Source of the DNA: Patescibacteria group bacterium
Lineage (GTDB): Bacteria; Patescibacteriota; Patescibacteriia; UBA1558; GWA2-36-10
Direction: 5' to 3'
DNA: 64,000 nucleotides
Assembly: GCA_041665505.1 (NCBI GenBank)
Contig: JBAYIR010000001.1
Location: 220,392-284,391, forward strand
Part shown: positions 1 through 64,000 of the stretch, one piece after another
How positions within the stretch are numbered: position 1 is the stretch's first letter
Layout: every line of letters begins with the position of its first letter
Made by a program: the position numbers and the translations under genes
The notes under the pieces: model-generated
What the model saw: only the letters and a program-made list of their open reading frames with translations
Databases searched by the model: none
Told to the model about the DNA's origin: nothing

Positions 1-912
1 TATGCTGGTATTTTTCCTCATGAAGGCGGTGAATATCAAAAATTAAGAGAAGCTATATTAAAATTAAAATTAAGCGACGCTAGTTTGGTTTTTGAACCAG
101 CTAGTTCTTCAGCTTTAGGTTTTGGTTTCCGTTGTGGATTTTTAGGCTTATTACATTTAGAAATATTTCAAGAGCGTCTCAGTCGGGAGTTTAATCTGGA
201 GTTGATTGTGACTATACCAACTGTGGCTTATCATATTTATTTAAATAATGGTAAAAATGAGGTTTTAACTACACCTTCAGAAATGCCTGATGTTACCAAA
301 ATTGCTTATATTGAGGAGCCATATATGCATATTGAAGTTATTACTCCCAAAGAACATATGGGAGGCTTAATGGAGTATGTAATATCTCAAAAAGGAATTT
401 CTAAAGATACTGAGTATATTGATAGTAATCGTTTAATACTCCGTTTTGATATTCCCTTGGCTTCTATCTTGGTAGATTTTTATGATAATATAAAAAGTAT
501 ATCATCTGGTTATGCTTCTTTAAATTATGATTTTGCTGATTATAGAAGATGCGAGATAGTTAAGATGGATATCTTGGTGGCGGAAAATCCAGTGGAAGCC
601 TTGACCAGTTTAGTTTATAGAGATGAGGCGCATAGAGTAGGTAAACGGATTGTTAGTAAATTAAAAGAAGTTTTACCTCGTCAACAATTTGTTATTAAAA
701 TTCAGGCGGCGATAGGAGGCAAGATAGTAGCTGGTGATAAATTATCTGCGCTTCGAAAAGATGTAACAGCCAAATTGTATGGTGGTGATGTCACTCGCAA
801 GAGAAAATTATTGGACAAACAAAAAAAAGGCAAAAAGCGTATGGCCCAAGGAGGAAAAGTAGAAATACCGCAAGAAGCCTATCTAGCTGTGCTTAAAAGA
901 GATTCTTCTTAG
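1..912 (+). CDS. lepA: Elongation factor 4 (LepA), C-terminal part; the gene starts upstream of the window
   Basis: The frame stays open from position 1. The translation (YAGIFPHEGGEYQKLREAILKLKLSDASLVFEP...ALGFGFRCGFLGLLHLEIFQERLSREF...) matches the conserved LepA C-terminal domain. Confidence 0.85.
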   Translation, partial: YAGIFPHEGGEYQKLREAILKLKLSDASLVFEPASSSALGFGFRCGFLGLLHLEIFQERLSREFNLELIVTIPTVAYHIYLNNGKNEVLTTPSEMPDVTKIAYIEEPYMHIEVITPKEHMGGLMEYVISQKGISKDTEYIDSNRLILRFDIPLASILVDFYDNIKSISSGYASLNYDFADYRRCEIVKMDILVAENPVEALTSLVYRDEAHRVGKRIVSKLKEVLPRQQFVIKIQAAIGGKIVAGDKLSALRKDVTAKLYGGDVTRKRKLLDKQKKGKKRMAQGGKVEIPQEAYLAVLKRDSS

Positions 913-1054
913 TTTCCGTAGCTAATGCCTAGTGTCCATAATACCATAGAAAGTATTATGAATATGGACATAATAATTAAGACTATTTTTTGAGATTTTT
1001 TATTCACACCATTATAAATCAATAATTATTTTTTAACTCAAGCTATTAGAAAAA

Positions 1055-1525
1055 TTGTGTGGAATTTCTAAAGGAGTTAATATTATGAATAATTTTAGCA
1101 AATTTTTGCTTGATCGGGAAGACTTGAAGCTGGTTTTTAAGTCAAAAAGCAGTTCAGTAGGGGTATATTTTATTATTCTCCTTTTTTTGTTAGCTTTTTT
1201 TATGCTTTTTCCAATGTGGAAAATGGGTTATCATGGTTTTTCCTTATGGTTAATCTGGGTAATTTTTTTGACATTTTTGCTAGCTAGAGAGATTATTGGG
1301 CAAAATAATGTTTATTTATTGACTAATAAAAGACTTATTCACCTTAAAGCAGCGGCCAAAATGGAGTATAGATTAGTTGGGTTTTTAAAAATATCCGATA
1401 TAGATAAGGTTTATAAACAAAAAAATAATATTTGTATTATAGCGCAAAATAAGAGATATTATTTATCAGCTATTGATTTAGCGGATAAAGTTTATAGTCA
1501 GCTAAATTCTTACATAAAAGATTAA
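1055..1525 (+). CDS. Hypothetical membrane protein with a bacterial PH-like (YdbS/YdbT-type) domain
   Basis: Two hydrophobic helices are followed by the motif YLLTNKRLIHLK, typical of bPH_2 domains. The true start may be the internal Met (MNNFSKF). Confidence 0.4.
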   Translation: MCGISKGVNIMNNFSKFLLDREDLKLVFKSKSSSVGVYFIILLFLLAFFMLFPMWKMGYHGFSLWLIWVIFLTFLLAREIIGQNNVYLLTNKRLIHLKAAAKMEYRLVGFLKISDIDKVYKQKNNICIIAQNKRYYLSAIDLADKVYSQLNSYIKD

Positions 1526-1544
1526 AATCTGGTATAATATATTT

Positions 1545-2024
1545 ATGTTGCCAGGAAAAAATTTAGAACAACAAAATATTAGTCCTGAACAATTCAAAGC
1601 TATTGACAAATCAGTAGAAAATTCTTTAGATTCTGGAAAAATAGAGCGAAAAATTATAGCGCCAGCTCAGGAAAATTATAACAATCAAACTCCAACATCA
1701 GTAGTTATACCAGAAGAGCATAATGCAGTTGTTCCCAATAATCAACAAATTATTCATCGGCAAGTAGAAAATGTATTGTCCGCTGGTATGGAAAATGTAT
1801 TTTTATCATTAGACGCTGGTTTGCAGAGGGATTTTAAGCTAAAAGGGGAAGAAACTTCCAATAAAATTACTCTTCTATTGATGCAGACCAAGATAAAAGT
1901 TAGTGCCATTACTAAGCTTATTTTAGAGTGGCTTCGCATTATTCCCAAAATAAATAAACATTATCTAGAACAAGAGGCTAAAATAAAAACAGATAATATA
2001 TTAAAAATAAATCAACAAAAATAA
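1545..2024 (+). CDS. Hypothetical protein
   Basis: ORF of 159 aa lying in the same direction as neighbouring genes. No motif was recognised. Confidence 0.35.
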   Translation: MLPGKNLEQQNISPEQFKAIDKSVENSLDSGKIERKIIAPAQENYNNQTPTSVVIPEEHNAVVPNNQQIIHRQVENVLSAGMENVFLSLDAGLQRDFKLKGEETSNKITLLLMQTKIKVSAITKLILEWLRIIPKINKHYLEQEAKIKTDNILKINQQK

Positions 2025-2027
2025 AAA

Positions 2028-4490
2028 ATGAGTGATTATTTTATTATTGGCATAATTTTATTAATTGGGATTATTATTCTCATAGCTTTGTTTTATTTTG
2101 CTTTCAACCATTCTAGAAGTAGAAGTAATAAAAATCTTCAATCCGAAGTGTTGTTATTAAAAATTCCCAAATATATAAAATCGGAAAAGGAAGAACACAG
2201 CAAAGAATTTGTCCAAGCTGAATTAGGGCAAGTAGAAAACTTATTTGCCGCTTTGAGTGGTCTTAAAGCGCAGAGAAAATTTTTTGGTAGGCGGACAGAT
2301 ATTTTTTCTATAGAGATTGTCTCAGTTGGAGGCTTCACGAATTTTTATGTAGCCACACCAAGTGTTTATAGAGATTTTTTGATTCAACAATTGCAAGCTG
2401 TTTATCCAAAAATATATTTTGAACCAGTTAGTGATTATAATATTTTTCAAGCACAAGGTCATATTAAAGCTGGTGCCCTTAATTTTAAGGGTGATTATAG
2501 TCTGCCAATTAAAACTTATAAGTATTTTGAAAATGATCCTTTAGAGGCGGTCACTAATTCCCTAAGCAAATTAACTGTCAATGAAGGTGCGGCTGTCCAG
2601 TATGTATTTCGGTCGGCCCCTGCTAAATGGCATGCTCGGGGTAGAAAAATAGCACAACAAATGCACCGTGGTATGACTTATAGAGAGGCTATAAAGAAAA
2701 TTGGCGGCGGCGGTTTCTGGGGTAATACGTCTCAGGTATTCAAATTTTTTGCTAGTTTTTTGACTACCAAAGATCCAAAAAAAACTGACCCAGATCAAAA
2801 CGAGCCACCACAGCCAATGTCAGCTATGGAGCAAGAGCGAGCTAAAGGTATGGAAGAAAAAACTTCTAAATCAGGGCTAGAGGTAAATATTAGAGTGGTA
2901 GTTTCTACAGCTAATCCAGAGAGATCTAAAGCTATTTTAAATGATATTTTAAATAGTTATAGTCAATATAATATTTATGAGTTTGGTAATAGTTTTAGAG
3001 CCTATATTCCTAGTAAAGCTGACTCTTATGTAGAACATTTTATTTATCGTCATTTTCTTCCTCAAAAAAGTATGCTCTTAAACTCTGAGGAAATGACTAG
3101 TGTGGTTCATTTGCCTTTAACGACTAGTGAAACACCAAATATTGCCTGGCTGGAAGCGGCTAAAGCAGCTCCACCGGTTAATATGCCGACAGAGGGAGTA
3201 ATACTTGGCAAGAGTTTTTATCGTGGCAGGGAAACTTTGGTTCGTATCAAAGATGCCGATCGTCGTCGACATATGTATGAAATTGGTCAAACTGGTACTG
3301 GTAAATCAGTATTTTTGGAAAGTCTAGCCATTCAAGACATTGCTAATGGTAAAGGGGTTTGTGTATTAGATCCACATGGTGATTTAGCTGAAACTATTTT
3401 ATCTCATGTGCCAAAAGAAAGAGCAGAAGATGTGATTTATTTTGATCCCTCAGATGTTCAAAGGCCAATGGGTATTAATATGTTGGAATTTGAAACAGAT
3501 GAACAAAAAACTTTTGCCATCAATGAAATGATAGCTATTTTTGATAAGTTGTATGATCTCAAAGCTACTGGTGGTCCAATGTTTGAACAATACATGAGAA
3601 ATACCATGTTGCTTTTGATGGATGATAAGGAAAACCAAACCACTTTATTGGAAATTCCAAAAGTTTTAGCTGACGAGAGTTATAGAAAACAAAAATTGGC
3701 TAAAGTAAAAAATTATTTAGTCAAGGACTTTTGGGAAAAAGAAGCACAAAAAGCAGGTGGTGATGCGGCCTTAGCTAATATGGTACCTTATATTACTTCC
3801 AAATTAACTCCTTTTATAGCCAATGACACTATCCGTCCTATAATATCTCAAAGTAAATCGGCTTTCAATTTTAGGAAGGCTATGGACGAAAATAAAATTA
3901 TTATTATTAATCTATCTAAAGGTAAAATTGGTGAGATGAATAGTAGTCTCTTGGGAATGATAATGATTGGTAAAATACTTTTTGCAGCCCTTAGCCGAGT
4001 AGACCTACCAGAAGAGAAAAGACAAGATTTTTATCTTTATATTGATGAGTTTCAAAATTATATTACGGAGAGTATTTCTATTATTTTATCTGAGGCTAGA
4101 AAATATAAATTAAATTTAATATTAGCTCATCAATTTTTAGCACAGTTGGTTAAATCTAAAGATAGAGATACTGGAGTAAAAGATGCTGTCTTTGGTAACG
4201 TCGGCACATTGATTGCCTATCGAATTGGAGTAGAGGATGCTGAGGTAATAGCCAAACAAATGGCGCCAGTTGTGACGCAATATGATTTGGTTAACATGCC
4301 AAAATATACTTGTTATATAAAATTATTAATAGATAACCAAAATCCACCTGCTTTTAATTTTAATCCTATTATGCCAGAAAAAGGCAATTATGAATTGGCT
4401 AAGGCTATCAAAGAGTTGTCACGCCTTAAATATGGTCGGGATAGGCTTATAGTGGAAAATGAAATAAAACAAAGAATGTCTATAATCTAA
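2028..4490 (+). CDS. VirB4/VirD4-like conjugation/T4SS-type P-loop ATPase (FtsK-HerA superfamily) with an N-terminal TM domain. This is the fused form of the split pair at 16264-19538
   Basis: There is an N-terminal TM helix. Walker A is RRRHMYEIGQTGTGKS, followed by a VLDPHGDL motif, Walker B LYIDEFQNY and AHQ. The N-terminal 400 aa aligns with ORF 16264-17754 and the C-terminal part with ORF 17757-19538. Confidence 0.7.
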   Translation: MSDYFIIGIILLIGIIILIALFYFAFNHSRSRSNKNLQSEVLLLKIPKYIKSEKEEHSKEFVQAELGQVENLFAALSGLKAQRKFFGRRTDIFSIEIVSVGGFTNFYVATPSVYRDFLIQQLQAVYPKIYFEPVSDYNIFQAQGHIKAGALNFKGDYSLPIKTYKYFENDPLEAVTNSLSKLTVNEGAAVQYVFRSAPAKWHARGRKIAQQMHRGMTYREAIKKIGGGGFWGNTSQVFKFFASFLTTKDPKKTDPDQNEPPQPMSAMEQERAKGMEEKTSKSGLEVNIRVVVSTANPERSKAILNDILNSYSQYNIYEFGNSFRAYIPSKADSYVEHFIYRHFLPQKSMLLNSEEMTSVVHLPLTTSETPNIAWLEAAKAAPPVNMPTEGVILGKSFYRGRETLVRIKDADRRRHMYEIGQTGTGKSVFLESLAIQDIANGKGVCVLDPHGDLAETILSHVPKERAEDVIYFDPSDVQRPMGINMLEFETDEQKTFAINEMIAIFDKLYDLKATGGPMFEQYMRNTMLLLMDDKENQTTLLEIPKVLADESYRKQKLAKVKNYLVKDFWEKEAQKAGGDAALANMVPYITSKLTPFIANDTIRPIISQSKSAFNFRKAMDENKIIIINLSKGKIGEMNSSLLGMIMIGKILFAALSRVDLPEEKRQDFYLYIDEFQNYITESISIILSEARKYKLNLILAHQFLAQLVKSKDRDTGVKDAVFGNVGTLIAYRIGVEDAEVIAKQMAPVVTQYDLVNMPKYTCYIKLLIDNQNPPAFNFNPIMPEKGNYELAKAIKELSRLKYGRDRLIVENEIKQRMSII

Positions 4491-4596
4491 ATAAATTTAT
4501 CAATTTTAAGCCAAAAAATTAGATTGCCAAGAGCCAAATTTTATGATAAATTATTAGGTGAAATAGAGCTAAATAAGCTCGTAAACAAAAACAAAA

Positions 4597-5181
4597 ATGT
4601 CAAAAGAAAAAAAAATTAAAGATTTAGAAGCTTTATTATATAATTTAGAATTAGAACTCACCAAGACTAAACAAGTTTTAGGTGAGTTAAGTGGTAAAAA
4701 CTCTTCTGAAGCGGCCAATTATAGTTTGAAGGCGGCTAGAGTCGGTAAGCAGATAGATGGTGATGAAGGTTTGGTAGTAGAAGGAGTTTTCAATGGCCAG
4801 ATTATGATTGGTCCTGATGGCAAACAATATAGTGTACCAGCTAATTATGCTTCTAAATCTAAATTAGTAGAAGGGGACATTCTAAAGTTAACTATAAATT
4901 TTGATGGTTCATTTATTTTTAAACAAATATCGCCAGTAGAAAGAACGAGATTGGTAGGCCACCTCATTAAAGATAAGAGTACTAATGAGTTTGTGGTTTT
5001 GGCTGGAGACAAGATATATAAGGTTCTAATGGCCTCAGTAACCTATTTTAAAGGCGAAGAGGGTGATGAGGCAGTTATATTGGTCTCCAAAGATTCTGAT
5101 AGTAATTGGGCCGCTGTAGAGAATATAATTAAAACTAATCATAGAGGGATTTCTACTGACGAATTGGATTTTAGTCTTTGA
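4597..5181 (+). CDS. Hypothetical protein with an N-terminal coiled coil
   Basis: ORF of 194 aa between the ATPase gene and dnaX. No family was recognised. Confidence 0.4.
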   Translation: MSKEKKIKDLEALLYNLELELTKTKQVLGELSGKNSSEAANYSLKAARVGKQIDGDEGLVVEGVFNGQIMIGPDGKQYSVPANYASKSKLVEGDILKLTINFDGSFIFKQISPVERTRLVGHLIKDKSTNEFVVLAGDKIYKVLMASVTYFKGEEGDEAVILVSKDSDSNWAAVENIIKTNHRGISTDELDFSL

Positions 5182-5184
5182 TTT

Positions 5185-6684
5185 ATGTCAGAAGTCATCT
5201 ATAGAAAATATCGGCCAAAATTTTTTAAAGAGGTTATCGGTCAAAAACCGATAAAAATTACTCTAGAAAATGAAATAGCTAGTGGGAATTTGGCCCATGC
5301 TTATTTATTTGTTGGACCACGGGGCACTGGTAAAACTACCTTGGCTCGTCTTTTTGCTCGTTCTTTAAATTGTAGCAATCGTCAAAATAAAGAATCTGAA
5401 CCCTGTAATGAATGCGAAAATTGTAAAGTCATATTAGCTGGACGTTCTATGGATATTTTAGAAATTGATGCTGCTTCTCACACTGGAGTAGATAATGTCC
5501 GTGATAATATTATTGCCAATTCACAAATACCACCTTTTAGTAGTAATGGTTATAAAGTTTTTATTATTGATGAGGTGCACATGTTATCTAAATCTGCTTT
5601 CAATGCTCTGCTTAAAACTTTAGAAGAACCACCCAAAAGAATAATCTTTATTTTAGCCACCACCGAAGTACACAAAGTACCAGAGACTATTATTTCTCGT
5701 TGTCAGAGATTTGATTTTAAAAAAATACCAATCAAGGATATCGTCAAAAGAATGACTGAGATTGTGGAATGGGAAAAAATTGAAATTTCAGAAAAAATTT
5801 TATCAGAAATAGCTCGTCGTAGTGAGGGCTGTCCCAGAGATGCCGAATCATTGCTAGGTCAAATAATTTCTATTAGTGGTGGTAAGGTCAGTGATGAGTT
5901 AGCTTCTTTGGTTTTACCAAATAGCAATTGGCAAGCCATTGACGCTTTGACAGAGGCTTTAAAAGTAAAAAATTTACCAACTGCTCTTAACCAAATTAAT
6001 AAATTAGTAGAAGAGGGGGCAGATTTGAGCATTTTTATTGCTGATTTCATAGATTATATTAGACAGATAATGCTGTACAAAATTATTGGGCCTAGTTTTG
6101 CTCTTGATTTTGATGATAACTTAACAAATTCTATAAAAAAACATGCTCAAGATTTTTTATTAGAAGATATATCAAACTTGCTTAACATAATATTGGATAA
6201 ATTAGCCATTAAAGAAACCATAATTGATCAACTACCTTTAGAATTGGCTTGTGTAGAATTTTTATTGATTCAAGCAGATAATGAAGAAAAAAAGATTGAT
6301 AATTTTTTGGAAACAAAAGATAAAAAAAAAATTAATTTAAATATTCAAGATTTAGAAAAATTACAAAATAATTGGTCAAAAGTAGTGGAACGGGCTAAAC
6401 CATTTAATCATTCTTTGTCAGCTATGTTACAAACTAGCCACCCTTTGACAATGGAGGGAAATTTACTTACCATTGGCTTGGAATATGATTTCCATAAAGA
6501 ACAACTAGATAAATCAGCTAGCAAGGAAAATTTAATAGCCATTTTTAGTGATATATTAGGTAAAAAAATAAATTTAGCTTTTGTTATTGATGCCGATTAT
6601 AAACAAAACCATCAAAGTTTTAAAGGCAAAAGTGAAAGCGGAGTAGATCAAATTTTAGATACTTTTGGTGGAGAAATGTTATAA
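5185..6684 (+). CDS. dnaX: DNA polymerase III subunit gamma/tau
   Basis: N-terminus YRPKFFKEVIGQ, Walker A GPRGTGKTT, zinc module CNECENC and an SRC box ISRCQRF. Confidence 0.9.
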   Translation: MSEVIYRKYRPKFFKEVIGQKPIKITLENEIASGNLAHAYLFVGPRGTGKTTLARLFARSLNCSNRQNKESEPCNECENCKVILAGRSMDILEIDAASHTGVDNVRDNIIANSQIPPFSSNGYKVFIIDEVHMLSKSAFNALLKTLEEPPKRIIFILATTEVHKVPETIISRCQRFDFKKIPIKDIVKRMTEIVEWEKIEISEKILSEIARRSEGCPRDAESLLGQIISISGGKVSDELASLVLPNSNWQAIDALTEALKVKNLPTALNQINKLVEEGADLSIFIADFIDYIRQIMLYKIIGPSFALDFDDNLTNSIKKHAQDFLLEDISNLLNIILDKLAIKETIIDQLPLELACVEFLLIQADNEEKKIDNFLETKDKKKINLNIQDLEKLQNNWSKVVERAKPFNHSLSAMLQTSHPLTMEGNLLTIGLEYDFHKEQLDKSASKENLIAIFSDILGKKINLAFVIDADYKQNHQSFKGKSESGVDQILDTFGGEML

Positions 6685-6689
6685 ACCAT

Positions 6690-6763
6690 TCGGGGATCGT
6701 CTAATGGTAGGACAACGGGTTCTGGTCCCGTCAATTGGGGTTCGAGTCCCTATCCCCGAGCCA
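6690..6763 (+). tRNA. tRNA-Gln (anticodon CUG), 74 nt, with encoded CCA
   Basis: Manual fold. Acceptor TCGGGGA/TCCCCGA, D-stem GTCT/GGAC, anticodon stem ACGGG/CCCGT, loop TTCTGGT (anticodon CTG), T-arm TGGGG-TTCGAGT-CCCTA, discriminator G, then CCA. Confidence 0.75.
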
Positions 6764-6839
6764 ATATTTTATACTTCTTTATTTACAATAATTATACTTT
6801 GGTGTATAATATATTATGTACAATACGTATTATTTGTTG

Positions 6840-6886
6840 CCCTTAATATTATTGGAGTAGCAAATATCGCTAATAAAATATTATAA
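6840..6886 (+). pseudogene. 3' remnant of a third VirB2-like pilin gene copy (encodes ...VANIANKIL*)
   Basis: About 45 nt, together with the following 36-nt spacer, are near-identical to the 3' end and downstream spacer of the two intact pilin genes. Compare 6851-6922 with 7243-7315. Confidence 0.6.
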
Positions 6887-6922
6887 TTTATAATTAACTA
6901 ATAAATAGTAATTCATAATACT

Positions 6923-7279
6923 ATGAAAAAAATATTAACATTCGCTTTGTTATTTCTACCTAGCGTAGCTTCAGCTCAAATAACCGTCAATGACTGGGGA
7001 TACAATGAGTTAGCTCAAGGCAATATCGCCTTAGGTACCAGAGACTTAAGATCAACAATTGCTGGAGTTATAAACATTGTTCTAGGTTTCTTAGGTGTTT
7101 TAACTACTGTGATTATTCTCTTTGGTGGTTTTAAATGGATGACTTCTTATGGTGATTCTTCTAAAGTTGATGAAGCTAAAAAAATGATTGGAGCTGGTGT
7201 CATTGGTCTAGTAATCGTATTGACCGCTTATGCCATTTCCAGATTCGTATTAGTAAATATCGCTAATAAAACATTATAA
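6923..7279 (+). CDS. VirB2/TrbC-like T4SS pilin candidate, tandem copy 1
   Basis: 118 aa. Signal peptide ending ASAQ, then two hydrophobic helices (IAGVINIVLGFLGVLTTVIILFGG and GAGVIGLVIVLTAYAI). This is the VirB2 topology. Confidence 0.55.
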   Translation: MKKILTFALLFLPSVASAQITVNDWGYNELAQGNIALGTRDLRSTIAGVINIVLGFLGVLTTVIILFGGFKWMTSYGDSSKVDEAKKMIGAGVIGLVIVLTAYAISRFVLVNIANKTL

Positions 7280-7315
7280 TTTATAATTAACTAATAAATA
7301 GTAATTCATAATACT

Positions 7316-7669
7316 ATGAAAAAAATATTAACATTCGCTTTGTTATTTCTACCTAGCCTAGCTTCAGCTCAAAATGTCAATGACTGGGGATACAATGAGT
7401 TAGCTACTGGTAATATCGCTCTAGGTACCAGAGACTTAAGATCGACAATTGCTGGAGTTATAAATATTGTTCTAGGTTTCTTAGGTGTCTTAACCACTTT
7501 GATTATTTTGTTAGGTGGTTTCAAATGGATGACTTCTTATGGCAGTTCTGACAAAGTTGATGAAGCTAAAAAAATGATTGGCGCTGGTGTCATTGGTCTA
7601 GTAGTGGTATTAACTGCTTATGCCATTTCCAGATTCGTATTAGTAAATATTGCTAATAAAACAATCTAA
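7316..7669 (+). CDS. VirB2/TrbC-like T4SS pilin candidate, tandem copy 2
   Basis: 117 aa and about 85-90% identical to copy 1. The two sit within a 393-nt direct repeat unit. Confidence 0.55.
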   Translation: MKKILTFALLFLPSLASAQNVNDWGYNELATGNIALGTRDLRSTIAGVINIVLGFLGVLTTLIILLGGFKWMTSYGSSDKVDEAKKMIGAGVIGLVVVLTAYAISRFVLVNIANKTI

Positions 7670-7685
7670 TAGTATTTATTTTTTT

Positions 7686-7716
7686 AAAAAGCATCCTGCT
7701 AAGGGATGTTTTTTAA
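7686..7716 (+). terminator. Intrinsic terminator after the pilin tandem
   Basis: Hairpin GCATCC-tgctaa-GGGATG followed by TTTTTT. Confidence 0.5.
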
Positions 7717-7743
7717 TTTTATTTATAATGCTATAATGAATAC

Positions 7744-8430
7744 ATGCAAATTCCTAAACATATTGGCATAATATTAGATGGTAATCGTCGCTTTGCTAGG
7801 GCTAGAGGATTACCGACTTTTGAAGGTCACCGTCAAGGTTTTACTAATCTAAAAAAAATAGCCAGACATGCTTTTAAAAGCGGTGTGGAAGTTTTGACAG
7901 TTTATGCTTTTTCTATAGAAAATTGGAAAAGAGATAAAGAAGAAGTGGCTTATTTAATGGATTTGTTTAGAATGTTTGTTAATAAAGAAATTGACATTTT
8001 AGCTAAAGAAGGTGTCAAGGTAAATTTTTTTGGTAGGAGAGAGGATTTTGATAAAGATTTGCAAGAATCTATGCTTAGGGTATTAGAAAAAACTAAAAAC
8101 GGTAATAAAGGTATTTTAAATATTTGTTTAAGTTACGGAGGCAGAGATGAAATAGTTAGAGCTTTTAAAAAAATATTAGCCCAAGGAATTAAAGCCAGTG
8201 AGGTAAATGAAGATTTAATAAATAAAAATATAGACTCAGCTGGCTTGCCAGATCCAGATCTGATTATACGGACCTCTGGTGAACAACGTTTATCAGGTTT
8301 TTTGACTTGGCAGTCAGTTTATAGTGAGTTTTACTTTCCCAAGAAAGACTGGCCAGATTTTACTCCACAGGATTTAGATTTAGCTCTAGAGGAATATAGT
8401 CAGAGACAGAGGCGTTTTGGGGCAAATTAA
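7744..8430 (+). CDS. uppS: Isoprenyl transferase (undecaprenyl diphosphate synthase)
   Basis: HIGIILDGNRRFA plus conserved C-terminal motifs (IRTSGEQRLSGFLTWQ). Confidence 0.88.
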   Translation: MQIPKHIGIILDGNRRFARARGLPTFEGHRQGFTNLKKIARHAFKSGVEVLTVYAFSIENWKRDKEEVAYLMDLFRMFVNKEIDILAKEGVKVNFFGRREDFDKDLQESMLRVLEKTKNGNKGILNICLSYGGRDEIVRAFKKILAQGIKASEVNEDLINKNIDSAGLPDPDLIIRTSGEQRLSGFLTWQSVYSEFYFPKKDWPDFTPQDLDLALEEYSQRQRRFGAN

Positions 8431-8473
8431 TTTTTATGCTATAATATATAGATAAAATATTTAATATAAATAT

Positions 8474-10534
8474 ATGAAAAAAGAAAAAAATAAAAATAAA
8501 GTAGCCTTATTTGATAGATTTGGTTTTACCCCAATCTATTTATTAGTTTTACTTTTGGTATCTGCTATAGCCTTAGTGGTCATTATATCCAGAATTGATA
8601 GTAATAATAACCAAATTAGTTTTAATATTAATACGAAAATAAAAGATAATACTTTTAAAAAATTTAAATCAGTTGATGAATTTAAGGCCTATATAGAGGA
8701 TATGGACCAGACAGCTTATTATGGTGGTATGGGGATGGTTAGAAATTTTGCTCAATCAGAAACAATGATGCTAGATGAAGCTCAAGATATAGCCATGCCT
8801 GCGCCAGAGCTTGTTGTTGATGGAAATGGACTTGCACCAGATAGAGTTTCTGATACCAATGTCCAAGTGTTGGGGATTGACGAGCCAGATATAGTAAAAA
8901 CAGACGGTAAACAAATTTATTTTTCTGATAATATAGGGAACTATTGGATTTCTAATCCTATGCCAGCTGTTCGTATGATGGAGGATTCTTTTATTGATAT
9001 AGACCCAAGTGTAGAATTTCAAAATCAAGTTAAGACAAATATTATTAATGCCTGGCCAGCTAGTGATTTAGCTCTCAGCTCAAAAATTGATTTAGCTGGT
9101 GATTTACTGCTAGTAAAGAATATCTTAGTAGTTTTCTCTGGGCAAGATATTGTAGCTTATGATGTCTCAAATCCCAAAGAGCCAAGTAAAAAATGGAGTA
9201 TAAAATTGGATGAACAAACATACTTAATTACCTCTAGACTATATGGGGACAAAATTTATTTAGTCACCCAGACTAGCTTAAATAGAAGTAATCCTTGTCC
9301 AATCAGCCCCTTGGCTCTACAAGACAAGAAAATGATTGTGCCTTGTATGGATATTTATTATCCAAATAATTCTAGCTCAGTTGATTCTACTTTTACGGCT
9401 ATTAGTTTAAATCCTGAATCTGGCGAATTTGAGGATCAAATTTCCTTTGTCGGCAGTCAAAGTACAGCTAATATCTATATGTCAACTGATTCATTGTATA
9501 TTGCCTATACTCAAAATTTAAATATGTTTGATTACATGTTTAAATTTGTAAATACCGAGCTAAATGATTTGGCGCCAGCTAATGTCTTAGCTAAATTAAA
9601 TAAGCTTAATTCTTATGATATTAGTAGTCAGTCTAAATTAAATGAGTTACAAACTACACTTGATGAATGGCTACAAACTTTAGGTCAGGATGAAATGCTT
9701 AAAATGCAGACTGAAATGCAAAATAGAGCAGCCAAATATTATGAGGAAAATAAAAGAGCAGTTTTAAGCACTGGTATTGCTAAAATTGATATTGCCAATT
9801 TAGATATCAAAGCTAGTGGCAGTGTGCCTGGTTATTTACTCAACCAATTTGCTTTAGATGAATATAATGGTTATTTGAGAGTAGCCACTACTATTGGTGA
9901 GAGTTGGGGCTGGGGGATAAGTGCTGGTGGTACTCAAGTCAATGATGTCTATACTTTGGATAGTAATTTGAAAATAAGCGGATCTATTTTAGATTTAGGT
10001 TTAGGTGAGCGTATTTATGCCGCTAGATTTATGGGCGACGTTGGATATTTGGTTACTTTTAAACAAACTGATCCATTTTATGTTTTGGATTTATCAAACC
10101 CCAAAGAACCAAAGATGCTTGGTGAATTAAAAATTCCAGGCTATTCATCATATTTACATCCAATAGCTGACGGTAGAATACTAGGAGTCGGCATGGAAGA
10201 AGGTAAAGTAAAACTTTCATATTTTGATGTTTCAAATCCTTCTAATCCACAAGAAATTGCCAAATATTCTCTTGATGATTATGGTAGTGATGTTTTGTAT
10301 AATCACCATGCTTTTTTACAAGATCCAAAACATCAAGTATTTTTCTTGCCATCTTATAATGGTGGCTATGTATTTTCTTATGCCAATGAGCAGTTGGAAT
10401 TAGTCAAAACTGTGGCGGCCACTGATGCTAAACGGGCACTTTATATTGGCGATTATTTATATATTATAGCCAATGATTATGTGGCAGTGCTAGATGAAAA
10501 TAATTGGGAGAAGGTCAAGGATTTAGCTTTATAA
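8474..10534 (+). CDS. Secreted beta-propeller domain protein (PF09826-like)
   Basis: N-terminal TM/signal sequence, then 686 aa with repeated beta-propeller-like blades. This is a typical CPR/archaeal surface protein family. Confidence 0.45.
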   Translation: MKKEKNKNKVALFDRFGFTPIYLLVLLLVSAIALVVIISRIDSNNNQISFNINTKIKDNTFKKFKSVDEFKAYIEDMDQTAYYGGMGMVRNFAQSETMMLDEAQDIAMPAPELVVDGNGLAPDRVSDTNVQVLGIDEPDIVKTDGKQIYFSDNIGNYWISNPMPAVRMMEDSFIDIDPSVEFQNQVKTNIINAWPASDLALSSKIDLAGDLLLVKNILVVFSGQDIVAYDVSNPKEPSKKWSIKLDEQTYLITSRLYGDKIYLVTQTSLNRSNPCPISPLALQDKKMIVPCMDIYYPNNSSSVDSTFTAISLNPESGEFEDQISFVGSQSTANIYMSTDSLYIAYTQNLNMFDYMFKFVNTELNDLAPANVLAKLNKLNSYDISSQSKLNELQTTLDEWLQTLGQDEMLKMQTEMQNRAAKYYEENKRAVLSTGIAKIDIANLDIKASGSVPGYLLNQFALDEYNGYLRVATTIGESWGWGISAGGTQVNDVYTLDSNLKISGSILDLGLGERIYAARFMGDVGYLVTFKQTDPFYVLDLSNPKEPKMLGELKIPGYSSYLHPIADGRILGVGMEEGKVKLSYFDVSNPSNPQEIAKYSLDDYGSDVLYNHHAFLQDPKHQVFFLPSYNGGYVFSYANEQLELVKTVAATDAKRALYIGDYLYIIANDYVAVLDENNWEKVKDLAL

Positions 10535-10544
10535 AAAAAATTTA

Positions 10545-11360
10545 ATGAATCCAGATTTATATACTGAAAAATCGAAGGTCCAGAAAAACTATTATAATGA
10601 GACTGCCAGCAGATATGACGAGTGGCATATAGATCCGCCTAGCGCTAAAATAGTAGATTTTTGGAATTTCAACAATTTAAAAAAATTTCTTAAAAATGCT
10701 TTGCCTGATAGTCAAGCTGGGCATCTTCATAAGAGTTTAGAATTGGGCTGCGGCACTGGTCGTTTGGCCAATTCTTTATTTCAAATATCTGATGAGGTTT
10801 ATGGTGTTGATCTATCACAAGAGGTGCTTAAAATAGCCAAAGATAAATACCCTAAACTGATATTAGAATGTTCAGAGGTGGTAAATTTATCTTATCCTGA
10901 TAATTATTTTGACATGGTTATTATCAATGGTTCTTTGCATCATTTTTTTGCCGTAGAAAAAACATTTAAAGAAGCTTACCGGGTACTTAAAACCGGTGGA
11001 GTTTTTGTCTTGCTTGGTGAACCAAATAGCGAATTTTTAAAGCCTTATCATCCATTTTTTTATATTTGGGCTATTAATAGAATTTTTAATAGACTATTTA
11101 GTATTTTTAATCGCCAACATACAAAACAAGAATTGATTGAGCCAGATGCGGAGAGCTATAAACCTTGGGTATTAAAAAAACAACTAAAGCAGGCTGGCTT
11201 TGATGTCAAATTTTTTTATACTTATGATTATTTTGTCCGTAGTAATAATAAATTTTTATTAAAATTTTATAATCCTTACCTTAATTTTGAAAATAAAACT
11301 ATCAGCAAAATCTTTCCTTATTTAGGTTTGGCTATTCAAGCTTTTAGTATTAAGAAATAA
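10545..11360 (+). CDS. Class I SAM-dependent methyltransferase
   Basis: Motif I LELGCGTGRL. Confidence 0.7.
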   Translation: MNPDLYTEKSKVQKNYYNETASRYDEWHIDPPSAKIVDFWNFNNLKKFLKNALPDSQAGHLHKSLELGCGTGRLANSLFQISDEVYGVDLSQEVLKIAKDKYPKLILECSEVVNLSYPDNYFDMVIINGSLHHFFAVEKTFKEAYRVLKTGGVFVLLGEPNSEFLKPYHPFFYIWAINRIFNRLFSIFNRQHTKQELIEPDAESYKPWVLKKQLKQAGFDVKFFYTYDYFVRSNNKFLLKFYNPYLNFENKTISKIFPYLGLAIQAFSIKK

Positions 11361-11364
11361 GCAT

Positions 11365-12267
11365 ATGAAAATTGCTGTATTAACTGGGGGTAAGAGTTCC
11401 GAAAGAGAAGTAGCACTAGCATCTAGCAAAAATGTTATAGATTCTTTAATTGCTAGACATCAGGTGAGTGTTTTTGATTTTCCAAATGACTTAGATAAAT
11501 TTTTAAGTACTTATAAAGACTATCAAGTAGCTATACCAGTTTTTCATGGTCCAGGAGGAGAGGATGGAGTAGTTCAAGGTTTTTTAAAAACTTTAGGTAT
11601 TCCTTTTATATTTTCTGATGTAGAAGCCCACGCCGTAGGTATGGACAAATATTTGAGTAAGCAGTTAGCAGAAAAAATCGGATTATTAACAGCTCCTTAT
11701 AATATTTTTGATAAATTTGAAAAAATAATTTTTACTAAATCAGTTGTAGTAAAACCACTAGCTGGCGGTAGTTCCATTGGTATTGCTATTGCTCACAATC
11801 AAGCTGATTTAGATAAGGCTTTTCAGGAAGCTTTTCAGTATAGTGATAAAGTATTGATAGAAGATTATATAGAAGGCAAAGAATTAACTGTACCAATTAT
11901 AGATAAGGGTGAAATATCCTTAGCACTACCAGTGATAGAAATACGTTCCAAGAATGATTTTTTTGATTATGAAAGTAAATATGACAATCAATTGGCAGAG
12001 GAAATTTGTCCAGCTCCTATAGCTGATGACCTAGCCAAAGAATTGCAAAGGCAAGCCTTAGAAATGCATAAAGCTTTGGGGGCTAGGCATATTAGCCGCA
12101 GTGATTTTATTGTTTCTAATGGTGCTATTAGTAAAATATATTTTTTAGAGATTAATACTATCCCTGGCATGACTGATAATTCACTTACTCCTAAGGCGAT
12201 TGTGGCTGGAGGGGAGAATTTTGCTGAGTTACTAGATATTTGGCTGGAATCAGTAACAATTAAATAG
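11365..12267 (+). CDS. ddl: D-alanine--D-alanine ligase
   Basis: MKIAVLTGGKSSEREVAL N-terminus and ATP-grasp motifs (EINTIPGMT). Confidence 0.88.
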   Translation: MKIAVLTGGKSSEREVALASSKNVIDSLIARHQVSVFDFPNDLDKFLSTYKDYQVAIPVFHGPGGEDGVVQGFLKTLGIPFIFSDVEAHAVGMDKYLSKQLAEKIGLLTAPYNIFDKFEKIIFTKSVVVKPLAGGSSIGIAIAHNQADLDKAFQEAFQYSDKVLIEDYIEGKELTVPIIDKGEISLALPVIEIRSKNDFFDYESKYDNQLAEEICPAPIADDLAKELQRQALEMHKALGARHISRSDFIVSNGAISKIYFLEINTIPGMTDNSLTPKAIVAGGENFAELLDIWLESVTIK

Positions 12268-12305
12268 CTCTTGTCAAAATCATTAAATATGTTAAAATAC
12301 GGACA

Positions 12306-13988
12306 TTGTTGATTACAAAATATATGAATAAATATAGTGAAATTTCAAACAAAGGGCAGGTTACAAGTACCAAAATAAGGGTCACTTTTGGCATTATTTT
12401 TTTACTGACTATTTTTGCGGCGCTAATAGTTTGGCCAAGTGCTCCTGGCTGGTTTGGTAAATTTAAGGTTCATTTGGGGCTTGATTTACAAGGTGGCACA
12501 CATTTGGTCTATCAGGCTGATGTTTCTGCTCTAGAAGGAGCTGAAAAAAGAGAAGGTGTCCAAGCATTACGTGATGTGATAGAACATCGTGTTAATGCTT
12601 ATGGTGTCTCAGAATCAGTAGTACAGACAAATTTTAGTGGGGATAATTATCGTATTATTGTAGAGCTAGCTGGTGTAAAAGATGCTAATGAGGCTATTTC
12701 TATTATTGATAAAACTCCACATCTAGAATTTAAAACTCAAGGTGAGGCTGTTTTTGATGAAAGTGCTCAAGCTAAACTAGATGAGATTAAAGTCAAAGCC
12801 AAAGAAGTGTTGGCTAGAGCTCTAGCTGGTGAAGATTTTTCGAAATTAGCTTCAGAATATAGTGAAGATACTGCTTCCGCTGCTAGTGGTGGTGATTTGG
12901 GTTATGTGGCTAAAGGTTTATTTGTGCCCGAATTTGATAAAGTTATTTTTGATGAACTTCAATCCAATCAAATTGCTCCAGAATTAGTGGAATCTCAATT
13001 TGGCTATCACATTATTAAAAAAATAGATCAACGATTAAATGATAAAGGGGAAATAGAAGTACACGCCGCTCATATTTTATTTCAAAAGACTGATGCTGAC
13101 TTAGCTAATGTTGTTTGGCAAGATGTTGGTTTGACTGGCCGTGAAGTGGCTAAAGCCCAATTAAGTTTTGAACAAAATACTCAATCTCCATTGGTCCTTT
13201 TGTCATTCAATGATAATGGTAAAGAAATTTTTTCTAAAATTACTAGTGAAAATGTTGGTAAACCAATTGCTATATTTTTGGATAATGAAATAATTTCTAG
13301 CCCAGTAGTTAATGAAGCAATCAAAGATGGTCAAGCTCAAATTTCAGGTAGTTTTACTATTTCTGAAGCTAAAGAATTAGTTAAAAATTTAAATTTAGGA
13401 GCTTTACCTGTGCCAATAGAACTTATTAGCCAAACTACTATTGGAGCCAGTTTGGGAGCAGAATCATTAGATAAAAGTCTTTTGGCAGGACTAATTGGTC
13501 TGATAGCGGCTGCTTTGTTTATGATTATTTTTTATAGATTACCAGGATTATTATCTGTTTTAGCTTTAGTTGTCTATTCAGTATTATCTTTAGCAATTTT
13601 TGAATTAATACCTATTACTATGACTTTAGCTGGGGTAGCTGGTTTCATATTATCTATTGGTATGGCGGTAGATGCTAATGTGTTGATATTTGAGCGTACT
13701 AAAGAAGAACTTTATGAAGGTAAAAGCCTTAATACTTCTATAGAAAATGGTTTTACACGCGCCTGGTCTTCTATTAGAGATTCAAATATTTCGTCAATTA
13801 TTACTTGTGTGATATTAGCTTGGTTTGGTACTTCAATTGTCAAGGGTTTTGCTATTACTTTGGGTATTGGTATACTTGTTTCTATGTTCTCGGCCATTAC
13901 TGTTACTAGAACTTTTTTAAGATTAATAGTCAATAAGCGTTTGGAAAATAAATTAGGCTTATTTGGAGTAAAAAAAGCAAAGGAATAA
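12306..13988 (+). CDS. secD: Protein translocase subunit SecD with an inserted parvulin-type PPIase domain
   Basis: SecD N-terminus (LGLDLQGGTHLVYQAD) and C-terminal TM bundle. Residues about 150-240 carry a PpiC/parvulin signature (GGDLGYVAKGLFVPEFD...FGYHIIKK). Confidence 0.85.
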   Translation: MLITKYMNKYSEISNKGQVTSTKIRVTFGIIFLLTIFAALIVWPSAPGWFGKFKVHLGLDLQGGTHLVYQADVSALEGAEKREGVQALRDVIEHRVNAYGVSESVVQTNFSGDNYRIIVELAGVKDANEAISIIDKTPHLEFKTQGEAVFDESAQAKLDEIKVKAKEVLARALAGEDFSKLASEYSEDTASAASGGDLGYVAKGLFVPEFDKVIFDELQSNQIAPELVESQFGYHIIKKIDQRLNDKGEIEVHAAHILFQKTDADLANVVWQDVGLTGREVAKAQLSFEQNTQSPLVLLSFNDNGKEIFSKITSENVGKPIAIFLDNEIISSPVVNEAIKDGQAQISGSFTISEAKELVKNLNLGALPVPIELISQTTIGASLGAESLDKSLLAGLIGLIAAALFMIIFYRLPGLLSVLALVVYSVLSLAIFELIPITMTLAGVAGFILSIGMAVDANVLIFERTKEELYEGKSLNTSIENGFTRAWSSIRDSNISSIITCVILAWFGTSIVKGFAITLGIGILVSMFSAITVTRTFLRLIVNKRLENKLGLFGVKKAKE

Positions 13989-13992
13989 ATAT

Positions 13993-14898
13993 ATGTATAA
14001 TATTATTGGTAAAAGCAAAATTTGGCTTGGTATTTCTGGATTTTTAGTTTTAACTTCTATAGTTTTTTTGGCTATTTGGGGTTTTAAACTGGGTATTGAT
14101 TTCACAGGCGGTAGTATTTTAGAGGTGTCTTACTCCCAGCAAAGACCAACTATGGAACAAGTCCAAAATATTTTAGCTCCTTTGGAATTAGGTAGTTTAA
14201 AAATACAAGCAGGCGGTGAAAATGACTATATATTGCGTTTTGAAGAAATAGAGGAAACTACTCACCAAGATATTTTAGACAACTTGTCAGCTATTAAAGT
14301 TGAAGGTGTAGAAGAAAATCAATTATCTGAATCACGCTTTGAGGCTATTGGTCCAGCAGTGGGTGAAGAATTAAAGACTAAAGCCATACAGGCTATAATA
14401 ATAGTGTTAGTGTTTATTGTTTTGTATATTGCTTATGCTTTTCGTAAAGTATCTAAACCAGTTGCTTCTTGGAAATATGGCTTAGCAGCCATTGTGGCCT
14501 TAGCCCATGATATTTTAATAGTAGCTGGGGTGTTTTCAGCTTTAGGCTATTTTATGGGTGTAGAGATAGATACTTTGTTTGTTACAGCCTTATTAACTAT
14601 CCTTGGTTTTTCAGTTCATGATACTATTGTTACCTTTGATAGAATTAGAGAAAATTTGTTTCAAACTCATGACAAAGAATTTAAAGAAATAGTCAATATT
14701 AGTATTAATCAAACTATCACTAGATCTATTAATACTTCTTTTACCACTCTTTTGGTACTTTTGGCCATTTATTTCTTTGGTGGAGAGAGCATTAGATACT
14801 TTTCCTTGGCTTTAATTTTAGGTGTTATATTCGGTACCTACTCTTCAATTTTTATAGCTTCACCACTTTTGATACTTTGGAACAAGAGCAAAACATAA
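13993..14898 (+). CDS. secF: Protein translocase subunit SecF
   Basis: GIDFTGGSILEV and an RND-like TM bundle, directly downstream of secD. Confidence 0.88.
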   Translation: MYNIIGKSKIWLGISGFLVLTSIVFLAIWGFKLGIDFTGGSILEVSYSQQRPTMEQVQNILAPLELGSLKIQAGGENDYILRFEEIEETTHQDILDNLSAIKVEGVEENQLSESRFEAIGPAVGEELKTKAIQAIIIVLVFIVLYIAYAFRKVSKPVASWKYGLAAIVALAHDILIVAGVFSALGYFMGVEIDTLFVTALLTILGFSVHDTIVTFDRIRENLFQTHDKEFKEIVNISINQTITRSINTSFTTLLVLLAIYFFGGESIRYFSLALILGVIFGTYSSIFIASPLLILWNKSKT

Positions 14899-14932
14899 AT
14901 TTATTATTTTAGCTAATATTAGTCAATATATT

Positions 14933-14964
14933 AAGACCCTTGATTTTTTGAAGTCAAGGGTCTT
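14933..14964. terminator. Intrinsic terminator after secDF
   Basis: Perfect 11-bp stem AAGACCCTTGA/TCAAGGGTCTT with a 10-nt loop. The T-run is weak. Confidence 0.45.
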
Positions 14965-15044
14965 GACTAATTTTAAAAAATATGTTACTGTATAGATGAA
15001 TTTTATTATTAGAAATAAAATCAGATAAATTGTAAAGAAATAAT

Positions 15045-16148
15045 ATGTCTGGAATTTTAGACCAAGTAATTACATCAAAGCACTTGTCAAAGCTGTCTGA
15101 TTTTGATCCCCATCAAACTTTAGAAAATATTTTGACTGCTTTATCAGAGCGTGAGCAAGAAATCATAAAAATGCGTCACGGCTTGTCTGGTTCGGAGAAA
15201 AAAACTCTTGAGGACATTGGAAAACAATACGATGTTACTCGTGAAAGAATTAGACAAATTGAAAATACTTCTCTGAAAAAGATCAATAAAAACTTCAATC
15301 AAACTATTTTAAAAGAGATTGAAGATATAGCTAATGCTACTTTGTCTGAGCATGGAGGTTTGATGTCTGAGGATAATTTGATAGCCGAACTATTAGCTAT
15401 GCCTGGAGATTCAGAAGCTAATAGGGCTGCTATTAGGTTTATATTAAATCAACTTTTAAATCATAGATTTTATTTTGTCAAAGAATCAAAACAGCATAAC
15501 AGTTTTTGGAAGACTCCAGAAGCTAATGTAGATTTATTTCATGATACTATAGATAAGGTGCGCACCCTAGTTAATACTCATGGTGACCCACTAAGTTTAG
15601 AAGAACTTATAAATAAAATTCAAGAAACTGAATTCTATACCAATAATAATGATTTGACTGATAAAGTAGTAATAAACTTTATTACCGTCACTAAAAAATT
15701 AGAAGCCAATCCTTATGAAGAATGGGGTTTGGTGGAGTGGCCAAGCATTACTCCGCGTAGAATGAATGATAAGATATATTTGGTGCTTAAGAAAAAAGGT
15801 CAGCCAATGCACTTTACTGAAATTGCTGACACTATAAATCAAATGTCTTTTGACCATAGACAAGCTTATCCAGCTACAATCCATAATGAGTTAATTCTAG
15901 ATAAAAAATATGTTTTAGTTGGCCGTGGTATTTATGCTTTAAAAGAATGGGGTTATAAACCAGGGGTAGTAGCTGACGTCATAGCCGATATTTTAAAAGA
16001 TAGTGACAAGCCACTGACTAAAAAAGAAATAACACAAGCCGTTTTAGAAAAACGTATGATCAAAGAAACTACCATTACCCTAGCCCTAATGAATAAAGAT
16101 AGATTTGCTAGGGATGAAAGAGGTCGTTACTCATTAAAAACTGAATAA
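15045..16148 (+). CDS. Sigma-70 region-4-like HTH fused to a C-terminal HARE-HTH domain (putative transcription regulator, not a canonical sigma factor)
   Basis: Region 4 signature near the N-terminus (TLEDIGKQYDVTRERIRQIENTSLKKI). The C-terminus is HARE-HTH-like (HFTEIADTINQ...GRGIYALKEWGY). Confidence 0.5.
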   Translation: MSGILDQVITSKHLSKLSDFDPHQTLENILTALSEREQEIIKMRHGLSGSEKKTLEDIGKQYDVTRERIRQIENTSLKKINKNFNQTILKEIEDIANATLSEHGGLMSEDNLIAELLAMPGDSEANRAAIRFILNQLLNHRFYFVKESKQHNSFWKTPEANVDLFHDTIDKVRTLVNTHGDPLSLEELINKIQETEFYTNNNDLTDKVVINFITVTKKLEANPYEEWGLVEWPSITPRRMNDKIYLVLKKKGQPMHFTEIADTINQMSFDHRQAYPATIHNELILDKKYVLVGRGIYALKEWGYKPGVVADVIADILKDSDKPLTKKEITQAVLEKRMIKETTITLALMNKDRFARDERGRYSLKTE

Positions 16149-16263
16149 AAAAATTGAAAAACACCAGTCTTGGTAAATAGCTATTTTGCTAATAACTCAG
16201 GCGGGTGTTTTTTTGTAAAAGGCTTTAAAAAAAAATCAAAAAAGGGTATAATATAAATACCTT

Positions 16264-17754
16264 ATGGAAATAACATTTGACTTTTCAGCATTATACGCGG
16301 CTATGGATCAAGGCTACGGAGCCATGGCTTGGTATTTCTTTAAAAACGGGGGGTGGATTATATATTTTTATGTAATTTCTCGCGGTATTTTTGAGATTTG
16401 GCATTTAAATCAAAATATAAAATGGTTTAATACCAATAAATTTGTGATTATCGCTATAGATGTACCAAAAAGTACCGAGCAAACTCCTAAGGCTGTGGAA
16501 CAACTTTTTTCTACTGTTTCTGGTGCTCACAATCCTTTGAATCTTAGAGAAATATATAAAGAAGGACAGTTTCAGCTTAGTTTTTCTTTTGAGATAGTTA
16601 GTATTGACGGCTATGTACAATTTTTAATTCGTACACCTAGCCAATGGCGCGATTTGATAGAAAGCTCTATTTATTCCCAGTATCCAGATGCAGAAATAAC
16701 CGAAGTGGAAGATTATGTTGATACAGTACCTGATCAATACCCAAATGAAACACACAATATTTGGGGTACGGAAATAATTTTAGCTGCCAAGGATGTTTAT
16801 CCTATTCGCACTTATACAGCTTTTGAAGATAATGTTTCAGGCGAATTTAAAGATCCAATAGCCTCACTGATTGAGACTATGAGTAAAATTCAGCTTGGTG
16901 AACAAGTCTGGGTTCAGATTATAGTCAGACCAACTGACACTAAATGGATTAAAAGAAGTCTGAAAGAAGCTTATAAAATTGCTGGTAAGAAATTTTCTGA
17001 GAAAAAAAGTTTTTTGTCTAGCATAATAGATCCTATTACTGGTTTATTTTTCTTGTCCACTGGTGAGCTTTGGGCTTGGCCACAGGATTTGACTGCTAGT
17101 ACTTCTAAAGCTAAAAAAGATGATATGCCATCTATGATGCTTCATTTAACTCCCGGTGAAAAAGGAGCAATAGAAGCCATAGAAGCTAAAGCTAGTAAAA
17201 CTGGTTTTGAATGTAAAATTCGTTTAATATATATATCACCCAAAGAAAAATTTTCTTCGGCTAGAGTCATATCGGCAGTTTTTGGATCCTTTAAACAATT
17301 CAATACGCTAGATTTAAATGCTTTTAAACCTGATCCAAGAACTAAAACTAAAATTAATTATTTTTTTATAAAGACTCTTACAAATTGGCGTAAAAGATCG
17401 ATTATGTCGGCTTATAAAAATCGTAGTGGAGCTATGGGGCATAATTATTTTATATTAAACACCGAAGAGCTAGCTACTATTTGGCATTTCCCAAGCTTAC
17501 TAATCAAAGCTCCACTACTCCAACGAACTGAAAGTAAAAAAGCTAATGCACCTTATTCACTGCCTATTTCTAAAATAGAAGAGAGTGATAAAAGTAAAGT
17601 GACAGAAGATTTAACTAGACAATTAGTCACTCCTAATTTTAATGTTGATATAGCTAATAAGTATTTTGAAGAACGTTTTGCTAAAAAAGATAATAGTGGA
17701 AGTCAAATACCAAAACGTAAGGGGCAAGCACCACCTAATTTACCAACTTCTTAA
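16264..17754 (+). CDS. N-terminal (membrane/accessory) half of a split VirB4/VirD4-like ATPase
   Basis: Homologous to residues about 60-400 of the fused protein at 2028-4490 (EIVSIDGYVQFLIRTPSQWRD aligns with EIVSVGGFTNFYVATPSVYRD). Ends ...QAPPNLPTS* and aligns with ...AAPPVNMPTE in the fused copy. Confidence 0.6.
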   Translation: MEITFDFSALYAAMDQGYGAMAWYFFKNGGWIIYFYVISRGIFEIWHLNQNIKWFNTNKFVIIAIDVPKSTEQTPKAVEQLFSTVSGAHNPLNLREIYKEGQFQLSFSFEIVSIDGYVQFLIRTPSQWRDLIESSIYSQYPDAEITEVEDYVDTVPDQYPNETHNIWGTEIILAAKDVYPIRTYTAFEDNVSGEFKDPIASLIETMSKIQLGEQVWVQIIVRPTDTKWIKRSLKEAYKIAGKKFSEKKSFLSSIIDPITGLFFLSTGELWAWPQDLTASTSKAKKDDMPSMMLHLTPGEKGAIEAIEAKASKTGFECKIRLIYISPKEKFSSARVISAVFGSFKQFNTLDLNAFKPDPRTKTKINYFFIKTLTNWRKRSIMSAYKNRSGAMGHNYFILNTEELATIWHFPSLLIKAPLLQRTESKKANAPYSLPISKIEESDKSKVTEDLTRQLVTPNFNVDIANKYFEERFAKKDNSGSQIPKRKGQAPPNLPTS

Positions 17755-17756
17755 AT

Positions 17757-19538
17757 ATGGAAAACAGAATTACAACTTTTGCTGAAACAAATTATAGAAA
17801 TTCCAATGTTAGATTTGGCATAAAAACTGATGACCGTCGTCGTCATATGTATTTTATTGGTAAAACTGGTATGGGTAAGTCTACAGTTTTGGAAAATATG
17901 ATTATTCAAGATATTCAAGACGGTAAGGGAGTTTGTGTAGTAGATCCTCACGGCGATTTAGTAGAGAAGGTCATTAATTTTGTGCCCTCTAGTCGTATTA
18001 ATGATGTAATATATTTTAATCCAGCTGACTTGGATTTTCCCATTGGTTTTAATGTTTTGGAAAAAGTAGATGCTAGCCAAAGGCATTTGGTTGTATCGGG
18101 ACTAATTGGTGTTTTTCAGAAGATTTGGGCTGATTCATGGGGTCCTAGATTGGAATATGTACTCCATCATGCTATTTCAGCTCTCTTAGAGTATCCTGGC
18201 TCCACTTTGCTTGGTATTATGAGAATGTTGACCGACAAAGCTTTTAGAAAAAGAGTAGTGGAAAAATTGTCTGATCCAGTAGTTAAAGCCTTTTGGATAG
18301 AAGAATATTCTAAATATCCAGATAGGTTTCAATCCGAAGCTATTGCTCCTATTCAAAATAAAGTTGGTCGTTTCCTTTCCTCAGCTTTGATTAGAAATAT
18401 ATTAGGGCAAGTCAATTCATCTTTTTCTATGAGAGATATCATGGATGGCCAAAAAATATTACTTTTGAATCTGTCTAAAGGTAGAGTAGGTGAAGATAAT
18501 TCAGCACTACTGGGGGCGATGATGATTACCAAAATTCAATTAGCCGCCATGAGTAGAGTTGATACTCCGGAAGAAGAAAGAAAAGATTTTTATCTATATG
18601 TAGATGAATTTCAAAATTTTGCTACAGATTCTTTTGCTAATATTTTATCTGAGGCTAGAAAATATAAACTTAATCTTATTATTGCTCACCAGTATATTGA
18701 ACAAGTAGAAGAAAATATTGCAGCAGCTGTTTTTGGTAATGTTGGTACTTTGATAGCTTTCAGAGTCGGTGCGGCTGATGCTGAATTTTTGGAAAAAGAA
18801 TTTTTTCCAACTTTTACTCAAGAGGATTTGGTCAATCTTTCCAAGTTTGAAATTTATATCAAACTAATGATTGATGGTGTAACCTCAGAAGCTTTTTCAG
18901 CTAGAACCTTGCCACCAGTAGCGATGACGGAAGAATTTATAGACATTAAAGAAAAAATAATCAGGGTGACTAGAGAAAGATATGCCAAACCAAGAGCAGT
19001 TATAGAAGATAAAATTATTCGTTGGTCAGAAGGCAGAGGAGAAGATGATATAGATAAGATTCCTGATAGATTAATCAATGAAGCTGTTATCGATAAGTCT
19101 CTCGCTAAAGACATAGCCCCTGTGAGTAGAGAAAATTCAGCTAGTAAAGCCAAGAAAAAAAGAAGAAAATCCAAAGACACTGGTTTTAGTAAAGATGTTA
19201 TTTGCGATTTGTGTGGTAAACAAACTACTATAAATTTTGATCCCGATCCAACTAAACCTATTTATTGCAGAGAGTGTCTAGACCTTTCTAGAGCTGGTAA
19301 AGTTCCGCCACCATCAAGTATTAAAATAATTTCTGATGACGGGCCAGTTGAAGAATTTACTTCTCTAGCTGATGCTTTGAAAGGCAGAAAAGTGACTGTC
19401 AAAAAAACTGAAAATTTAGAAAGTAAGTCAGAAGAGGAAGAAAATATAAAACAGAATGAAGATTTAAGCTCAGAAAAAATTAAAAAAGATGACCAGTCGG
19501 CTGAAGATTTAAAGCCCGGTCAAGTAATAAAATTTTAA
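17757..19538 (+). CDS. ATPase half of a split VirB4/VirD4-like P-loop ATPase, with a C-terminal acidic/Lys-rich tail and a CxxC...CxxC zinc ribbon
   Basis: RRRHMYFIGKTGMGKS, VVDPHGDL, LYVDEFQNF, AHQ. The C-terminus has CDLCGK...CRECL. The start lies 2 nt after the stop of the upstream ORF. Confidence 0.7.
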   Translation: MENRITTFAETNYRNSNVRFGIKTDDRRRHMYFIGKTGMGKSTVLENMIIQDIQDGKGVCVVDPHGDLVEKVINFVPSSRINDVIYFNPADLDFPIGFNVLEKVDASQRHLVVSGLIGVFQKIWADSWGPRLEYVLHHAISALLEYPGSTLLGIMRMLTDKAFRKRVVEKLSDPVVKAFWIEEYSKYPDRFQSEAIAPIQNKVGRFLSSALIRNILGQVNSSFSMRDIMDGQKILLLNLSKGRVGEDNSALLGAMMITKIQLAAMSRVDTPEEERKDFYLYVDEFQNFATDSFANILSEARKYKLNLIIAHQYIEQVEENIAAAVFGNVGTLIAFRVGAADAEFLEKEFFPTFTQEDLVNLSKFEIYIKLMIDGVTSEAFSARTLPPVAMTEEFIDIKEKIIRVTRERYAKPRAVIEDKIIRWSEGRGEDDIDKIPDRLINEAVIDKSLAKDIAPVSRENSASKAKKKRRKSKDTGFSKDVICDLCGKQTTINFDPDPTKPIYCRECLDLSRAGKVPPPSSIKIISDDGPVEEFTSLADALKGRKVTVKKTENLESKSEEEENIKQNEDLSSEKIKKDDQSAEDLKPGQVIKF

Positions 19539-19539
19539 A

Positions 19540-21039
19540 ATGCCATATTATTTAAAAATAAAAAAATTAGACATTGAGACTGGTCAGTCAAACATTGTTT
19601 TGCTCAATGTTGAAGAAGCTATGCGTTACGGCATTAAAGCTGGTGATAAAGTCAGAATCAGCTGGCAGAATCAGTCTATTATTGCTGAAGCTAATACTAG
19701 CCAAACAAGAGTTAGAGCAGGTCAGATTGGTTTGTATAAAGATATTTGGAAAAATATAAAGATATCGCCAAATACTATTGCGGAAATAGAGTTTTTAGAG
19801 CGGGCTCAATCTATACAAGCTATTAAAAAAAGATTATTAGGTAAAAAGTTAAATTATAAAGATTTTTATCAAATATTTTCTGATATTGCCAAGGGTGTTT
19901 TGACTCGTACCGAAACAACTTATTTTGTTGCTTCTAGTTTTATACGTGATTATAGTGACGAAGAGCTGTATTTTATGACCAAGGCTATGGCCGAGACGGG
20001 CGAAATGCTTAAATTTCCTAATAAGATAGTAGTAGATAAACACTCAGTTGGTGGTTTAGCTGGTAATCGTACTACTATGGTGGCTATACCAATATTGGCT
20101 AGTCTAGGATTGGTTATACCAAAAAATTCATCTCGAGCTATTACTTCACCAGCTGGTACAGCCGACACTATGGAGGTTTTAGCTCCAGTGTCTTTTTCCG
20201 CTAAGGAAATACAAGCTATTGTCAAAAAAACTGGGGGCTGTTTAGTGTGGGGTGGTGGTTTAAATCTGGCTCCCGCTGACGATAAAATACTACAAGTATC
20301 TTATCCTTTATCTATGGAACCATATGATAAGATGTTGGTTTCTATTATGGCCAAAAAAGTTGCTTCAGGCATTACCCATTTAGTTATAGATATGCCAGTT
20401 GGAGAGACTACCAAAATACCAAACATGAGAATAGCCAAAGAGCTGGAGAGGAAATTCAAATATATTGCTAGAAAATTTAATATAAAGATAAAAGTCATAA
20501 TGATTCAAACTGAAGATCCAATTGGTATGGGTGTTGGACCAGCTTTGGAGGCTCGCGATGTCTTAAGGGTGCTTCAACAAAAAGATAATTACCCAGCTGA
20601 TTTAGCTAATAAGTCTATTCATTTAGCAGGAGAGCTCTTGGAACTAGCTGGTAAGGCCAAAAAAGGCCATGGGGCTACCATGGCTTGGAAAGCTTTGGAA
20701 TCAGGAGCGGCTTGGAAAAAAATGCAAGAAATAATCAAAGCGCAAGGTGGAAAATATGATATTGATCCAAATGACATTGTCTTAGGTGCTCATAAAAAAT
20801 ATTATAATGCTGATAAATCTGGTTGTATTACTTTTACTGACAATAAAGCTATTAATACTGTCGCTCGTATTCTTGGTGCCCCTAAAGATCAACTAGCTGG
20901 TGTTTATCTCAATAAAGAATATAATGACCACGTCAAAAAAGGCGAGCGTTTATTTACGCTCTATGCTCGCACTAAAGAGCGAATCAAATTAGCTGATAAA
21001 GCCTTGGAAAAATTGAGTATATTTAAAATAGGCAAGTAA
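19540..21039 (+). CDS. AMP phosphorylase (archaeal-type thymidine phosphorylase family, DeoA-like)
   Basis: Carries the N-terminal extension characteristic of archaeal AMPpase. Conserved blocks HSVGGLAGNRTT, SSRAITSPAGTADTMEV and CLVWGGGLNLAPADD. Confidence 0.75.
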   Translation: MPYYLKIKKLDIETGQSNIVLLNVEEAMRYGIKAGDKVRISWQNQSIIAEANTSQTRVRAGQIGLYKDIWKNIKISPNTIAEIEFLERAQSIQAIKKRLLGKKLNYKDFYQIFSDIAKGVLTRTETTYFVASSFIRDYSDEELYFMTKAMAETGEMLKFPNKIVVDKHSVGGLAGNRTTMVAIPILASLGLVIPKNSSRAITSPAGTADTMEVLAPVSFSAKEIQAIVKKTGGCLVWGGGLNLAPADDKILQVSYPLSMEPYDKMLVSIMAKKVASGITHLVIDMPVGETTKIPNMRIAKELERKFKYIARKFNIKIKVIMIQTEDPIGMGVGPALEARDVLRVLQQKDNYPADLANKSIHLAGELLELAGKAKKGHGATMAWKALESGAAWKKMQEIIKAQGGKYDIDPNDIVLGAHKKYYNADKSGCITFTDNKAINTVARILGAPKDQLAGVYLNKEYNDHVKKGERLFTLYARTKERIKLADKALEKLSIFKIGK

Positions 21040-21040
21040 T

Positions 21041-21817
21041 ATGGAATACAACACTGTTGCTCTAAAATTAGCCAAACAAGCTGGAAAAATCATTAGAGAA
21101 AATTTTGTTTCTGGCATGGATAGGGAATATAAAGAAGATTTTACTCCTGTTACAAAAACTGATTTAGAAATAAATAGTTTAGTAATTAAAACTATAAAAA
21201 AATATTTTCCCAGTCACGATGTGATTGGTGAGGAGGAAAGTGATATTTCAGCTAATAGCGATTATAAATGGTATTGTGATCCAGTTGATGGTACTATACC
21301 ATTTGCCAATCATATTCCAGTGTCTACTTTTTCTTTAGCCTTGGCTTATAAAGGTGAAATAATCCTAGGAGTAGTGTGTGAGCCTTTTATGAAAAATGTT
21401 TACTACGCTGAGAAAGGTAAGGGGGCTTATAGAAATGGGAAAAAAATATCCGTGTCTACTGATCAGGAATTAAAAGGTAGAATAATTGGTTTTGAGCATT
21501 GGTCTATAGCTAAATTTGATATATCAAAAATAATGGCGGTAGTGGAAGAAGACCATATTAAAGCTTTAAAATTTGCTTCTTTTGTTTATCTGAGTGTTTT
21601 GGTAGCTAAAGGTGATTTAATGGCTACAATTTTCCCTCACACCACTGCTCATGATATGGCAGCTGTTGATATTATTGTCAGAGAAGCAGGTGGCAAAGTG
21701 ACTGATTTGTATGGTCAACCACTCAATTTTGATAAAGAGTTAAATGGTATGATTGCTAGCAATGTTTTAATACATGATTATCTTTTACAAAAAATTAAAG
21801 CCAATGTCAAATTGTAA
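21041..21817 (+). CDS. Inositol monophosphatase family protein
   Basis: DPVDGT motif and the WYCDPVDGTIPFANHIP block. Confidence 0.75.
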   Translation: MEYNTVALKLAKQAGKIIRENFVSGMDREYKEDFTPVTKTDLEINSLVIKTIKKYFPSHDVIGEEESDISANSDYKWYCDPVDGTIPFANHIPVSTFSLALAYKGEIILGVVCEPFMKNVYYAEKGKGAYRNGKKISVSTDQELKGRIIGFEHWSIAKFDISKIMAVVEEDHIKALKFASFVYLSVLVAKGDLMATIFPHTTAHDMAAVDIIVREAGGKVTDLYGQPLNFDKELNGMIASNVLIHDYLLQKIKANVKL

Positions 21818-22869
21818 TGCTTAAATCCAAAATTAAAATATTAGTTGGATTATCTGGCGGCGTTGATAGCACCCTTAGTTTGTATTTATTACAAAAGCAA
21901 GGCTACCAGGTGGAGGCAGCCTTTATGAAAAACTTTTCGGAAAAGGTCAATATTAAAGGAGAATGTCCTTGGAAAGAAGATCGCTTAATGGCTTATCGAG
22001 TAGCTGCTCATCTTAAAGTGCCTATTCAAACTCTTGATTTTGAAAAACAATATCATGACAAGATAGTTGATTATATTTTTGATTCATATCAAGCAGGACT
22101 GACACCCAATCCAGATGTGCTTTGCAATAACGAAATTAAGTTTAAATTGTTTTTAGAGCAGGCTACTAAACTCGGTTTTGATAAAATAGCTACTGGTCAT
22201 TATGCTAAAATCAAAGAAGATAAAAATGGTTTTCATCTACTGCGCGCTAAAGATCCCAACAAAGATCAGTCATATTTTCTAGCTGGTTTAAATCAAAATC
22301 AACTGGCCAAAGCAATATTTCCTATCGGCGATATTATTAAAACAGAAGTCAGACAACTAGCCAAGAAGGCCAAATTACCCAATGCTGATAGAAAAGATAG
22401 TCAGGGAATTTGTTTTATTGGTAAGATAGATTTAAAAACTTTTCTGCAGCAAAAAATAAAAGCCAAAGTGGGGGAGATACTAGATACTAAAGGCAATAAA
22501 ATAGGTACTCACCAAGGAGTTTGGTATTATACTATTGGTCAGAGGAAAGGACTAGATATTGGTGGTAGCGGTCCTTGGTATGTAGTTAGTAAAGATCTTA
22601 AAAATAATCAACTAATTGTTGGCCATGTTGATGATGAAAAACTGTACAACAAAAGTGTCCAGATTTCAGATTTACATTGGCTTGCTAAAGAATACGAATT
22701 ACCACTCAAAGCTAAAGCTCAGATCCGCTATCGTCAAGCTGGCCAAGATGTCGTTTTAGTAGCTCCAGACAAAGCGGAATTTAAAAAAGCCCAAGCTGGG
22801 GTAGCTTCTGGACAAACATTGGCTATTTATAAAGGCAGAGAGCTCATTGCTAGTGCTATTATTGTCTAA
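21817..22869 (+). CDS. mnmA: tRNA-specific 2-thiouridylase
   Basis: PP-loop VGLSGGVDSTLS and conserved Cys residues (LCNNEIKF, GICFIG). Confidence 0.88.
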   Translation: MLKSKIKILVGLSGGVDSTLSLYLLQKQGYQVEAAFMKNFSEKVNIKGECPWKEDRLMAYRVAAHLKVPIQTLDFEKQYHDKIVDYIFDSYQAGLTPNPDVLCNNEIKFKLFLEQATKLGFDKIATGHYAKIKEDKNGFHLLRAKDPNKDQSYFLAGLNQNQLAKAIFPIGDIIKTEVRQLAKKAKLPNADRKDSQGICFIGKIDLKTFLQQKIKAKVGEILDTKGNKIGTHQGVWYYTIGQRKGLDIGGSGPWYVVSKDLKNNQLIVGHVDDEKLYNKSVQISDLHWLAKEYELPLKAKAQIRYRQAGQDVVLVAPDKAEFKKAQAGVASGQTLAIYKGRELIASAIIV

Positions 22870-22977
22870 TTATTTAGCTAACTATTTTGCTCTATTTCAA
22901 GTATTGTTGACAGGGGCTTTTTCTTTTTCCTCAAAATAAGCTACAATAAGAGTATATAAAAAATTTAAAATAATCCT

Positions 22978-23589
22978 ATGAAAAAATCATTATTAATTTT
23001 ATTTATTTTTCCTCTACTAATAGGGGCTGCTTGCACTTCAAAAGATGTTCAAAAATCTGAAGAACTAAACACCAATGAAGAACCAAAACTTGAAGAAAAA
23101 CAAGTCGTTGAAGAGAATATCATAGAGCCTAGTAATCAAACATATACCTTGTATGAAAATAAGGCTATTGGTTACAAAGTTTTGCGACCAGATGGCTGGT
23201 ATTGGCGACATTTTATGAAAGCTGATTTAAAAACCGCTGGTGTTAATGAATTGATTGATGATTATTTAATTATAGACAAAAATATTATCAAAGGTTTAGG
23301 GTCTGAATATTTAGGAGAAATTGTTATTGGAAAATCAAGGATGAATTTAGAGGAGCTAGCCAAACAAAAAAACGGATACAGCACTAGAGAAGCTACTGTA
23401 GCTGGATTAGCTGCTACTAGATTTGAAATACAAACTAGCGAAGATAATTTATTCCCAAATAGAAAAATTGTTGAGTACCATTTGTTAAAAAATGACGAGA
23501 CATTCGTATTAAGTTATATGTCTAGTGATGATAAGACTGGTGAAGCTATTTTTGAAAAAGTAGTGGCTAGTTTTTCCTTTGTTAAATAA
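22978..23589 (+). CDS. Putative lipoprotein
   Basis: Signal peptide with lipobox LLIGAAC. Confidence 0.5.
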
Positions 23590-23605
23590 AGTTAATATAA
23601 AATAT

Positions 23606-23803
23606 ATGGCTAGAATTGTAAAAAAAGAAGCTCATGGGCCAATAGAGATAAAAGCTAGCGATAAAAATGTTTCGATTTGTGCTTGTGGTTTGAGTAAAAA
23701 TCAACCTTTTTGTGATGGCTCACATAAAATGACCCTAGATGAAGAAGATGGTGTTACTTATAGATATGATGACCATGGTCACCGAGAAAAAATTCAAGAG
23801 TAG
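23606..23803 (+). CDS. CDGSH iron-sulfur domain protein
   Basis: [16 protein letters not shown] signature. The start was moved to the internal Met (MARIVKK), which matches typical family length. Confidence 0.7.
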
Positions 23804-23824
23804 ATAAATCTTAAATTTACAAAT

Positions 23825-24025
23825 ATGGATGAAGAACTATATAAAAAAATAGACGCTCTGGAAATAAAAATAAACGAAATTTACAAAGTTACCAATGCCG
23901 CTAAAAAAATGTTTATTTGGAGCTCGGTGATTAGCCTATTATTATTTGTCATACCTCTAATTATACTAATGTTTGTTTTACCGGGTATGCTTGATACTCT
24001 TACTAGCTCTTATTCTGGTTTATAA
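23825..24025 (+). CDS. Small membrane protein
   Basis: 66 aa with a single TM helix. Confidence 0.3.
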   Translation: MDEELYKKIDALEIKINEIYKVTNAAKKMFIWSSVISLLLFVIPLIILMFVLPGMLDTLTSSYSGL

Positions 24026-24040
24026 TTATCTATCATAAAC

Positions 24041-24084
24041 AAAAAATCATCCAGTTGCTCGTGAATGGCTGGATGATTTTTTTA
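24041..24084. terminator. Bidirectional intrinsic terminator between convergent genes
   Basis: Perfect 10-bp stem AATCATCCAG/CTGGATGATT flanked by an A-run and a T-run. Confidence 0.65.
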
Positions 24085-24525
24085 TTCTATCTTGATTATT
24101 TCATATTTAGCTAGCTTATCACCCAATTTTATTTCTACAATATCTCCAATAGCTTTACCCAATAAAGCTAAGCCTAAGGGAGAGTGGTGAGAAATAACCC
24201 CCGCGCTAGGATTGGTTTCTGAAGAGCCTAAAATACGATATTGCCGTTTCTGGTCATCTATTTTAGTAGTTATTAAATGGCCGATTTGCACAGTTTGTTT
24301 ATTTTTATTTACTTCAATAATTTGGGCATTGGCAATTTGTTTTTCAATATTTAATATTTTTTGATTTACCCCACGCAGGCTGCCTTTGGCCATTTGGTAA
24401 GCGGCATTTTCAGAAAAATCACCCATCAAAGCCAATCTTTTTACTTCGGCAATCAACTTAGGCTGAACATCTTTTTTTAATCTATCTAAATTTTTTTCTA
24501 GCTCAGCCAATTTATCCTCCGTCAT
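24082..24525 (-). CDS. greA: Transcription elongation factor GreA
   Basis: GreA N-terminal coiled coil (MTEDKLAELEKNLDRLK) and C-terminal FKBP-like domain. The ORF track extends 21 codons further to 24588, but the family N-terminus supports the internal Met. Confidence 0.8.
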   Translation of the reverse strand: MTEDKLAELEKNLDRLKKDVQPKLIAEVKRLALMGDFSENAAYQMAKGSLRGVNQKILNIEKQIANAQIIEVNKNKQTVQIGHLITTKIDDQKRQYRILGSSETNPSAGVISHHSPLGLALLGKAIGDIVEIKLGDKLAKYEIIKIE

Positions 24526-24669
24526 AAAAGGATCAGATTTTATATTTGTGTATTGTCCACCTTTTCTAATTGGTACTCTCATAGTCACTAGTATACTTTA
24601 TATATTATTTTTTTGCTAATTATTTTTTATAAAAAATAATAACTGTGGATAAGTATGCTTATAAAAGTA

Positions 24670-24697
24670 TTGACATAGTTTGTAGATGTGATATTAT
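24670..24697 (+). promoter_or_regulatory. Sigma-70-type promoter (TTGACA-16-TATTAT)
   Basis: Consensus -35 and -10 boxes precede the GC-rich, ORF-free stretch. Confidence 0.5.
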
Positions 24698-24704
24698 TTA
24701 TTTA

Positions 24705-24925
24705 CAAGATCGACAGTAGAGAGAGGTTAAGGGGAGGGAAGGATACAAGTTTCTGGATGAAGTTTCTGCGGCTTAGCACTAGGCAATAGAAACTTCATCC
24801 ACAATCATATCCCATCCCAATCACAAAAAAAATCACAACCCCTATCACAATCACAACCTATCACTCTCAACACCAACCCCTGTCGGTCTTGAATCATGTC
24901 CAAAAAATTTAGGGACATTTTTTGT
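24705..24925 (+). ncRNA. Candidate structured sRNA of unknown class
   Basis: No ORF on either strand, and GC-rich relative to the flanks. A 13-bp perfect internal hairpin (24755-24767 with 24788-24800) is nested in an outer helix (24708-24716 with 24880-24888). A CA-rich tract carries repeated AUCACA motifs. The 3' hairpin at 24895-24918 is followed by T6. Confidence 0.4.
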
Positions 24926-24994
24926 TTGACTTAAATTGTTTTAAATAAATAAAAAAACCTCTTTAAAAAGGTATTTTTTGTTTAATAATGTTTA

Positions 24995-25507
24995 TTATTT
25001 TGGTACACTCACACAAGAAAGAGAGGTATAACCCTCACCATCACATTCATCTATACGAGGCTGGGTCTCTAAATTAAACTGTAAAAGATAATAATTTTTA
25101 GGAGAACCAATAATCTTTTGGTACAAATATAAATAAATAACTTGATTTGGTTCATTTTGATTAACTACAGCATTAATTGGATCGCGTGGCATAGCATCTA
25201 AACCAGGTAGCCATTGATTATCTATAGGGTGGTTATAATCAGCACTGATACAGCCACTTATACTTAGTAGACCAGAACATCTGCCATCTTCGGCAGGATA
25301 ATCATCGCCTGTAGTATAATTATAAATTTCCAAAGCTTTACGAATTTGAGTAATATCGCTTAGTCTTCTAGCATCTCTAGCCTTAGCTTTAAAATGGTTT
25401 AAATTAACTACTGCCGCAGTAGAAATAATACCAATAATAGCAATTACTACCAATAATTCCACTAAAGTAAAACCTAGTTTTTGTCTTTTAAAATGGTATA
25501 AAAGCAT
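24995..25507 (-). CDS. Type IV pilin/pseudopilin (prepilin with N-terminal methylation motif)
   Basis: KLGFTLVELLVVIAIIGIIS class III signal and hydrophobic helix. C-terminal Cys pair. Confidence 0.8.
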   Translation of the reverse strand: MLLYHFKRQKLGFTLVELLVVIAIIGIISTAAVVNLNHFKAKARDARRLSDITQIRKALEIYNYTTGDDYPAEDGRCSGLLSISGCISADYNHPIDNQWLPGLDAMPRDPINAVVNQNEPNQVIYLYLYQKIIGSPKNYYLLQFNLETQPRIDECDGEGYTSLSCVSVPK

Positions 25508-25632
25508 AACTATATAAGTATAGCATAAATTTGCTTTTTATTAATAGACTTTGTTATGCTTGAAATTATAAAATAGAGAAAGAGGAGACGCCCTAAGACG
25601 CCTCCTCTTACATATAGCTCAGGCTATTGATG

Positions 25633-25845
25633 CTAAATAGCCTTGAAGTTGCCCCAACCATTCCAAAGAGGCTGACCATGACGATCCCGCTGAGAGTCTA
25701 CCTGTATGAAAACGTCTTGGATGCTAGTCAAACCCCATCCAGCCAGAATTTCACGAGGTGGGTCTTTGCGGATGCCAGTGATAATATGAATCTTGCCACT
25801 ACCAATGGCTTTGACTTTCTGACCCTTTTTGAATTCACAAGGCAT
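25633..25845 (-). CDS. Small hypothetical protein (70 aa)
   Basis: Perfect SD AAGGAGG 7 nt upstream of the ATG. Lies in the GC-rich island. Confidence 0.5.
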   Translation of the reverse strand: MPCEFKKGQKVKAIGSGKIHIITGIRKDPPREILAGWGLTSIQDVFIQVDSQRDRHGQPLWNGWGNFKAI

Positions 25846-25869
25846 TTTCTTTCCTCCTTGAGCTGGAAG

Positions 25870-25901
25870 GCATGTGGTGTGTGAGAGAACAAAAAAGTCG
25901 C
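25870..25901 (-). terminator. Hairpin plus U-tract in the 5' leader of the small ORF (terminator or attenuator)
   Basis: On the minus strand, GTCGCTTAG-cagt-AAGCGAC followed by TTTTTT, located just upstream of the RBS. Confidence 0.45.
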
Positions 25902-26107
25902 TTACTGCTAAGCGACGAACTGGTATTTAATATAAATTATAGACTAAATAACAAATCACCACTTAACAATATAAGGGTTGTACCAAAAGAAGAAAAAATT
26001 TGGCTTGATTTGTCTCATAAAATATATATTATAATATTTTATTCAATTTGGCAAGTAACTTAAAAAAGAGCTTTTTTAAAAGCTTATATTTTTGATTAAT
26101 TTTTTGA

Positions 26108-26142
26108 GTGCCTGCCTCATCACGCTAAAGGTGACGAGGCAG
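26108..26142 (-). terminator. Stem-loop immediately 3' of the hydrolase gene
   Basis: 14-bp stem GCCTGCCTCATCAC/GTGACGAGGCAGGC with one mismatch. A second small hairpin plus U-run follows at about 26055-26075 on the minus strand. Confidence 0.45.
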
Positions 26143-26152
26143 GCTCAAGACT

Positions 26153-26833
26153 TCAGACGTCCGCTATGATGCGGTCGCCGTATTCACGACGGAAGGAGTT
26201 GATTTGCAGAAGCAGAGCCTCCAAGAGATGTTCTCCAACATAGATTCGAGTTGGAGACTGCCAGTGTGAGGACTGCTCCATGAGCTCCAAGAGGTATCTG
26301 GCCAAAGGCACATATTCGCGAATGGTTTCGTTTATTTGCTTGATTTGAAACTCTGGGTCAGCCTTGAATCCCAGAGTGCGAAGATTGGCTACCCGATCAG
26401 CTAGTTTGAGAATAATTACCTCAATACTGCCAGCTTCTCGCATTTGACGGATATAAGAAAGCTTATCCCGCTTATAATCTTCGCCTTTACTCAAAAGTTC
26501 AACCCAATAGCGGACTGTGGAGCCAAAAAGCCTCTCAATCTTGTCCAAGCTGAGTTTGTCAGCCTCTACAGCATCATGAAGCCAAGTCACAACATTCATC
26601 TGCCAGTCGTCTTTGATACCCAGTTCGCAGCTGACTAAATCAGCTACATCACGCAGGTGTTTGAAGTAGTAGGTGACACCATCACCACGATACTCACCAC
26701 GGTGAGCCCATTTCCCCAGACGGTAGGCGCAGACCATCAAGCGTGCTTCTTCAGGGTCATTGATGTAACCCTGAAAACGAACCAAATAGCGTTCGTAGCC
26801 GCGCATTTCCTCAGGTTTTTTTCTGACTTTCAT
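26153..26833 (-). CDS. HD-domain (p)ppGpp hydrolase, SpoT/Mesh1-type small alarmone hydrolase
   Basis: LHDAVED and KLADRVANLRTL match the RelA/SpoT HD hydrolase motifs. Strong SD AAGGGGGT before the internal Met (MKVRKK), so the start was trimmed from the ORF-track coordinate 26869. Distinctly higher GC than the genome. Confidence 0.7.
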   Translation of the reverse strand: MKVRKKPEEMRGYERYLVRFQGYINDPEEARLMVCAYRLGKWAHRGEYRGDGVTYYFKHLRDVADLVSCELGIKDDWQMNVVTWLHDAVEADKLSLDKIERLFGSTVRYWVELLSKGEDYKRDKLSYIRQMREAGSIEVIILKLADRVANLRTLGFKADPEFQIKQINETIREYVPLARYLLELMEQSSHWQSPTRIYVGEHLLEALLLQINSFRREYGDRIIADV

Positions 26834-26947
26834 GTTCGTTACCCCCTTGTTGACGTGAATTGTAAACAACCAAAGTTAATGTCAATAGTTATACTATAGT
26901 CCAAAATTAATGTCAAACATATATTTGTTGATAAATTAGCTAAAATA

Positions 26948-26977
26948 TTGACATAATATCTTTTTTTGTTCTATTAT
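26948..26977 (+). promoter_or_regulatory. Sigma-70 promoter (TTGACA-18-TATTAT)
   Basis: Consensus boxes upstream of an ORF-free GC-rich unit. Confidence 0.55.
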
Positions 26978-26983
26978 TTAAGG

Positions 26984-27346
26984 GTATCTAGAAGTTCCAT
27001 TTTCAAAATCCATCGTGGTTGTAGAAGTCCTAGGAGGGGAAGAAAGAAGCGACTCAATTAGGGAAGATGACCATGATGGTAGACCATCAAACTACGAAGT
27101 TAAGTAGAGGCGCCTGAACGTCTGCCAAACGACGGCCCTCTCCAGCCAATTAACTTCCTGCTTTGATGGTCATCCTTGGATGACTGCTGCTGTGAGCATC
27201 ACGTGTGAGTATCACGCCGAGCTCTCGCCTTCGGCATAGGTGGTGTTTTGCTCAACCCGAGCTTAAGTTCTAAGTCCTCAGCCGCTTGTAGCAGCAGCAT
27301 CCATGGATGAGCCCCCGGTCCGTACTGGGGGCTCGCTTTCTTTTTT
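26984..27346 (+). ncRNA. Candidate structured ncRNA A (about 360 nt), class unknown
   Basis: No ORF of 60 aa or more on either strand despite high GC. Long-range complementarities include CCTTGGATGACTGCTGCTG with CAGCAGCATCCATGG, and GATGACCAT with ATGGTCATC. There is a UUCG-type tetraloop (GCCTTCGGC). It ends in a strong terminator: a 10-bp GC stem at 27309-27334 followed by TTTCTTTTTT. Confidence 0.5.
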
Positions 27347-27359
27347 AAAATTTATACTA

Positions 27360-27388
27360 TTGACATTAACTATAAAATAAGCTATAAT
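27360..27388 (+). promoter_or_regulatory. Sigma-70 promoter (TTGACA-17-TATAAT, perfect consensus)
   Basis: Located immediately after the terminator of unit A. Confidence 0.6.
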
Positions 27389-27394
27389 ATATAA

Positions 27395-27647
27395 TCCTTT
27401 CGTTTTTTGTAGCCATGAGCTAATAAGCTAATGGGTCGCCGGTAGGTAACTCCAGGTCGTTGTAAGGGCACCCTCCTTCAATGACTGCCACCACGCCTGT
27501 CGGCGACCCAGTTAATAGTTGGACCTTGGGCTGGGAAGCATATTCCCCAGCACCACTAGCCGAGCTGAGCTGAGCGGAAAACTCAGTCCAAGGTCCACCA
27601 CCTTTTGCCCTGCCAGAAGATCACTTCGGCAGGGTCTTCAATTTGTC
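27395..27647 (+). ncRNA. Candidate structured RNA B (about 250 nt); possibly a cis-regulatory leader of alaS or an independent sRNA
   Basis: 9-bp helices GGGTCGCCG/CGGCGACCC and GGACCTTGG/CCAAGGTCC, plus internal hairpins (CTGGGAA-gcata-TTCCCAG and CTGAG-cggaaaa-CTCAG). Ends in the terminator-like hairpin CCCTGCC...GGCAGGG followed by a U-rich tail. About 85 nt upstream of alaS. Confidence 0.45.
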
Positions 27648-27732
27648 AAAATTAATTGACTTTTTAGCTTAAATTTATTAAAATATATAAGTATTTACTA
27701 TAAAAGTAGTAAATTTTTTCCAATAAACAATT

Positions 27733-29502
27733 ATGACTAGCCAAGAATTAAAAAACAATTTTTTCCAATATTTTCAGAGCAAAGATCATACTTTGATTAG
27801 TTCTGCTTCTTTGATTCCAGAAAATGACCCCACAGTATTATTTACTACTGCTGGTATGCATCCTTTGGTCCCATATTTGATGGGTGAAAAACATCCTGCT
27901 GGTCTGCGTCTGGTTAATGTTCAAAAATGTCTACGCACCGGAGATATTGATGAGGTAGGGGATGCTACACACCATACTTTTTTTGAAATGCTTGGTAATT
28001 GGTCTTTGGGGGATTATTTTAAAAAAGAGGCTATTGAATTTTCTTGGGAATTTTTAACTGAGATATTAAAACTAGATAAAAATAAATTAGCTGTTAGTGT
28101 CTTTGCTGGAGATGATGATGTTAGTCGTGATGAAGAAAGCTCTCAGATTTGGCAAAGCATTGGCGTTAGCAAAATTGCTTATCTTGGTAAAAAAGATAAT
28201 TGGTGGGGCCCAGCTGGACAGACTGGTCCTTGTGGTCCAGATACTGAAATATTTTATTGGACTAGTAGTGAGTCTGTACCAGATAATTTTGATCCAGAAG
28301 ATAAACGCTGGGTAGAAATCTGGAACAATGTCCTGATGCAATATAATAAAACTATTAATGGCCAGTATGAGCCACTGAATCAAAAAAATATTGACACTGG
28401 TATGGGTCTAGAAAGGACTCTAGCTGTTTTAAATGGTCTAGATGATAATTATTTGACTGAACTTTGGCAGCCGATTATTAAACAATTAGAAAAATTGTCA
28501 GCTAAAAAATACGGAGATGATAAAAAATCTTTTCGTATTGTAGCTGATCATATCAGGAGTGCTGTATTTTTGATGGGTGACCCTAGAGGTATTGCTCCGG
28601 CCAATAAAGATCAAGGTTATGTACTGCGTCGATTAATCAGACGAGCCATTCGTTTTGCTAAATTATTGGGTATAGAACAAGATTTTTGTGTATCCTTAGC
28701 TCAAGTGATTATTGATTTATATAAAATAGATTACCCGGAATTAGAAACAAATCAAAAATTTATAATTGATGAATTAGCTAAAGAAGAAAATAAATTTAGT
28801 CAGACGATTGAAAAAGGTATTAAAGAATTAGAAAAATTAGTAGACAAAAATTTGCTCAATGAAAAAGAAGCTTTTCAACTTTTTGCTACTTATGGCTTTC
28901 CATTAGAGATGACTTTGGAATTAGCTAAAGAAAAAGGCTTAAATTTGTCTGAAAGTAAATATCAAACAGAATTTAAACAACACCAAGATTTATCTCGCAC
29001 CGCTTCAGCTGGTATGTTTAAAGGTGGTTTAGCTGATGATAGCGAAATGGCCACCAAATATCATACTGCTACTCATCTTTTGCACCAAGCACTGCGTAAT
29101 GTTTTAGGTAATCATGTGGAGCAGCGTGGTTCTAATATCAATGCTGAGCGCTTACGTTTTGATTTTGTACATCCTGATCCAATGACCGCAGAGCAGATAA
29201 AAAAAGTAGAGGATATTGTCAATCAACAAATTCAATTGGCTTTGGCAGTTACTTGTGATGAGATGTCAGTAGCTGAAGCCAAAGAGCAGGGAGCAATTGG
29301 ATTATTTGATAAAAAATACGGAGAAAAAATAAAAGTATACACAGTTGGTCCAAACTCCTCAACCAGCTCGGAACCTCCTTTTAGTCGGGAAATTTGTGGT
29401 GGTCCACATGTCAAAAATACTAATGAATTAGGTAAATTTAGTATCAAAAAAGAGCAGTCTTCTTCAGCTGGTATCAGACGTATAAAAGCGGTGTTAGAAT
29501 AA
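27733..29502 (+). CDS. alaS: Alanine--tRNA ligase, short form (catalytic plus editing domains; lacks the C-terminal C-Ala/oligomerisation region)
   Basis: Class II AlaRS N-terminus (FTTAGMHPLVPY), WGPAGQTGPCGPDTEI, and editing-domain HxxxH (HTATHLLHQALRNVLG). Only 589 aa. Confidence 0.85.
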   Translation: MTSQELKNNFFQYFQSKDHTLISSASLIPENDPTVLFTTAGMHPLVPYLMGEKHPAGLRLVNVQKCLRTGDIDEVGDATHHTFFEMLGNWSLGDYFKKEAIEFSWEFLTEILKLDKNKLAVSVFAGDDDVSRDEESSQIWQSIGVSKIAYLGKKDNWWGPAGQTGPCGPDTEIFYWTSSESVPDNFDPEDKRWVEIWNNVLMQYNKTINGQYEPLNQKNIDTGMGLERTLAVLNGLDDNYLTELWQPIIKQLEKLSAKKYGDDKKSFRIVADHIRSAVFLMGDPRGIAPANKDQGYVLRRLIRRAIRFAKLLGIEQDFCVSLAQVIIDLYKIDYPELETNQKFIIDELAKEENKFSQTIEKGIKELEKLVDKNLLNEKEAFQLFATYGFPLEMTLELAKEKGLNLSESKYQTEFKQHQDLSRTASAGMFKGGLADDSEMATKYHTATHLLHQALRNVLGNHVEQRGSNINAERLRFDFVHPDPMTAEQIKKVEDIVNQQIQLALAVTCDEMSVAEAKEQGAIGLFDKKYGEKIKVYTVGPNSSTSSEPPFSREICGGPHVKNTNELGKFSIKKEQSSSAGIRRIKAVLE

Positions 29503-29567
29503 TTGCTATAAATTATTAAATTTGCTACATTTAATATATATAATATATAAATTATTAAACAAAAATT

Positions 29568-29777
29568 ATGAAAAAAACAATCGTCTTAAGTATTTTACTA
29601 TTAGTAGCTAAGGCCGCCAAAGCCCAAGAAACAACTACAACAGTAGCTCCTTTTTGGCAAGATAAAACTTTTTTAATGTTAACTGGTGGAGCACTTTTCT
29701 TGATTATTCTTCTAATAGTTAAAAAGGTAGTAGAAAAACGTAGCGCCAAAAAATACACCAATAGTGAAAATTCATAA
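29568..29777 (+). CDS. Small secreted/membrane protein
   Basis: Signal peptide plus TM helix, 69 aa. Confidence 0.35.
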   Translation: MKKTIVLSILLLVAKAAKAQETTTTVAPFWQDKTFLMLTGGALFLIILLIVKKVVEKRSAKKYTNSENS

Positions 29778-29782
29778 AATTT

Positions 29783-30145
29783 ATGGAGTTTAAAATTTAT
29801 AATCAAAATTTTGATTTGTCTGAGCCTTTTAGGCAATATCTACAAGAAAAGTTTAATAGCCTAGATAAATATCAAGCTAATATTCTTGATTTTCAAATAA
29901 AACTCATTAGAGATCAACATCATCAGAAAGGTGAGGTTTATATTATAGAAGTAAAATTGTCTTTACCAAATACTGAATCTATATTTATCAAAGAAGAAGC
30001 TAGTGACGCTCGGGCCGCTGTAGATCAGGCTCAGGAAAAATTGGCTAGACTTTTGGTTAAAAATAAAAATAGGAAATTGGGTAAATTAAGAAGAAATATT
30101 AAAAAATTTCAATCATTAAAATTTTGGAAAAAGAAAGAATACTAG
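29783..30145 (+). CDS. hpf: Ribosome hibernation promoting factor (RaiA/YfiA family)
   Basis: MEFKIYNQNFDLSEPFRQYLQEKFNSLDKY... is typical of HPF. Confidence 0.8.
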   Translation: MEFKIYNQNFDLSEPFRQYLQEKFNSLDKYQANILDFQIKLIRDQHHQKGEVYIIEVKLSLPNTESIFIKEEASDARAAVDQAQEKLARLLVKNKNRKLGKLRRNIKKFQSLKFWKKKEY

Positions 30146-30146
30146 T

Positions 30147-32909
30147 ATGTTAAAATTCATAGATAAGCTGTTTGGAGATGCTAATGAAAAATTTTTAAAA
30201 ACTCTTGAGCCTCAAATAAATGCTATAAATGAGGCGGAACAAAAATTTCTCAAACAGACTGATGAAGAACTGAAAGCTGAGAGTTTAAATTTAAAACAAC
30301 AAATAAAAGACGGTACCAAATTGGATGATGTCCTGGTACCGGCTTTTGCCCTTGTAAAGGTAGCGGCCCAGCGTACTTTGGGTCAACGTCATTATGATGT
30401 ACAGCTACTGGGTGGTATTGTCTTACACCAAGGACAAATAGCTGAAATGAAAACTGGTGAAGGTAAAACCCTTACTTCAACTTTAGCTATATATTTAAAT
30501 GCTCTAGCTGGACAAGGCGTGCATGTGATTACTGTTAATGACTATTTAGCCAAACGTGATGCTGTTTGGATGTCCAAAATATATTCATTTTTAGGCTTAA
30601 GTATTGGTGTAATTTCTCATGAAAGTGCTTTTGTTTATGATACTAGTCACAGTGCTGACAAAAATTTAGACTCTCAGGTTAAAATAGCTATGGATTATTT
30701 AAGGCCAGTCGCTAGAAAAGAGGCTTATGCAGCTGATATTACTTATGGTACCAATAATGAGTTTGGTTTTGACTATTTGCGTGACAATATGGCTCAAGAT
30801 GCCGCCAGGCAAGTCCAACGCGGATTGCATTATGCTTTAATTGATGAAGTTGATAGTGTTTTAATTGATGAAGCTAGAACACCATTGATAATTTCTGCTC
30901 CAGCTGAACAATCGACTGATCGCTACAGCCAGTTTGCCCAAATAATTGAAAATCTTAAAGTCAATGAAGATTATAATATTGATGAAAAAATGAAAGCTTG
31001 TACCTTGACTGAAGAGGGTTTGATAAAAATGGAAAAACTGCTAGGCGTAGATAATATCTATGAGAGTCATGGTATGGAGATTATCCATCATATAGAGTCT
31101 GCTCTTAAAGCTAAAACTTTGTTTGCCAAGGATATAGATTATGTCATCAAAGACAATGAAATAATAATTATTGATGAATTTACTGGTCGAATGATGCCAG
31201 GTCGTCGTTATAGTGAAGGACTTCATCAAGCTATTGAAGCTAAAGAAGGAGTAGAAGTCCAACGTGAAAGTATGACATTAGCTACTGTCACTTTTCAAAA
31301 TTATTTTCGTATGTATACCAAATTGGCTGGTATGACTGGAACGGCGGCTACTGAAGCTGAAGAAATGGCCAAAATTTATCATTTAGATGTTACTGTCATA
31401 CCGACTAACAAAGCTTTTATTAGAGATGATCGCGCTGATAGAATTTATAAAAACTATCGTGGCAAGCTCAAATCTATTATTAAAGAGATAAAAGAGCGCC
31501 ATGAAAAAGGTCAGCCAGTGCTAGTTGGTACTATTTCTATTGAAAAAAATGAAGAGCTTGGACAACTATTAGAAAAAGCTGGCATTCCACACCAACTACT
31601 CAATGCCAAATTTCATGAAAAAGAAGCAGAGATTATTGCTCAAGCTGGTCGCAGAGGTGCAGTGACTGTAGCTACCAACATGGCTGGCCGAGGAGTAGAT
31701 ATTATATTAGGTGGAGCACCATTTGATCAGGTCAAATATGATGAAATCATCTCTTTGGGTGGTTTGCATGTTTTGGGTACAGAACGTCATGAATCACGTC
31801 GCATTGACAATCAGCTGCGCGGTCGTAGTGGTCGTCAAGGTGATATTGGTTCATCTCAATTTTATATTTCCATGGAAGATGATTTGATGCGGGTTTTTGG
31901 TTCAGATCGTATGAAAAACGTCATGGATAGATTAGGTCTAGCCGAAGACATGCCTATAGAAAATAAAATCATTTCCAATTCTATAGAATCAGCTCAAAAG
32001 AAAGTAGAAGGTCATAATTTTGATATTAGAAAACATTTGGTAGAATATGATGATGTTATCAATAAACATCGTCAAGTGGTTTATAATTCTCGTCAGCAAT
32101 TACTACAAATTTTTTCTGACAAAGAACACAAATCTGAAAAAACTTCTCAAGATATAGTTTTAGATTATGTCAGCCAAGAAATTGAAAATGTTATCTCATT
32201 TCATACTTTGGGTGAAAAAAATGTAGGGGACTTTGATCCCAAAGAAATTTTGGAAACTTTAAAAGCTATATTTATTCTGGATAGTCAAGAAGAAAATAAA
32301 ATAAAAGAACTTTTGACTCAAAACGGTCGCAGTAATTCTCATGACAATCGGGATAAAATAATTGAGTATATTATTTCTATTGCCAAGGAAAAGTATCTTA
32401 AATTGACTGAGGAAATAAATACCAATGTCAGTCTAGCTGATAATACTTGGACACCAATGCAAATTATTGAGTGTAGTATGGTGCTTAGAAGTATTGATAC
32501 TCTATGGGTAGAACATTTGACTGCTATGGATAAGCTCCGGACAGGTATTGGCTTACAAGGCTATGGTCAAAGAGATCCACTGGTGGAATACAAACGTGAG
32601 GCCTTTGGTCTTTTTAATAGTTTACTTGATGCTATCCGTAAACAAATAGTTTATTCTGTCTTCAAAGTCAGTTTAAAAAGAAATGCCGTTGCCAATAACC
32701 CCAGCCAAGCTAGACCAGGGGAAAGCCAAAAAGTTTTTGAAGAGCAAAAACAAGGCTATCAGCCATTTCAAAAACAAGTAGCCAATCGAGAAGTCCAACA
32801 TAAAGCTGTTTCCAATAAACCAAAAAATCAGGCTGGCGAAATAATCGGCCGAAATGACCTCTGTTATTGCGGTTCTAGTAAAAAATATAAGAAGTGCCAT
32901 GGGAAGTAA
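30147..32909 (+). CDS. secA: Preprotein translocase ATPase SecA
   Basis: Walker A MKTGEGKT, DEAD-like motor motifs, and a C-terminal zinc finger CYCGSSKKYKKCHG. Confidence 0.92.
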   Translation: MLKFIDKLFGDANEKFLKTLEPQINAINEAEQKFLKQTDEELKAESLNLKQQIKDGTKLDDVLVPAFALVKVAAQRTLGQRHYDVQLLGGIVLHQGQIAEMKTGEGKTLTSTLAIYLNALAGQGVHVITVNDYLAKRDAVWMSKIYSFLGLSIGVISHESAFVYDTSHSADKNLDSQVKIAMDYLRPVARKEAYAADITYGTNNEFGFDYLRDNMAQDAARQVQRGLHYALIDEVDSVLIDEARTPLIISAPAEQSTDRYSQFAQIIENLKVNEDYNIDEKMKACTLTEEGLIKMEKLLGVDNIYESHGMEIIHHIESALKAKTLFAKDIDYVIKDNEIIIIDEFTGRMMPGRRYSEGLHQAIEAKEGVEVQRESMTLATVTFQNYFRMYTKLAGMTGTAATEAEEMAKIYHLDVTVIPTNKAFIRDDRADRIYKNYRGKLKSIIKEIKERHEKGQPVLVGTISIEKNEELGQLLEKAGIPHQLLNAKFHEKEAEIIAQAGRRGAVTVATNMAGRGVDIILGGAPFDQVKYDEIISLGGLHVLGTERHESRRIDNQLRGRSGRQGDIGSSQFYISMEDDLMRVFGSDRMKNVMDRLGLAEDMPIENKIISNSIESAQKKVEGHNFDIRKHLVEYDDVINKHRQVVYNSRQQLLQIFSDKEHKSEKTSQDIVLDYVSQEIENVISFHTLGEKNVGDFDPKEILETLKAIFILDSQEENKIKELLTQNGRSNSHDNRDKIIEYIISIAKEKYLKLTEEINTNVSLADNTWTPMQIIECSMVLRSIDTLWVEHLTAMDKLRTGIGLQGYGQRDPLVEYKREAFGLFNSLLDAIRKQIVYSVFKVSLKRNAVANNPSQARPGESQKVFEEQKQGYQPFQKQVANREVQHKAVSNKPKNQAGEIIGRNDLCYCGSSKKYKKCHGK

Positions 32910-33250
32910 AATTTAATTTATTTAAATTTATGGATTTAAAAGGACACATTAAGCGGGCTGTAACCATCAAAAATAAGTATGCTTTAGTGGAAATAAAAAC
33001 ATCTGGCAAGCCATGGAGTGTTTTGGAAAGAACTCAGGGTTTCATGGGAGATGCTGGAGATTTAATGAAGCTAGTAATGGCTAAAAATAATTTAAGAAAC
33101 ATTGATAATGTTGATGAAAAATTAAAACACGAGTTATCTGATTGTTTATGGTCAATATTAGTCATTGCCGATGAGTTAGGTATAGATATGGATGAGGAAT
33201 TTACAAAAAGTATGGATGATTTAGAAAAAAAAATTTTAGTTATAAAATAA
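32894..33250 (+). CDS. MazG-like nucleotide pyrophosphohydrolase (small, YpjD-type)
   Basis: EExGE/ADELGD-type motif (LSDCLWSILVIADELGIDMDEEF). Confidence 0.6.
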   Translation: MPWEVKFNLFKFMDLKGHIKRAVTIKNKYALVEIKTSGKPWSVLERTQGFMGDAGDLMKLVMAKNNLRNIDNVDEKLKHELSDCLWSILVIADELGIDMDEEFTKSMDDLEKKILVIK

Positions 33251-33282
33251 AGTATAAACATTATCATGGGAAATAAAGCACT

Positions 33283-33618
33283 ATGAAGAAATTCCGAACA
33301 AAAGAATACGAAGAAGATTGCAGAATAACAGGAGAATTTAATAATTGTACTTTAGCTATTGCCCGCGCAGTAACAAAAGAGCTTTTGCCTCAAGAAAAGA
33401 TGCATTCTCATCTTAATACCACGGAATATTATATATTCCTTAGAGGTAAAGCTGAAATGTTGGTTAATAATGATATTATTAAGGTAGCCCAAGGGGATGT
33501 TTTGATGATTGAACCTGGAGAAATGCATAAAGTAAACAAAATAATAGAAGAGATAGACTATATCGCTATACGTGACTCAATTACCAAAGATAAAAAATTA
33601 AATGACAAACAGTCATAA
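33283..33618 (+). CDS. Cupin domain protein
   Basis: GEMHKV cupin motif 2 region. 111 aa. Confidence 0.5.
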   Translation: MKKFRTKEYEEDCRITGEFNNCTLAIARAVTKELLPQEKMHSHLNTTEYYIFLRGKAEMLVNNDIIKVAQGDVLMIEPGEMHKVNKIIEEIDYIAIRDSITKDKKLNDKQS

Positions 33619-36133
33619 GGCAAAAAAATTTATATTTACTAGTTATAAATTAGAACCCAGTAAGACTAGGGCCATTTTTAACTATGCTATTGAATTTGAA
33701 AACAAGCAACCAAGTCTTTCTTTTAGCGAGACCATCATTTTCCCTAGAAAATTTTCTGTTAAAAATATACCTACTGGTTTATTAGAAAATGTCTTAAGCA
33801 GTGTGCATCTAATGTTGGGCATTAGCTATTATAAGCTATACTGTCCGCCAAAAATTATAATAAAATCAAAACCAATTTCCAAAGAGCAAGCCGAGTTTTG
33901 GAGTACTGTTTATAAAAAAGGACTGGGAGAATTTTTTTATCAAAATAAAATTGATCCCAGTAATTTAATAAAATTTCCTTTTGCTAATAAGGTCAAAACT
34001 AGTTCTTATTCTTTGAAGCGGAAAGAAAGAATGCTGGTAGGAATTGGTGGCGGTAAAGATTCTATTGTTGTCGGCGAACTACTTAAAGAAAATAATAAGG
34101 ATATAACAGCCCTGCTTATTGCCACGCAAAAAAGCTCAGCCATTTCTGAGGCAGTTGTTGCTAAAATGGAGATTCCGGCTCTAAAAATAAAACGCTATCT
34201 TGATGAAAAAATATTTACTGAGCACCTTGGTGCCTACAATGGACATATCCCAATTTCGGCGGTGTTTGCCTGGCTAGGTTATTTAACAGCTACCCTATAT
34301 GATTATTCCCATGTGGCTGTTGGCAATGAGTATAGCAGCAACTTTGGTAATATAAAATATAAAAAAGAAGACATAAATCACCAGTGGAGTAAATCTCTGG
34401 AATTTGAAAATCTTTTCCAAAATTACACCAAAAAATTCCTATCAGCCGATATCCTTTATTTCTCCTTGCTCAGGCCATTTTATGAAATCAGGATTGCGGA
34501 AATGTTTGCCAAATACAAGCAGTATTTTCCGGTTTTTTCCAGTTGTAATAGAAATTTTAAAGTACACGAAAAAAGACCAGACACTCTTTGGTGTGGTGAA
34601 TGTGCTAAATGTGTTTTTGTCTTTACGATGCTCTCTGCTTTTTTGAAAGAAAAAGAATTAGTGTCTATATTTGGTAAAAATTTATACCAGGACAAAAAAC
34701 TTTTACCCATGTTTTTAGACGTGCTTGGTTTTGGAAAAATGAAGCCTTTTGATTGTGTTGGTACTTTCGATGAAGCACAGGCAGCCTTGTATCTGGCTAG
34801 AGAAAACTTTAAAGATACTTTTATTATGAAGTATTTCTTGCCAAAAATAAAAAATCCAAAGCTATTAGTGGAGAAAGTCTTTAAGTTTAATATCACTGAC
34901 ACACTGCCTGAACAGTTTGTATTGGTTGGAGCCAGAAATGCCTTAATCTTAGGCTATGGCAAAGAGGGTAAAATGACCGAAGAGTATTTAAAAAAGTATT
35001 TCCCAAAAATAAAAATTACAATTGCGGATAAAACCCTTGATCCGAATTATCTCAAAATACAGAAAAATTTTGATATTGTGAGTAAAACTCCTGGTCTTTC
35101 TAAGCGACAAGTTTCTGTTCCCTATATTACTGCCACCAATATTTTCTTATCTCAAGTAAAAAATATTGTTATAGGCGTGACCGGTACTAAAGGCAAAAGT
35201 ACTACCTCGGCCTTGATTTATGCTATTTTAAAGGAAGCTGGTCAGAAGGTAAGCTTCTTAGGAAATATCGGTACGCCAATGCTTGGTGCTTTGATGAAGC
35301 CAATTGATAAAGATGAAATATTTGTAATTGAGCTCTCCAGTTATCAACTTGATGACATAAAATATTCTCCACACATTGCCCTGATACTAAACCTTTTTCC
35401 TGAACACATGGACTATCATGGTAGTGTTGAAAAATATTATGCTGCCAAAAAAAACATTATAAAATTTCAAAATAAAGACGATTACTTTATCTATAATAGT
35501 CAAAATGATAAGTTGAAAATATTAGCCAAATCAGCAAAAGCCCATAAACTGACCTTTGCCAAAGATTTTAATTTTAAAAATCTTAATACGGCCTTAAAGG
35601 GAAAACATAATGAACAAAACATCAAAGCAGCCATAGCAGTGGCTAAAATATTTAATATTTCCGAATCTGATATCAAAAAAGCCATAGCCAAATTTAAGCC
35701 ACTACCTCATAGACTAGAGTCGCTTGGAAAATTTTCAGATATTTTATTTATTGACGATGCTATTTCAACAACTCCCGAGTCTACAATCATGGCTCTAGAA
35801 ACAATCCCAAATATAGGAACTATTTTTTTAGGGGGGACAGATAGAGGTTATGATTTCACTGAACTGGAAAAATGCTTAAGAAAGAAAAAAATTAAAAACT
35901 TAGTTTTATTTCCTGACAGTGGTCAGCGTATTCTAAAATCAAAAGCTGGATTTAATATCTTAGAAACTTCTAGTATGGAGGAAGCTGTAGCTTTTGCTTA
36001 CAAAAATACACCCAAACAAATGACCTGTTTGCTATCAACAGCCTCTCCCAGTTATAGTCTCTGGAAAAATTTTGAGGAAAAAGGTGAACAATTTAAATAT
36101 TGGATTAAAAAACTTTCAAATAAAGCTAAATAG
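33602..36133 (+). CDS. murD: Fusion protein: N-terminal PP-loop ATPase (N-acetyl-sugar amidotransferase-like) plus C-terminal UDP-N-acetylmuramoylalanine--D-glutamate ligase (MurD)
   Basis: The C-terminal 420 aa aligns with MurD block by block (GVTGTKGKSTT, ELSSYQLDD, LNLFPEHMDYHG, KGKHNEQN, PLPHRLE, LGGTDRGYDF). The N-terminal 420 aa carries the PP-loop GIGGGKDS and a Cys cluster CGECAKC. Confidence 0.8.
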   Translation: MTNSHKAKKFIFTSYKLEPSKTRAIFNYAIEFENKQPSLSFSETIIFPRKFSVKNIPTGLLENVLSSVHLMLGISYYKLYCPPKIIIKSKPISKEQAEFWSTVYKKGLGEFFYQNKIDPSNLIKFPFANKVKTSSYSLKRKERMLVGIGGGKDSIVVGELLKENNKDITALLIATQKSSAISEAVVAKMEIPALKIKRYLDEKIFTEHLGAYNGHIPISAVFAWLGYLTATLYDYSHVAVGNEYSSNFGNIKYKKEDINHQWSKSLEFENLFQNYTKKFLSADILYFSLLRPFYEIRIAEMFAKYKQYFPVFSSCNRNFKVHEKRPDTLWCGECAKCVFVFTMLSAFLKEKELVSIFGKNLYQDKKLLPMFLDVLGFGKMKPFDCVGTFDEAQAALYLARENFKDTFIMKYFLPKIKNPKLLVEKVFKFNITDTLPEQFVLVGARNALILGYGKEGKMTEEYLKKYFPKIKITIADKTLDPNYLKIQKNFDIVSKTPGLSKRQVSVPYITATNIFLSQVKNIVIGVTGTKGKSTTSALIYAILKEAGQKVSFLGNIGTPMLGALMKPIDKDEIFVIELSSYQLDDIKYSPHIALILNLFPEHMDYHGSVEKYYAAKKNIIKFQNKDDYFIYNSQNDKLKILAKSAKAHKLTFAKDFNFKNLNTALKGKHNEQNIKAAIAVAKIFNISESDIKKAIAKFKPLPHRLESLGKFSDILFIDDAISTTPESTIMALETIPNIGTIFLGGTDRGYDFTELEKCLRKKKIKNLVLFPDSGQRILKSKAGFNILETSSMEEAVAFAYKNTPKQMTCLLSTASPSYSLWKNFEEKGEQFKYWIKKLSNKAK

Positions 36134-36136
36134 CTC

Positions 36137-36589
36137 ATGTTAATAGAAAAAAACTTTAACAATTGTCTCTACTGTAACGATAAAGATATTAAATCAAGAG
36201 TGATCTTTGAAGACAATTTAGTGATGGTTTTTCCGACTAATATCCCTATAACCCCAGGACATTTATTAATTTGCCCAAAAAGACATATCAGTAAAATAGA
36301 TGCTTTGTCTGATGAAGAACTAAAAGCAATTAAAGATTTAATAGTGCGTTTAAAAAATACTCTAGCAAAAACATTTGGGGCCGAAGGTTTTAATGTTGCC
36401 TTAAATGAAGGCCAAAGTGCTGGTCAATCAATAGACCACTTGCATATACATATAGTGCCTAGAAAAGCTGGAGATGCCGGAATATATGAGTACGAGCCTA
36501 GAAAATTTCTTTATCGACCAGGCTCAAGAAATACTTCCCCAGAAAATGAACTCAGAGAAATTACTGAATTAATCAAAAAAAACATTTAA
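36137..36589 (+). CDS. HIT family hydrolase
   Basis: Histidine triad HLHIHIVPR. Confidence 0.8.
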   Translation: MLIEKNFNNCLYCNDKDIKSRVIFEDNLVMVFPTNIPITPGHLLICPKRHISKIDALSDEELKAIKDLIVRLKNTLAKTFGAEGFNVALNEGQSAGQSIDHLHIHIVPRKAGDAGIYEYEPRKFLYRPGSRNTSPENELREITELIKKNI

Positions 36590-36601
36590 TAATATTAATG
36601 C

Positions 36602-37024
36602 ATGGAAAATAATATTACACTTCAAGTCGGCGTTAAAGCTCTGCTCAAAAATAAAGAAGGTCAGTATTTACTGATTCGTCGTTCACTTATCAAATATCCT
36701 GATATCAAAGGACGCTGGGATATTGTCGGTGGGCGCATTGAGCCAGGTACGACTTTGTTAGAGAATCTGCGTCGTGAAATCAAAGAAGAAACGAACTTAG
36801 AATTAGTAAATACTCCACAATTAATTGCTGCTCAAGATATTATACCAAAAGTAGATAAGCATATTGTCCGCCTTACTTATATAGGCGAAATAAGTGGGGA
36901 AATAAAGCTAGATGAATCAGAAAATGATATGTACAAGTGGTACAGCTCTGATGAATTAAAACAAGTAGCAGATATGGATATTTATTTTAAGGAATTATTA
37001 GATAATAATTATATTATCATTTAG
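36602..37024 (+). CDS. Nudix hydrolase
   Basis: Nudix box GGRIEPGTTLLENLRREIKEETNL. Confidence 0.8.
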   Translation: MENNITLQVGVKALLKNKEGQYLLIRRSLIKYPDIKGRWDIVGGRIEPGTTLLENLRREIKEETNLELVNTPQLIAAQDIIPKVDKHIVRLTYIGEISGEIKLDESENDMYKWYSSDELKQVADMDIYFKELLDNNYIII

Positions 37025-37041
37025 AATAATATATAATAAAT

Positions 37042-38514
37042 ATGAGTTTTGAGAAACAACCAGCACACCCACCATTTAAGGGTGAATTAAAAAAAGTCAA
37101 AGCAGGTGATAATTTTGATGTCCATAAATTAGAAGAATCAGAAGATTCTATATCTTTGCCAGAAGGAGAAGAAAAAGATTTTGTAAGTGACCAGTTTATT
37201 ATCACAGAATATGTTTCTTATGAAAATAGAGACCACCAAAGTTTTGTGGGCTTAAAAAAATTCTATGAAGATGCTAAAGGAGAATTAGAAGATATCTTGC
37301 CACAATCATTTTTTGTAGAAGGACCACCATCTGATCCTCAACAACTTGGTCGGGCATTTTATGTTATTCAAAATTTTGATAATCCTGGCTTTAATGAAAG
37401 AGCCAAAAAAACAGCCGATTTAAATACTAATGAATTTTCTGTAGAGTTTTTGCAACGTTTATTGGATATACAAGATAGATTGACTAGATTTTTATCTAAA
37501 TATAGCGACGATTTACCAAGCGACTGGGTAAATAGCGATGATTTAGACCCAAAATTATTTAAAGAGGATGTGTTGTATGATTCAGAAAGTTCTCAAATTC
37601 AAATCAGTAACTTTTTCAAACTTGATGCCCAGACTGCTCAAGTAGCTTTGGGTAATGAACAACATTTTGAAGCTAGCCAAAACAGATTGCAAATTTTAAA
37701 AATAATGGGTTTAGCTAGCTTAGTAACTAAAATAGATAGAGCTATAGAGAGAAGTGCTTTTAGTCAATGGACCAAAGATAAACGAGTACATTGGAAACTT
37801 GATCCAGAAAAATTAAAAAGTTTAGAGGCAAAAGATAGTAAAGCTATGGCACTGACATTTGATGACGGGCCAAATGATGAAACTGAAGAATTACTGGACA
37901 TATTAAAAAGACAAAATGTCAAAGCTACTTTTTTCCTGGTTGGTTCTCAAATTGCTGGCCGAGAACATATAGTAAAAAGAATAGCCGACGAAGGACACCA
38001 AATAGGTGTCCATGAATGGTCTCAAGAGGGTCTACCTACCAATCAGGCTCTTAAAAATCCTGGTGAATTTGCTAAAAGATTTGTTGGGCCAAGACAAGAT
38101 TTAGGTGATGTCAAAAGAACCAAGGAACTAATAACTAGTATCACTGGCCAAGAACCTAAGATTGGTCGAGTAGCCGGAGTTCATGGCACTATAGATAGTT
38201 TTAGAGAGTTTGAGGCTATGAATTTGGATATAATTCATGGTGATGCTTATGACATTTTATTTATTCCACCAACAAAAAAATTGCACGCTAAAAAACTTTT
38301 AGAAAGAGCTCTAAAAAATAATGGCGCTGGTAAAATAAGAATTTTTCATATTGGTACTATGAAAGATGATGGTCAGCCTATGACCAAAGACGAAATTGAT
38401 TTTGCCGAAGGTGAAGTCTACCCACCAGCTGAAACATTAAAAATAATAGAAAATTATATAAAAACTAGCCAAGCTCAAGGCTATACTTTTGTTGGTATTG
38501 AAGAAAATATATAA
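37042..38514 (+). CDS. Polysaccharide/peptidoglycan deacetylase (NodB homology domain) with an N-terminal extension
   Basis: LTFDDGP motif and the KATFFLVG block. Confidence 0.7.
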   Translation: MSFEKQPAHPPFKGELKKVKAGDNFDVHKLEESEDSISLPEGEEKDFVSDQFIITEYVSYENRDHQSFVGLKKFYEDAKGELEDILPQSFFVEGPPSDPQQLGRAFYVIQNFDNPGFNERAKKTADLNTNEFSVEFLQRLLDIQDRLTRFLSKYSDDLPSDWVNSDDLDPKLFKEDVLYDSESSQIQISNFFKLDAQTAQVALGNEQHFEASQNRLQILKIMGLASLVTKIDRAIERSAFSQWTKDKRVHWKLDPEKLKSLEAKDSKAMALTFDDGPNDETEELLDILKRQNVKATFFLVGSQIAGREHIVKRIADEGHQIGVHEWSQEGLPTNQALKNPGEFAKRFVGPRQDLGDVKRTKELITSITGQEPKIGRVAGVHGTIDSFREFEAMNLDIIHGDAYDILFIPPTKKLHAKKLLERALKNNGAGKIRIFHIGTMKDDGQPMTKDEIDFAEGEVYPPAETLKIIENYIKTSQAQGYTFVGIEENI

Positions 38515-38516
38515 AT

Positions 38517-39014
38517 ATGAAAAAATATACTAGAGCTCAAAATATAAAATATTACGCCAAGCTTCCACGCAAACGTGTATCTGTCGGCGCTCTATTTTTT
38601 AATAATAAAAACCAATTACTAATAGTAAAACCTAATTACAAAGATAATTGGCTCTTGGTTGGTGGTAGTGTAGAAAAGCAAGAATCACCCTATCAAGGGA
38701 TCAAAAGAGAAGTTAAAGAAGAGATTGGCATAAATTTTAAACCTAGACCAATCTGCATTGAATATCAATTAAAGAAAAATTTTCAAAGTGAAACAATTTA
38801 TATACTATTCTATGGAGGAGTATTAAACCAAAAACAGATTAACGCTATTAAATTACAAAAATCCGAGCTGGAGGAGTACAAATTTATTAGCCCTAAGCTG
38901 GCTATAAAAGTTTTGAGCAAAACAGCTGGTCCTAGAATACCACACTGTCTAAAGGCCATTAAAAATAAGCAAATAGTGTATCTAGAAAATGGTAAGCTAA
39001 TAAATAATTTATGA
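38517..39014 (+). CDS. Nudix hydrolase
   Basis: Nudix box GGSVEKQESPYQGIKREVKEEIGI. Confidence 0.75.
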   Translation: MKKYTRAQNIKYYAKLPRKRVSVGALFFNNKNQLLIVKPNYKDNWLLVGGSVEKQESPYQGIKREVKEEIGINFKPRPICIEYQLKKNFQSETIYILFYGGVLNQKQINAIKLQKSELEEYKFISPKLAIKVLSKTAGPRIPHCLKAIKNKQIVYLENGKLINNL

Positions 39015-39475
39015 AAAAAAAGTATACTTTAATATTTATTAGCAAAGATAATAAAATACTTTTAGGGCTAAAAAAAAGAGGTTTTGCTTTTGGTAAATAT
39101 ACTCTAGTTGGTGGCAAGGTAGAGCCGGGGGAGACTATTGAAGAAGGAGCTAGAAGAGAAGTCTTTGAAGAATCAAATTTAGATGTACGAGATTTAAAAA
39201 AAATAGCTGTCTTAGATTTTGTCTGGCCGGATAAAAAAAATCCTGATATGGAAGTTCATTTGTTTAAAACTAATAATTTTTCTGGTCAGCTGGCAGACAA
39301 TGATGAAATCAGTCCTAGTTGGTTTGAAATTGATAAGCTACCATATAAAAAAATGCTAGATGATAATAAATATTGGTTTCCACTAGTATTAAAAGATCAA
39401 AAATTTCAAGCCCAATTTTTATTTGATAAGCATGATAAAGTAATCAGCCATAATATAAAAATAGAGACTCCTTAG
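39011..39475 (+). CDS. Nudix hydrolase, MutT-like
   Basis: Nudix box GGKVEPGETIEEGARREVFEESNL. Confidence 0.75.
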   Translation: MKKKYTLIFISKDNKILLGLKKRGFAFGKYTLVGGKVEPGETIEEGARREVFEESNLDVRDLKKIAVLDFVWPDKKNPDMEVHLFKTNNFSGQLADNDEISPSWFEIDKLPYKKMLDDNKYWFPLVLKDQKFQAQFLFDKHDKVISHNIKIETP

Positions 39476-39539
39476 GGAGCCTTTTATTGACCTTGAAAAA
39501 TAATCTGTTTTCTGGTATATTATAGCTGATAATTTTCCT

Positions 39540-39816
39540 ATGTCGCTAGATAAAATAGCTAAAATTAGACAAAAAAATAGACAAAGTGGATCGAGAAATT
39601 ATCCACAGTCTAGCCAAAAGGCGTTCTTTAATAGAAAAGATTGCTAATTTTAAAGATCCTTATAATATTCGTGATCTAAAAAGAGAAAAAGAAATTATTG
39701 AAAATATAACTACAGTAGCCAGAAAAAATAAACTAGAAGAAACTTTCATTAAAGACTTATATAAAAAAATAATGGCCGGGGATTTAAAACAAATAAAAAA
39801 TATTCTACAAAAATAA
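39540..39816 (+). CDS. Chorismate mutase-like (AroQ class) protein, interrupted by a +1 frameshift at an A7 tract
   Basis: Frame A from ATG 39540 gives MSLDKIAKIRQK. Skipping one A in the A7 run at 39571-39577 continues as IDKVDREIIHSLAKRRSLIEKIANFK...RDLKREKEI, the AroQ helix-1 consensus. The ORF track only reports the downstream part (39586-39816, GTG start). Confidence 0.5.
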
Positions 39817-40896
39817 ATGTTTTATCAAAAAATTATTAGACCAATCTTATTTCTCTTTGACCCAGAAAAAATTCATGATTTTACTATCTGGGGCTTATCT
39901 TTTTTTAGTAAATCAAAAATATTAAATCAGCTTCTCAAGTCTAGACTAAACTATACTTCGCCACGCTTGCGTCAAAAATTATTTGGCCTTTATTTTAAAA
40001 ACCCAATTGGGTTAGCCGCTGGTTTAGATAAAAATGGCAAAGCCATAAACACTTGGTCAGCTATGGGCTTTGGCTGGGCTGAAATTGGTTCTATTACTTA
40101 TCAAGTTCAAGCTGGTAACCCAAAACCTAGATTATGGAGACTACCTCAAGATAAAGGCTTGGTTGTTTATTATGGTTTGGCCAATCAAGGAGCTATAAAA
40201 ATAGTAGAACAACTCAAGAAAAAAACTGGTTTGATATCAGCTAGTATTGCCAAAAGTAATAATGTGCCATTAGAAAAAGCCGCTGATGATTACCAAGCTA
40301 GCTTTGAAATATTAGCTGAACATGCTCAAATTATTACTATTAATCTAAGCTGTCCTAATGTCAAAAATTTTACTGGTTTGCAATCCAAAGAATTACTAGA
40401 ACCAATATTAGAAAGAATACAAAGCATCAATAGCAAACAAAAACCTATTTGGCTCAAAATTGGACAAGATTTGTCCAAGGAGGAGCTAGATGATATTATT
40501 TATTTAGCCAAAAAATATCATATAGCCGCTATTTTGGCTTGTAATTTATCTAAAGATAAAAGTCACTTAAACTTAAAATCCAAACATCAAGATAAACCAG
40601 GTGGTGTCTCTGGCCAAGCCATTAGAGCTAAAACTAATAAAATTATTGCCTATCTTTATCAAAACAGTGAAGGTAAATATAAGATTGTTGGTATTGGCGG
40701 TGTTTTTTCCGGCTATGATGCCTACCAAAAAATAAAAGCTGGTGCCAACTTAGTTCAGTTAATTACTGGCTTGATATACAATGGCCCTAGTACTATTAGA
40801 GTGATAAACACCCAATTGGAAAATTTAATTCAAAATGACAATTTTAAACATATCTCCGAAGCAGTTGGTATAGAAAGTGACCAGTACCATTTATGA
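39817..40896 (+). CDS. pyrD: Dihydroorotate dehydrogenase (quinone), class 2
   Basis: IGLAAGLDKNG, NLSCPN and GIGGV motifs. Confidence 0.88.
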   Translation: MFYQKIIRPILFLFDPEKIHDFTIWGLSFFSKSKILNQLLKSRLNYTSPRLRQKLFGLYFKNPIGLAAGLDKNGKAINTWSAMGFGWAEIGSITYQVQAGNPKPRLWRLPQDKGLVVYYGLANQGAIKIVEQLKKKTGLISASIAKSNNVPLEKAADDYQASFEILAEHAQIITINLSCPNVKNFTGLQSKELLEPILERIQSINSKQKPIWLKIGQDLSKEELDDIIYLAKKYHIAAILACNLSKDKSHLNLKSKHQDKPGGVSGQAIRAKTNKIIAYLYQNSEGKYKIVGIGGVFSGYDAYQKIKAGANLVQLITGLIYNGPSTIRVINTQLENLIQNDNFKHISEAVGIESDQYHL

Positions 40897-42410
40897 ACTT
40901 AGAATACAAAAATTATTATAAGTATAGAATTTTAGAAATAATACCAGGTTTATTTGTCTGGCTGACTTTTATAGCTACTATTGTTTTATCTTTTATTTCG
41001 CCACTCTATGGTATTTATTTTATTATAATTTTTGATGTTTATTTTGTTTTGCGTATCACTTACATGCTTATTTATTTGCTTATTTCTTGGTTTAAATACC
41101 GCCAGGCCAATAAAGTAGATTGGTGGAAATTTTTAACTGATACTCATTCTAAAAATTGGGCCGAGTATTATCACATTATATTTTTACCGACCGCTGGTGA
41201 GCCATTGGAAGTAGTAGCTAGTACTTTTGATAACCTAGCTTATAAAACCAAATATGATCAAAAAAAATTCATAATTGTTTTGGCTGGTGAAGAACGTTAC
41301 ATGGAACAATTTTTAGAAATATCTAGTCAAATAAGCAAAAAATACAACAATAATTTTTATAATATCATTGTTACTATCCATCCTGATAATCTGGAAGGGG
41401 ATTTAAAGGGTAAAGGCTCCAATCTTTATTATACTGGTTATGAAGTAAAGAAATATATTGACGCCCAAAAACTAGATTACAAAAAATTAATTGTTTCTAC
41501 TTTTGATATAGATACGATTTCTCATCCAGATTATTTTGCTTATTTGACTCACAAATTTATATCCCACAAAAATCCCTATCAAGCCAGTTTTCAGCCAATG
41601 GCTTTTTATCATAATAATGTCTGGGAATCTGATATTATCACTAGAGTAGTGGCCAACGGCACCACTTTTTGGCTCTTAACTGATTTAGCCCGCCCTGACA
41701 GGTTATTTACTTTTTCTTCTCACTCTATGAGTTGGCAAGCTTTAGTAGATATTGGTTTTTGGCAAAATAATATAGTGACTGAAGACTCTCGTATATTTTT
41801 ACAATGCTTAATACATTATAATGGGGATTATGAGGTAGTACCAATGCATATCCCTGTTTCCATGAATACTGTTCACGTTGGCAGTCTTTACCGCAGTTTA
41901 GTCAATCAATACAAACAAATGCGCCGCTGGGCTTATGGAGTAGAACATTTTCCTTACATGATTTGGCAATTTAGCAAAAACCAAAAAATTCCTAAAAGTA
42001 AAAAATGGATTTATACTTGGAATCAAACAGAAGGAGTCTATACTTGGGCTACGGCACCAGTTTTAATATTTATCATGGGTTATTTACCCCTGTACTTGGC
42101 TGAAAAACAAAATTTGACTAATGTCCTGACCCAAAATGCACCCCTGATGCTAGAAAATATAATGCGTTCTGGTATGATTGGTATGCTAATAATTGCTTTA
42201 ATGAGTGTGATAATATTACCGCCTATTCCACCAAAACACCGCGGTTCTAGATACAATATAGCTTTTAAATATTTACTAATGTTCTTGCAATGGATTATTT
42301 TTCCTGTCACTATGATACTCTTTGGTTCTTTACCAGCTATTGATGCTCAAACTAGATTAATGTTGGGTAAATATTTAGGTTTTTGGGTGACGGAAAAGAA
42401 AAAAATATAA
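40893..42410 (+). CDS. Integral-membrane family 2 glycosyltransferase (processive, QxxRW type)
   Basis: TM helices at both ends. The cytoplasmic domain carries TFDID (DxD) and QMRRW (QxxRW). Confidence 0.5.
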   Translation: MNLEYKNYYKYRILEIIPGLFVWLTFIATIVLSFISPLYGIYFIIIFDVYFVLRITYMLIYLLISWFKYRQANKVDWWKFLTDTHSKNWAEYYHIIFLPTAGEPLEVVASTFDNLAYKTKYDQKKFIIVLAGEERYMEQFLEISSQISKKYNNNFYNIIVTIHPDNLEGDLKGKGSNLYYTGYEVKKYIDAQKLDYKKLIVSTFDIDTISHPDYFAYLTHKFISHKNPYQASFQPMAFYHNNVWESDIITRVVANGTTFWLLTDLARPDRLFTFSSHSMSWQALVDIGFWQNNIVTEDSRIFLQCLIHYNGDYEVVPMHIPVSMNTVHVGSLYRSLVNQYKQMRRWAYGVEHFPYMIWQFSKNQKIPKSKKWIYTWNQTEGVYTWATAPVLIFIMGYLPLYLAEKQNLTNVLTQNAPLMLENIMRSGMIGMLIIALMSVIILPPIPPKHRGSRYNIAFKYLLMFLQWIIFPVTMILFGSLPAIDAQTRLMLGKYLGFWVTEKKKI

Positions 42411-42425
42411 TAATTACTAATATAA

Positions 42426-42456
42426 AAAACACTTCAGAATTGACTAGAGTGTTTTT
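42426..42456. terminator. Bidirectional terminator between convergent genes
   Basis: AAAACACT...AGTGTTTTTTT hairpin flanked by A-runs and T-runs. Confidence 0.45.
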
Positions 42457-43395
42457 TTATTGAAAAGTTTTATCTAAATATTTTTGATAACCACGGATAA
42501 ATTCATCAGCTTTTATTATTTTCTTAGCAGCTGGTTGAAGCTCTAAAATTTTGATAGACCCTTCTCCAGTACCAACTAATAAAGTATTTTTATCAAAACT
42601 TATTTGACCGACTTTGAACTTTTGGTCCACTACTTCTGTTTTTAAAATTCTAACATCCAAATTATCTAATTTGGTATAAGCGCCTGGCCAAAGACGAAAA
42701 GCGCGAACTTGATTATGAATCTCCTGGGCAGATTTTTGCCAGTCAATTTGACCATCTTCTTTTTTAATCATTTTACAAAACGTAGCTTGCCGGTCATCTT
42801 GAGCTAGGGGACTAATTTTGTTATTTAAATAGTCTAATATGTTTTTATGCAAAAGATCAGCTCCTAAGTCAGCTAAACGTTCAGATAAAGCTATATAATC
42901 CTCATTTGGGTCTATTTTTAGCTTTATTTGGCTCAAAATTGGCCCGTGGTCCATCTTTTTGTCCAATTGCATCAAAGATAGGCCTGTAGACTCAAAACCA
43001 GCTAAAATGGCGCTTTGAATAGGTGATGGTCCACGTAAAACTGGTAAAAGGGAAGGATGGATATTAATGGCTTTAAGTGCAGATAAATCCAAAATATTTT
43101 GAGGAATTATTTTACCATAAGCTACGACTACAAAGGCAGCTGGCAAATATTTTTCTAAGACGCTGATAAAACTTTCATCTAGTTTGTCCGGAGTTAAAAT
43201 AGCTAGATTATTTTGCAGAGCATATTCTTTGACTGGACTAGCCAGCATTTTTTTACCCCGTCCAGCTGGTCTATCAGGTTGAGTAATTACCAAAGATACT
43301 AAATTTAATTTATTCAGTATATTTAAAGAGGGCACAGCAAATTCAGGGCTGCCCCAAAATATAATTTTAGAAGAGTTATTTTGCTTGTTCATCAA
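42457..43395 (-). CDS. fmt: Methionyl-tRNA formyltransferase
   Basis: IIFWGSPEFAVPSL N-terminus and SLLP motif. Confidence 0.88.
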   Translation of the reverse strand: MMNKQNNSSKIIFWGSPEFAVPSLNILNKLNLVSLVITQPDRPAGRGKKMLASPVKEYALQNNLAILTPDKLDESFISVLEKYLPAAFVVVAYGKIIPQNILDLSALKAINIHPSLLPVLRGPSPIQSAILAGFESTGLSLMQLDKKMDHGPILSQIKLKIDPNEDYIALSERLADLGADLLHKNILDYLNNKISPLAQDDRQATFCKMIKKEDGQIDWQKSAQEIHNQVRAFRLWPGAYTKLDNLDVRILKTEVVDQKFKVGQISFDKNTLLVGTGEGSIKILELQPAAKKIIKADEFIRGYQKYLDKTFQ

Positions 43396-43876
43396 GTTGT
43401 TTTTTTAAGGCATCTAATATTTCCTGCCCTTGATTTATTTTCTCAACTCGGTCAATAAATAATATACCATTAAGATGATCTACTTCGTGTTGCAAAACCA
43501 CTGCGGCTATACCTTTTATTTTGTCTTTATGTAACTGGCCACTTAAATCCTGATATTTAATATGAATTTTTTTTGGCCTAATGACATCACCAAATATTTT
43601 TGGTAGTGACAAACAACCTTCATCAGTAGTAGTTTTTTCTTTGGAAAAGAAAGTAATTTCAGGATTAACATAAGCCTTATATTTAGTATCTCCTAGTCCA
43701 ATTACTAATAATCTAATGCTTTGACTAACTTGCGGGGCAGCTAAACCTATGCCATCATCATTGTACATCGCCTTAGCCATCTCGTCAGCCATATTTTTTA
43801 GAGCATCATCAAAAACACTAATGGTTTTAGCAATTTTTCTAAGTATTGGATCTGGGTATTTGGCTATTTTAAACAT
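43376..43876 (-). CDS. def: Peptide deformylase
   Basis: GLAAPQV, EGCLS and HEVDHLNG motifs. Confidence 0.9.
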   Translation of the reverse strand: MFKIAKYPDPILRKIAKTISVFDDALKNMADEMAKAMYNDDGIGLAAPQVSQSIRLLVIGLGDTKYKAYVNPEITFFSKEKTTTDEGCLSLPKIFGDVIRPKKIHIKYQDLSGQLHKDKIKGIAAVVLQHEVDHLNGILFIDRVEKINQGQEILDALKKQLDEQAK

Positions 43877-44048
43877 ATTTACAATATACTATATTTTGTG
43901 GATTATGGCGATAGACAAACTCATTTTTTAGAGCTAATCTTTATTTTTATAAAAGATATTAATATACTATATATTTGACTTTTTGTCAACTTTGTATAAA
44001 AGCTAACATTTTAATGACTAAAGTTTATTTTTTTGTTACACTATAAAT

Positions 44049-44312
44049 ATGCAACAAATAGCTGATATATTCAAAAATAAAAAAGAAGCAAAAAAAGCCC
44101 CAGCTTATCAGTGGCAGGATTTAGCTTTGCGTATTGTAGAAGAATTGGCTATTCCTCAATCTAAAAAAAATTCTGTTTTTAAAGTTTGTAAAGATTATGA
44201 TAAAAATTTTGTAGAAAAATGCTTAGATGACACCAAAGAATTAGCTCAAGGCTCAGCCCGTTGGCGATATTTTTTCAAACTGGTCTCGGAATACAAAAAA
44301 AGCTCCTCTTAA
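44049..44312 (+). CDS. Hypothetical protein
   Basis: 87 aa. No motif recognised. Confidence 0.3.
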   Translation: MQQIADIFKNKKEAKKAPAYQWQDLALRIVEELAIPQSKKNSVFKVCKDYDKNFVEKCLDDTKELAQGSARWRYFFKLVSEYKKSSS

Positions 44313-44335
44313 GGAGCTTTTTAAATTAAACTTAA

Positions 44336-45127
44336 TTACTTTATTTTAAAATTTTCTACCAAATAACCAATACCAAAAGGGGCTTGGTAGCTTAATTTTA
44401 GTGGTTGATAATTCATTTCTTTAATTATACCCAAAAGTATAAGTAGAGATCTAAAGCCACATTCTCCAGCCTCTTTAATAAATTGCGGATTCATATCTAT
44501 AATCTCACCAATTTTATTATCATTGATTAATTTTATAATTTTTTGATCAAACTCTTGTGCTTGTGGAGAATAACCAGCTGGGGAGTCTTGATGTAATTTG
44601 TGAGATAAATCACCAGAAGCAATAATAGCTACTCGTTTATCGGCCAAATTTATTTGTTTACGAATTAGCTCACCAAACTTAATATGATCTTGGTAAGGTA
44701 AATCAGCATAGCCAATACTAACAATACTAATATTTGGCAAATGCTTAGTTAAGTAAAGTAAAGGCACACCACTACCATAATCAAGATCCTGATTAGCTGT
44801 TAAGACAATTGGAAAATAATGTTCACATGATTCTTTTATTTTATAACCAAAACCTAACTCATTATTAAATTCCAATTTGGTTATTAAATCGCCAAATTCT
44901 TTAAAATTGACTTTCAACTTTGGTTGCTGATTGATAGTAAAAAATTGACCACCAGAAATATTGGCGTGAGAAGAAATAATAATTATAATATCAGGCTTGG
45001 AAGCATATAATTCATGCTCCAAGTCTTTATAAGCTTCGATAGTTAATTTTAATTTGTCTAGATTTTCTTTACCTACTTCTGGAATCAAAATAGGCGAGTG
45101 GGGGACAAAACAAGAAAAAGTAATCAT
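44336..45127 (-). CDS. MEMO1/LigB-like (class III extradiol dioxygenase subunit B-like) protein
   Basis: N-terminal VPHSP motif and about 260 aa, typical of the family. The assignment is tentative. Confidence 0.4.
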   Translation of the reverse strand: MITFSCFVPHSPILIPEVGKENLDKLKLTIEAYKDLEHELYASKPDIIIIISSHANISGGQFFTINQQPKLKVNFKEFGDLITKLEFNNELGFGYKIKESCEHYFPIVLTANQDLDYGSGVPLLYLTKHLPNISIVSIGYADLPYQDHIKFGELIRKQINLADKRVAIIASGDLSHKLHQDSPAGYSPQAQEFDQKIIKLINDNKIGEIIDMNPQFIKEAGECGFRSLLILLGIIKEMNYQPLKLSYQAPFGIGYLVENFKIK

Positions 45128-45132
45128 ATATA

Positions 45133-46608
45133 TTATTCTTGGCTTAATATACTTTCACCGAGGGTATGAAAATTCATTATCTTACTAGTCACAATTTGTA
45201 TTTGAGCCCAATTATAGCCTAACTTGTCAAAAGTTGCTCCGTCTGGAATCAATCGACGCTGGCCATTAGATATTACATAGACCCTAGGATCAAGGTCTTT
45301 TTTAATCAAAGTACCATCAGTCAATTTAATAGGGCTAGCATCAGCCAGCTCAGCTAGAGTTTTAGAAGTGACTTCTTTTATTTTTAACTCTGGAAAATTA
45401 GCTTCTCTTATAAAGGAATCAATTATCTTGTGTTTTTGACCATCTTTTACCAAATAAATTTCCTCAGTGGACATATCTTGCCAGACCTGAGCAAAAGGAC
45501 TAGATGATTCATCTAAAGCATCGCCTGTGGCATAAATATCTAATTCGGACTTAGCTACTTTTTCTATTTCTGTTGGATTAAAGCCTAACTGACGAAAAGC
45601 TTCATCAGAGCTAATCAATCTTTTACTTAAACCATCTATTAAATATCTATTACCACTAGGATCTTCTAAAACTGAATAATTAGCATGAGAGATTAAAGCA
45701 TCATCTTGATATTTTACTAACTCTTCGGCGGCTACTAAAAGTACTTTATTTGGGTCAAAACGTGAAACAAGGCTGGTCATATTAGCAAAAGCTCTTTTTT
45801 TACCATTAGCTATCAAATAAATAGCTCCATTACCACCAGTTTTAGCTTTGACTAAAGCTCCATCGGGGAAAAAACCTAGACTAACTACTGGTGTATCATC
45901 ATCGTTGTCAGTCAAACCACCAAAACCATATTTATTCCAAAGTGTAAAAAAAAGTTTGTTACCATGAAGATGAGGAGTATAAATATACATAGCAGCTGTA
46001 ATTTTATTGGCTGGTGTCACTACCGTACCTTTTTCTGTACATGGTAAATCTACAGTTGGGTCATCAGCACAGGCTGGTTTATTTGGTTGCCAATTGTAAC
46101 TATGGATATTATCTATATACCATCTAAATTGGAGAGCAGCCCCTCTAACTTGTTTACCAAAACCTTTATATTTGATATTGCAATAATTACCATCATAACA
46201 ATAATAGCCCATGGCAAAATCAATTGCTCTCTCTGAAGCGCTAGTGGCTTCTATTAAACCTTGCTCTTTTTGCAGTAGCGTCAATAAAAATTGAGGATTG
46301 ATTTTTGCTTCTTGAGCAGCATTATAAATTACCTCAGCCGCTGTCCTGGTTTTAATATATTTTACTTCTGGATCAGTAGATACTTCCGCTGGAGAGGGAT
46401 TATTACCACTATATTCGTAGTCCTTTAAATAGGAATTTTTAGAGCGCAAAAAATCTCTAATTTCAGAAACGGTCATAGACTGATAATTTTCAGCGTCGGA
46501 GTCAGAAATTATTTGATTATAATCAACTTCAGCCCCAAAAACTACATTGGGGATAAGTATCAAAAATAAAGTAAAAATGGCTATTTTTTTCTTATAATAA
46601 CTAGTCAT
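45133..46608 (-). CDS. Secreted hypothetical protein
   Basis: N-terminal signal/TM. 491 aa. Confidence 0.45.
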   Translation of the reverse strand: MTSYYKKKIAIFTLFLILIPNVVFGAEVDYNQIISDSDAENYQSMTVSEIRDFLRSKNSYLKDYEYSGNNPSPAEVSTDPEVKYIKTRTAAEVIYNAAQEAKINPQFLLTLLQKEQGLIEATSASERAIDFAMGYYCYDGNYCNIKYKGFGKQVRGAALQFRWYIDNIHSYNWQPNKPACADDPTVDLPCTEKGTVVTPANKITAAMYIYTPHLHGNKLFFTLWNKYGFGGLTDNDDDTPVVSLGFFPDGALVKAKTGGNGAIYLIANGKKRAFANMTSLVSRFDPNKVLLVAAEELVKYQDDALISHANYSVLEDPSGNRYLIDGLSKRLISSDEAFRQLGFNPTEIEKVAKSELDIYATGDALDESSSPFAQVWQDMSTEEIYLVKDGQKHKIIDSFIREANFPELKIKEVTSKTLAELADASPIKLTDGTLIKKDLDPRVYVISNGQRRLIPDGATFDKLGYNWAQIQIVTSKIMNFHTLGESILSQE

Positions 46609-46744
46609 AATGATTTAATAATGATTATTTTATTTTAGTCTATCTATTATAGCAAAATTATCAGATTATGACCATTGATTTTTAACTATATTTAAGATAA
46701 AATCAAGCTATAGTAATTAAAATAAGCATTAATTTTAAGCACTA

Positions 46745-47296
46745 ATGGAAAATAAAAGATTATTTATAGCCCTACCAATTGATCCGGGTATTACTAAAGA
46801 TTTGGTGAAAAAATTTAGTAATCTTGACTTACCATGGGAAAAAATAAAAAAAATTCCAGCTGAACAAATACATCTAACTTTAAAATTTTTAGGTGATTTT
46901 AATATTGAAAAAATTCCTGATTTACTAAATAGTTTAGAAAAAGTAGACATTGGTGTAAGTGATATAGAGTTAAAAATAAATCAAAGCCAAGTATTTACTC
47001 CTAATCAGCCAAAAGTCTTAGCTCTGTCCATTGAGGTCAATCCACAATTACAGAAACTATACAATGAAATAGAACAAATTTTGTTTGACGATGGCTTGGC
47101 CCACAAAGAGATACGGCGTTTTTCTGGCCATTTGACTCTAGCACGAATAAAACAAAAAGCCGACTTTGAAGAGTTTCAAAAATTTAACGATTGGAAGATA
47201 ATCAGATCATTTTCAATATCAAATTTTGAAATAATAGAAAGTGAGTTAACTAAAGCTGGCCCAGAGTATACTAGTTTACAAAGTTTTGATTTATGA
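46745..47296 (+). CDS. thpR: RNA 2',3'-cyclic phosphodiesterase (2H phosphoesterase, LigT/ThpR)
   Basis: Two H-x-T/S-x motifs (IHLTLKF and GHLTLARI). Confidence 0.75.
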   Translation: MENKRLFIALPIDPGITKDLVKKFSNLDLPWEKIKKIPAEQIHLTLKFLGDFNIEKIPDLLNSLEKVDIGVSDIELKINQSQVFTPNQPKVLALSIEVNPQLQKLYNEIEQILFDDGLAHKEIRRFSGHLTLARIKQKADFEEFQKFNDWKIIRSFSISNFEIIESELTKAGPEYTSLQSFDL

Positions 47297-48042
47297 AAGA
47301 ATATAAACTTTTAGGTGTAAAAGTAAATATCATGGCTGAGTATTTATTAAAAAATAAACTACTAGACTTTTTAAATTCCAATACTCAACACCAAATAGCC
47401 ACCATTAATCCAGAATTTATAGTTAGTAGTCAAAAAGATAAAAATTTTTTAGCCACTATCAACCAAGCTAGTATTTCTTTGATTGATGGTTCTGGTATTA
47501 TCAAAGCTTTACAGTATTTGGGGCACAATGTCTCGCTAGATGATAGAATAACTGGGGTAAAATTAACAACTATATTGATAGATTTAGCTATAAACAAAAA
47601 TTTAAAAATAATGTTTTGCTTATATAGCCAAGGACTGACCAAGGCGGATAGATTCTTCATGCTTTTAAAAGCTAAATATCCTTCCTTAGATTTTCAAGTA
47701 GCTGATGAAAACACCGCTTTAGAAAAAGGCAGAATCTTTGCCCCTAGTATTGTCTTAGTTGGTTTTGGTGCTCCTCGTCAAGATATTTGGATTGCCAAAA
47801 ATTTAAAAGAAATTCCTAGCGTTAAAATAGCAGCGGGAGTAGGTGGAACATTTGATTTTATGTCTGGTAAAATCAAAAGAGCCCCCAAATTTATGCAAAG
47901 CCTAGGTTTGGAATGGTTTTGGAGACTAATATTACAACCCACTAGATTTTTACGTATTAATCGAGCTATAATAGTGTTTCCCTACTTAATATATCGAGAT
48001 AAAATAAAGCATCAAAAAAAATATGGAAAAAGTAAGAACTAG
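47293..48042 (+). CDS. WecB/TagA/CpsF family glycosyltransferase
   Basis: GFGAPRQDIWI and the LGLEWFWRL C-terminal block. Confidence 0.75.
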   Translation: MKEYKLLGVKVNIMAEYLLKNKLLDFLNSNTQHQIATINPEFIVSSQKDKNFLATINQASISLIDGSGIIKALQYLGHNVSLDDRITGVKLTTILIDLAINKNLKIMFCLYSQGLTKADRFFMLLKAKYPSLDFQVADENTALEKGRIFAPSIVLVGFGAPRQDIWIAKNLKEIPSVKIAAGVGGTFDFMSGKIKRAPKFMQSLGLEWFWRLILQPTRFLRINRAIIVFPYLIYRDKIKHQKKYGKSKN

Positions 48043-49450
48043 GTTTGCTCCTAGCCCCACTGGATATTTACACATTGGCGGTTTGCGTACTGCTTTGTTT
48101 TCTTATTTGTGGGCTAGAAAAAATAAAGGTGAATTTACTATTAGGATAGAGGACACCGATAGGGAAAGATATATTGAAGGAGCTGACAAACAATTACTAG
48201 ATACTCTAGCTAAATTTGCTATTATCTCTGATACCGAGGTTAAACATCAATCAAATAGGCTAAAATTATACCAAAAAGATTGTGATAAGTTGATAGAACA
48301 CAATCAGGCTTACAGATGTTTTTGTTCTCCTGAAAGATTAGATAAAGTACGCGAAGAACAACAAAAAAACAAACAAGTACCAAAATATGACCGCTATTGC
48401 TTAAACTTAAGTCAAAAAGAGATTGATGATAAAATAAACAATGGACAAAAATTTGTAGTCCGTTTTAAAATTCCAGACAATCAAATTGTAGTAGCTGAGG
48501 ATACTGTTTATGGAAAAATTTCCGTCAAAACCCAAGACTTGGACGATTTTGTAATTTTGAAATCAAACAAATTTCCTACTTACCATCTAGCTAATGTAGT
48601 GGATGATCATGATATGCGTATCACACACGTTGTAAGAGGAGAAGAGTGGATACCATCTTTTCCTAAACATGTTTTAATTTATCAAGCTTTGGGCTATGCT
48701 ATGCCTATTTTTGTACATTTACCACTACTACTTAATCCTGATAAATCTAAACTTTCCAAAAGACAAGGAGATGTAGCCGTAGAGGATTATCTAAACAAAG
48801 GCTATTTGATAGAAGCTCTAATTAACTACGTGGCTCTTTTGGGTTGGAGTCCGGGTAATGACAAAGAATTTTTCTTACTCAAAGAATTAACTAAAGAATT
48901 TTCTTTAGAAAAAATAAACAAAGCTGGAGCAGTATTTGATGTTAATAAACTAAATTGGTTTAATGCTGAATACATTAGAAAAATAATTTCTCAAAATGAT
49001 GAAAGATTTTTGCAACTAATAAATGAGACCGAACAATATCTTGGTAAAAATGCTCATAAAGCCAAAAAAGTTTTAAGATTATTTGGCAGCCGAATAGATA
49101 ATTTATCTCAATTAGCTCAGGATAGTAAATTTTTATTTGAATTAGCAGATTATAAAAAAGAATTGCTAATTTTTAAAAAATCAGACCTAATCAAAACCAA
49201 AGAGGCTTTAAATTTAGCTTTAGGCACTCTAGGTAAGTTGCATCATAGTGAGTGGGATCAAAAAAGCATCAATGATTCCATAAATAATCTAATAGCTAGA
49301 CGCCAACTTAGCCCAGGTGATATTTTTTGGCCACTAAGAGTAGCTTGTTCTGGTTTAGAACGTAGCCCCTCACCAGCAGAATTGTTAGAATTTTTAGGCA
49401 AAGAAGAAGCTTTAGCTAGAGTAAAAAAAGCTATTAAAAAACTACAGTAG
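48023..49450 (+). CDS. gltX: Glutamate--tRNA ligase
   Basis: RFAPSPTGYLHIGGLRTAL (HIGH motif) and KLSKR (KMSKS). Confidence 0.9.
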   Translation: MEKVRTRFAPSPTGYLHIGGLRTALFSYLWARKNKGEFTIRIEDTDRERYIEGADKQLLDTLAKFAIISDTEVKHQSNRLKLYQKDCDKLIEHNQAYRCFCSPERLDKVREEQQKNKQVPKYDRYCLNLSQKEIDDKINNGQKFVVRFKIPDNQIVVAEDTVYGKISVKTQDLDDFVILKSNKFPTYHLANVVDDHDMRITHVVRGEEWIPSFPKHVLIYQALGYAMPIFVHLPLLLNPDKSKLSKRQGDVAVEDYLNKGYLIEALINYVALLGWSPGNDKEFFLLKELTKEFSLEKINKAGAVFDVNKLNWFNAEYIRKIISQNDERFLQLINETEQYLGKNAHKAKKVLRLFGSRIDNLSQLAQDSKFLFELADYKKELLIFKKSDLIKTKEALNLALGTLGKLHHSEWDQKSINDSINNLIARRQLSPGDIFWPLRVACSGLERSPSPAELLEFLGKEEALARVKKAIKKLQ

Positions 49451-49503
49451 CTTACTTGTTTATATTTCATAAATATGCTATAATATAAACATATTAGTAA
49501 ACC

Positions 49504-50757
49504 ATGCTACAAATAAAAATAAAAACTAGTCAAATATTATCTAGTATCTTAGCCATAACTTTACTTGGTTTTATTTTTTTACCAAAAAATACTGGAGCCG
49601 TAGAATATAAATTAGATAATGTTGATACTATAGAAACATGGCAGTTAAATCAAGATATTAATGAAAAAAGATCTGAAATTCAAGAACTTAGGCGTCAAAT
49701 TGATGTTTATAAAAAAAATATTGATGCTAAACAAAGGCAATTAGGCAATCTAGCTACTCAAATCAGCACACTCAATGAGAGTATTGCTAAAATTAACTTA
49801 GAAATACAAGCTACTGAATTGGAGATGGATGCTTTGAATCTTGAAATAGAAAATACCCAACTAAAAATTGATTCCAAAGAAAAAGAAATAACTGAACAGA
49901 AAGATGTATTAGCTGAAGTAATTCGTTCTTTGCATAGACAACAACAAAAAAATAATCTTCTAGAAATATTAATACTTAATGATAATTTTAGTGATTTTAT
50001 AGCTGACCTCAACAATCTAGAAGACATGAGGGACAATTTATTTGATGGGGTAGGAGAACTAAATAAAATAAAAATTGCCTTAAGTGATGATAAAAATTCC
50101 ATAGAAAATGAAAAAACAGAACTTGACACTCTAAAAAGTATACTAGATAACAAAAAAGGTAGTTTAGATGGCCAAAAGACTAGTAAATCAACACTGATGG
50201 CTGCTACCCAAGGACAAGAAGCCAAATATCAGACCCTGCTACATCAAGCTAAAGAAGAACAAGAGCAGGCTAATAGTGATATTGTTTACCTAGAACAAAT
50301 TGCTCGTGAAAAAGTAAATCGTCAATTAGAGTTGGATAACATCACTAGTGATGGTCTGATGTGGCCAGTGACTTCTCAAAGAGTGACTGCTTATTTTCAT
50401 GATCCAGATTACCCCTACCGTTATATTTTTGAACACCCAGCTATAGATATTGCTACACCACAAGGCACGCCACTAAGAGCCGCTGAATCAGGCTACGTGG
50501 CTAAAGCTAAAGACGGAGGAGCGACTGGCTATAGTTATATTATGTTGATTCATGCCGACGGTTTATCTACTGTCTATGGCCACATTAATAGTATCAGTGT
50601 CAGTGCTGACCAATTTGTTTCTAAAGGTGACATTATTGGCTATACCGGTGGTATGCCAGGTACTTATGGTGCTGGGCCACTTACTACTGGTCCGCATCTT
50701 CATCTAGAGGTGCGTCTAAATGGCGTACCAGTTGATCCGCTAAATTATTTACCTTAA
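49504..50757 (+). CDS. M23 family metallopeptidase with an N-terminal coiled coil (EnvC-like)
   Basis: Signal/TM, a long coiled coil, and C-terminal HxxxD...HLHLEV M23 motifs. Confidence 0.75.
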   Translation: MLQIKIKTSQILSSILAITLLGFIFLPKNTGAVEYKLDNVDTIETWQLNQDINEKRSEIQELRRQIDVYKKNIDAKQRQLGNLATQISTLNESIAKINLEIQATELEMDALNLEIENTQLKIDSKEKEITEQKDVLAEVIRSLHRQQQKNNLLEILILNDNFSDFIADLNNLEDMRDNLFDGVGELNKIKIALSDDKNSIENEKTELDTLKSILDNKKGSLDGQKTSKSTLMAATQGQEAKYQTLLHQAKEEQEQANSDIVYLEQIAREKVNRQLELDNITSDGLMWPVTSQRVTAYFHDPDYPYRYIFEHPAIDIATPQGTPLRAAESGYVAKAKDGGATGYSYIMLIHADGLSTVYGHINSISVSADQFVSKGDIIGYTGGMPGTYGAGPLTTGPHLHLEVRLNGVPVDPLNYLP

Positions 50758-50766
50758 AATTAACAT

Positions 50767-50792
50767 AAAAAAAACGGTTTAGGCCGTTTTTT
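50767..50792 (+). terminator. Intrinsic terminator
   Basis: AAAACGG-ttta-GGCCGTTTTTT. Confidence 0.5.
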
Positions 50793-50809
50793 AATTATAA
50801 TTTACAAAT

Positions 50810-52549
50810 ATGGAAAATCAAAAACCAAGCGAGCAAAAAAACTACGAAGAACATAGAATAGATGGTTTTAAAATATTTTTAGCTATTTTGGCTATAATTT
50901 TAGTTATTTCCAATGTTATTACAGTATATTTTTTGCTTAATAAAAATAAACAGCCAGAAAATACTAATCAAAACACAAATAATAATATAGTAGTTAATGA
51001 AAATAATATAAATGATGACATCAATACTGATTTACCGACTGAAGAAATATTAGTAGATTGGTACACTCAGCCCATAGCTATAAATGTTGAAGAATTTTTT
51101 GGAGCAGATAAAATTGCTCTAAATAAAAAAGAAAACCCAGATTTTACTATTTTGGAAGTAAGCTCTATAGAAAAAGTAGGCCAAGTAAAAACTGGTGCTT
51201 ATGCTGGCGATAATTTATACGCTGTTTTAATTCAAGAAATGGGCACTACCAAACTCCATGCTATTAAACACAACGACGATGTTTTAATATTTAATAACCA
51301 AATAGACTATAATCGCTGTGCTGATAATGCCTATAAGTACCTATGCACAGATATAAATACTACTATACAAAATCTAGAAACTCCTGAAACTATAGAAATT
51401 GCTAATTCCAATTTACAACTTATAAAAAAAGAATGGCAATATTACCAAAAATTTAGCGAGCTAGAAAATATTGAAAAATTATTTGAATATGCTCCTGGAA
51501 AATACATTTATCAAGAAAAATTCCCAAATAGCAAGAATTTAAATTATCTAGCCACTGCTGAAGATCAAAGCATTAGACTATACGAATTAAAGTTGGATTT
51601 TTTAGGGACAGAAGGAGAATCTAGCCAATATCTTGGCCAAATTCCTAATACTTTAGACATTACTTGGTCAGATGGCACTAAAAATTCAGAAGAATTCTTG
51701 CAAGAAACCTATAGAAATAGCCAATCTTACGCTTATTATATAAAAGGCTTAGAAGATTTAAAAATTACTGGACAGACCAAAACTGGTAAGCCTATTTATG
51801 AATTAAAAAATCCTAACTTCAAAGAAATCTCAGCCGACACAGAAAATATTTTTGAAAAAATGTATAACTCTATCTATACTCCTGCTGGTCAAGAAACTCC
51901 TTTTGCAGAATTTTTAAAACAACACCCAATTATTTTCTGGCAAGACCCATTTGGAAATTTTCTAGAATTTAGAAATGCGGAGTTTATGCCCGCTGCTGAA
52001 TTTGGCAAACCAGTAATATACCTTTACCCTGAAAAGACCACTGATGTCAGTGTCAAAGTATCCCCCAATAAAGGTTTAACTATCACTGAACCAGCTTACA
52101 ATAATGGTTGGTTGGTCAAAGCTTATCCTGATGGTAATTTGTATAATTATAATGATCAGAAAAACTATCCTTATTTATTTTGGGAGGGCAGGGGAATAAA
52201 CTATCAAATACCCAAAGATGGTTTTGTAGTAGCCAAAAACGACATCAGAAAATTTTTAGTAGAAAAATTAAGCGAACAGGGGTTGATAGCTAAGGAATAT
52301 AATGAATTTATAGACTTTTGGGCACCAAAAATGACTGAACAGGCTTATTATTTTATTACCTTTATGCCTCAAGCTGACTTTGATAAGCTAGCCCCTCTTG
52401 AAATAAGTCCTCGGCCTGATACTATTATAAGAGTATTTATGGACTATAGGCCGCTAAATGAAATAATTAAAGTCAAAACACCAGTATTTAAAACCCCAGC
52501 TAGAAATGGTTTCACTGTAGTAGAGTGGGGTGGAGCGCTCCATAATTAA
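50810..52549 (+). CDS. Membrane-anchored hypothetical protein
   Basis: N-terminal TM. 579 aa. No motif recognised. Confidence 0.45.
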   Translation: MENQKPSEQKNYEEHRIDGFKIFLAILAIILVISNVITVYFLLNKNKQPENTNQNTNNNIVVNENNINDDINTDLPTEEILVDWYTQPIAINVEEFFGADKIALNKKENPDFTILEVSSIEKVGQVKTGAYAGDNLYAVLIQEMGTTKLHAIKHNDDVLIFNNQIDYNRCADNAYKYLCTDINTTIQNLETPETIEIANSNLQLIKKEWQYYQKFSELENIEKLFEYAPGKYIYQEKFPNSKNLNYLATAEDQSIRLYELKLDFLGTEGESSQYLGQIPNTLDITWSDGTKNSEEFLQETYRNSQSYAYYIKGLEDLKITGQTKTGKPIYELKNPNFKEISADTENIFEKMYNSIYTPAGQETPFAEFLKQHPIIFWQDPFGNFLEFRNAEFMPAAEFGKPVIYLYPEKTTDVSVKVSPNKGLTITEPAYNNGWLVKAYPDGNLYNYNDQKNYPYLFWEGRGINYQIPKDGFVVAKNDIRKFLVEKLSEQGLIAKEYNEFIDFWAPKMTEQAYYFITFMPQADFDKLAPLEISPRPDTIIRVFMDYRPLNEIIKVKTPVFKTPARNGFTVVEWGGALHN

Positions 52550-52551
52550 GC

Positions 52552-54414
52552 ATGGTAAGTAAACAAAAAAAAATTATTATTATCTTAGTCCTGCTTCTTT
52601 GCCAAGTAGGACTATTTTATACTTGGCTTAAATGGGAAAATATTGATTTTCTTAAACCTAAACAAAAAATTGACCAGCCACTTAAAGTGGAGGAAAGAAT
52701 TTTGGAAACTCATAAGTCATATTTTATATCAGCTGATTTTTATAACCAGGCTTATGAGGCAGGTACTAAACAAATAATATCAGCCGAAGATAAAGTCTAT
52801 GGAGGTATAATTCCCCATCATCTCATGCCCAAAGACAAAATAGCTGCTTGGTTCTTGGGTTTAAAAGACACAAATTATGACACAGTGGTATTAATTGGCC
52901 CCAATCATTTTGAAGCAGGTGAGGCTGATATTATAATTTCCCAAGCAAAGTGGGAGACGCCTTATGGCGAACTTCTACCTGATCTAAAACTGAGTGATAA
53001 TTTACTAAAAGTTAAAAATATAAAGCTAGATGAGAAACCTTTTGGGAGTGAACATTCTATATCTGGCTTAGTGCCATTTATAAAAAAATCTCTGCCGCAA
53101 GCCAATATAGTACCAATTATTTTAAAAAATAAAACTAAAACCGCCGACTTAGATAATCTAGCTGCCAACTTAGCCAGTCTGATAGTTAAAGAAAAAACTT
53201 TGGTTCTAGCCAGCGTTGATTTCTCCCACTGGCAGACTGATCTAGTCTCAGATTTTCATGATGATTTAAGTCAAAATGTTATAGAAACTTTTGATTTTGA
53301 ACGTATCCATAATCTAGAAATAGATTCACCGGCCTCTATTTATGCCGTTTTAAAGTATTTAGAAAAAATAGATGCCCAAAAATCTCAGCTAGCTTTCCAT
53401 ACAGATTCTAGTGAACTACTAAAAAAACCTGATGAGGCTGGTACTAGTCATTTTTATTATTATTTTTCCACTGGCCAAAAGAAAACAGAAACGGCTTTAA
53501 GTTTATTATTTTTTGGTGATCTAATGCTAGATAGAAATGTCAAAACAATTATAGATAAAAATGGTTTAGGCTATATATTTAATAATTTAGCCACTGAGGA
53601 AAATAGATTTTTTATGAGCCCTGATATTATTAGTGCCAATTTAGAAGGAGCTCTAACTAATAGTGGTACTCATTATCCGCCAGAAGCTAGTATTGATTTT
53701 GCTATAAACCCTGATTTAATAAAAAAAATTAAAAAAGATTATTTCTTTAATTTTTTTAATTTAGCCAATAACCATATCACTGACCAAGGCCAAAAAGGTC
53801 TAGAAGAGACTAAATATAATTTAAATAAGCTAAATATAGATTACAGTGGTTGCCCAGACGCTATGCTTGATAATTGTAGTAGCCAAATTTTGGATATAGC
53901 TGATCAAAAAATTGCTATGTTTGGCTTTAGCATGGTTTATAATAATTTTGATTTAACCAAAGCTATAAATGAAATCAAAGAAGCTAAAGAAAAAAATAAC
54001 TTAGTGATTGCTCAAATTCATTGGGGAGCTGAGTATACACATAATTTTAATGAGCAGCAACAAAATATTGCTCATCAATTTATTGATGCCGGAGCTGATA
54101 TAATAATTGGGCATCATCCTCATGTGGTTCAAGGAATAGAAATTTATAACAATAAGCCAATTTTTTATTCCTTGGGTAATTTTGTCTTTGATCAATATTT
54201 TTCTCCAGACACCCAGGAAGAATTAGCTGTGGGAATATCCTATCAAACTGGAGAATACAAAATATATCTATTCCCAATTCAATCAAACAATAGTCAGCTC
54301 AGCTTAATGACTGGCGAAAATAAAAATAACTTTTTTAAAAAAATAGCTGACTGGTCAAACATTACTCAAAATTTTGAAAAACAACTACTTAGTGGACAAG
54401 TTTTAATCAAATAA
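52552..54414 (+). CDS. Fusion: MEMO1-like domain plus CapA (PGA_cap) metallophosphatase-like domain
   Basis: The N-terminal half has GGIIPHHLMP...IGPNHF. The C-terminal half has LANNHITDQG...IAQIHWGAEY...GHHPH, typical of the CapA family. Confidence 0.6.
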   Translation: MVSKQKKIIIILVLLLCQVGLFYTWLKWENIDFLKPKQKIDQPLKVEERILETHKSYFISADFYNQAYEAGTKQIISAEDKVYGGIIPHHLMPKDKIAAWFLGLKDTNYDTVVLIGPNHFEAGEADIIISQAKWETPYGELLPDLKLSDNLLKVKNIKLDEKPFGSEHSISGLVPFIKKSLPQANIVPIILKNKTKTADLDNLAANLASLIVKEKTLVLASVDFSHWQTDLVSDFHDDLSQNVIETFDFERIHNLEIDSPASIYAVLKYLEKIDAQKSQLAFHTDSSELLKKPDEAGTSHFYYYFSTGQKKTETALSLLFFGDLMLDRNVKTIIDKNGLGYIFNNLATEENRFFMSPDIISANLEGALTNSGTHYPPEASIDFAINPDLIKKIKKDYFFNFFNLANNHITDQGQKGLEETKYNLNKLNIDYSGCPDAMLDNCSSQILDIADQKIAMFGFSMVYNNFDLTKAINEIKEAKEKNNLVIAQIHWGAEYTHNFNEQQQNIAHQFIDAGADIIIGHHPHVVQGIEIYNNKPIFYSLGNFVFDQYFSPDTQEELAVGISYQTGEYKIYLFPIQSNNSQLSLMTGENKNNFFKKIADWSNITQNFEKQLLSGQVLIK

Positions 54415-54426
54415 AACTAATAAAAT

Positions 54427-54452
54427 AAGCCATTTTACCTAGGCTTTTTTAT
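54427..54452 (+). terminator. Weak intrinsic terminator
   Basis: AAGCC-n10-GGCTT followed by T6. Confidence 0.35.
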
Positions 54453-54480
54453 TATTTTAAAATTTTTATAGCCATAGACC

Positions 54481-54509
54481 TTGACAAATACATAAACATA
54501 TGCTATTAT
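54481..54509 (+). promoter_or_regulatory. Sigma-70 promoter (TTGACA-17-TATTAT)
   Basis: Consensus boxes precede an ORF-free GC-rich segment. Confidence 0.5.
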
Positions 54510-54515
54510 TCTTTT

Positions 54516-54740
54516 TGTGCTGAAAAAAATCAGCCTGTACAGTTTGAAAAGTTGGCCTCTGGTTTAGACGTGTATTTAACGGGAGCGCATAACCACATCT
54601 GTGGATCTTGCGTTACTGTTACGCGCTAAATCGGCAAAGCCACTTTCAAAGCTCCCTCCACGGGGAGCATTCATCCTGGCCCACGGGCTGGGGTGAAAGA
54701 GGGGGTCCCAGGCCCAGTCGGGACCCTCTTTTCTTTTTGT
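54516..54740 (+). ncRNA. Candidate structured sRNA (about 225 nt), class unknown
   Basis: GC-rich with no ORF. Nested helices GGGAGC...GCTCCC and AGCGCATAAC...GTTACGCGCT. Strong terminator at 54699-54729 (GGGTCCC/GGGACCC) followed by TTTTCTTTTT. No + strand gene lies downstream. Confidence 0.45.
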
Positions 54741-54765
54741 TTATAAAATCTAAATACCTTTTAAA

Positions 54766-55722
54766 CTATTTCTTAAGGGGATGAAAATCTGTATGCATTT
54801 TTTCTGCATACCTATCACTAGCGTGTACATAACGCGTGGTAGTATCCAATGACTCATGACCTAGTAGTATTTGAATAGCTGCTGGATTAGCTCCATTTTC
54901 AGCCAAATAAGTAGCAAAGGCATGACGGATAGAGTGAGCTGAAAATGGAATGTTAATAGACAATAACTCGCGATAACGTTTTATTTTTGATTGTAAATAA
55001 TTGGTAGATATTTTTTTGTGCTTATCAGCGTTGTTTAATCCACGGTAAGGAATAAACAGATAAGGAGTAACATCATGACGAGTACTAAGATAATCTTTAA
55101 TGTGTTTTGTAGCTCGCGGAGTCAAATAAACAAAACGTTGTTTTTTGCCTTTACCCATCACATAGATACGCCCAGTATTATCTAATTGCTCACGCCTTAA
55201 GGAAAGTAATTCTGATATACGCATACCTGTAGCAAAAAGAGTTTCTAGCATGGCACGATTACGAAGTTTAATAGTCGGATCAGTTTCAAATTTTGTAGGA
55301 GCTTCTATTAACCTGATAAGCTCATGCATCTCTGGCACTTGGCCATATTTTTTTTCAGTCTTAAGTAACTTAACGGCATCAGCACTAATAGGAGTCTTAT
55401 AATCTACGTCCATCAAAAATTTTAAATAAGATCTCAGAGCTGACAAAATACGATTGATACTATGGCTAGATAATTTTTTTTCACCCGGCTCGCTCAAGGC
55501 AGTCTCCCTAGAAGTAGAGGAGAGGTAGGCCTTAAATTTGATAATAGACCTTTTGGTAAGATTTTTAAAATCAGTCTTAATATCGCTGGCTAAAAAATTT
55601 TCAAAAGTGTTTAAGTCTCTTTCATAATTGTAGACCGTCTCACTAGAGTAGTTATTGGATTGGATATTCTCCAAATACTCATCCAAGAGAGGAAGCTGAT
55701 ACTTTTTATTGGTTTTTATCAT
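54766..55722 (-). CDS. Tyrosine recombinase XerC/XerD family
   Basis: C-terminal catalytic R...HxxR...Y motifs (HSIRHAFATYL, LGHESLDTTTRY). Confidence 0.8.
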   Translation of the reverse strand: MIKTNKKYQLPLLDEYLENIQSNNYSSETVYNYERDLNTFENFLASDIKTDFKNLTKRSIIKFKAYLSSTSRETALSEPGEKKLSSHSINRILSALRSYLKFLMDVDYKTPISADAVKLLKTEKKYGQVPEMHELIRLIEAPTKFETDPTIKLRNRAMLETLFATGMRISELLSLRREQLDNTGRIYVMGKGKKQRFVYLTPRATKHIKDYLSTRHDVTPYLFIPYRGLNNADKHKKISTNYLQSKIKRYRELLSINIPFSAHSIRHAFATYLAENGANPAAIQILLGHESLDTTTRYVHASDRYAEKMHTDFHPLKK

Positions 55723-55833
55723 ATCTATATTATAAAGGCTGTTTTTATTATTGTCAAACTGAGTGTAAGAGTTATTATACTCAGTTAGTATTATCCATAA
55801 TAAAAAGGCTTATTAAGCCTCATTACTATTAAA

Positions 55834-56658
55834 TCACTTAAAATAGACCTTATCCCCGAATCTGATATCTATATAGTCTATATCTACACCAGTGATATTC
55901 TCTTCTAATACTGCTCTTAAATTATTCAACTGCTGATGTATATCTTGCTCTCTATCTATTTTGACATAAAAACCAGTTTGAGTATTTAAATCAATACTCC
56001 AATCATTATAAATGGTAATTTTCTCTAGCTTAGCCTTAGTTGCTATTAGATCCATCCAATTTAAATATATCTGATTAATAACATTTATCTCTTCATCACT
56101 AAAAATTTGTTCTCCCTCTGGTCGACCATCACGTCTATCGTCTAAAAGCAAGTATTTATCGTCCAAATTGCTGATTTGGCGATTTAAGAGCCCTTTGGCA
56201 TCAAGTAGGTATATTGAGCCATCTTTTTGCCAAATAAAATGAGAATTCTTTTCTTTAATACTTATCTTAAGAGTGCTTGGCCATTTTTTTTGTATTTGTA
56301 CCTCTTCTAAATTATATTGGACAATCAATTGCTGTTTTAGCTCATCTACTGGCACCAAAAAGTAATTGGTCTTTTCAAAAAAAATAAATTTAGTAACTGC
56401 TAGCTGTTCAAAGACAAAATTTTGTACTTCTTCAACACTGACATCATTTTGACCACTTAAGTCTATATTTTTTATTTTCAAAAATTTTAATTGCCAAATA
56501 CTTTGTAATAATAATATAGCTAAAATTATCAGCACAATTCTAAAAATTGTTTTCTTTGGAATATTTCTTTGCTGCACATAATAACCCCGCTGGACCTTTT
56601 GTGGTCTTCGAGGTAAATGTCTCTGCCATGTTTTGGTGGTTTTGATTATTGCGCTCAT
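55834..56658 (-). CDS. FtsQ/DivIB-like cell-division protein (POTRA domain)
   Basis: Basic N-terminus, single TM, then a POTRA-like region. Tentative. Confidence 0.45.
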   Translation of the reverse strand: MSAIIKTTKTWQRHLPRRPQKVQRGYYVQQRNIPKKTIFRIVLIILAILLLQSIWQLKFLKIKNIDLSGQNDVSVEEVQNFVFEQLAVTKFIFFEKTNYFLVPVDELKQQLIVQYNLEEVQIQKKWPSTLKISIKEKNSHFIWQKDGSIYLLDAKGLLNRQISNLDDKYLLLDDRRDGRPEGEQIFSDEEINVINQIYLNWMDLIATKAKLEKITIYNDWSIDLNTQTGFYVKIDREQDIHQQLNNLRAVLEENITGVDIDYIDIRFGDKVYFK

Positions 56659-56710
56659 ACTCTACTCTATATAATAAGACTATATATTATGTGTCGTAAA
56701 ACATTAAATA

Positions 56711-57811
56711 TTAAACTAATCTTCTTTCTAAATTGGGATTTATTCTAGTAACTATTTCATAATTTATACTCTGACACTTATTAGCTATATCGTCAGCACT
56801 GATGTTTTTGCCATCATCTGACCCTAATAATGTTACTATCTCCCCTACTTTGACATCTAGATTGTCTGGTAATTCTACCATGGTTAAATTCATACAAATA
56901 TTTCCCCGGATTGGACAGAGATGCCCTTGAATTAAAACTTCAGCATTATTAGAAAGTAGTCTTGGATAGCCTTCATTGTAGCCAATTGGTAATACTGCTA
57001 TCTGGCAATCTTTGGGACACTGATAAGTCCTGTTGTAACCGATGCTATCTCCTGACTTAAGTTTTTTAATCTGAATTATTTTTGTTTTCCAGCTCATCAC
57101 CGCTTGTAAAGAAAAATTCTTTAGCTCAGCCTTTTCTTTGGTAGACTGACTAGGCCATAAACCATAAAAAGCTAAACCAACTCTTATAATATCACCTTGA
57201 GCTTCTGGTAAAGTAATACTGGCCGCGCTACAAGCACTGTGAAATTTATATTTTTTGTATTCTCTAGTGATATTTTGAAAACTATTTAATTGCTCTTTGG
57301 TAAAACTTTGATCGGCCACCTCTGATTCAGCATAATGAGTAAAGATAGAAAAAATTTTTAAATTACTCTTTTGTTCAATTTGAGCTATTGAGTCTTTAGC
57401 TTCACTAAGTTTAAAACCTAAACGAGAAGTGCCTGTATCAATTTTTATATTAACTAAAAAATCTTGGCCTAAAGATTCTAAATAATCAGCGGTGGCTAAA
57501 TCATAAATGGGCAAAGAAATTTGTGAATCAACTTTCTTTAAAGCTTCAGTATCATCTATATCAAAATAGCTGAGCACCATAATTGGTTTTTTGGTGATAT
57601 TTTTTATAGCCAAAGCTTCATCTAAATTGGCTACCATAAAACCAGCTACATCTTCATTGTCTTTCAAGAAGCTAACTATTTCTTTACTGCCATGCCCATA
57701 GGCATTGCTTTTGACTACTGGCCAAAACTCAGAATTAGGTGCTAAATTTCTAAATTGCCTAATATTGTGTAAAATATTTTTTTGATTGATTTCTATCCAA
57801 GTCAGGGGCAT
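56711..57811 (-). CDS. alr: Alanine racemase
   Basis: PLP-binding VVKSNAYGHG. Confidence 0.88.
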   Translation of the reverse strand: MPLTWIEINQKNILHNIRQFRNLAPNSEFWPVVKSNAYGHGSKEIVSFLKDNEDVAGFMVANLDEALAIKNITKKPIMVLSYFDIDDTEALKKVDSQISLPIYDLATADYLESLGQDFLVNIKIDTGTSRLGFKLSEAKDSIAQIEQKSNLKIFSIFTHYAESEVADQSFTKEQLNSFQNITREYKKYKFHSACSAASITLPEAQGDIIRVGLAFYGLWPSQSTKEKAELKNFSLQAVMSWKTKIIQIKKLKSGDSIGYNRTYQCPKDCQIAVLPIGYNEGYPRLLSNNAEVLIQGHLCPIRGNICMNLTMVELPDNLDVKVGEIVTLLGSDDGKNISADDIANKCQSINYEIVTRINPNLERRLV

Positions 57812-59047
57812 TTATTTTTTGAGTACTTTCTTATTCATGTATTTTTGTAAAACTTTGGGCACTTTGACTGATCCATCAGCTTGTTGATTTTGCTCCAATA
57901 TAGCTGGCAAAATACGACTAGTCGCTAGACCTGAAGCATTTAGAGTATGCACAAACTTATTTTTACCATCACTATCTTTAAATCTAGTATTACCACGACG
58001 AGCTTGATAATCTAAAGCATTGGAGACACTAGAAACTTCTTTATAGGTATTCATAGACGGAATCCAGACCTCAATATCAACTGTTTTAGCCATAGCTGCA
58101 CTACAATCCCCAGCCGCCAATTTTACTGAAGTGTAGTGTAAATCTAAACCTTCTACTAATTTTTCAGCGTGTTTGAGTAATTCATCAAAAGCTGACCACG
58201 AATCATCTGGCTTGGTAAATTGAAACATTTCAATTTTATTGAATTGATGACCACGAATCATACCCCTCTCCTCTGCTCGATATGAGCCAGCCTCCCTGCG
58301 GAAGCAAGTAGAAAAAGCATAATATTTTAACGGCAAATTTTTAATATCTAGCATTTCATCACGATGAAAATTACCCAACATCATTTCTGAAGTAGCATTT
58401 AAACAAAGCTTATCTTGAGTCCAAAACAAATCATCTCTAAATTTTGGCAAGTGCCCAGAGGTGTAAGCAGATTTTTCAGTCAGTAGAAATGGCGGGATTA
58501 TAAAAGTATAATTATTTTTACGGTGATAATCAATAAAATAACTTAAGAGTGCCCATTCTAATAAAGCGCCATCACCAGTGTAAGCCCAAAAACCAGCCCC
58601 CGACATCTTGGCAGCTCTTTCATAATCTATTAGACCCAAGCTAGTAGCTAAATCCACATGGTTTTTGACTGCAAAATCAAAGCTTGGTTTATTTTTAAAA
58701 GTCTTAATAATCTGATTATTTTCTTTACCACCAGTGACAACATCATCAGCAACAATATTTGGTAAGGCTGAGAGTGCCCCATCTAATTCTGATTGAGCTA
58801 TAAATAAATTTGCATCCGAATCCTTGATTTCTTTACCTAGGCTTCTCATTCTTTTAATAATTTGCACATCTGGTTTGGATTTTGAAAATTTATTTCTCTC
58901 AGCTTTTAATTCTTCATTTTTAGCAATCATTTTTCTACGATAATCATCTAACTTGATTATTTTTTTAAAATCAACTACAAAACCTCGTTTTTCTAAGGCC
59001 TTTTCTATTTCTTCTGTTTTTTCTCTAATTAAATTAATATCTAACAT
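57812..59047 (-). CDS. serS: Serine--tRNA ligase
   Basis: N-terminal coiled coil MLDINLIRE..., class II motifs (FRREAGS, GSGLA-like). Confidence 0.9.
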   Translation of the reverse strand: MLDINLIREKTEEIEKALEKRGFVVDFKKIIKLDDYRRKMIAKNEELKAERNKFSKSKPDVQIIKRMRSLGKEIKDSDANLFIAQSELDGALSALPNIVADDVVTGGKENNQIIKTFKNKPSFDFAVKNHVDLATSLGLIDYERAAKMSGAGFWAYTGDGALLEWALLSYFIDYHRKNNYTFIIPPFLLTEKSAYTSGHLPKFRDDLFWTQDKLCLNATSEMMLGNFHRDEMLDIKNLPLKYYAFSTCFRREAGSYRAEERGMIRGHQFNKIEMFQFTKPDDSWSAFDELLKHAEKLVEGLDLHYTSVKLAAGDCSAAMAKTVDIEVWIPSMNTYKEVSSVSNALDYQARRGNTRFKDSDGKNKFVHTLNASGLATSRILPAILEQNQQADGSVKVPKVLQKYMNKKVLKK

Positions 59048-59048
59048 A

Positions 59049-59618
59049 CTATTTGATTATAATTTTTTTGATTTCATCTCCTTGAACTATAGAATCAACT
59101 ACCTCTTGACCTTCTAAAACTCCAGCAAAAATAGTGTGTTTACCGTCTAACCAAGGCGTAGGCACATGGGTAATAAAAAATTGTGAGCCATTGGTATTTG
59201 GTCCAGAATTGGCCATAGAAACAATACCTGCCATATTGTGTTTTAAATTGGGATGGAGTTCATCTTTAAAGGTATAACCTGGGCCACCAGTACCAGCAAT
59301 AGGTAAATTGCTACCATCTGGGGTATAAGAAAAATCTTTGCCTGCTTCGCCTTTAGTTTGAGGATCGCCAGTCTGAATCATAAAATTTTCAATCACTCTA
59401 TGAAACTTCACACCATCATAAAATCCCTCTTGAGCTAATTTTACAAAATTTTCTACCGTCACAGGTACCTTATCATGAAATAAGGCTATTTTTATATCCC
59501 CTTTATTTGTTTTGATTATTGCTTCTTCCATAGTAATTTTTTTGGCTGGAAAAATCAGCATCATCACTACAGCCAAAAAAATTGCTCCAGCCATGATTAA
59601 AAGATTTTTTTTATCCAT
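59049..59618 (-). CDS. Cyclophilin-type peptidyl-prolyl isomerase, membrane-anchored/secreted
   Basis: [15 protein letters not shown] and SMAN...GSQFFIT blocks. N-terminal TM. Confidence 0.85.
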
Positions 59619-59619
59619 A

Positions 59620-60216
59620 TTATTTTAATTGTTTAATTATTTGTTCTAATGCCCTACCCCGATGACTAATAGCGTTTTTTTGATCAATAGTCAGCTCAGA
59701 AAATACTTTATCATAGCCATCTGGATAAAATACTGCACTATATGGCAAACCTTTATCCATCTTACAAATTAATTGACTAGCGATTGTGCCTAATTGTTCT
59801 CCTCTAGCAATTAACTCCTCCTGCCCATCATAAAAAGCTACAACTGTCACAAATTTAGCGCTTCTTTTTTCTGCCGGCACATCTTTCATTTTATCCAAAA
59901 GCATCTGCAACAACTCTTCATCTGTAGCTGTATAACCTGGCCAAGTCCTAGAATGAACACCTGGCTCGCCACCTAAAGCTTCTACTGAAAGTCCTGAATC
60001 ATCAGCCATAGTGGGTATCTTGGACAAGTTATAATAAAATTTGGCCTTGGCCATTGCATTTTCCTCATATGTTTGGCCTGTTTCTTTATAATCTTCTATA
60101 ATGCCCAAATCAGCTAAAGAAACAATTTCTATTCCTAAATCCTTAGATAATTTTACTTGCGATTCTTTAAATTTACCTTGATTATGAGTAGCTATCAATA
60201 ACTTATTTATTTTCAT
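59620..60216 (-). CDS. rdgB: dITP/XTP pyrophosphatase (Ham1/RdgB family)
   Basis: [10 protein letters not shown] and the FVTVVAF block. Confidence 0.8.
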
Positions 60217-61771
60217 CTTTTGGCCTCATTAATGGAAAGAAAACACAATCCCTCAAACTGTCTTGCTGAGATAAAATAGTAATAAATCTATCCAAACCAA
60301 GACCTACTCCAGAGATTGGTGGCATACCATGCTCCATAGCCAATATATACTCATCATCACCTTCCATAGCTTCTTCATCTCCTTTGGCTTTTTCTTTTTC
60401 CTGTTCTTTAAATCTAGCAGCCTGATCAACAGAATCTACTAATTCCGAATAGCCTTTGACTATTTCCCAACCATTTATAACCAATTGAAATTGGTTGACC
60501 ATCTCCGGGTGATTATTATTGGTTCTAGCTAATGGTTGCAAAGCCTTGGGGTAATTATATAAAAAGGCTGGACCAACAATTTTTGGCAGACTGACTTTTT
60601 TGTAAAGATAATCTACCAAAGTAGCATAACCCATTTTATCCATGTCTGTGATATCTATTTTATTTTTCTTGATGGCTTTTTTTAATTCTTCTACATCTTT
60701 GGTCTCTAAGATGTTTATCCCTGAATCTTTTTTTATTAGCTCTACATAATCTATTCTCGGCCACTCTCCTAAGAAATCAACTTTTTTTACTTTACCTTCT
60801 TTATTTTTTACTGGTACAGTTGAATCAATATTTAGTTTTTTCAAAACATGCTTAATCAGTCTTTCTGTAAAATCCATATTCTGCTTATAGCCCCAATAAG
60901 CTACATACCATTCAAAATGAGTATGTTCTGGTAAATGAGAAGGGTCTATCCCCTCATTTCTAAAAGCTTTGCCTATTTCAAAAATTCTTTCAAAACCACC
61001 AATAATCAATTTTTTGTGTGGCAACTCTTGAGATATGCGCAAAACCAAATCAGCATCCAAAGCATTATTGTGAGTAAAATATGGCTTAGCAGCTGCTCCA
61101 GTGGCTTTGTACTCCAAAATAGGAGTCTCTACTTCATCAAAATTATTGTCCCAAAAAAATTCTCTAAAAGTTTTAATAATATCTGACCTAAATTTAAATC
61201 TTTTTCTAGCCTCCTCATTGGTAATGGTATCTAGATATCTCCTACGTAAAATCTGCTCTTCGTCTGACAAACCATGAAATTTTTCTGGTAACGGCCTCAA
61301 GGCTTTACCCAAAAATGTCAATTCTTTAACCAATAGAGTCAACTCACCATGATTGGTTTTAAATAGTTCACCTTCCACTCCAATATAATCACCAATATCA
61401 ATCATCTTTTCCCAAAATTTATGATGAGGCATTTTACTTTCATCCAAAGCAATAATCTTAGTAATATCTTTTACCAAGGCCAATTGTATTCTGCCTTCAA
61501 AATCCTGTAACTGAGCAAAAGAAAGTTTGCCATGTGAGCGAAAAATCATCACTCGGCCAGCCAGACGAATATCTTTTCGAGGAGACTTAATAACTTCTTC
61601 ATTTGAACGAATATTTTTGTCTGCTTTCTTTTTGGCTAAATCTGTGCTAATCCTATCCAAAAAATTTTCTGGAGTAATATCTATCCCTAACTCCGCTATA
61701 GTTAATCTTTTGGCTAATCTTTGCTGATATTCATCATTGATATCTGGCTCTTTGGCTTCATTTTTTATCAT
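60203..61771 (-). CDS. lysS: Lysine--tRNA ligase (class II)
   Basis: OB-fold N-domain and class II motifs (FRNEG, GGLGLGLDRF). Confidence 0.9.
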   Translation of the reverse strand: MIKNEAKEPDINDEYQQRLAKRLTIAELGIDITPENFLDRISTDLAKKKADKNIRSNEEVIKSPRKDIRLAGRVMIFRSHGKLSFAQLQDFEGRIQLALVKDITKIIALDESKMPHHKFWEKMIDIGDYIGVEGELFKTNHGELTLLVKELTFLGKALRPLPEKFHGLSDEEQILRRRYLDTITNEEARKRFKFRSDIIKTFREFFWDNNFDEVETPILEYKATGAAAKPYFTHNNALDADLVLRISQELPHKKLIIGGFERIFEIGKAFRNEGIDPSHLPEHTHFEWYVAYWGYKQNMDFTERLIKHVLKKLNIDSTVPVKNKEGKVKKVDFLGEWPRIDYVELIKKDSGINILETKDVEELKKAIKKNKIDITDMDKMGYATLVDYLYKKVSLPKIVGPAFLYNYPKALQPLARTNNNHPEMVNQFQLVINGWEIVKGYSELVDSVDQAARFKEQEKEKAKGDEEAMEGDDEYILAMEHGMPPISGVGLGLDRFITILSQQDSLRDCVFFPLMRPKDENK

Positions 61772-61833
61772 AAATATAAAATTTTCTTATGAAATAATAA
61801 TACAAGAATTTAGGCTAAAAATCAAGGTAAAAA

Positions 61834-62640
61834 CTACTTAAGCAACGGCAATTTTTGGCCTTTAAATTTTAGGAGATATTTTATGAAACTAATGATATGA
61901 TGACGAGCTGTTTTGGAAAATAAGGTCTGCCAGAGTCCTTGAGAAGCTGATTGACGACGATGGAGATGAATTATCTCGGCTGTACCAACATAAACTACCT
62001 TATATCCATTTGCCCAAAAACGTCTAGACCAATCCAAATCCTCCATGTATATAAAATAGCGTTCGTCCAATAATCCTACTTTTTTTAAAGCTTGGCTTCT
62101 GACTATCAAACAAGCTCCATATAAACTAGGCACTTGGCTATTTTTGTAGTGATCCAAATCTTTCATTAAGTATTTATCCGACCATTTTTGACCAGCCTTA
62201 GTCTCGCCAAGTGAAGTACGTCGATAAAGCGGTAATTTCCAATCTGGAAAATTGGTGCAAGAATATTGAATAGTCTTATCAGCATTAATCAGCCTAGGTC
62301 CAGCTAAAGCCACTTGTGGATTAGCCTCCATATATTCATAAAGTTGTACTATGGCGTTTGATAAAATTGCTAAGTCTGGGTTCATAATCATAATATATTT
62401 ACCCTGAGCTGCTTTGATGCCTAAATTATTGCCATAAGCAAAACCACCATTTTTATTACTCTGAATAAATTTAACCATTGGAAATTTTGCTTCTACAATC
62501 TCTTTTAATCCATCGTAAGAGGCATTATCCACTACAATAATTTCATATTGATAAGGTAAATTTAAATCTAACAAATTTTTTAATAATTCTTTGCTTAAAT
62601 TTTTATTTTTGTAATTTAAAATTACTATTGATAAATCCAT
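61834..62640 (-). CDS. Family 2 glycosyltransferase
   Basis: MDLSIVILNYKN start and a DxD region (VVDNAS). Confidence 0.75.
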   Translation of the reverse strand: MDLSIVILNYKNKNLSKELLKNLLDLNLPYQYEIIVVDNASYDGLKEIVEAKFPMVKFIQSNKNGGFAYGNNLGIKAAQGKYIMIMNPDLAILSNAIVQLYEYMEANPQVALAGPRLINADKTIQYSCTNFPDWKLPLYRRTSLGETKAGQKWSDKYLMKDLDHYKNSQVPSLYGACLIVRSQALKKVGLLDERYFIYMEDLDWSRRFWANGYKVVYVGTAEIIHLHRRQSASQGLWQTLFSKTARHHIISFIKYLLKFKGQKLPLLK

Positions 62641-62771
62641 ATTCGCCCCGTTAAATAATATTTAAGTTTTTACTTAAATATTAAATTTTAATTATTAACG
62701 TAACTTATATAAGCATTATTTTATTCCCCTAATATATAAATAAATAATTCATTTTTATTTTTAAAATTTAT

Positions 62772-63779
62772 TTAACGGGGTGAATTTACAAACCATTTAT
62801 AAATATCATCGGCATTTATCTTTCTGTGCTTCATGATATATTTTCTTTTTTTAGCTAGACTAGGAATAGCCCTTAGATATTCTTTAAAACCAACTAAAGT
62901 CCTTCTTTCAAAAAGCAATAAATATATAAACTTTTTAAACTCATAGAAACTAATAGCAAAAAAATCTTGGAATAAATTTTTATAAAAAGAATTCTTATAC
63001 AAAAGCATTAGATGATTGCGATAAGAAAGTTTGTTGGCTAGACCTCTACGTTGACGAGATTCTTTAAGATTTTTACTTTTGGCCACGCTACGATGATGGT
63101 AAGCTTTGGTACTAGTAACTAACCAATTTTCCCAAGCAAATAATCTTAGTCGCCAAGCTAAATCAGCATCCTCTTTATAGGCAAAAAAATCTTCATCAAA
63201 ATATTCTAAATGATTGCCCTTTGGCAAACCAGCCACAATATCTAAGGCCTGACGTCTATATAAAGTAGCTGTAGCGGAAAGACCAAAAACCTCTTGATTA
63301 TCTACAGCTACTTCTTTTTGACCTTGATAATTATCTATAATTTCTCTCTGCTTATTTATTTTTAAACCATAAGAATCAATAATTTTTGTTTTGACTCCAC
63401 TGGCAAAATCCCAATACATCAGTTTGCCAGAGCAAGAAGCAACATTTTTATTTTTTTCCAAAAAATCTACTAACTCTCTAAGATAATTTTCTTCTAATAT
63501 CACATCTTGATTTAAAACCAAAACATAATCTGAATTTGACCAATTTATCAATAGATTATGCCCCTTGGCAAAACCAATATTTTGTTTTTGATTTATAATT
63601 CTAGCCTTAGGATAATATTCTCTAACAATATCCACTGATTTATCACTGGAGGCATTATCTAAAACCAAAATTTCCCAATCTACAAAAGATTGAGCAGATA
63701 AACTTTTGAGTAGCCAAGGCAAATATTCTTGACCATTCCAAGTAAGCAAACTAATAGTAACTGTTGGTTTTTGTTGCAT
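62772..63779 (-). CDS. Family 2 glycosyltransferase
   Basis: TISLLTWNGQEYL start, LDNASSD, GT-A fold. Confidence 0.75.
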   Translation of the reverse strand: MQQKPTVTISLLTWNGQEYLPWLLKSLSAQSFVDWEILVLDNASSDKSVDIVREYYPKARIINQKQNIGFAKGHNLLINWSNSDYVLVLNQDVILEENYLRELVDFLEKNKNVASCSGKLMYWDFASGVKTKIIDSYGLKINKQREIIDNYQGQKEVAVDNQEVFGLSATATLYRRQALDIVAGLPKGNHLEYFDEDFFAYKEDADLAWRLRLFAWENWLVTSTKAYHHRSVAKSKNLKESRQRRGLANKLSYRNHLMLLYKNSFYKNLFQDFFAISFYEFKKFIYLLLFERRTLVGFKEYLRAIPSLAKKRKYIMKHRKINADDIYKWFVNSPR

Positions 63780-63972
63780 AAGGAGAAAAAATTATACTAG
63801 CCAAGATCAAAAATGCCAAACCAATAGGATGATTGATATATGGTGTAAATATATGAATAATTAATAAACTAGTCAATGTAGCACTAAATGTTAAGCTAAG
63901 TATGGGTTCAGTACCTAGACTTAGATAGATTCTATTATAGACCAATATTAGCCAAAAAATAAAAGCTAGCAC
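63751..63972 (-). CDS. Small membrane protein (GTG start)
   Basis: SD AAAGGAGG 9 nt upstream of GTG. Two hydrophobic helices. Overlaps the start of the downstream GT2 gene. Confidence 0.35.
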   Translation of the reverse strand: MLAFIFWLILVYNRIYLSLGTEPILSLTFSATLTSLLIIHIFTPYINHPIGLAFLILASIIFSPYATKTNSYY

Positions 63973-64000
63973 TAATAAAATTCCTCCTTTGACTAATTGA

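Follow-up and report, generated by a model that had tools for sequence, protein, structure and literature searches.

Layout and composition of the block

The window, the whole 64,000-nt stretch of DNA from a small-genome Patescibacteria bacterium analysed here, carries between greA (24082-24588, minus strand) and alaS (27733-29502, plus strand) a block at positions 24600-27660. From greA to alaS, it comprises a predicted structured RNA (RNA_A), a type IV pilin-like gene, the gene for a 70-aa orphan protein (ORF70) with a leader region upstream of it, a stand-alone hydrolase gene (HD) and two more predicted structured RNAs (RNA_B and RNA_C). The prepilin, the 70-aa ORF with a Shine-Dalgarno sequence (SD) and the stand-alone SpoT/Mesh1-type hydrolase that an earlier note on this DNA had listed were all found (N_methyl; AAGGAGG; HD_4).

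The GC content of the block is 39.7%, compared with 32.9% (sd 1.1, maximum 35.6) in 549 other windows of equal length. This agrees with the clearly raised GC of the earlier note, but not with its picture of a uniform 3-kb island, since the rise is patchy: GC reaches 0.42 in RNA_A, 0.47 in ORF70, 0.48 in HD, 0.51 in RNA_B and 0.53 in RNA_C, whereas the spacers between genes within the block have only 14-17% GC and the pilin gene does not depart from the genome mean (GC 0.329, GC3 0.17). HD (GC3 0.50-0.51) and ORF70 (0.45) are outliers relative to the remaining ~60 ORFs (0.16-0.30), and the same GC3 bias was present in every ortholog. The GC excess of the block has two causes, namely the base-pairing demands of RNAs in an AT-rich genome and a maintained bias towards G/C-ending codons in HD and ORF70. 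The pilin gene (24995-25507, minus strand; PF07963 N_methyl, TIGR02532) is missing from the cluster in two related loci (L004 and L013); it is a syntenic neighbour and probably not a member of the module.

The block is vertically inherited

The locus had been suggested to be an island of horizontal or phage origin, with the small alarmone hydrolase (SAH) serving as a toxSAS antitoxin or counter-defence enzyme and the RNAs as accessories. The strongly atypical GC3 of HD and ORF70 speaks for such an origin, as do the rarity of the HD family (7 clusters in 5.8 billion proteins), weak PHROG matches of HD (E 5e-15) and the known role of SAHs as antitoxins of toxSAS toxins (PMC7229694). However, the same gene order was found in at least 7 related Patescibacteria contigs: relatives keep the block between alaS and greA, in the arrangement alaS-RNA(s)-HD-...-greA (loci L007/L008, L010, L011, L015, L013/L009 and L004, and a 73-kb JGI contig). 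The identities of HD and greA to the window proteins fall in step (94/90, 66/64, 54/58 and 51/64%), and the GC3 bias shows no amelioration at 50-60% amino-acid identity. By the earlier note's own yardstick, under which composition like that of the rest of the genome would speak against an acquired origin, such an origin is not refuted, HD and ORF70 being strong GC3 outliers; but the persistence of the bias in diverged orthologs favours a maintained property over a trace of recent transfer.

Searches for signatures of mobility or defence gave the same picture. There were zero matches to phage DNA among 50,697 phage records and no PADLOC hits, no flanking tRNA was found, and a scan of 37 window proteins revealed no mobility, integrase or transposase gene; of three pattern scans of IMG/VR, none gave more than chance matches within coding regions. 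HD is not adjoined by a RelA_SpoT synthetase (toxSAS) gene in any locus, and none occurs among the window proteins tested, which argues against an antitoxin or counter-defence role of the SAH. Recent transfer as the source of the block is largely refuted by these data, and we consider the acquired-island explanation as a whole highly improbable. The block is vertically inherited and specific to one Patescibacteria clade, and not a recent acquisition.

Three structured RNAs with predicted promoters and terminators

Positions 26870-27732 contain no start-codon ORF of 60 aa or more; the longest ORF has 46 aa and the longest stop-free stretch 66 aa, so the ~830 nt beside alaS had rightly been described as free of such ORFs. 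Two units, each bounded by a promoter and a terminator, had also been proposed for this region. Both promoters, near-consensus for sigma-70, and the first terminator (27308-27335) were recovered, but the second terminator, whose T-run is weak, escaped the terminator scan. The first unit has its promoter at 26948-26977 on the plus strand (TTGACA, 18 nt spacer, TATTAT; 11/12; conserved in L007), followed by the ~362 nt multi-helix RNA_B (26984-27345, plus strand), which ends in the strong intrinsic terminator. The second unit starts from a promoter at 27360-27388 (plus strand; TTGACA, 17 nt spacer, TATAAT; 12/12), conserved in L010 and L007, and would yield RNA_C (~252 nt, 27395-27646, plus strand), which has two long hairpins and, at 27607-27636, a third that resembles a terminator. 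A third promoter-RNA-terminator unit, overlooked in the earlier note, lies at 24670-24924 on the plus strand. Its promoter (24670-24697, plus strand; TTGACA, TG-containing spacer of 16 nt, TATTAT; 11/12 match) is part of a sequence block conserved in L007, L010 and L004. RNA_A (~221 nt, 24704-24924, plus strand) has a closing stem and a GAGAG/CUCUC helix, a conserved hairpin at the apex, a 3' half rich in C and A, and a terminator hairpin followed by a T-run. These three promoters, which like all transcription start sites and terminators of the block are consensus predictions, are the best three in a 4-kb scan and point to transcription of all three RNAs.

All three RNAs fold more stably than expected (MFE z-scores of -6.76, -6.10 and -5.69 for RNA_A, RNA_B and RNA_C). 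By nhmmer, RNA_A was found in L010 (3e-75), L007 (4e-36) and L004 (3e-11), and RNA_B in L010 (6e-115), L007 (3e-29) and L011 (3e-20); homologs of RNA_C occur in L010, L007 (5' part) and L004. The RNAs show 70-80% nucleotide identity between loci whose flanking proteins share 58-66%. RNAalifold gave 47 pairs for RNA_A, 8 of them with compensatory changes, and 74 pairs for RNA_B, 16 of them compensatory, with covariation here and below taken from 3-7 sequences that include close kin (L010 is ~95% identical in RNA_C). In the 5' domain of RNA_B, 95.3% of cells were paired, compared with 27-59% in slid controls, and there were 8 double changes; its covariance model (R1) returns hits, no codon periodicity was detected in it, and the segments AGGAGGGG and AGCGACUCAAUU are single-stranded and invariant. 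Hairpin 1 of RNA_C is kept in L004 by compensatory changes (GGGUCGCUUUGAG...GCUUGAAGCGACCC), and RNA_C also carries the 13-mer GAGCUGAGCUGAG (27562-27574), a module common to different RNAs.

None of the three RNAs matched any of the 4227 families of Rfam 15, in line with the suggestion of novel structured RNAs in the ORF-free stretch, and the Rfam/Infernal search for rnpB, ssrA or ffs was negative. Housekeeping RNAs too divergent for the Rfam models to detect in CPR genomes, for example a 6S RNA in the case of RNA_A and RNase P RNA or tmRNA in that of RNA_B, would nevertheless have the strong, constitutive-looking promoters, the sizes (221-362 nt) and the conserved positions observed here, and RNA_A is indeed a long irregular hairpin. 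In RNA_B, direct reading of GGAGGGGAAGAAAGAAGCGACUC suggests a segment that we take to resemble, loosely, the CR-I region of RNase P. Yet the candidate P4 3' strand of RNA_B is not conserved in L007 and L011, searches of 3.3 kb (E<=10) and of the relatives gave no hit to the RNase P, tmRNA, SRP and 6S models, ARAGORN called no tmRNA, and tRNA-like ends are absent. Moreover, the RNAs diverge too fast: those in the same slot of distant relatives cannot be aligned, unlike RNase P or tmRNA cores. Together this makes a housekeeping identity quite unlikely.

A terminator-ended structured RNA lies directly upstream of alaS in every relative examined, including L012, a relative without HD, and direct reading found CCACCA-like strings after helices in RNA_C and its L004 homolog. 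These features would also suit a cis-acting leader or sensor of alaS (T-box-like or AlaRS-binding) instead of a free sRNA. Against this, alaS has its own promoter (27656-27684, plus strand; promoter scan), within a block conserved in L010, L012, L013 and L015, and RNA_C is thus not merely a leader of alaS; in every locus the alaS promoter is conserved and follows the RNA terminator. There was no T-box hit either, and distant members lack the sequence conservation expected of a leader RNA that binds a ligand or tRNA. We accordingly rate a leader function as improbable. RNA_A, RNA_B and RNA_C are most likely stand-alone regulatory or ribonucleoprotein RNAs. Since the RNAs persist next to alaS in the HD-less L012, a functional tie to HD or ORF70 is not required. 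In being long, GC-rich and ORF-free, with own promoters, terminators and covariation, their regions resemble the GC-rich intergenic structured ncRNAs of AT-rich genomes that GC-IGR surveys of the Breaker laboratory describe (PMC8632094, PMC11109978). The RNAs differ from these in being three per 3-kb locus, in evolving fast and in having modules such as GAGCUGAGCUGAG common to different RNAs.

A stand-alone putative alarmone hydrolase

HD (26153-26869, minus strand; PF13328 HD_4), which probably starts at the ATG at 26833 and then encodes 226 aa, is a SpoT/Mesh1-type, hydrolase-only RelA/SpoT homolog by sequence comparison. A PDB profile search matched it to Rel/SpoT hydrolase domains (E 5e-21), to Mesh1 (~1e-13) and to SAHs, and its NCBIfam matches are confined to the N-terminal hydrolase portion of SpoT/RelA. 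The orthologs are single-domain proteins of 226-238 aa. HD thus resembles Mesh1, PaSAH, SAH-Mex and the toxSAS-associated SAH antitoxins, which likewise consist of a single RSH hydrolase domain with the synthetase, TGS and ACT domains absent, but unlike the toxSAS-associated proteins it is an orphan SAH with no toxSAS next to it. It further differs from known SAHs by a conserved C-terminal extension of ~45 aa, by the rarity and maintained atypical GC3 of its family and by a catalytic ED dyad in which the D is not conserved. In the window protein the dyad is E-A, and the relatives have EA, ES, ED or EN at this site, so that hydrolysis of (p)ppGpp by HD is uncertain; (p)ppGpp may be its substrate. 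The scan of 37 window proteins revealed no (p)ppGpp synthetase.

A predicted leader-peptide attenuator upstream of ORF70

ORF70 (25633-25845, minus strand) has an AAGGAGG SD (25853-25859) 7 nt upstream of its ATG and is followed by an intrinsic terminator (25580-25609, minus strand) with a 13-bp stem and a T-run. Its product is a lineage-restricted orphan with a predicted KOW/SH3-like fold, although the match is generic to SH3/KOW/Tudor barrels, and it probably binds RNA or the ribosome. The pairing of OLE RNA with its KOW-like partner OapB offers an analogy only, without sequence similarity, and Rfam searches detected no OLE RNA in the block.

A leader-peptide attenuator, which had escaped the earlier note, occupies 25891-26054 on the minus strand. 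The promoter of this unit (26026-26054, minus strand; TTGCCA, 17 nt spacer, TAATAT) is conserved in the alignment and precedes a leader ORF of 20 codons plus UGA (25956-26018, minus strand; MRQIKPNFFFFWYNPYIVKW). As the ATG lies only 7 nt past the -10 box, the mRNA is predicted to be leaderless; this distance is shared with L010, L007 and L011 and is 9-10 nt in L003 and L015. Length, frame and an F-x-F-F-W-Y core are common to the six lineages (the window lineage, L010, L007, L011, L003 and L015), while the codons vary synonymously (UUU/UUC, UAU/UAC). Downstream, an antiterminator of segments 2:3 (25903-25971, minus strand) and a terminator of segments 3:4 (25891-25916, minus strand; GUCGCUUAGCAGUAAGCGAC plus U6) overlap, and masked folding showed that the antiterminator excludes both the terminator and the upstream 1:2 pairing. 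Both conformations are conserved: the antiterminator has 91.3% of cells paired (slid controls, 31-48%) and 5 pairs in which both partners have changed, and the terminator, also called by the terminator scan, has 94% paired across 7 sequences and 2 such pairs.

These features predict a textbook ribosome-mediated transcription attenuator. Free translation up to the UGA would let the ribosome cover segment 2, so that the terminator forms and transcription ends before ORF70. When charged tRNA-Phe, -Trp or -Tyr is scarce, the ribosome would stall at the FFFFWY codons and leave segment 2 free to pair with segment 3, and RNA polymerase would read into ORF70. Constraint folding behaved in this way in 6/6 lineages, giving the terminator with a ribosome at the stop codon and the antiterminator with one stalled at F/W. 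In three lineages the MFE of the free leader RNA is the antiterminator and not the terminator form, and the switch therefore depends on kinetics.

The amino-acid signal (Phe/Trp/Tyr) is an inference from the codons, and a ribosome pausing anywhere ahead of segment 1 would cause antitermination just as well. The leader could then be a general translation-stress or antibiotic-responsive one (cf. ABC-F, erm), or encode a functional small hydrophobic peptide: the peptide is hydrophobic, ORF70 is not an amino-acid biosynthesis gene, and a paralogous attenuator in L003 has a leader peptide (MNHINHTAKKNVVKKSYELVVGVL) without an obvious codon run. However, conservation of the peptide across the six lineages is highest in the F-x-F-F-W-Y core, at precisely the place where a stalled ribosome leaves segment 2 free, as in pheL leaders (PMC3082878). 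In 6/6 lineages the stop codon keeps its place within segment 2, and 20 residues are too short to span a membrane as a toxin. A leader that does not sense aromatic amino acids hence appears unlikely.

An aromatic amino-acid sensor would share with the pheL-pheA, pheM-pheST and trpL attenuators (Rfam Phe_leader RF01859) the short ORF containing a series of Phe/aromatic codons, the mutually exclusive 1:2, 2:3 and 3:4 hairpins, the U-tract intrinsic terminator before the regulated gene and a stop codon that lets the terminating ribosome block the antiterminator. It differs in its occurrence in Patescibacteria instead of Proteobacteria, in the apparently leaderless ORF without SD, whose ATG is at the predicted transcription start, and in its target, a KOW-like orphan beside an alarmone hydrolase and not a biosynthetic or aminoacyl-tRNA synthetase gene; the Rfam search gave no RF01859 match. 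Leaderless polycysteine short ORFs of mycobacteria, described as Cys-responsive attenuators (bioRxiv 10.1101/834739), likewise set downstream gene expression by translation of a codon run. They differ from the present case by amino acid and phylum and by the explicit intrinsic terminator/antiterminator pair found here.

A candidate starvation-linked locus

The explanation that we favour, with reasonable but not high confidence, is a vertically inherited locus in which a starvation-linked protein module, HD plus the attenuator-controlled ORF70, lies together with three independent, previously undescribed structured RNA genes. In this module a hydrolase-only SAH would be followed directly downstream, as a separate unit, by a Phe/Trp/Tyr-rich leader ORF controlling ORF70. 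HD, ORF70 and the RNAs may be functionally linked; in this Patescibacteria clade RNA_A, RNA_B and RNA_C would have regulatory or ribonucleoprotein roles, and ORF70 would bind RNA or the ribosome.

Composition and gene content of the greA-alaS block

The block at 24600-27660 has a GC content of 39.7%, compared with 33.1% for the whole window, which places it about 6 sd above other stretches of the same length (549 windows; mean 32.9%, sd 1.1, maximum 35.6). The GC-rich block reported in the earlier note is thus real as an average, but it is patchy: the pilin gene has a GC fraction of 0.33 and the spacers within the block have only 0.14-0.17. Per feature, the other values were 0.42, 0.51 and 0.53 for three predicted structured RNA genes (RNA_A, RNA_B and RNA_C), 0.47 for a 70-codon gene (ORF70), 0.30 for its leader and 0.48 for the stand-alone HD_4 protein (HD). 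The GC excess therefore has two sources and is patchily distributed, with atypical composition restricted to HD, ORF70 and the RNA genes. At third codon positions (GC3), HD reached 0.51 and ORF70 0.45, and the remaining ORFs of the approximately 60 in the window ranged from 0.16 to 0.30. Since HD and ORF70 are the only GC3 outliers, the pilin lies outside any composition island.

The gene content that had been named before was fully recovered. The block is flanked by greA (24082-24588, minus strand) and alaS (27733-29502, plus strand), and its coding part, all on the minus strand, comprises a type IV prepilin (24995-25507) with an N-terminal cleavage/methylation motif (N_methyl, PF07963, E 1.7e-8; TIGR02532), ORF70 (25633-25845), the start of which is preceded by AAGGAGG, and HD (26153-26869) with one HD_4 domain (PF13328). 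The proposed ORF-free stretch was also borne out, as the longest ORF with a start codon in 26870-27732 has 46 aa. The three top sigma-70 matches in a 4-kb scan were all on the plus strand, at 24670 (11/12), 26948 (11/12) and 27360 (12/12), and a GC-rich ORF-free segment lies downstream of each of them.

Next to the block, a gene at 23825-24025 encodes a conserved membrane protein of 66 aa that spans the membrane once (MDEELYKKI...SSYSGL). Its homologs in four related Patescibacteria loci (L003, L004, L007 and L010) always adjoin the block locus, and in L004 RNA_A follows the gene directly, on the same strand. Further away, the window is housekeeping in character apart from two TrwB/VirD4-like (DUF87/HerA-type) coupling-ATPase genes at 2028-4490 and 17757-19538; the latter bears a treble-clef zinc finger, and L012 has a homolog of it at the equivalent place. 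At 6923-7279 and 7316-7669, two paralogs lie in tandem; each encodes about 118 aa, and their signal-peptide-like N-termini are near-identical (MKKILTFALLFLPS...).

The block is shared with related lineages

The earlier note suggested that the block is a horizontally acquired or phage-derived module. The HD family is rare, with 7 clusters among 5.8 billion proteins, and scanning metagenomes and genomes with an HD profile yielded at least 3 loci. Wherever enough flanking DNA exists, HD has the same neighbourhood. The full order alaS-RNA_C-RNA_B-HD-leader-ORF70-pilin-RNA_A-greA is found in L010, and HD occupies the same neighbourhood in L007/L008, L011, L015 and a 73-kb JGI contig. The order is alaS-RNA-HD-131aa-greA in L013/L014/L009 and alaS-RNA-RNA-HD ... 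RNA_A-66aa in L004. Identities to the window proteins were, for HD and greA respectively, 94 and 90% in L010, 66 and 64% in L007, 54 and 58% in L015, and 51 and 64% in L013. As the divergence of HD parallels that of greA and gene order is shared, the block is not a recent acquisition. In every lineage the GC3 of HD lies between 0.38 and 0.62, compared with 0.17-0.29 for greA, alaS and the pilin gene, and because this bias outlasts such large divergence it is maintained and is not the fading trace of a transfer.

Searches for a mobile origin were negative as well. A distant BLAST of 26870-27732 matched no phage record, and PADLOC, PHROGs and NCBIfam returned only generic HD and pilin matches for HD, ORF70, the pilin and the small neighbouring ORFs. 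No mobility or synthetase gene was found among 37 window proteins, and the block has neither mobility genes nor a tRNA nearby. Pattern scans of IMG/VR with RNA_A and RNA_B motifs gave no matches; two IMG/VR matches to the motif of the attenuator described below were dismissed as chance, being located inside coding sequence without an attenuator. The syntenic block in relatives, the co-divergence of HD with greA and the absence of phage, PADLOC and mobility-gene matches thus speak against a horizontal or phage origin. Judged from these sequence comparisons, it is well supported that the block was inherited vertically and that its codon bias is maintained.

Further GC3 outliers occur near HD in the relatives, against a genome background of about 0.2-0.3: an isochorismatase-like gene in L004 (2092-2598, GC3 0.50), a 115-aa membrane-like ORF in L015 (2279-2626, GC3 0.54) and a 150-aa ORF in L009 (11740-12192, corresponding to L013 3281-3733; GC3 0.51).

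HD, a putative orphan small alarmone hydrolase

HD matched PF13328 (HD_4) with an E-value of 2.6e-9, above the curated cut-off, and no other Pfam domain. A seven-member HD profile run against the PDB matched the hydrolase domains of Rel/SpoT (E 5e-21) as well as structures of Mesh1 and of bacterial small alarmone hydrolases (SAHs; E about 1e-13 to 1e-6). The proteins are 226-238 aa long and single-domain, without synthetase, TGS or ACT domains, and the NCBIfam match was confined to the first ~170 positions, the hydrolase end, of the ~700-position SpoT/RelA profiles. Since the profile matches are to Rel/SpoT hydrolases and NCBIfam covers their hydrolase end only, HD classifies as an orphan SAH (a hydrolase-only RSH). 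This agrees with its earlier description as a SpoT/Mesh1-type SAH, and the identity of the hydrolase domain is well supported at the level of profile comparison. It constitutes a novel and rare subfamily of orphan SAHs, and alignment with its homologs places the likely start at the ATG at 26833.

The HRG motif, the HD pair (H98 D99), E102, D158 and N162 are invariant in the family. At residues 102-103 (numbered on the 238-aa translation), where RSH hydrolases have the catalytic ED dyad, the window protein has E-A, and relatives have EA, ES, ED, ED, ED and EN. As the aspartate of the dyad is replaced by alanine in the window and varies in the relatives, HD is no more than a putative (p)ppGpp-degrading enzyme.

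The earlier note also mentioned that SAHs are known as antitoxins of toxSAS toxins. No synthetase gene adjoins HD, whose neighbours are the pilin, ORF70, greA, alaS and the RNA genes, the tables of the related loci list no synthetase domain, and PADLOC was null. The antitoxin role thus finds no partner among the 37 window proteins scanned or in the related loci.

A predicted leader-peptide attenuator precedes ORF70

The 300-nt gap between HD and ORF70 contains an element that had been overlooked. This gap is about 80% conserved in L007, L010, L011, L003 and L015. On the minus strand, a predicted promoter (26054-26026) is followed by a 20-codon leader ORF with its ATG at 26018 and a UGA at 25956. 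Because the ATG lies 7 nt past the -10 box and a Shine-Dalgarno sequence is absent, we infer that the mRNA is leaderless. The predicted peptides are MRQIKPNFFFFWYNPYIVKW in the window, MRQIKPNFFFFWYNTYIVKW in L010, MKQINQKFYFFWYSAYIAKR in L007, MEQINQKFYFFWYNAYFAKR in L011, MKQINQNFNFFWYNAYIVGR in L003 and MKQINQNLNFFFFWYVATNW in L015. All six ORFs have equal length, frame and stop position and share an FFFFWY or F-x-FFWY core, and they are distinguished by synonymous UUU/UUC and UAU/UAC changes.

The leader RNA can adopt alternative pairings between four segments. Segment 2 (UAAGCGGUGAUUUGUUAUUUAG) has two possible partners, segment 1 (CGCUUA) and segment 3 (UAAAUACCAGUUCGUCGCUUA), and the 2:3 pairing is an antiterminator. 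Segment 3 can also engage segment 4 (UAAGCGAC), after which comes U6. The 3:4 hairpin is the terminator, which a scan recovered at 25916-25897 on the minus strand. When folding was constrained by a ribosome footprint, placing it at the stop codon left the terminator alone in all six predicted leader structures, and placing it at the F/W codons gave the long 2:3 antiterminator, again in 6/6. Across 7 sequences, 91.3% of cells were paired in the antiterminator, compared with 31-48% for slid partners, and 5 pairs were altered on both sides. The terminator had 94% of cells paired with 2 pairs altered on both sides, and the upstream helix (ACAAAUCA/UGAUUUGU) had 89%; slid controls for the attenuator hairpins were 31-54% paired overall. 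The attenuator architecture is, as a prediction, well supported, and its signal would be the charging of Phe/Trp/Tyr-tRNA. It follows the same classic logic as pheL and trpL, but the Rfam Phe_leader model (RF01859) did not match it. It is a known mechanism in a new variant, with an unexpected lineage and an unexpected output.

No link of the regulated gene to the metabolism of the sensed amino acids emerged, as ORF70 had no Pfam, NCBIfam or PHROG match. Both protein libraries, of 5.8 billion and 1.84 billion entries, contained only three ORF70 clusters, and the L015 version is 27% identical. The predicted fold of ORF70 is KOW-like. That ORF70 binds RNA or the ribosome is a weakly supported proposal.

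The ORF just after HD in L003 encodes 86 aa and has a second, paralogous attenuator in front of it (1640-1915), with a different leader peptide (MNHINHTAKKNVVKKSYELVVGVL). This gene is missing from the window; in L015 (3185-3439) an 84-aa homolog separates HD from the ORF70 leader and lacks this attenuator.

Three conserved structured RNA genes

RNA_A (24704-24924) had a folding z-score of -6.8. Its promoter, 5' CAGUAGAGAGAG, apical hairpin and 3' CUCUCACACCAACCCCUGUCG are kept in L010, L007 and L004. RNAalifold assigned 47 pairs, 8 of them compensatory; the closing stem of L004 accounts for four of these. The predicted structure is a long irregular hairpin with strongly asymmetric internal loops of variable length; the 6S RNA model (RF00013) did not match it. 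Small RNAs pair with Shine-Dalgarno regions through C-rich unpaired stretches, and RNA_A bears such stretches; complements of its conserved C-rich loop occurred in the window only at chance level.

RNA_B (26984-27345, plus strand; z-score -6.1) has homologs in L010, L007 and L011, and RNAalifold gave 74 pairs with 16 compensatory. In its 5' domain 95.3% of cells were paired, compared with 27-59% in slid controls, and 8 double-sided changes were counted compared with 0-4. A covariance model (R1) recovered RNA_B and these three homologs at E<1e-36. Its match to the lone ~410-nt RNA of L015 was weak (9 bits, E 0.012, filters off), and the P1 and outer P2 helices of that RNA are compensatory relative to RNA_B. 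R1 found no match in L012, L013 or L009, so that the more distant alaS-upstream RNAs are no more than possible homologs. MAFFT aligned the distant homologs (L015, L004) poorly, and compensatory changes were there read from the sequences and single-sequence folds.

Substitutions in RNA_B showed no codon periodicity. A hidden small protein or tmRNA-like tag (ATG ATG GTA GAC...) was rejected, as the frame is lost in L007 and the region holds two covarying helices; ARAGORN and Rfam were negative for tmRNA. An RNase P RNA was likewise discarded, the putative P4 partner being unconserved and a covariance match lacking.

RNA_C (27395-27646; z-score -5.7) is near-identical in L010 and present in its 5' part only in L007, and its hairpin 1 is retained in L004 through several compensatory changes. 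When 4227 Rfam 15 families were searched against the three RNAs, none reached gathering and none was credible at E<=10 across 24500-27800; 10 related loci likewise gave no credible family. The earlier suggestion of novel structured RNAs is consistent with their conservation, their compensatory pairs and the absence of any Rfam match, housekeeping RNAs included. On comparative grounds, it is well supported that all three are real, conserved genes for structured RNAs, and they are candidate new families.

Every relative examined, including L012, which lacks HD, carries a promoter, a strongly structured RNA of 270-410 nt (z -4.2 to -8.1) and a terminator shortly before the conserved alaS promoter. 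Because all relatives have such a unit, even without HD, the RNAs appear to be stand-alone, fast-evolving genes in a conserved slot. A 13-mer, GAGCUGAGCUGAG, expected 0.02 times per window, occurs in RNA_C (27562-27574) and in the HD-proximal RNA of L004 (657-669, minus strand), and at 12/13 positions in the L015 RNA (about 4667-4679). This sharing hints at module exchange between the RNAs, and the 13-mer may be an RNA module that is mobile or a binding site for a common protein. Our best guess is that RNA_A, RNA_B and RNA_C are trans-acting RNAs or components of ribonucleoproteins.

L015 has, between greA and the pilin gene, two convergent GC-rich promoter-terminator units (707-925, plus; 1225-941, minus) in place of a single RNA_A. 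They were unlinked to RNA_A by nhmmer, and one had a sub-threshold Rfam suhB/mmgR match (33 bits, gathering 41). In the JGI contig with P0003, a 204-aa ORF without Pfam match is annotated in the gap between alaS and HD (6774-7388); the annotated ORF is probably an artefact at a place where GC-rich RNA genes lie.

The alaS gene has its own conserved promoter downstream of the RNA_C terminator, and the T-box model (RF00230) matched neither its leader nor those of relatives. Within 27636-27684, the alaS promoter block ATTGACTTTTTAGCTTAAATTTAYTAAAAT recurs in L010, L012, L013 and L015, and an inverted repeat, TTGTCAAAATTAATTGAC, overlaps the -35 element; this repeat may be an operator for alaS autoregulation.

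Discussion

Hardly anything has been established about how CPR/Patescibacteria, which are auxotrophic episymbionts, regulate their genes. The clade of the window is unable to synthesise its own amino acids. Literature searches on ppGpp, SAHs or leader peptides in CPR turned up nothing that covers this locus.

The proteins and RNAs of the block may cooperate. In one scheme, the leaderless leader peptide would sense tRNA-Phe/Trp/Tyr charging, the output of the leader would be ORF70 as a KOW-like RNA- or ribosome-binding protein, and ORF70, the orphan hydrolase and the three RNAs would together control growth as a single ribonucleoprotein-based system. The preference of HD and ORF70 for G/C-ending codons would then be under selection because it keeps translation possible under starvation. 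We regard such a compact, hitherto undescribed starvation circuit as a whole as unlikely.

The maintained GC3 anomaly is a caution against equating composition outliers with horizontal transfer. RNA_A, RNA_B and RNA_C have defined ends and promoters as well as partial structures, and covariance models built from them could be used to search metagenomes at large. Within the literature searched, the leader-peptide attenuator would be the first described in the CPR radiation, its output being a gene other than a biosynthetic or tRNA synthetase one. It would show that auxotrophic episymbionts gauge tRNA charging directly and, together with the orphan alarmone hydrolase, it would offer an entry to the question whether, and in what way, CPR bacteria rely on (p)ppGpp-type signalling.

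Follow-up and report, generated by a model that had tools for sequence, protein, structure and literature searches.

The 406-nt gap that separates greA from a pilin-like gene, both of which lie on the − strand, raises the question of whether it holds a small protein gene, a regulatory or leftover part of the neighbouring transcription units, or a gene for an RNA in its own right. The host is an uncultivated Patescibacteria (CPR) bacterium, with an identical GreA protein being labelled "Patescibacteria group bacterium" at NCBI, and its nearest named relatives by GreA among the GTDB species representatives are Buchananbacteria, Falkowbacteria, and Komeilibacteria MAGs with an identity of ≤58%. 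Patescibacteria have genomes of ~1 Mb and few known regulators, and, to our knowledge, their regulatory RNAs are essentially uncharted; a survey of the literature on 6S RNA or structured RNAs in Patescibacteria yielded nothing relevant. The original prediction for the gap, based on the 64-kb stretch of DNA analysed here (the window), was an ORF-free, GC-rich small RNA (sRNA) candidate with nested helices and repeated AUCACA motifs.

Promoter, terminator, and coding potential of the locus

The candidate sRNA is oriented divergently from greA and convergently with the pilin-like gene (Table 1). The GC content of the region is 0.40–0.41 compared with a background of ~0.30, indicating that the GC richness described for it exists as an enrichment but is only mild, and the GC skew flips sharply along it, from +0.54 to −0.56. 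The surroundings look mosaic; they include an HD-domain gene of GC-rich composition and an ORF of 70 aa whose Shine-Dalgarno motif is atypical. Shine-Dalgarno-like motifs are rare in this host, being present upstream of 4 of the 59 genes in the window.

Close relatives were found by a GreA protein search in a larger collection, followed by fetching of the contigs. Identical copies of the sRNA are present on four other public contigs, and one further copy is 98.5% identical, with differences only in the spacer and upstream of the −35 hexamer. Furthermore, four distinct variants, all in the same pilin-RNA-greA arrangement, were obtained from L124 (also L125 and L126; GreA 86% identical), L131 (also L132; 91%), L133 (90%), and L134 (94%), making five variants with that of the window.

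Table 1. Positions of the features in and around the candidate sRNA gene, numbered from the first nucleotide of the window.
Feature	Position	Strand	Description
greA	24082–24582	−	
Sigma-70-type promoter	24670–24697	+	−35 TTGACA (24670–24675), 16-nt spacer, extended −10 TGaTATTAT with hexamer TATTAT (24692–24697)
Rod-like hairpin (predicted)	24705–24891	+	188 nt, between the promoter and the terminator hairpin
P1, 5′ strand	24705–24716	+	CAAGAUCGACAG; 12-bp closing helix
Purine-only 5′ arm	24719–24745	+	GAGAGAGGUUAAGGGGAGGGAAGGAUA; pairs with the C-runs of the 3′ arm to form P2, P2b, P3, P4, and P5
Apical hairpin	24754–24801	+	15-bp helix, 2 × 2 internal loop, 5-bp helix, 4-nt loop
G-free stretch	24790–24881	+	92 nt; 3′ strand of the apical helix and entire 3′ arm of the rod
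37-aa ORF	24805–24918	−	MSLNFLDMIQDRQGLVLRVIGCDCDRGCDFFCDWDGI; annotated by gene callers on identical contigs; rejected as a gene
3′ arm	24808–24868	+	C-runs UAUCC (24808–24812), UCCC (24815–24818), CCCCU (24839–24843), AACCU (24855–24859), CUCUC (24864–24868)
Bulge B1	24819–24838	+	20 nt
Bulge B2	24844–24854	+	11 nt
Bulge B3	24860–24863	+	4 nt
Five AUCAC motifs	24820–24864	+	Starts at 24820, 24832, 24844, 24850, and 24860; the first four are AUCACAA
C-rich internal loop	24869–24879	+	AACACCAACCC; 11 nt, opposite UA
P1, 3′ strand	24880–24891	+	CUGUCGGUCUUG; partner of 24705–24716 in the MFE and centroid folds
Intrinsic terminator	24896–24924	+	6-bp stem AUGUCC/GGACAU, 11-nt loop, then U6
Terminator of the pilin-like gene (predicted)	~24951–24980	−	
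Pilin-like gene	24995–25507	−	Type IV pilin N-terminal methylation motif

The promoter proposed for the sRNA, TTGACA and TATTAT with a 16-nt spacer, was located where it had been described and matches the consensus at 11 of 12 positions, with an additional TG one base upstream of the −10 hexamer. Only eight sites in the window score at least 11/12 when both strands are counted, and the sRNA promoter is among these. Transcription is predicted to start at about A24704. Both promoter hexamers are unchanged in all five variants, with the sole change being that of one spacer base, found in L133 and L006. The terminator expected after the CA-rich tract was also found, as AUGUCC-N11-GGACAU followed by U6. 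The fourth pair of its stem is U-A in the window, C-G in L133, and U·G in L124, L131, and L134; the U·G pair cannot form on the − strand.

An ORF of 37 aa on the − strand, annotated by gene callers on the identical contigs, is the only sizeable one in the locus. It would be read as a gene for a small cysteine-rich protein with CD repeats encoded by TGTGAT, the RNA structure then being incidental, and its orientation is the same as that of both neighbours, the pilin-like gene and greA. However, indels of 1 or 2 nt put it out of frame in L124, L131, L133, and L134, where it is not called; in L124, for example, its ATG is followed by CCC TAA. It is also devoid of a promoter or Shine-Dalgarno motif of its own, with the terminator of the pilin-like gene lying upstream of it on the − strand, and its lack of stop codons is expected from composition, given that few of them arise in a G/T-rich strand. 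A protein-coding role is hence barely credible, and the locus is considered to be noncoding because the indels frameshift the only sizeable ORF in it. Two shorter reading frames were examined and rejected as well. An ORF of 33 aa on the + strand starts between the −35 and −10 hexamers, and 4 of 4 substitutions inside it alter an amino acid. As with the other coding readings, a 10-aa micro-ORF inside the apical hairpin was rejected because of frameshifts or because every substitution alters an amino acid.

Fold of the plus-strand RNA

The + strand RNA (24700–24925) was predicted to fold at −71.1 kcal/mol compared with −41.9 ± 4.4 kcal/mol for shuffled sequences (z = −6.7), with 0 of 200 shuffles being as good, and the fold of the − strand was less exceptional (z = −4.3). 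The predicted structure is a rod that begins with the 12-bp helix P1, continues through the G:C-rich helices P2, P2b, P3, P4, and P5 of 4–5 bp each and a 9 × 7 internal loop, in which internal pairs are possible, and ends in an apical hairpin of 15 + 5 bp. The outer helix described in the original prediction (GATCGACAG / CTGTCGGTC) is real, contains one G·U pair, and extends to the 12 bp of P1. The perfect 13-bp inner hairpin (GGATGAAGTTTCT / AGAAACTTCATCC) was likewise confirmed to consist of perfect reverse complements, which lie inside the apical hairpin and gain two further pairs in its 15-bp helix.

The two sides of the rod differ in their pairing. The 5′ strand is almost wholly paired, and the unpaired residues are nearly all on the 3′ side, which is supplied by a G-free run that is the longest in the window. 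The CA-rich tract had been described as single-stranded, and this was borne out only in part: its C-runs pair with the purine-only 5′ arm, whereas its AUCA(C) segments are unpaired as 3′-side bulges, as is the C-rich internal loop. The repetition of the motif itself was clearly found, with 4 of the window's 10 ATCACAA copies falling within 37 nt of the tract, and Tandem Repeats Finder (TRF) reported a 16-nt unit in two copies in the AUCAC region. The possibility that the 5′ arm forms a G-quadruplex was rejected on the loss of the fourth G-run in L124 and L131.

Conservation and distribution among relatives

The same rod folds independently from each of the five variants. In their alignment (A5), standard pairs were found in 98.4% of the pair cells, compared with 35–47% when the 3′ partners were slid. 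P1 is invariant and 100% paired across all variants, and it includes a U·G pair feasible on the + strand only. The substitutions in the apical hairpin (L131, L133, and L134) are confined to the loop or the internal loop, with the helix being spared. A compensatory change from G-C to A-U was found in P5 (pair 45–116) between the window and L133 on the one hand and L124 and L131 on the other. Covariation is, however, limited to two pairs, the one in P5 and the one in the terminator stem, among five close sequences, and it was not significant in a shuffle control (44/500). Variable columns amount to 8 of 130 among the paired and 31 of 99 among the unpaired ones, where the 31 include multi-column indels, so that the independent events are fewer and the nominal p-value makes the contrast look stronger than it is. 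With respect to the strand, three invariant G·U pairs, one change from A-U to G·U, and the U·G pair of the terminator exist on the + strand only, which favours the + strand as the RNA strand.

To place this conservation on a scale, substitutions relative to the window were counted in the same genome pairs for the sRNA (1.8–3.4% of aligned positions) and for the third codon positions of greA (21–24%). As a result, the sRNA was found to be conserved 7–10 times better than the latter. Its identity is 96–97%, compared with 70% for the pilin-like gene, and, when the window is compared with L124, the sRNA can be aligned but the spacer that runs from its terminator to the pilin-like gene cannot. Judged from these comparisons, the candidate sRNA is under purifying selection.

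These data also bear on the possibility that the locus has no dedicated RNA function and represents the 3′ UTR of the pilin-like gene, a regulatory region upstream of greA, protein-bound DNA repeats, or a decaying fragment of a mobile element. The ATCACA direct repeats, spaced at 12, 12, and 6 bp, vary in copy number in the manner of slippage-prone DNA repeats, and the mosaic look of the neighbourhood was counted in favour of a remnant. However, the conservation is far above that of the flanking genes and falls on the helices, not on the repeats; the compensatory changes, the strand-specific G·U pairs, and the complete promoter and terminator on the + strand all argue against a cis element or remnant; and the failure of the spacer beyond the sRNA terminator to align, in the comparison of the window with L124 in which the sRNA does align, argues in the same direction. 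A leftover 3′ UTR, which had been named among the findings that would undo the prediction, is not what was encountered, as the pilin-like gene has a − strand terminator of its own and shares only 70% identity where the sRNA shares 96–97%. The stem-end base changes in this terminator in L124 and L131 are compatible with pairing on the − strand. An origin of the locus without any RNA function is accordingly regarded as improbable.

The pattern of change in the 3′ arm is different from that in the helices. The AUCAC motif occurs at unpaired positions in five copies in the window, four in L133 and L134, and three in L124 and L131. Neither the first copy (CCCAAUCACA) nor the last (CCUAUCACUCUC) changes between the variants, nor does ACCAACCC in the C-rich loop, and the variation is elsewhere: L124 and L131 are without a 12-nt segment (AAAAAAAUCACA) and a 6-nt segment (AUCACA), in which two of the window's copies lie, a 2-nt deletion destroys one copy in L134, and part of bulge B2 is rewritten in L133. 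In L131, moreover, the copy in B2 is mutated to AUUAC, and a G-to-U change creates an AUCAC in the apical loop. All the indels between the variants, of 12, 6, 2, and 1 nt, are inside B1 or B2. Thus, as read from these alignments, the helices are constrained, the bulges accept expansion and contraction, and the AUCAC motif is only partly conserved, and its multiplicity may reflect neutral slippage rather than selected avidity.

Taken together, the + strand promoter and terminator, the + strand-specific G·U pairs, the rod in five variants, the conservation, the compensatory changes, and the broken ORFs support the proposal of an ORF-free sRNA. The locus is very probably a stand-alone + strand gene for a noncoding RNA of ~220 nt (~24704–24924) with a near-consensus extended −10 promoter and a short intrinsic terminator. 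It has the features of a generic intrinsically terminated sRNA gene, namely a predicted promoter, a Rho-independent terminator, no conserved ORF, and conservation above the neutral level.

Regarding its distribution, the search of relatives that had been suggested with the prediction showed the helices to be conserved in the four further variants, from genomes with a GreA identity of 86–94%. Beyond these, a greA-anchored set was assembled from the genomes of 37 GTDB species and 80 metagenome contigs from JGI (117 loci; GreA ≤58% identical over the full length and up to 69% for partial matches), and neither nhmmer nor blastn found the sRNA in any of the 117 loci, in which the synteny upstream of greA is not kept either. 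The sRNA was also not found near greA in L127 (GreA 70%), L128 (66%), and L130 (67%). When a covariance model built from four variants was run on the window and on 121 greA-neighbourhood loci, it detected no additional copy, and there was no match in viral contigs by an exact-pattern scan or in phage genomes by blastn. The suggested Rfam scan of the whole window at gathering scores returned only a tRNA-Gln elsewhere and nothing for the sRNA, and, at E ≤ 10 on 24500–25100 (601 nt), only chance miRNA or terminator matches were obtained.

Several sequences that came up in these searches were inspected and set aside. Long G-free or C-free runs in the greA loci were coding regions (ABC-F C-termini, L033 and L040) or unrelated leaders. 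When the loci were scanned for the closing helix (AAGATC...GGTCT with complementarity inside), an sRNA-like unit in L128 was singled out; chance alone would give ~4 such matches, and homology was supported by neither nhmmer nor the covariance model. A weak nhmmer match in L127 (E = 0.36) was found to be unrelated on inspection, and an sRNA-like unit that precedes greA in L130 is similar to the promoter and 5′ end of unit A, which is another unit of the window, rather than to this sRNA. As far as was searched, the candidate sRNA is an undescribed orphan family, restricted to one narrow clade with a GreA identity of at least 86%.

The narrow distribution is of importance in considering whether the RNA could be 6S-like, with a rod that mimics an open promoter and binds and sequesters the RNA polymerase holoenzyme. 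The length of the rod (188 nt; ~190 nt, within the 150–200 nt looked for in 6S RNA [SsrS, RF00013]), its long-hairpin shape, and the very strong promoter of the housekeeping type are in keeping with such a role, which is not visibly filled in the regions covered, as neither the 64-kb window nor the loci of four relatives yielded a 6S RNA (RF00013). However, the Rfam 6S models gave no match over the 601-nt region even at E ≤ 10, and the large two-sided central bubble that resembles an open promoter is absent: the sole two-sided loop is of ~9 × 7 nt, and the large loops are one-sided bulges on the 3′ side, which vary from 20 to 8 nt between variants. Furthermore, the conservation of 6S RNA normally spans whole phyla, whereas this sRNA is missing near greA in relatives with a GreA identity of ≤70%, and its covariance model found nothing in the 121 loci, which cover greA surroundings only. 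A 6S-like function is hence quite doubtful.

Candidate modes of action and implications

The most favoured possibility, which we put forward tentatively and with rather low confidence, is that the sRNA is a trans-acting RNA that binds a single-strand-specific RNA-binding protein as a decoy or scaffold. The resemblance to such RNAs comes from a rod with three to five copies of a motif in one-sided bulges and an invariant C-rich loop. The rod would serve as a scaffold showing several copies of the short single-stranded motif on one face, and the RNA would act in trans by titrating or assembling the protein in a decoy-like manner, with the extra AUCAC copies of some strains being slippage expansions tolerated by the helix. 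In the original prediction, the repeats were taken as typical of a protein sponge or target mimic, which may be proposed, but the tract is largely paired, the number of AUCAC copies varies (5/4/4/3/3), and one core copy is mutated in L131. Target searches within the 64-kb window identified neither a partner protein nor a target RNA.

Two known groups of sponge RNAs are comparable in part. Like CsrB, RsmY, and RsmZ, the sRNA would have a stand-alone gene, strongly promoted and intrinsically terminated, and it is a structured RNA with a repeated unpaired short motif in varying copy number. Unlike them, it carries AUCA(C) rather than GGA/ANGGA, in only three to five copies and in bulges on one side of a single rod instead of hairpin loops, and it has no Rfam match; its GGA-containing runs lie base-paired in the 5′ arm. 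CrcZ and CrcY, the Pseudomonas Hfq/Crc sponges with CA-rich, A-rich motifs, are similarly noncoding RNAs of a few hundred nucleotides with repeated C/A-rich single-stranded motifs, but the AANAANAA-type motif is not conserved here, the A-run of bulge B1 is missing in L124 and L131, and, again, Rfam gives no match.

The main rival is a trans-acting sRNA that acts by base pairing, in which the invariant single-stranded segments would be seeds for mRNAs and the rod would give stability. Base pairing is how stand-alone bacterial sRNAs that possess a promoter and a terminator most commonly act, and several of the unpaired segments are the same in every one of the five variants, with seed candidates in the C-rich loop (ACCAACCC(C)), the AAUCACA bulge, and two internal-loop strands, CAAGUUU and AAUCA. 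In sRNAs of the RsaE/RoxS type (RF01820), the seeds are C-rich unpaired motifs, and the invariant ACCAACCCC here is likewise an unpaired C-rich segment able to pair with a G-rich sequence. It is, however, the only such segment (24869–24879), compared with at least two looked for in RsaE/RoxS, most of the C-runs here are held by the RNA's own purine arm, and there is no Rfam match. Moreover, when the duplex energies of either arm with the 59 translation-initiation regions of the window were determined, neither arm did better than its shuffled controls, with best values of −18.4 and −23.1 compared with mean best values of −22.6 and −22.4 for shuffled arms. Complements to ACCAACCCCU or AUCACAA were not enriched in the 64-kb window, and the best antisense match in the window by blastn-short (16/17 nt, E = 0.14) is within a coding region. 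Seeds of the C-rich, anti-Shine-Dalgarno kind would also have few targets because the host rarely uses Shine-Dalgarno motifs. A base-pairing mode is thus possible but considered unlikely, and the protein-binding decoy or scaffold is retained as the working proposal.

A more specific form of mimicry was also considered from the likeness of the 3′ arm to the 3′ tail of 16S rRNA (GAUCACCUCCUUA). The 3′ arm contains repeats in which AUCAC precedes a C/U-rich run (AUCACAACCCCU, AUCACAACCU, and AUCACUCUC), and these runs each pair with a Shine-Dalgarno-like purine run (GGGGA, AGGUU, and GAGAG). Era, through its KH domain, recognises GAUCA, above all the two adenines in it, together with the following CCUCC (PMC10582724). 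By analogy, the sRNA could mimic the ribosomal Shine-Dalgarno : anti-Shine-Dalgarno region, with tandem 16S-tail-like units (compare GAUCACCUCC) clamped by purine runs. As a decoy or chaperone, it would then act on a factor reading the 16S tail, such as the Era KH domain, YbeY, KsgA, or a tail-cleaving toxin. However, the position of the G in GAUCA is occupied here by A or U, and none of the pyrimidine runs reads CCUCC, so that the likeness is one of resemblance only, and such a role seems very unlikely. Mimicry of this kind would occur in a host that almost never uses Shine-Dalgarno motifs (4/59 genes).

The locus represents a clean example of a strongly promoted and structurally constrained sRNA candidate under purifying selection that no database recognises. 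Its unusual architecture, in which a purine-only arm is predicted to clamp the C-runs of a G-free arm and AUCA(C) is bulged out on one side, may provide a handle for finding an RNA-binding protein in an uncultivated lineage. It was also observed that, of the eight best promoters in the 64-kb window, four face GC-rich and highly structured units that contain no ORF and have no Rfam match, and the other promoted structured units in the window may be a more interesting lead than this sRNA. If this pattern is general, the reduced genomes of CPR bacteria may devote a notable share of their strongest promoters to unknown RNAs.

RNA-like units downstream of strong promoters in the window

We found unannotated RNA-like units behind four of the eight top-scoring promoters of the whole window. 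The promoter of Unit A (TTGACA-18-TATTAT) lies directly 5' of an ORF-free, GC-rich (~0.5) body of ~360 nt, which folds with a z of -6.8 and ends in a strong terminator (GAGCCCCCGG...CUGGGGGCUC followed by a U-run). No Rfam family matched Unit A, and it was retained at 94% conservation in L131 and L133, loci of two relatives carrying variants of the RNA studied here.

Unit B has a perfect promoter (TTGACA-17-TATAAT, 12/12 match); the ~250 nt that follow are structured (z = -5.9) and carry a terminator of their own. It was kept at 88% conservation in the same two loci. Its end is ~90 nt 5' of alaS (27733, + strand), for which it may serve as a leader or attenuator, or else it may be a further sRNA; neither the T-box nor any other Rfam model matched it at E <= 1. 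Unit C combines an 11/12 promoter match with an additional TG, a GC-rich body of ~230 nt without an ORF, and a terminator consisting of GAGGGGGUCCC...GGGACCCUC and a U-run, and the gene that follows is encoded on the opposite strand.

Features identified in the window and in the greA loci of relatives
Feature	Position	Strand	Description
Hairpin ACCUCUUUAAAAAGGU	window 24951-24980		short, A/T-flanked; between sRNA terminator and pilin-like gene
70-aa ORF	window 25633-25845	-	perfect AAGGAGG Shine-Dalgarno motif upstream
HD_4 gene	window 26153-26869	-	RelA/SpoT-like HD domain; neighbour of 70-aa ORF
Unit A	window 26948-27346	+	promoter, fold, terminator, no ORF
Unit B	window 27360-27645	+	promoter, fold, own terminator
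Unit C	window 54481-54745	+	GC-rich; promoter, terminator, no ORF
sRNA-like unit	L128 9185-9365	-	terminator, strong promoter; z = -4.5
sRNA-like unit	L130 9600-9885	-	terminator, strong promoter; z = -4.5
Palindrome and leader	L040 2766-3001	+	5' of greA; Uhrbacteria MAG

Elements near greA and the pilin-like gene

Unannotated sRNA-like units were also present near greA in L128 and L130, loci of relatives with a GreA identity of 66-67%. Neither matched Rfam, and no homology was detectable between either unit and the orphan sRNA of the window (~24704-24924). The L130 unit, located upstream of greA, resembles Unit A in its promoter and first ~40 nt. In the more distant L040, a long GC-rich palindrome (CCCCTCACCCCAACCCTCCCCCGTA...GGGGGAGGGTTGGGGTGGGG) upstream of greA is followed by a 54-nt, G-free, CA-rich leader, which reaches the greA ATG and holds two tandem copies of AAUCACUCCACCACUCCAACACUA.

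The hairpin at 24951-24980 serves as the - strand terminator of the pilin-like gene. At its stem ends the window has A...U, L131 has G...C, and L124 (another relative with a variant of the RNA) has a G.U that can form only on the - strand; these changes are consistent with - strand function.

Shine-Dalgarno motifs and the segment between alaS and greA

Among 59 ORFs of at least 100 aa plus neighbours throughout the window, only four had GGAG, GAGG or AGGA at -20 to -4, indicating a genome nearly without Shine-Dalgarno motifs. In several cases, greA and the pilin-like gene among them, the leader is AT-rich and hexamers resembling promoter elements adjoin the start codon. Against this scarcity (4/59), the perfect AAGGAGG before the 70-aa ORF, which had no Pfam match, stands out. 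The GC content of this ORF and the adjoining HD_4 gene is 0.45-0.52 versus a background of 0.30, and a strong - strand terminator is located downstream (25609-25580). The two genes may represent a segment acquired between alaS and greA.

Follow-up and report, generated by a model that had tools for sequence, protein, structure and literature searches.

A lineage-restricted, structured stand-alone RNA encoded between a SpoT-like hydrolase gene and alaS-hpf-secA in Patescibacteria

Patescibacteria (CPR) account for a large share of bacterial diversity and have minimal genomes, and their RNA level is almost unexplored. A literature search on lineage-specific structured RNAs in this group found no paper describing one. 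In a window of 64,000 nucleotides from a patescibacterial genome (the whole stretch of DNA analyzed here), the region between a divergently transcribed SpoT-like HD hydrolase gene and the genes alaS-hpf-secA raises the question of whether it encodes an RNA of its own and, if so, of what kind. An earlier note, made from the letters alone, had proposed a structured noncoding RNA of unrecognized class at this place.

The region holds an independent noncoding RNA gene of about 360 nt (here named RNA A; 26984 to 27346, plus strand), which has a strong sigma-70-type promoter and an intrinsic terminator of its own; the two delimit a predicted transcript of ~363 nt. The promoter, TTGACA-18-TATTAT (26948 to 26977, plus strand), matches the consensus at 11 of 12 positions, with the -35 hexamer TTGACA at 26948 to 26953, a spacer of 18 nt, and the -10 hexamer TATTAT at 26972 to 26977. 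A GGG run (26982 to 26984) follows 5 to 7 nt downstream of the -10 hexamer and corresponds to the G-rich start described before. At the other end, a stem-loop of 12 pairs, 8 of them G-C (27308 to 27335; inverted repeat I12), leads into CTTTCTTTTT, confirming the strong terminator with a GC stem and U-run; the element as a whole (GAGCCCCCGG/CUGGGGGCUC plus U-run) is placed at 27309 to 27346 on the plus strand.

Composition and folding energy also mark out the transcript. The GC content of its body is 0.50, as had been estimated, versus 0.33 for the window, and its minimum free energy (MFE) is -142.8 kcal/mol compared to -109.4 ± 4.9 for shuffled sequences (z = -6.8 on the plus strand and -4.5 on the minus strand). 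Each reading frame is interrupted by at least three stops in the window and in both homologues described below, and no ORF is conserved across the three sequences, whose longest stop-free stretches (33 to 58 codons) are unshared. Since, furthermore, substitutions in the helices are compensatory, we rejected a protein-coding gene or pseudogene.

Homologues of RNA A occupy the same slot in two further Patescibacteria contigs. The one in L182 (3262 to 3623) is 93.9% identical (nhmmer E = 3.5e-102), and the one in L169 (41 to 431, minus strand) is about 65 to 76% identical (E = 5e-18) and folds with z = -4.9. The promoter architecture is kept in both (identical in L182, TTGACA-18-TATTCT in L169) and also in L180, and the terminator is retained in L182 and L169, where its changes are C-G to U.G and G.U to G-C. 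In nhmmer and blastn searches of 167 alaS and HD loci, the only other match was L168, which is the same organism as the window, and a covariance model of the first domain (R1) run over about 1.4 Mb of loci found no further member. RNA A founds a family that Rfam 15 lacks and that is confined to a narrow lineage of Patescibacteria, in line with the lineage-specific RNA that had been considered. Identity at the four-fold degenerate sites of alaS, HD, greA, and secA is 64 to 77% between the window and L182. These comparisons clearly indicate strong purifying selection along the whole length of the RNA.

The same comparisons bear on the fold. Of the 21 substitutions in RNA A between the window and L182, only 5 lie at consensus-paired positions, which make up 42% of the RNA, and 4 of these 5 retain the pair. 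In the full-length alignment with L169, which was structure-guided and hand-curated and leans towards structure, 50 of 77 pairs are unchanged, 9 are altered on one side and 15 on both without loss of pairing, and 3 are broken, so that 24 of 27 changed pairs still form. When the 3' partners were slid by 1 to 3 nt as a control, 21 to 42 came out paired, with 0 to 4 double changes. As an independent check, RNAalifold applied to the raw MAFFT alignment arrived at these helices as well, 14 of the pairs being double-compensated. The covariation score of domain 1 was reached by 126 of 500 shuffles, with only three distinct sequences in the set. Since two of these three are 94% identical, formal covariation is not significant, and the covariation suggests the fold without proving it statistically.

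In the predicted architecture of RNA A, a possible closing stem is followed by hairpin H1, by H2 as a long hairpin, by the long-range multibranch domain H3, and finally by the terminator. The 5' strand of the possible closing stem, AGAAG (26990 to 26994, plus strand), would pair with the U-tail of the terminator (27337 to 27341). RNAalifold pairs the corresponding columns (7 to 11 with 389 to 393) in all three sequences of an uncurated alignment; a purine tract facing a U-tract argues only weakly for such a stem. Domain 1 (27010 to 27079, plus strand) comprises H1 (27010 to 27020 with 27069 to 27079) and an inner helix, H1b (27028 to 27031 with 27061 to 27064), which surround conserved single-stranded motifs. 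In this domain, 95.6% of cells are paired versus 22 to 55% with slid partners, GG/CC in the window is replaced by AA/UU in L169, and model R1 scores the window at 111.7 bits, L182 at 114.8 bits, and L169 at 82.9 bits. The enclosed motifs, AGGAGGGG ... AAAG ... AGCGACUCAA (27032 to 27057, plus strand), are Shine-Dalgarno-like and include two invariant unpaired tracts, AGCGACUCAA of 10 nt and AGGAGGGG of 8 nt. Both AGCGACTCAA and GGAGGGG are common to the window, L182, and L169, and a related GGAGGGGATCCTAAAAGCGGCTC is found in contig L005.

Domain 2 is a long irregular hairpin of 90 nt (H2; 27082 to 27171, plus strand) that appears both as inverted repeat I3 and in the MFE fold. Its apex has a conserved GUC-YGCCA...GAC, five of its pairs are double-compensated relative to L169, and all 5 of its substitutions relative to L182 lie at consensus-unpaired positions. 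In domain 3 (27172 to 27308, plus strand), the long-range helix H3 (ACUGCUGCUG.../...CAGCAGCAG) encloses a multibranch interior. Here, ATGACTGCTGCTG (27180 to 27192) is complementary to CAGCAGCATCCAT (27292 to 27304) over 13 nt at 85% (inverted repeat I11), and together with a 1-nt bulge and the adjoining TCCTTGGA/TCCATGGA it makes up H3 of the MFE fold. Of the long-range complementarity noted before, this part stood, but the outermost stretch, CCTTGGATG/CATCCATGG, is present in the window and L182 only and is missing in L169. The domain is 97% identical to that of L182, from which 4 of its 137 nt differ, including a G.U to G-C change, and in L169 U-A is twice replaced by C-G. Within it lies a small conserved hairpin, Hx (GCUC-AACCC-GAGC; 27250 to 27262, plus strand), with a U-A to C-G change in L169 (GCCC-AAUUC-GGG) and GCCC-AAUUCC-GGGC at the equivalent place in L005. 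A conserved unpaired UCCUC (27275 to 27279, plus strand) is present in the window, L182, L169, and L005 and is a candidate pseudoknot partner of GAGGG in the 5' motif (27035 to 27039); because UCCUC never varies, we can only infer this pairing. The UUCG-type tetraloop suggested previously holds up less well: GCCUUCGGC (27227 to 27235) folds as a triloop on a stem of 3 bp, the further pairs that would close a canonical C(UUCG)G loop cannot form, and the element is unconserved in L169.

Does RNA A belong to a known family? Rfam 15 gave no family for it at gathering score over the whole window, only noise at E ≤ 10 on 26700 to 27800, on the isolated RNA (373 nt), and on the L005 RNA, and only noise at E ≤ 3 on seven related loci. 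ARAGORN at default settings found nothing in this region. A highly diverged housekeeping RNA, i.e., an RNase P RNA or tmRNA missed by Rfam, would fit the size of 363 nt. In the RNase P consensus, the 5' strand of CR-I/P4, AGGAAAGUCC, and the 3' strand of CR-V/P4, ACAGAAnCCGGCUUA, form the P4 pseudoknot. RNA A is of similar length to type A RNase P RNA (RF00010), its purine-rich tract GGAGGGGAAGAAAG... looks like J3/4-CR-I, and its GGAGGGGAAGAAAGAAGCGACUCAAUUAGGG resembles, as a lead only, GGAGGGGAGGAAAGUCCGGGCUCCAUAGGG, which we take to be the E. coli M1 RNA stretch around CR-I/P4. RNase P RNAs of CPR are known to fall under Rfam thresholds, as reported by Lui et al. for 10 of 35 CPR genomes, with scores as low as 5 bits, below the Rfam listing used here (PMC8172020).

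Closer examination showed this likeness to be superficial. RF00010, RF00011, and their relatives were listed neither at gathering score nor at E ≤ 10. Judged against this consensus, RNA A has GAAGAAAGAAGCGAC without GUCC, so that the near-invariant AAAGUCC is missing, and it lacks an ACAGAA...GGCUUA-type 3' strand of P4 as well as CR-II to CR-V. AAAGAAGCGA finds its sole complement in the terminator's UCGCUUUCUUU, and this pairing is not retained in L005. Furthermore, the local H1 hairpin has the CR-I-like tract in its loop, unenclosed by P1/P2, and closes 15 to 30 nt past it, which is incompatible with an all-enclosing P2/P4; what comes after it are three consecutive independent domains, where in RNase P RNA the specificity domain would come after the CR-I strand. 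The tract is kept in close relatives only; relatives at 49 to 58% HD identity do not keep it and carry unrelated promoter-plus-terminator RNAs in the slot, which argues against a universal housekeeping role. A tmRNA would combine a tag reading frame with a tRNA-like domain (acceptor stem with G3:U70, T-arm, 3' CCA); in RNA A, neither a T-arm nor a CCA end is present, and no tmRNA family of Rfam was found at E ≤ 10. ARAGORN relaxed to a 70% threshold called a permuted "tmRNA" inside RNA A, which we judged to be noise; its "tag", APERLPNDGPLQPINFLL, falls in H2 and is unconserved in L169. No SRP family was found at E ≤ 10 either, and the domain IV motif (helix 8 with a GNAR tetraloop and conserved symmetric and asymmetric loops) was not seen by eye. 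Motif, topology, Rfam, and ARAGORN results agree with the earlier exclusion of all three RNAs; a diverged housekeeping RNA is largely refuted and extremely improbable.

The earlier note had also raised a large phage-associated RNA of the GOLLD/ROOL type. RNAs of the GOLLD, ROOL, and OLE families are roughly 580 to 800 nt long, and GOLLD and ROOL often lie in prophages or tRNA clusters. Like them, RNA A is large for a bacterial noncoding RNA, intricately folded, and first noticed from sequence alone, but it is 360 nt long and has neither an Rfam match, although GOLLD and ROOL are both in Rfam, nor a prophage context. No match was found by blastn among 50,697 records of phages and 72,556 of plasmids, a pattern scan of IMG/VR for AGGAGGGG..AAAG..GCGRCTC gave 7 matches, all by chance in GC-rich coding DNA, and no AlaRS was found in IMG/VR viral contigs. 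An origin from a phage or another mobile element on an integrated island would be in keeping with the GC-rich island at 25576 to 27675, which comprises a 70-aa ORF, the HD gene, RNA A, and a second RNA in a genome of 33% GC, and with the variability of the spacer upstream of alaS, where small unknown ORFs form a GC-rich block in contig L009. However, no integrase, tRNA target, or repeats flank the island, and the chromosomal gene order (greA-pilin-HD, RNA, alaS-hpf-secA) is stable and syntenic in several relatives, making such an origin very unlikely. TIGR arrays, an RNA system described from CPR and phages (PMC12045711), were rejected too: neither RNA A nor the second RNA has internal direct repeats, and no Nop-domain match was found in the scanned neighbors.

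The second RNA, RNA B (27360 to 27650, plus strand; body about 27395 to 27650), is a tandem gene for a structured RNA unrelated to RNA A. Its promoter, TTGACA-17-TATAAT (27360 to 27388), matches the consensus at 12 of 12 positions, a terminator-like hairpin lies at 27606 to 27638, and its MFE has a z of -5.8. Homologues were found in L182 (E = 2.6e-62), where G-C to A-U and C-G to U-A compensations can be read from the alignment, and in L088 (3' part). A third structured RNA, RNA C, lies elsewhere in the window (54516-54740), and all three RNAs in these 64 kb are strongly promoted, terminator-ended, GC-rich, and without an Rfam family.

The gene order A, B, alaS, hpf, secA bears on whether RNA A could control RNA B and alaS in cis, as a leader or attenuator, e.g., a T-box-like tRNA sensor. 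T-box leaders combine a specifier loop in stem I, a UGGN bulge in the T-box sequence, and a terminator that competes with an antiterminator, and they control the aaRS gene downstream directly. In favor of such a role, RNA A precedes, on the same strand, a gene for an aminoacyl-tRNA synthetase and has a terminator at its end, and long RNA-bearing spacers before alaS recur in this lineage compared to a median of 67 nt across 147 alaS loci. Yet two further consensus promoters, that of RNA B and the conserved one of alaS itself, stand between RNA A and alaS, no T-box or other riboswitch matched at E ≤ 10, the strong terminator, a 10-bp GC stem, has no evident conserved antiterminator alternative, and RNA A is missing from other alaS loci. 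A leader function is thus highly improbable, and RNA A stands alone.

On its other side, RNA A adjoins a stand-alone SpoT/Mesh1-like HD gene of the ppGpp-hydrolase type (26153 to 26869, minus strand; Pfam HD_4), whose product matches the Rel/SpoT hydrolase domain and MESH1 in the PDB and has no relatives in the genome-contig collection searched. The two genes share a control region of ~110 bp. Between their promoters, a conserved operator-like motif, TGTTGATAA (26926 to 26934), was read from the sequences; in L169, L001, and L005 it takes the form TGTGGATAA, a perfect DnaA-box complement, from which the window copy differs by one mismatch. There is neither a cluster of such boxes nor a turn in GC skew, and therefore the site is not a replication origin.

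This arrangement could mean that RNA A serves the HD hydrolase as its RNA partner, be it regulator, substrate, or antidote, and that the two form one imported module, like other pairs of a protein and its cognate RNA such as ToxN/ToxI or IscB/omega-RNA. The divergent layout and the operator-like motif are kept in the window, L182, L169, L180, and L005, a promoter-plus-terminator RNA stands beside the HD gene in 9 of 12 HD-bearing loci, and the closest HD-less genome (L008) also lacks the RNAs. Moreover, GC-rich islands in this part of the genome are limited to the HD gene, the RNAs, and the 70-aa ORF, and the GC3 of the HD gene (0.51) is alien to that of alaS (0.23), as in nearly all relatives (0.44 to 0.62 versus 0.22 to 0.32). 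Against such a partnership, the adjoining RNA varies by lineage while the HD proteins are 49 to 68% identical, with no motif common to all; L183 has an RNA of ~430 nt upstream of alaS and no HD gene, and L007, L170, and L181 have the HD gene and no GC-rich RNA. PADLOC returned no defense match for HD or its neighbors, speaking against a defense system, and HD_4 hydrolases act on nucleotides with, to our knowledge, no requirement for an RNA. We therefore regard a partner of the hydrolase as unlikely.

The L005 RNA occupies the same place, has the same domain order, and has short motifs in common with RNA A, but models R1 and R2 score it at 9.8 and 6.3 bits, respectively, not above noise. It was thus rejected as a distant member and is a possible analogue.

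Base-pairing small RNAs, too, usually come from stand-alone genes that have a promoter and end in a Rho-independent terminator, and in RNA A the invariant, unpaired AGCGACUCAA and AGGAGGGG could serve as seeds against mRNAs. RNA A, however, is 3 to 5 times longer than is typical, and selection acts on its whole length, beyond a seed. Complements of the two tracts are unenriched in the 64-kb window (4 versus 2.0 expected and 7 versus 7.4 expected), and none of them lies at a translation start there. An 8-bp complementarity between RNA A and RNA B, GCGACUCA:UGGGUCGC, is unsupported because L182 breaks it, the change in RNA B being compensated inside RNA B. A seed-type regulator is accordingly rather improbable. 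Constraint along the whole length and long invariant unpaired tracts typify RNAs that work through a ribonucleoprotein or tertiary structure, such as 6S, raiA, and OLE, rather than seed-type small RNAs.

Among known RNAs, the raiA motif RNA (ModT; RF03072) of Bacillota and Actinomycetota resembles RNA A in several respects. Both are stand-alone, single-copy, structured RNAs of a few hundred nt with their own promoter and terminator and pseudoknot-prone conserved single strands, and both are encoded near a ribosome-hibernation gene (raiA/hpf, S30AE family) and secA (PMC10861870). However, in raiA RNAs the 5' and 3' ends pair into a conserved closing P1 that has GU/GGU bulges, and these RNAs further have PK1, PK2, and a P3a-P3b/P4 core (PMC12968392), whereas RNA A consists of three consecutive domains with other conserved motifs, lacks the P3/P4/PK1/PK2 core, and has no Rfam match. 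In addition, raiA RNAs occur in more than 2,500 species compared to three contigs of one lineage for RNA A, and alaS separates RNA A from hpf in the window. With only this loose neighborhood shared, we rejected RNA A as a raiA motif RNA. A functional likeness to 6S and to CsrB/RsmZ may also be considered. These RNAs are abundant, act in trans, and present a protein with a mimic, 6S of an open promoter and CsrB of a Shine-Dalgarno-like GGA. RNA A likewise shows its invariant Shine-Dalgarno-like AGGAGGGG in a loop, but it has neither a single long hairpin with a central bubble nor repeated GGA hairpins nor a match in Rfam.

Taken together, we are highly confident that RNA A is real, stands alone, is structured and under selection, and represents a new family, upholding the proposal of an unrecognized class: selection, compensatory pairs, the lack of a conserved ORF, and the lack of an Rfam match all point this way. 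RNA A would act in trans as a folded particle, neither as a leader nor as an antisense RNA, and the tracts AGGAGGGG, AGCGACUCAA, and UCCUC may either lock the fold by a pseudoknot or bind a protein or ribosome partner. It might thereby serve for sequestering or as a scaffold, after the fashion of the 6S, CsrB, raiA, or OLE RNAs. As a whole, a new lineage-restricted, trans-acting, folded RNA that binds a protein or the ribosome is the explanation we consider reasonably probable; the specific mechanism of a protein- or ribosome-binding scaffold or decoy is put forward tentatively.

A bolder reading is that RNA A founds an undescribed class of large multidomain RNAs of Patescibacteria, i.e., fast-diversifying "translation-mimic" RNAs in a cassette upstream of alaS-hpf-secA. 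RNA A would display an invariant Shine-Dalgarno mimic, and RNA B an anti-Shine-Dalgarno-like CACCCUCCUU loop and a stem-ACCACC end; in the RNA of a relative, L010, the 23S L1 stalk would be copied near-perfectly. Highly expressed, these RNAs might bind ribosomal subunits, ribosomal proteins, or tRNA, and translation could be tuned or shut down by them in ultra-small symbiotic cells. We regard this reading as quite doubtful.

The claim for the family is modest: it is tiny so far, and orphan lineage-specific noncoding RNAs are common. The way it was recognized offers a recipe for AT-rich uncultured genomes, in which a GC-rich island between a consensus promoter and a terminator may reveal more such RNAs. 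Large bacterial RNAs constrained along their whole length have repeatedly proved to be ribozymes, ribonucleoprotein scaffolds, or sequestering RNAs, and a reduced genome that constrains an RNA of 360 nt this strongly probably has an important use for it.

The candidate structured RNA gene A (window positions 26984-27346, + strand) is located in the genome of an AT-rich member of the Patescibacteria, between a divergent gene for a stand-alone SpoT/Mesh1-type hydrolase, here termed HD (26153-26869, - strand; with HD_4 as the Pfam hit and, in the PDB, Rel/SpoT hydrolase domains and MESH1 as matches), and alaS (27733-29502), with hpf (S30AE family) and then secA next in order. The HD protein and AlaRS are deposited as MFA6466474.1 and MFA6466475.1 at NCBI ('MAG: Patescibacteria group bacterium'). 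The transcription signals described in the earlier note were found: a promoter, TTGACA-18-TATTAT (26948-26977, +), with 11/12 matches to the consensus, a G-rich start (GGG at 26982-26984, 5 to 7 nt past the promoter), and a terminator with 12 pairs (8 G-C) at 27308-27335 followed by CTTTCTTTTT. Directly past this terminator lies a perfect promoter (TTGACA-17-TATAAT, 27360-27388, +) of a tandem second RNA gene, B, and beyond B alaS has a promoter of its own that is kept in all relatives. A is therefore a stand-alone gene, and a function as cis-acting leader for alaS is highly improbable.

As claimed, the GC content of the body is 50% over about 360 nt (window mean, 33%). The minimum free energy (MFE) of the + strand is -142.8 kcal/mol, compared to -109.4 ± 4.9 in dinucleotide shuffles (z = -6.8); the - strand of the region reaches z = -4.5. 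The long-range complementarity noticed before is real; the inverted repeat I11 and the neighboring palindromic TCCTTGGA/TCCATGGA form helix H3 in the MFE fold. The 'UUCG tetraloop' was overstated: GCCUUCGGC, which is not conserved, allows just a triloop on a 3-bp stem. From 5' to 3', A consists of a leader with AGAAG, helices H1/H1b (domain 1, 27010-27079, +) displaying the invariant unpaired motifs AGGAGGGG, AAAG, and AGCGACUCAA (27032-27057), a 90-nt hairpin, H2 (27082-27171, +), the long-range domain H3 (27172-27308, +), which holds the hairpin Hx (27250-27262) and an invariant UCCUC (27275-27279), and the terminator. GAGGG in the 5' motif could form a pseudoknot with UCCUC; as both strands are invariant, this pairing is no more than inferred.

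Searches against known families confirmed that the class of A is unrecognized. Rfam 15 at gathering thresholds yielded only tRNA-Gln in the whole window, and only noise at E ≤ 10 for positions 26700-27800 and for A alone; ARAGORN detected neither tRNA nor tmRNA in the region of A. A harbors a tract, GGAGGGGAAGAAAGAAGCGACUC, which we take to resemble the CR-I region of E. coli M1 RNA. Because of this tract, and because RNase P RNAs of CPR bacteria often score under Rfam cut-offs (Lui et al., PMC8172020), RNase P was examined by hand. The tract is located in a local hairpin loop closing 15 to 30 nt on, which is incompatible with a P1/P2/P4 topology, and is missing from the same-slot RNAs of slightly more distant relatives. 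AAAGUCC, near-invariant in RNase P RNA, is missing, as is ACAGAA, the element of the P4 3' strand, and RNase P RNA was rejected. The non-match to tmRNA and SRP RNA reported earlier also holds, and T-box, raiA, and the suggested GOLLD/ROOL phage type were likewise rejected, the defining features of each being absent. A diverged housekeeping RNA has the lowest probability of all rival readings. Using blastn, no match to A was obtained among 50,697 phage or 72,556 plasmid records, and an origin as RNA of a mobile element seems very unlikely.

The gene order greA-(pilin)-HD/spacer/alaS-hpf-secA is conserved on the contigs of HD relatives and close AlaRS relatives. Apart from an identical sequence in the same organism (L168), homologues of A were found at two loci, L182 (3262-3623; AlaRS 92% identical; nhmmer E = 3.5e-102) and L169 (41-431, - strand; HD 68% identical; nhmmer E = 5e-18). 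L169 scores 82.9 bits with R1, the covariance model of domain 1, and 14.2 bits, at the correct place, with a second model, R2. No additional member was detected with R1 in ~1.4 Mb of alaS and HD neighborhoods (180 loci), in line with the proposed lineage specificity. The RNA at L005 (3937-4352, - strand; HD 53% identical) has the same slot and domain order and shares the short motifs CCAUCG, GGAGGGG..AAAAGCGGCUC, ACUGCUGC/GCAGCAG, GCCC-AAUUCC-GGGC, and UCCUCC; with covariance-model scores of 9.8 and 6.3 bits, not above noise, it is a possible distant analogue.

A of L182 shares 93.9% identity with that of the window, with 4 changes in the 137 nt of domain 3, whereas four-fold degenerate sites are 70% (alaS), 77% (HD), 66% (greA), and 64% (secA) identical. 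Purifying selection thus acts on the entire RNA, at a level similar to that on first and second codon positions. No reading frame in A is open or common to the homologues. Only 5 of the 21 substitutions affect consensus-paired positions, and the pair is kept in four (U.G to C-G twice, G.U to G-C, and C-G to U.G). In a structure-guided alignment with L169 covering 77 pairs (H1, H1b, H2 sub-helices, H3, two inner hairpins, and terminator), 50 pairs are the same, 9 and 15 retain pairing after one- and two-sided changes, respectively, and 3 are broken; sliding the 3' partners by 1 to 3 nt left 21 to 42 paired with 0 to 4 double changes. RNAalifold on an uncurated three-sequence MAFFT alignment recovered the same helices with 14 double-compensated pairs and added a closing stem that pairs the 5' AGAAG with the U-tail at the 3' end. 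For domain 1, 95.6% of cells were paired in the model-fitted alignment, compared to 22 to 55% after sliding partners. In a shuffle test, the score of this domain was equalled or exceeded in 126/500 shuffles, which is not significant with only three sequences; conservation of the base-paired structure is therefore well indicated, though not statistically proven.

B (body ~27395-27650, +; ~255 nt, 53% GC, MFE z = -5.8; no Rfam match) comprises two long hairpin domains, the first with an anti-SD-like loop, CACCCUCCUU, and the second with a 9-bp stem, ACCACC, and a CCCUGCC...GGCAGGG hairpin. It is 84% identical in L182, with compensations from G-C to A-U and C-G to U-A, and conserved in part in L088. 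A third orphan RNA gene, C (54481-54740, +; ~220-nt body, GC up to 0.59, MFE z = -7.3), has a TTGACA-17-TATTAT promoter with extended TG and a terminator, AGAGGGGGUCCC...GGGACCCUCUUUUCUUUUU; no Rfam match was found at gathering score or E ≤ 10.

Across 147 alaS loci, the spacer 5' of alaS has a median length of 67 nt; in this lineage it constitutes a hot spot of RNA genes. Unrelated RNAs with promoter and terminator occupy it in several relatives: L002 (4615-4880, - strand), L003, and L004 each carry one of ~300 nt, L010 has two (3478-3640 and 3680-3880, +), one perhaps B-like, L171 has two (130-720, - strand), the second B-like, and L183 has one; L008, the closest genome without HD, has none. 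Short modules recur in several of these RNAs, namely GAGCUGAGCUGAG and, identified by eye, CCCUGCC...GGCAGGGUCU terminators and a stem with ACCACC after it, which suggests a fast-evolving cassette shaped by recombination or duplication. The long alaS-upstream spacer of L035 (3500-3800; Parcubacteria MAG) contains recurring palindromic elements of the GTCATCCTGA...TCAGGATGAC type, which resemble miniature repeats more than homologues of A or B; a perfect DnaA box, TTATCCACA, is also present. A further RNA gene of ~260 nt in L010 (Parcubacteria MAG JABHSK010000007; 1620-1906, - strand) stands alone, with a promoter and a terminator of its own, ~600 nt away from HD and not beside rplA or rplK. 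Its core (1679-1764) reproduces the L1 stalk of 23S rRNA almost perfectly over 86 nt (LSU 2128-2213; 54.9 bits, over the gathering score), and the RNA could serve as a decoy binding L1 or the tRNA elbow.

The divergent HD-RNA arrangement recurs, as expected if A were a partner of the hydrolase, but the RNA type switches while HD stays conserved, and L183 carries a ~430-nt RNA upstream of alaS (3500-3925, +) without HD; we consider such a partnership unlikely. Only 11 relatives of the HD protein were found among 5.8 billion proteins. HD genes persistently show an alien, strikingly high GC3 of 0.43 to 0.62, compared to 0.22 to 0.32 for alaS (window, L182, L005, L010, L171, L169, L007, and L170), even among relatives just 49 to 68% identical; exceptions are L002 (0.38) and L181 (0.24). 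Between the HD and A promoters lies a DnaA-box-like motif, TGTGGATAA (26926-26934), perfect in L169, L001, and L005; copies in L180, L182, and the window deviate from it at one or two positions. A replication origin was rejected (single box, no skew turn); the motif may be an operator common to HD and A. The GC-rich island holding HD, A, and B also includes a 70-aa open reading frame (25633-25845, - strand, within 25580-25916; GC 0.50) with a strong AAGGAGG ribosome-binding site, its own terminator (25609-25580), and no match in Pfam, NCBIfam, or PADLOC. Relatives encode a 131- to 134-aa membrane protein near there, which the window lacks.

A represents a new family of structured RNAs that is genuine, restricted to its lineage, outside all known classes, and not of phage type; very probably it is a selected, stand-alone RNA. 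The strong independent transcription signals, whole-length constraint, multi-domain junction, and long invariant single strands argue that A would act in trans as a folded particle. The best-known mechanisms of such RNAs involve binding of a protein or the ribosome, and our tentative proposal is that A would bind one of these as a scaffold, decoy, or sequestering RNA. A seed-type sRNA, for which no enrichment of targets was observed within the window, is slightly less probable still than the HD partnership. With the family being very small, the significance of A is limited at present; its interest is that several such orphan RNAs share one reduced CPR genome.
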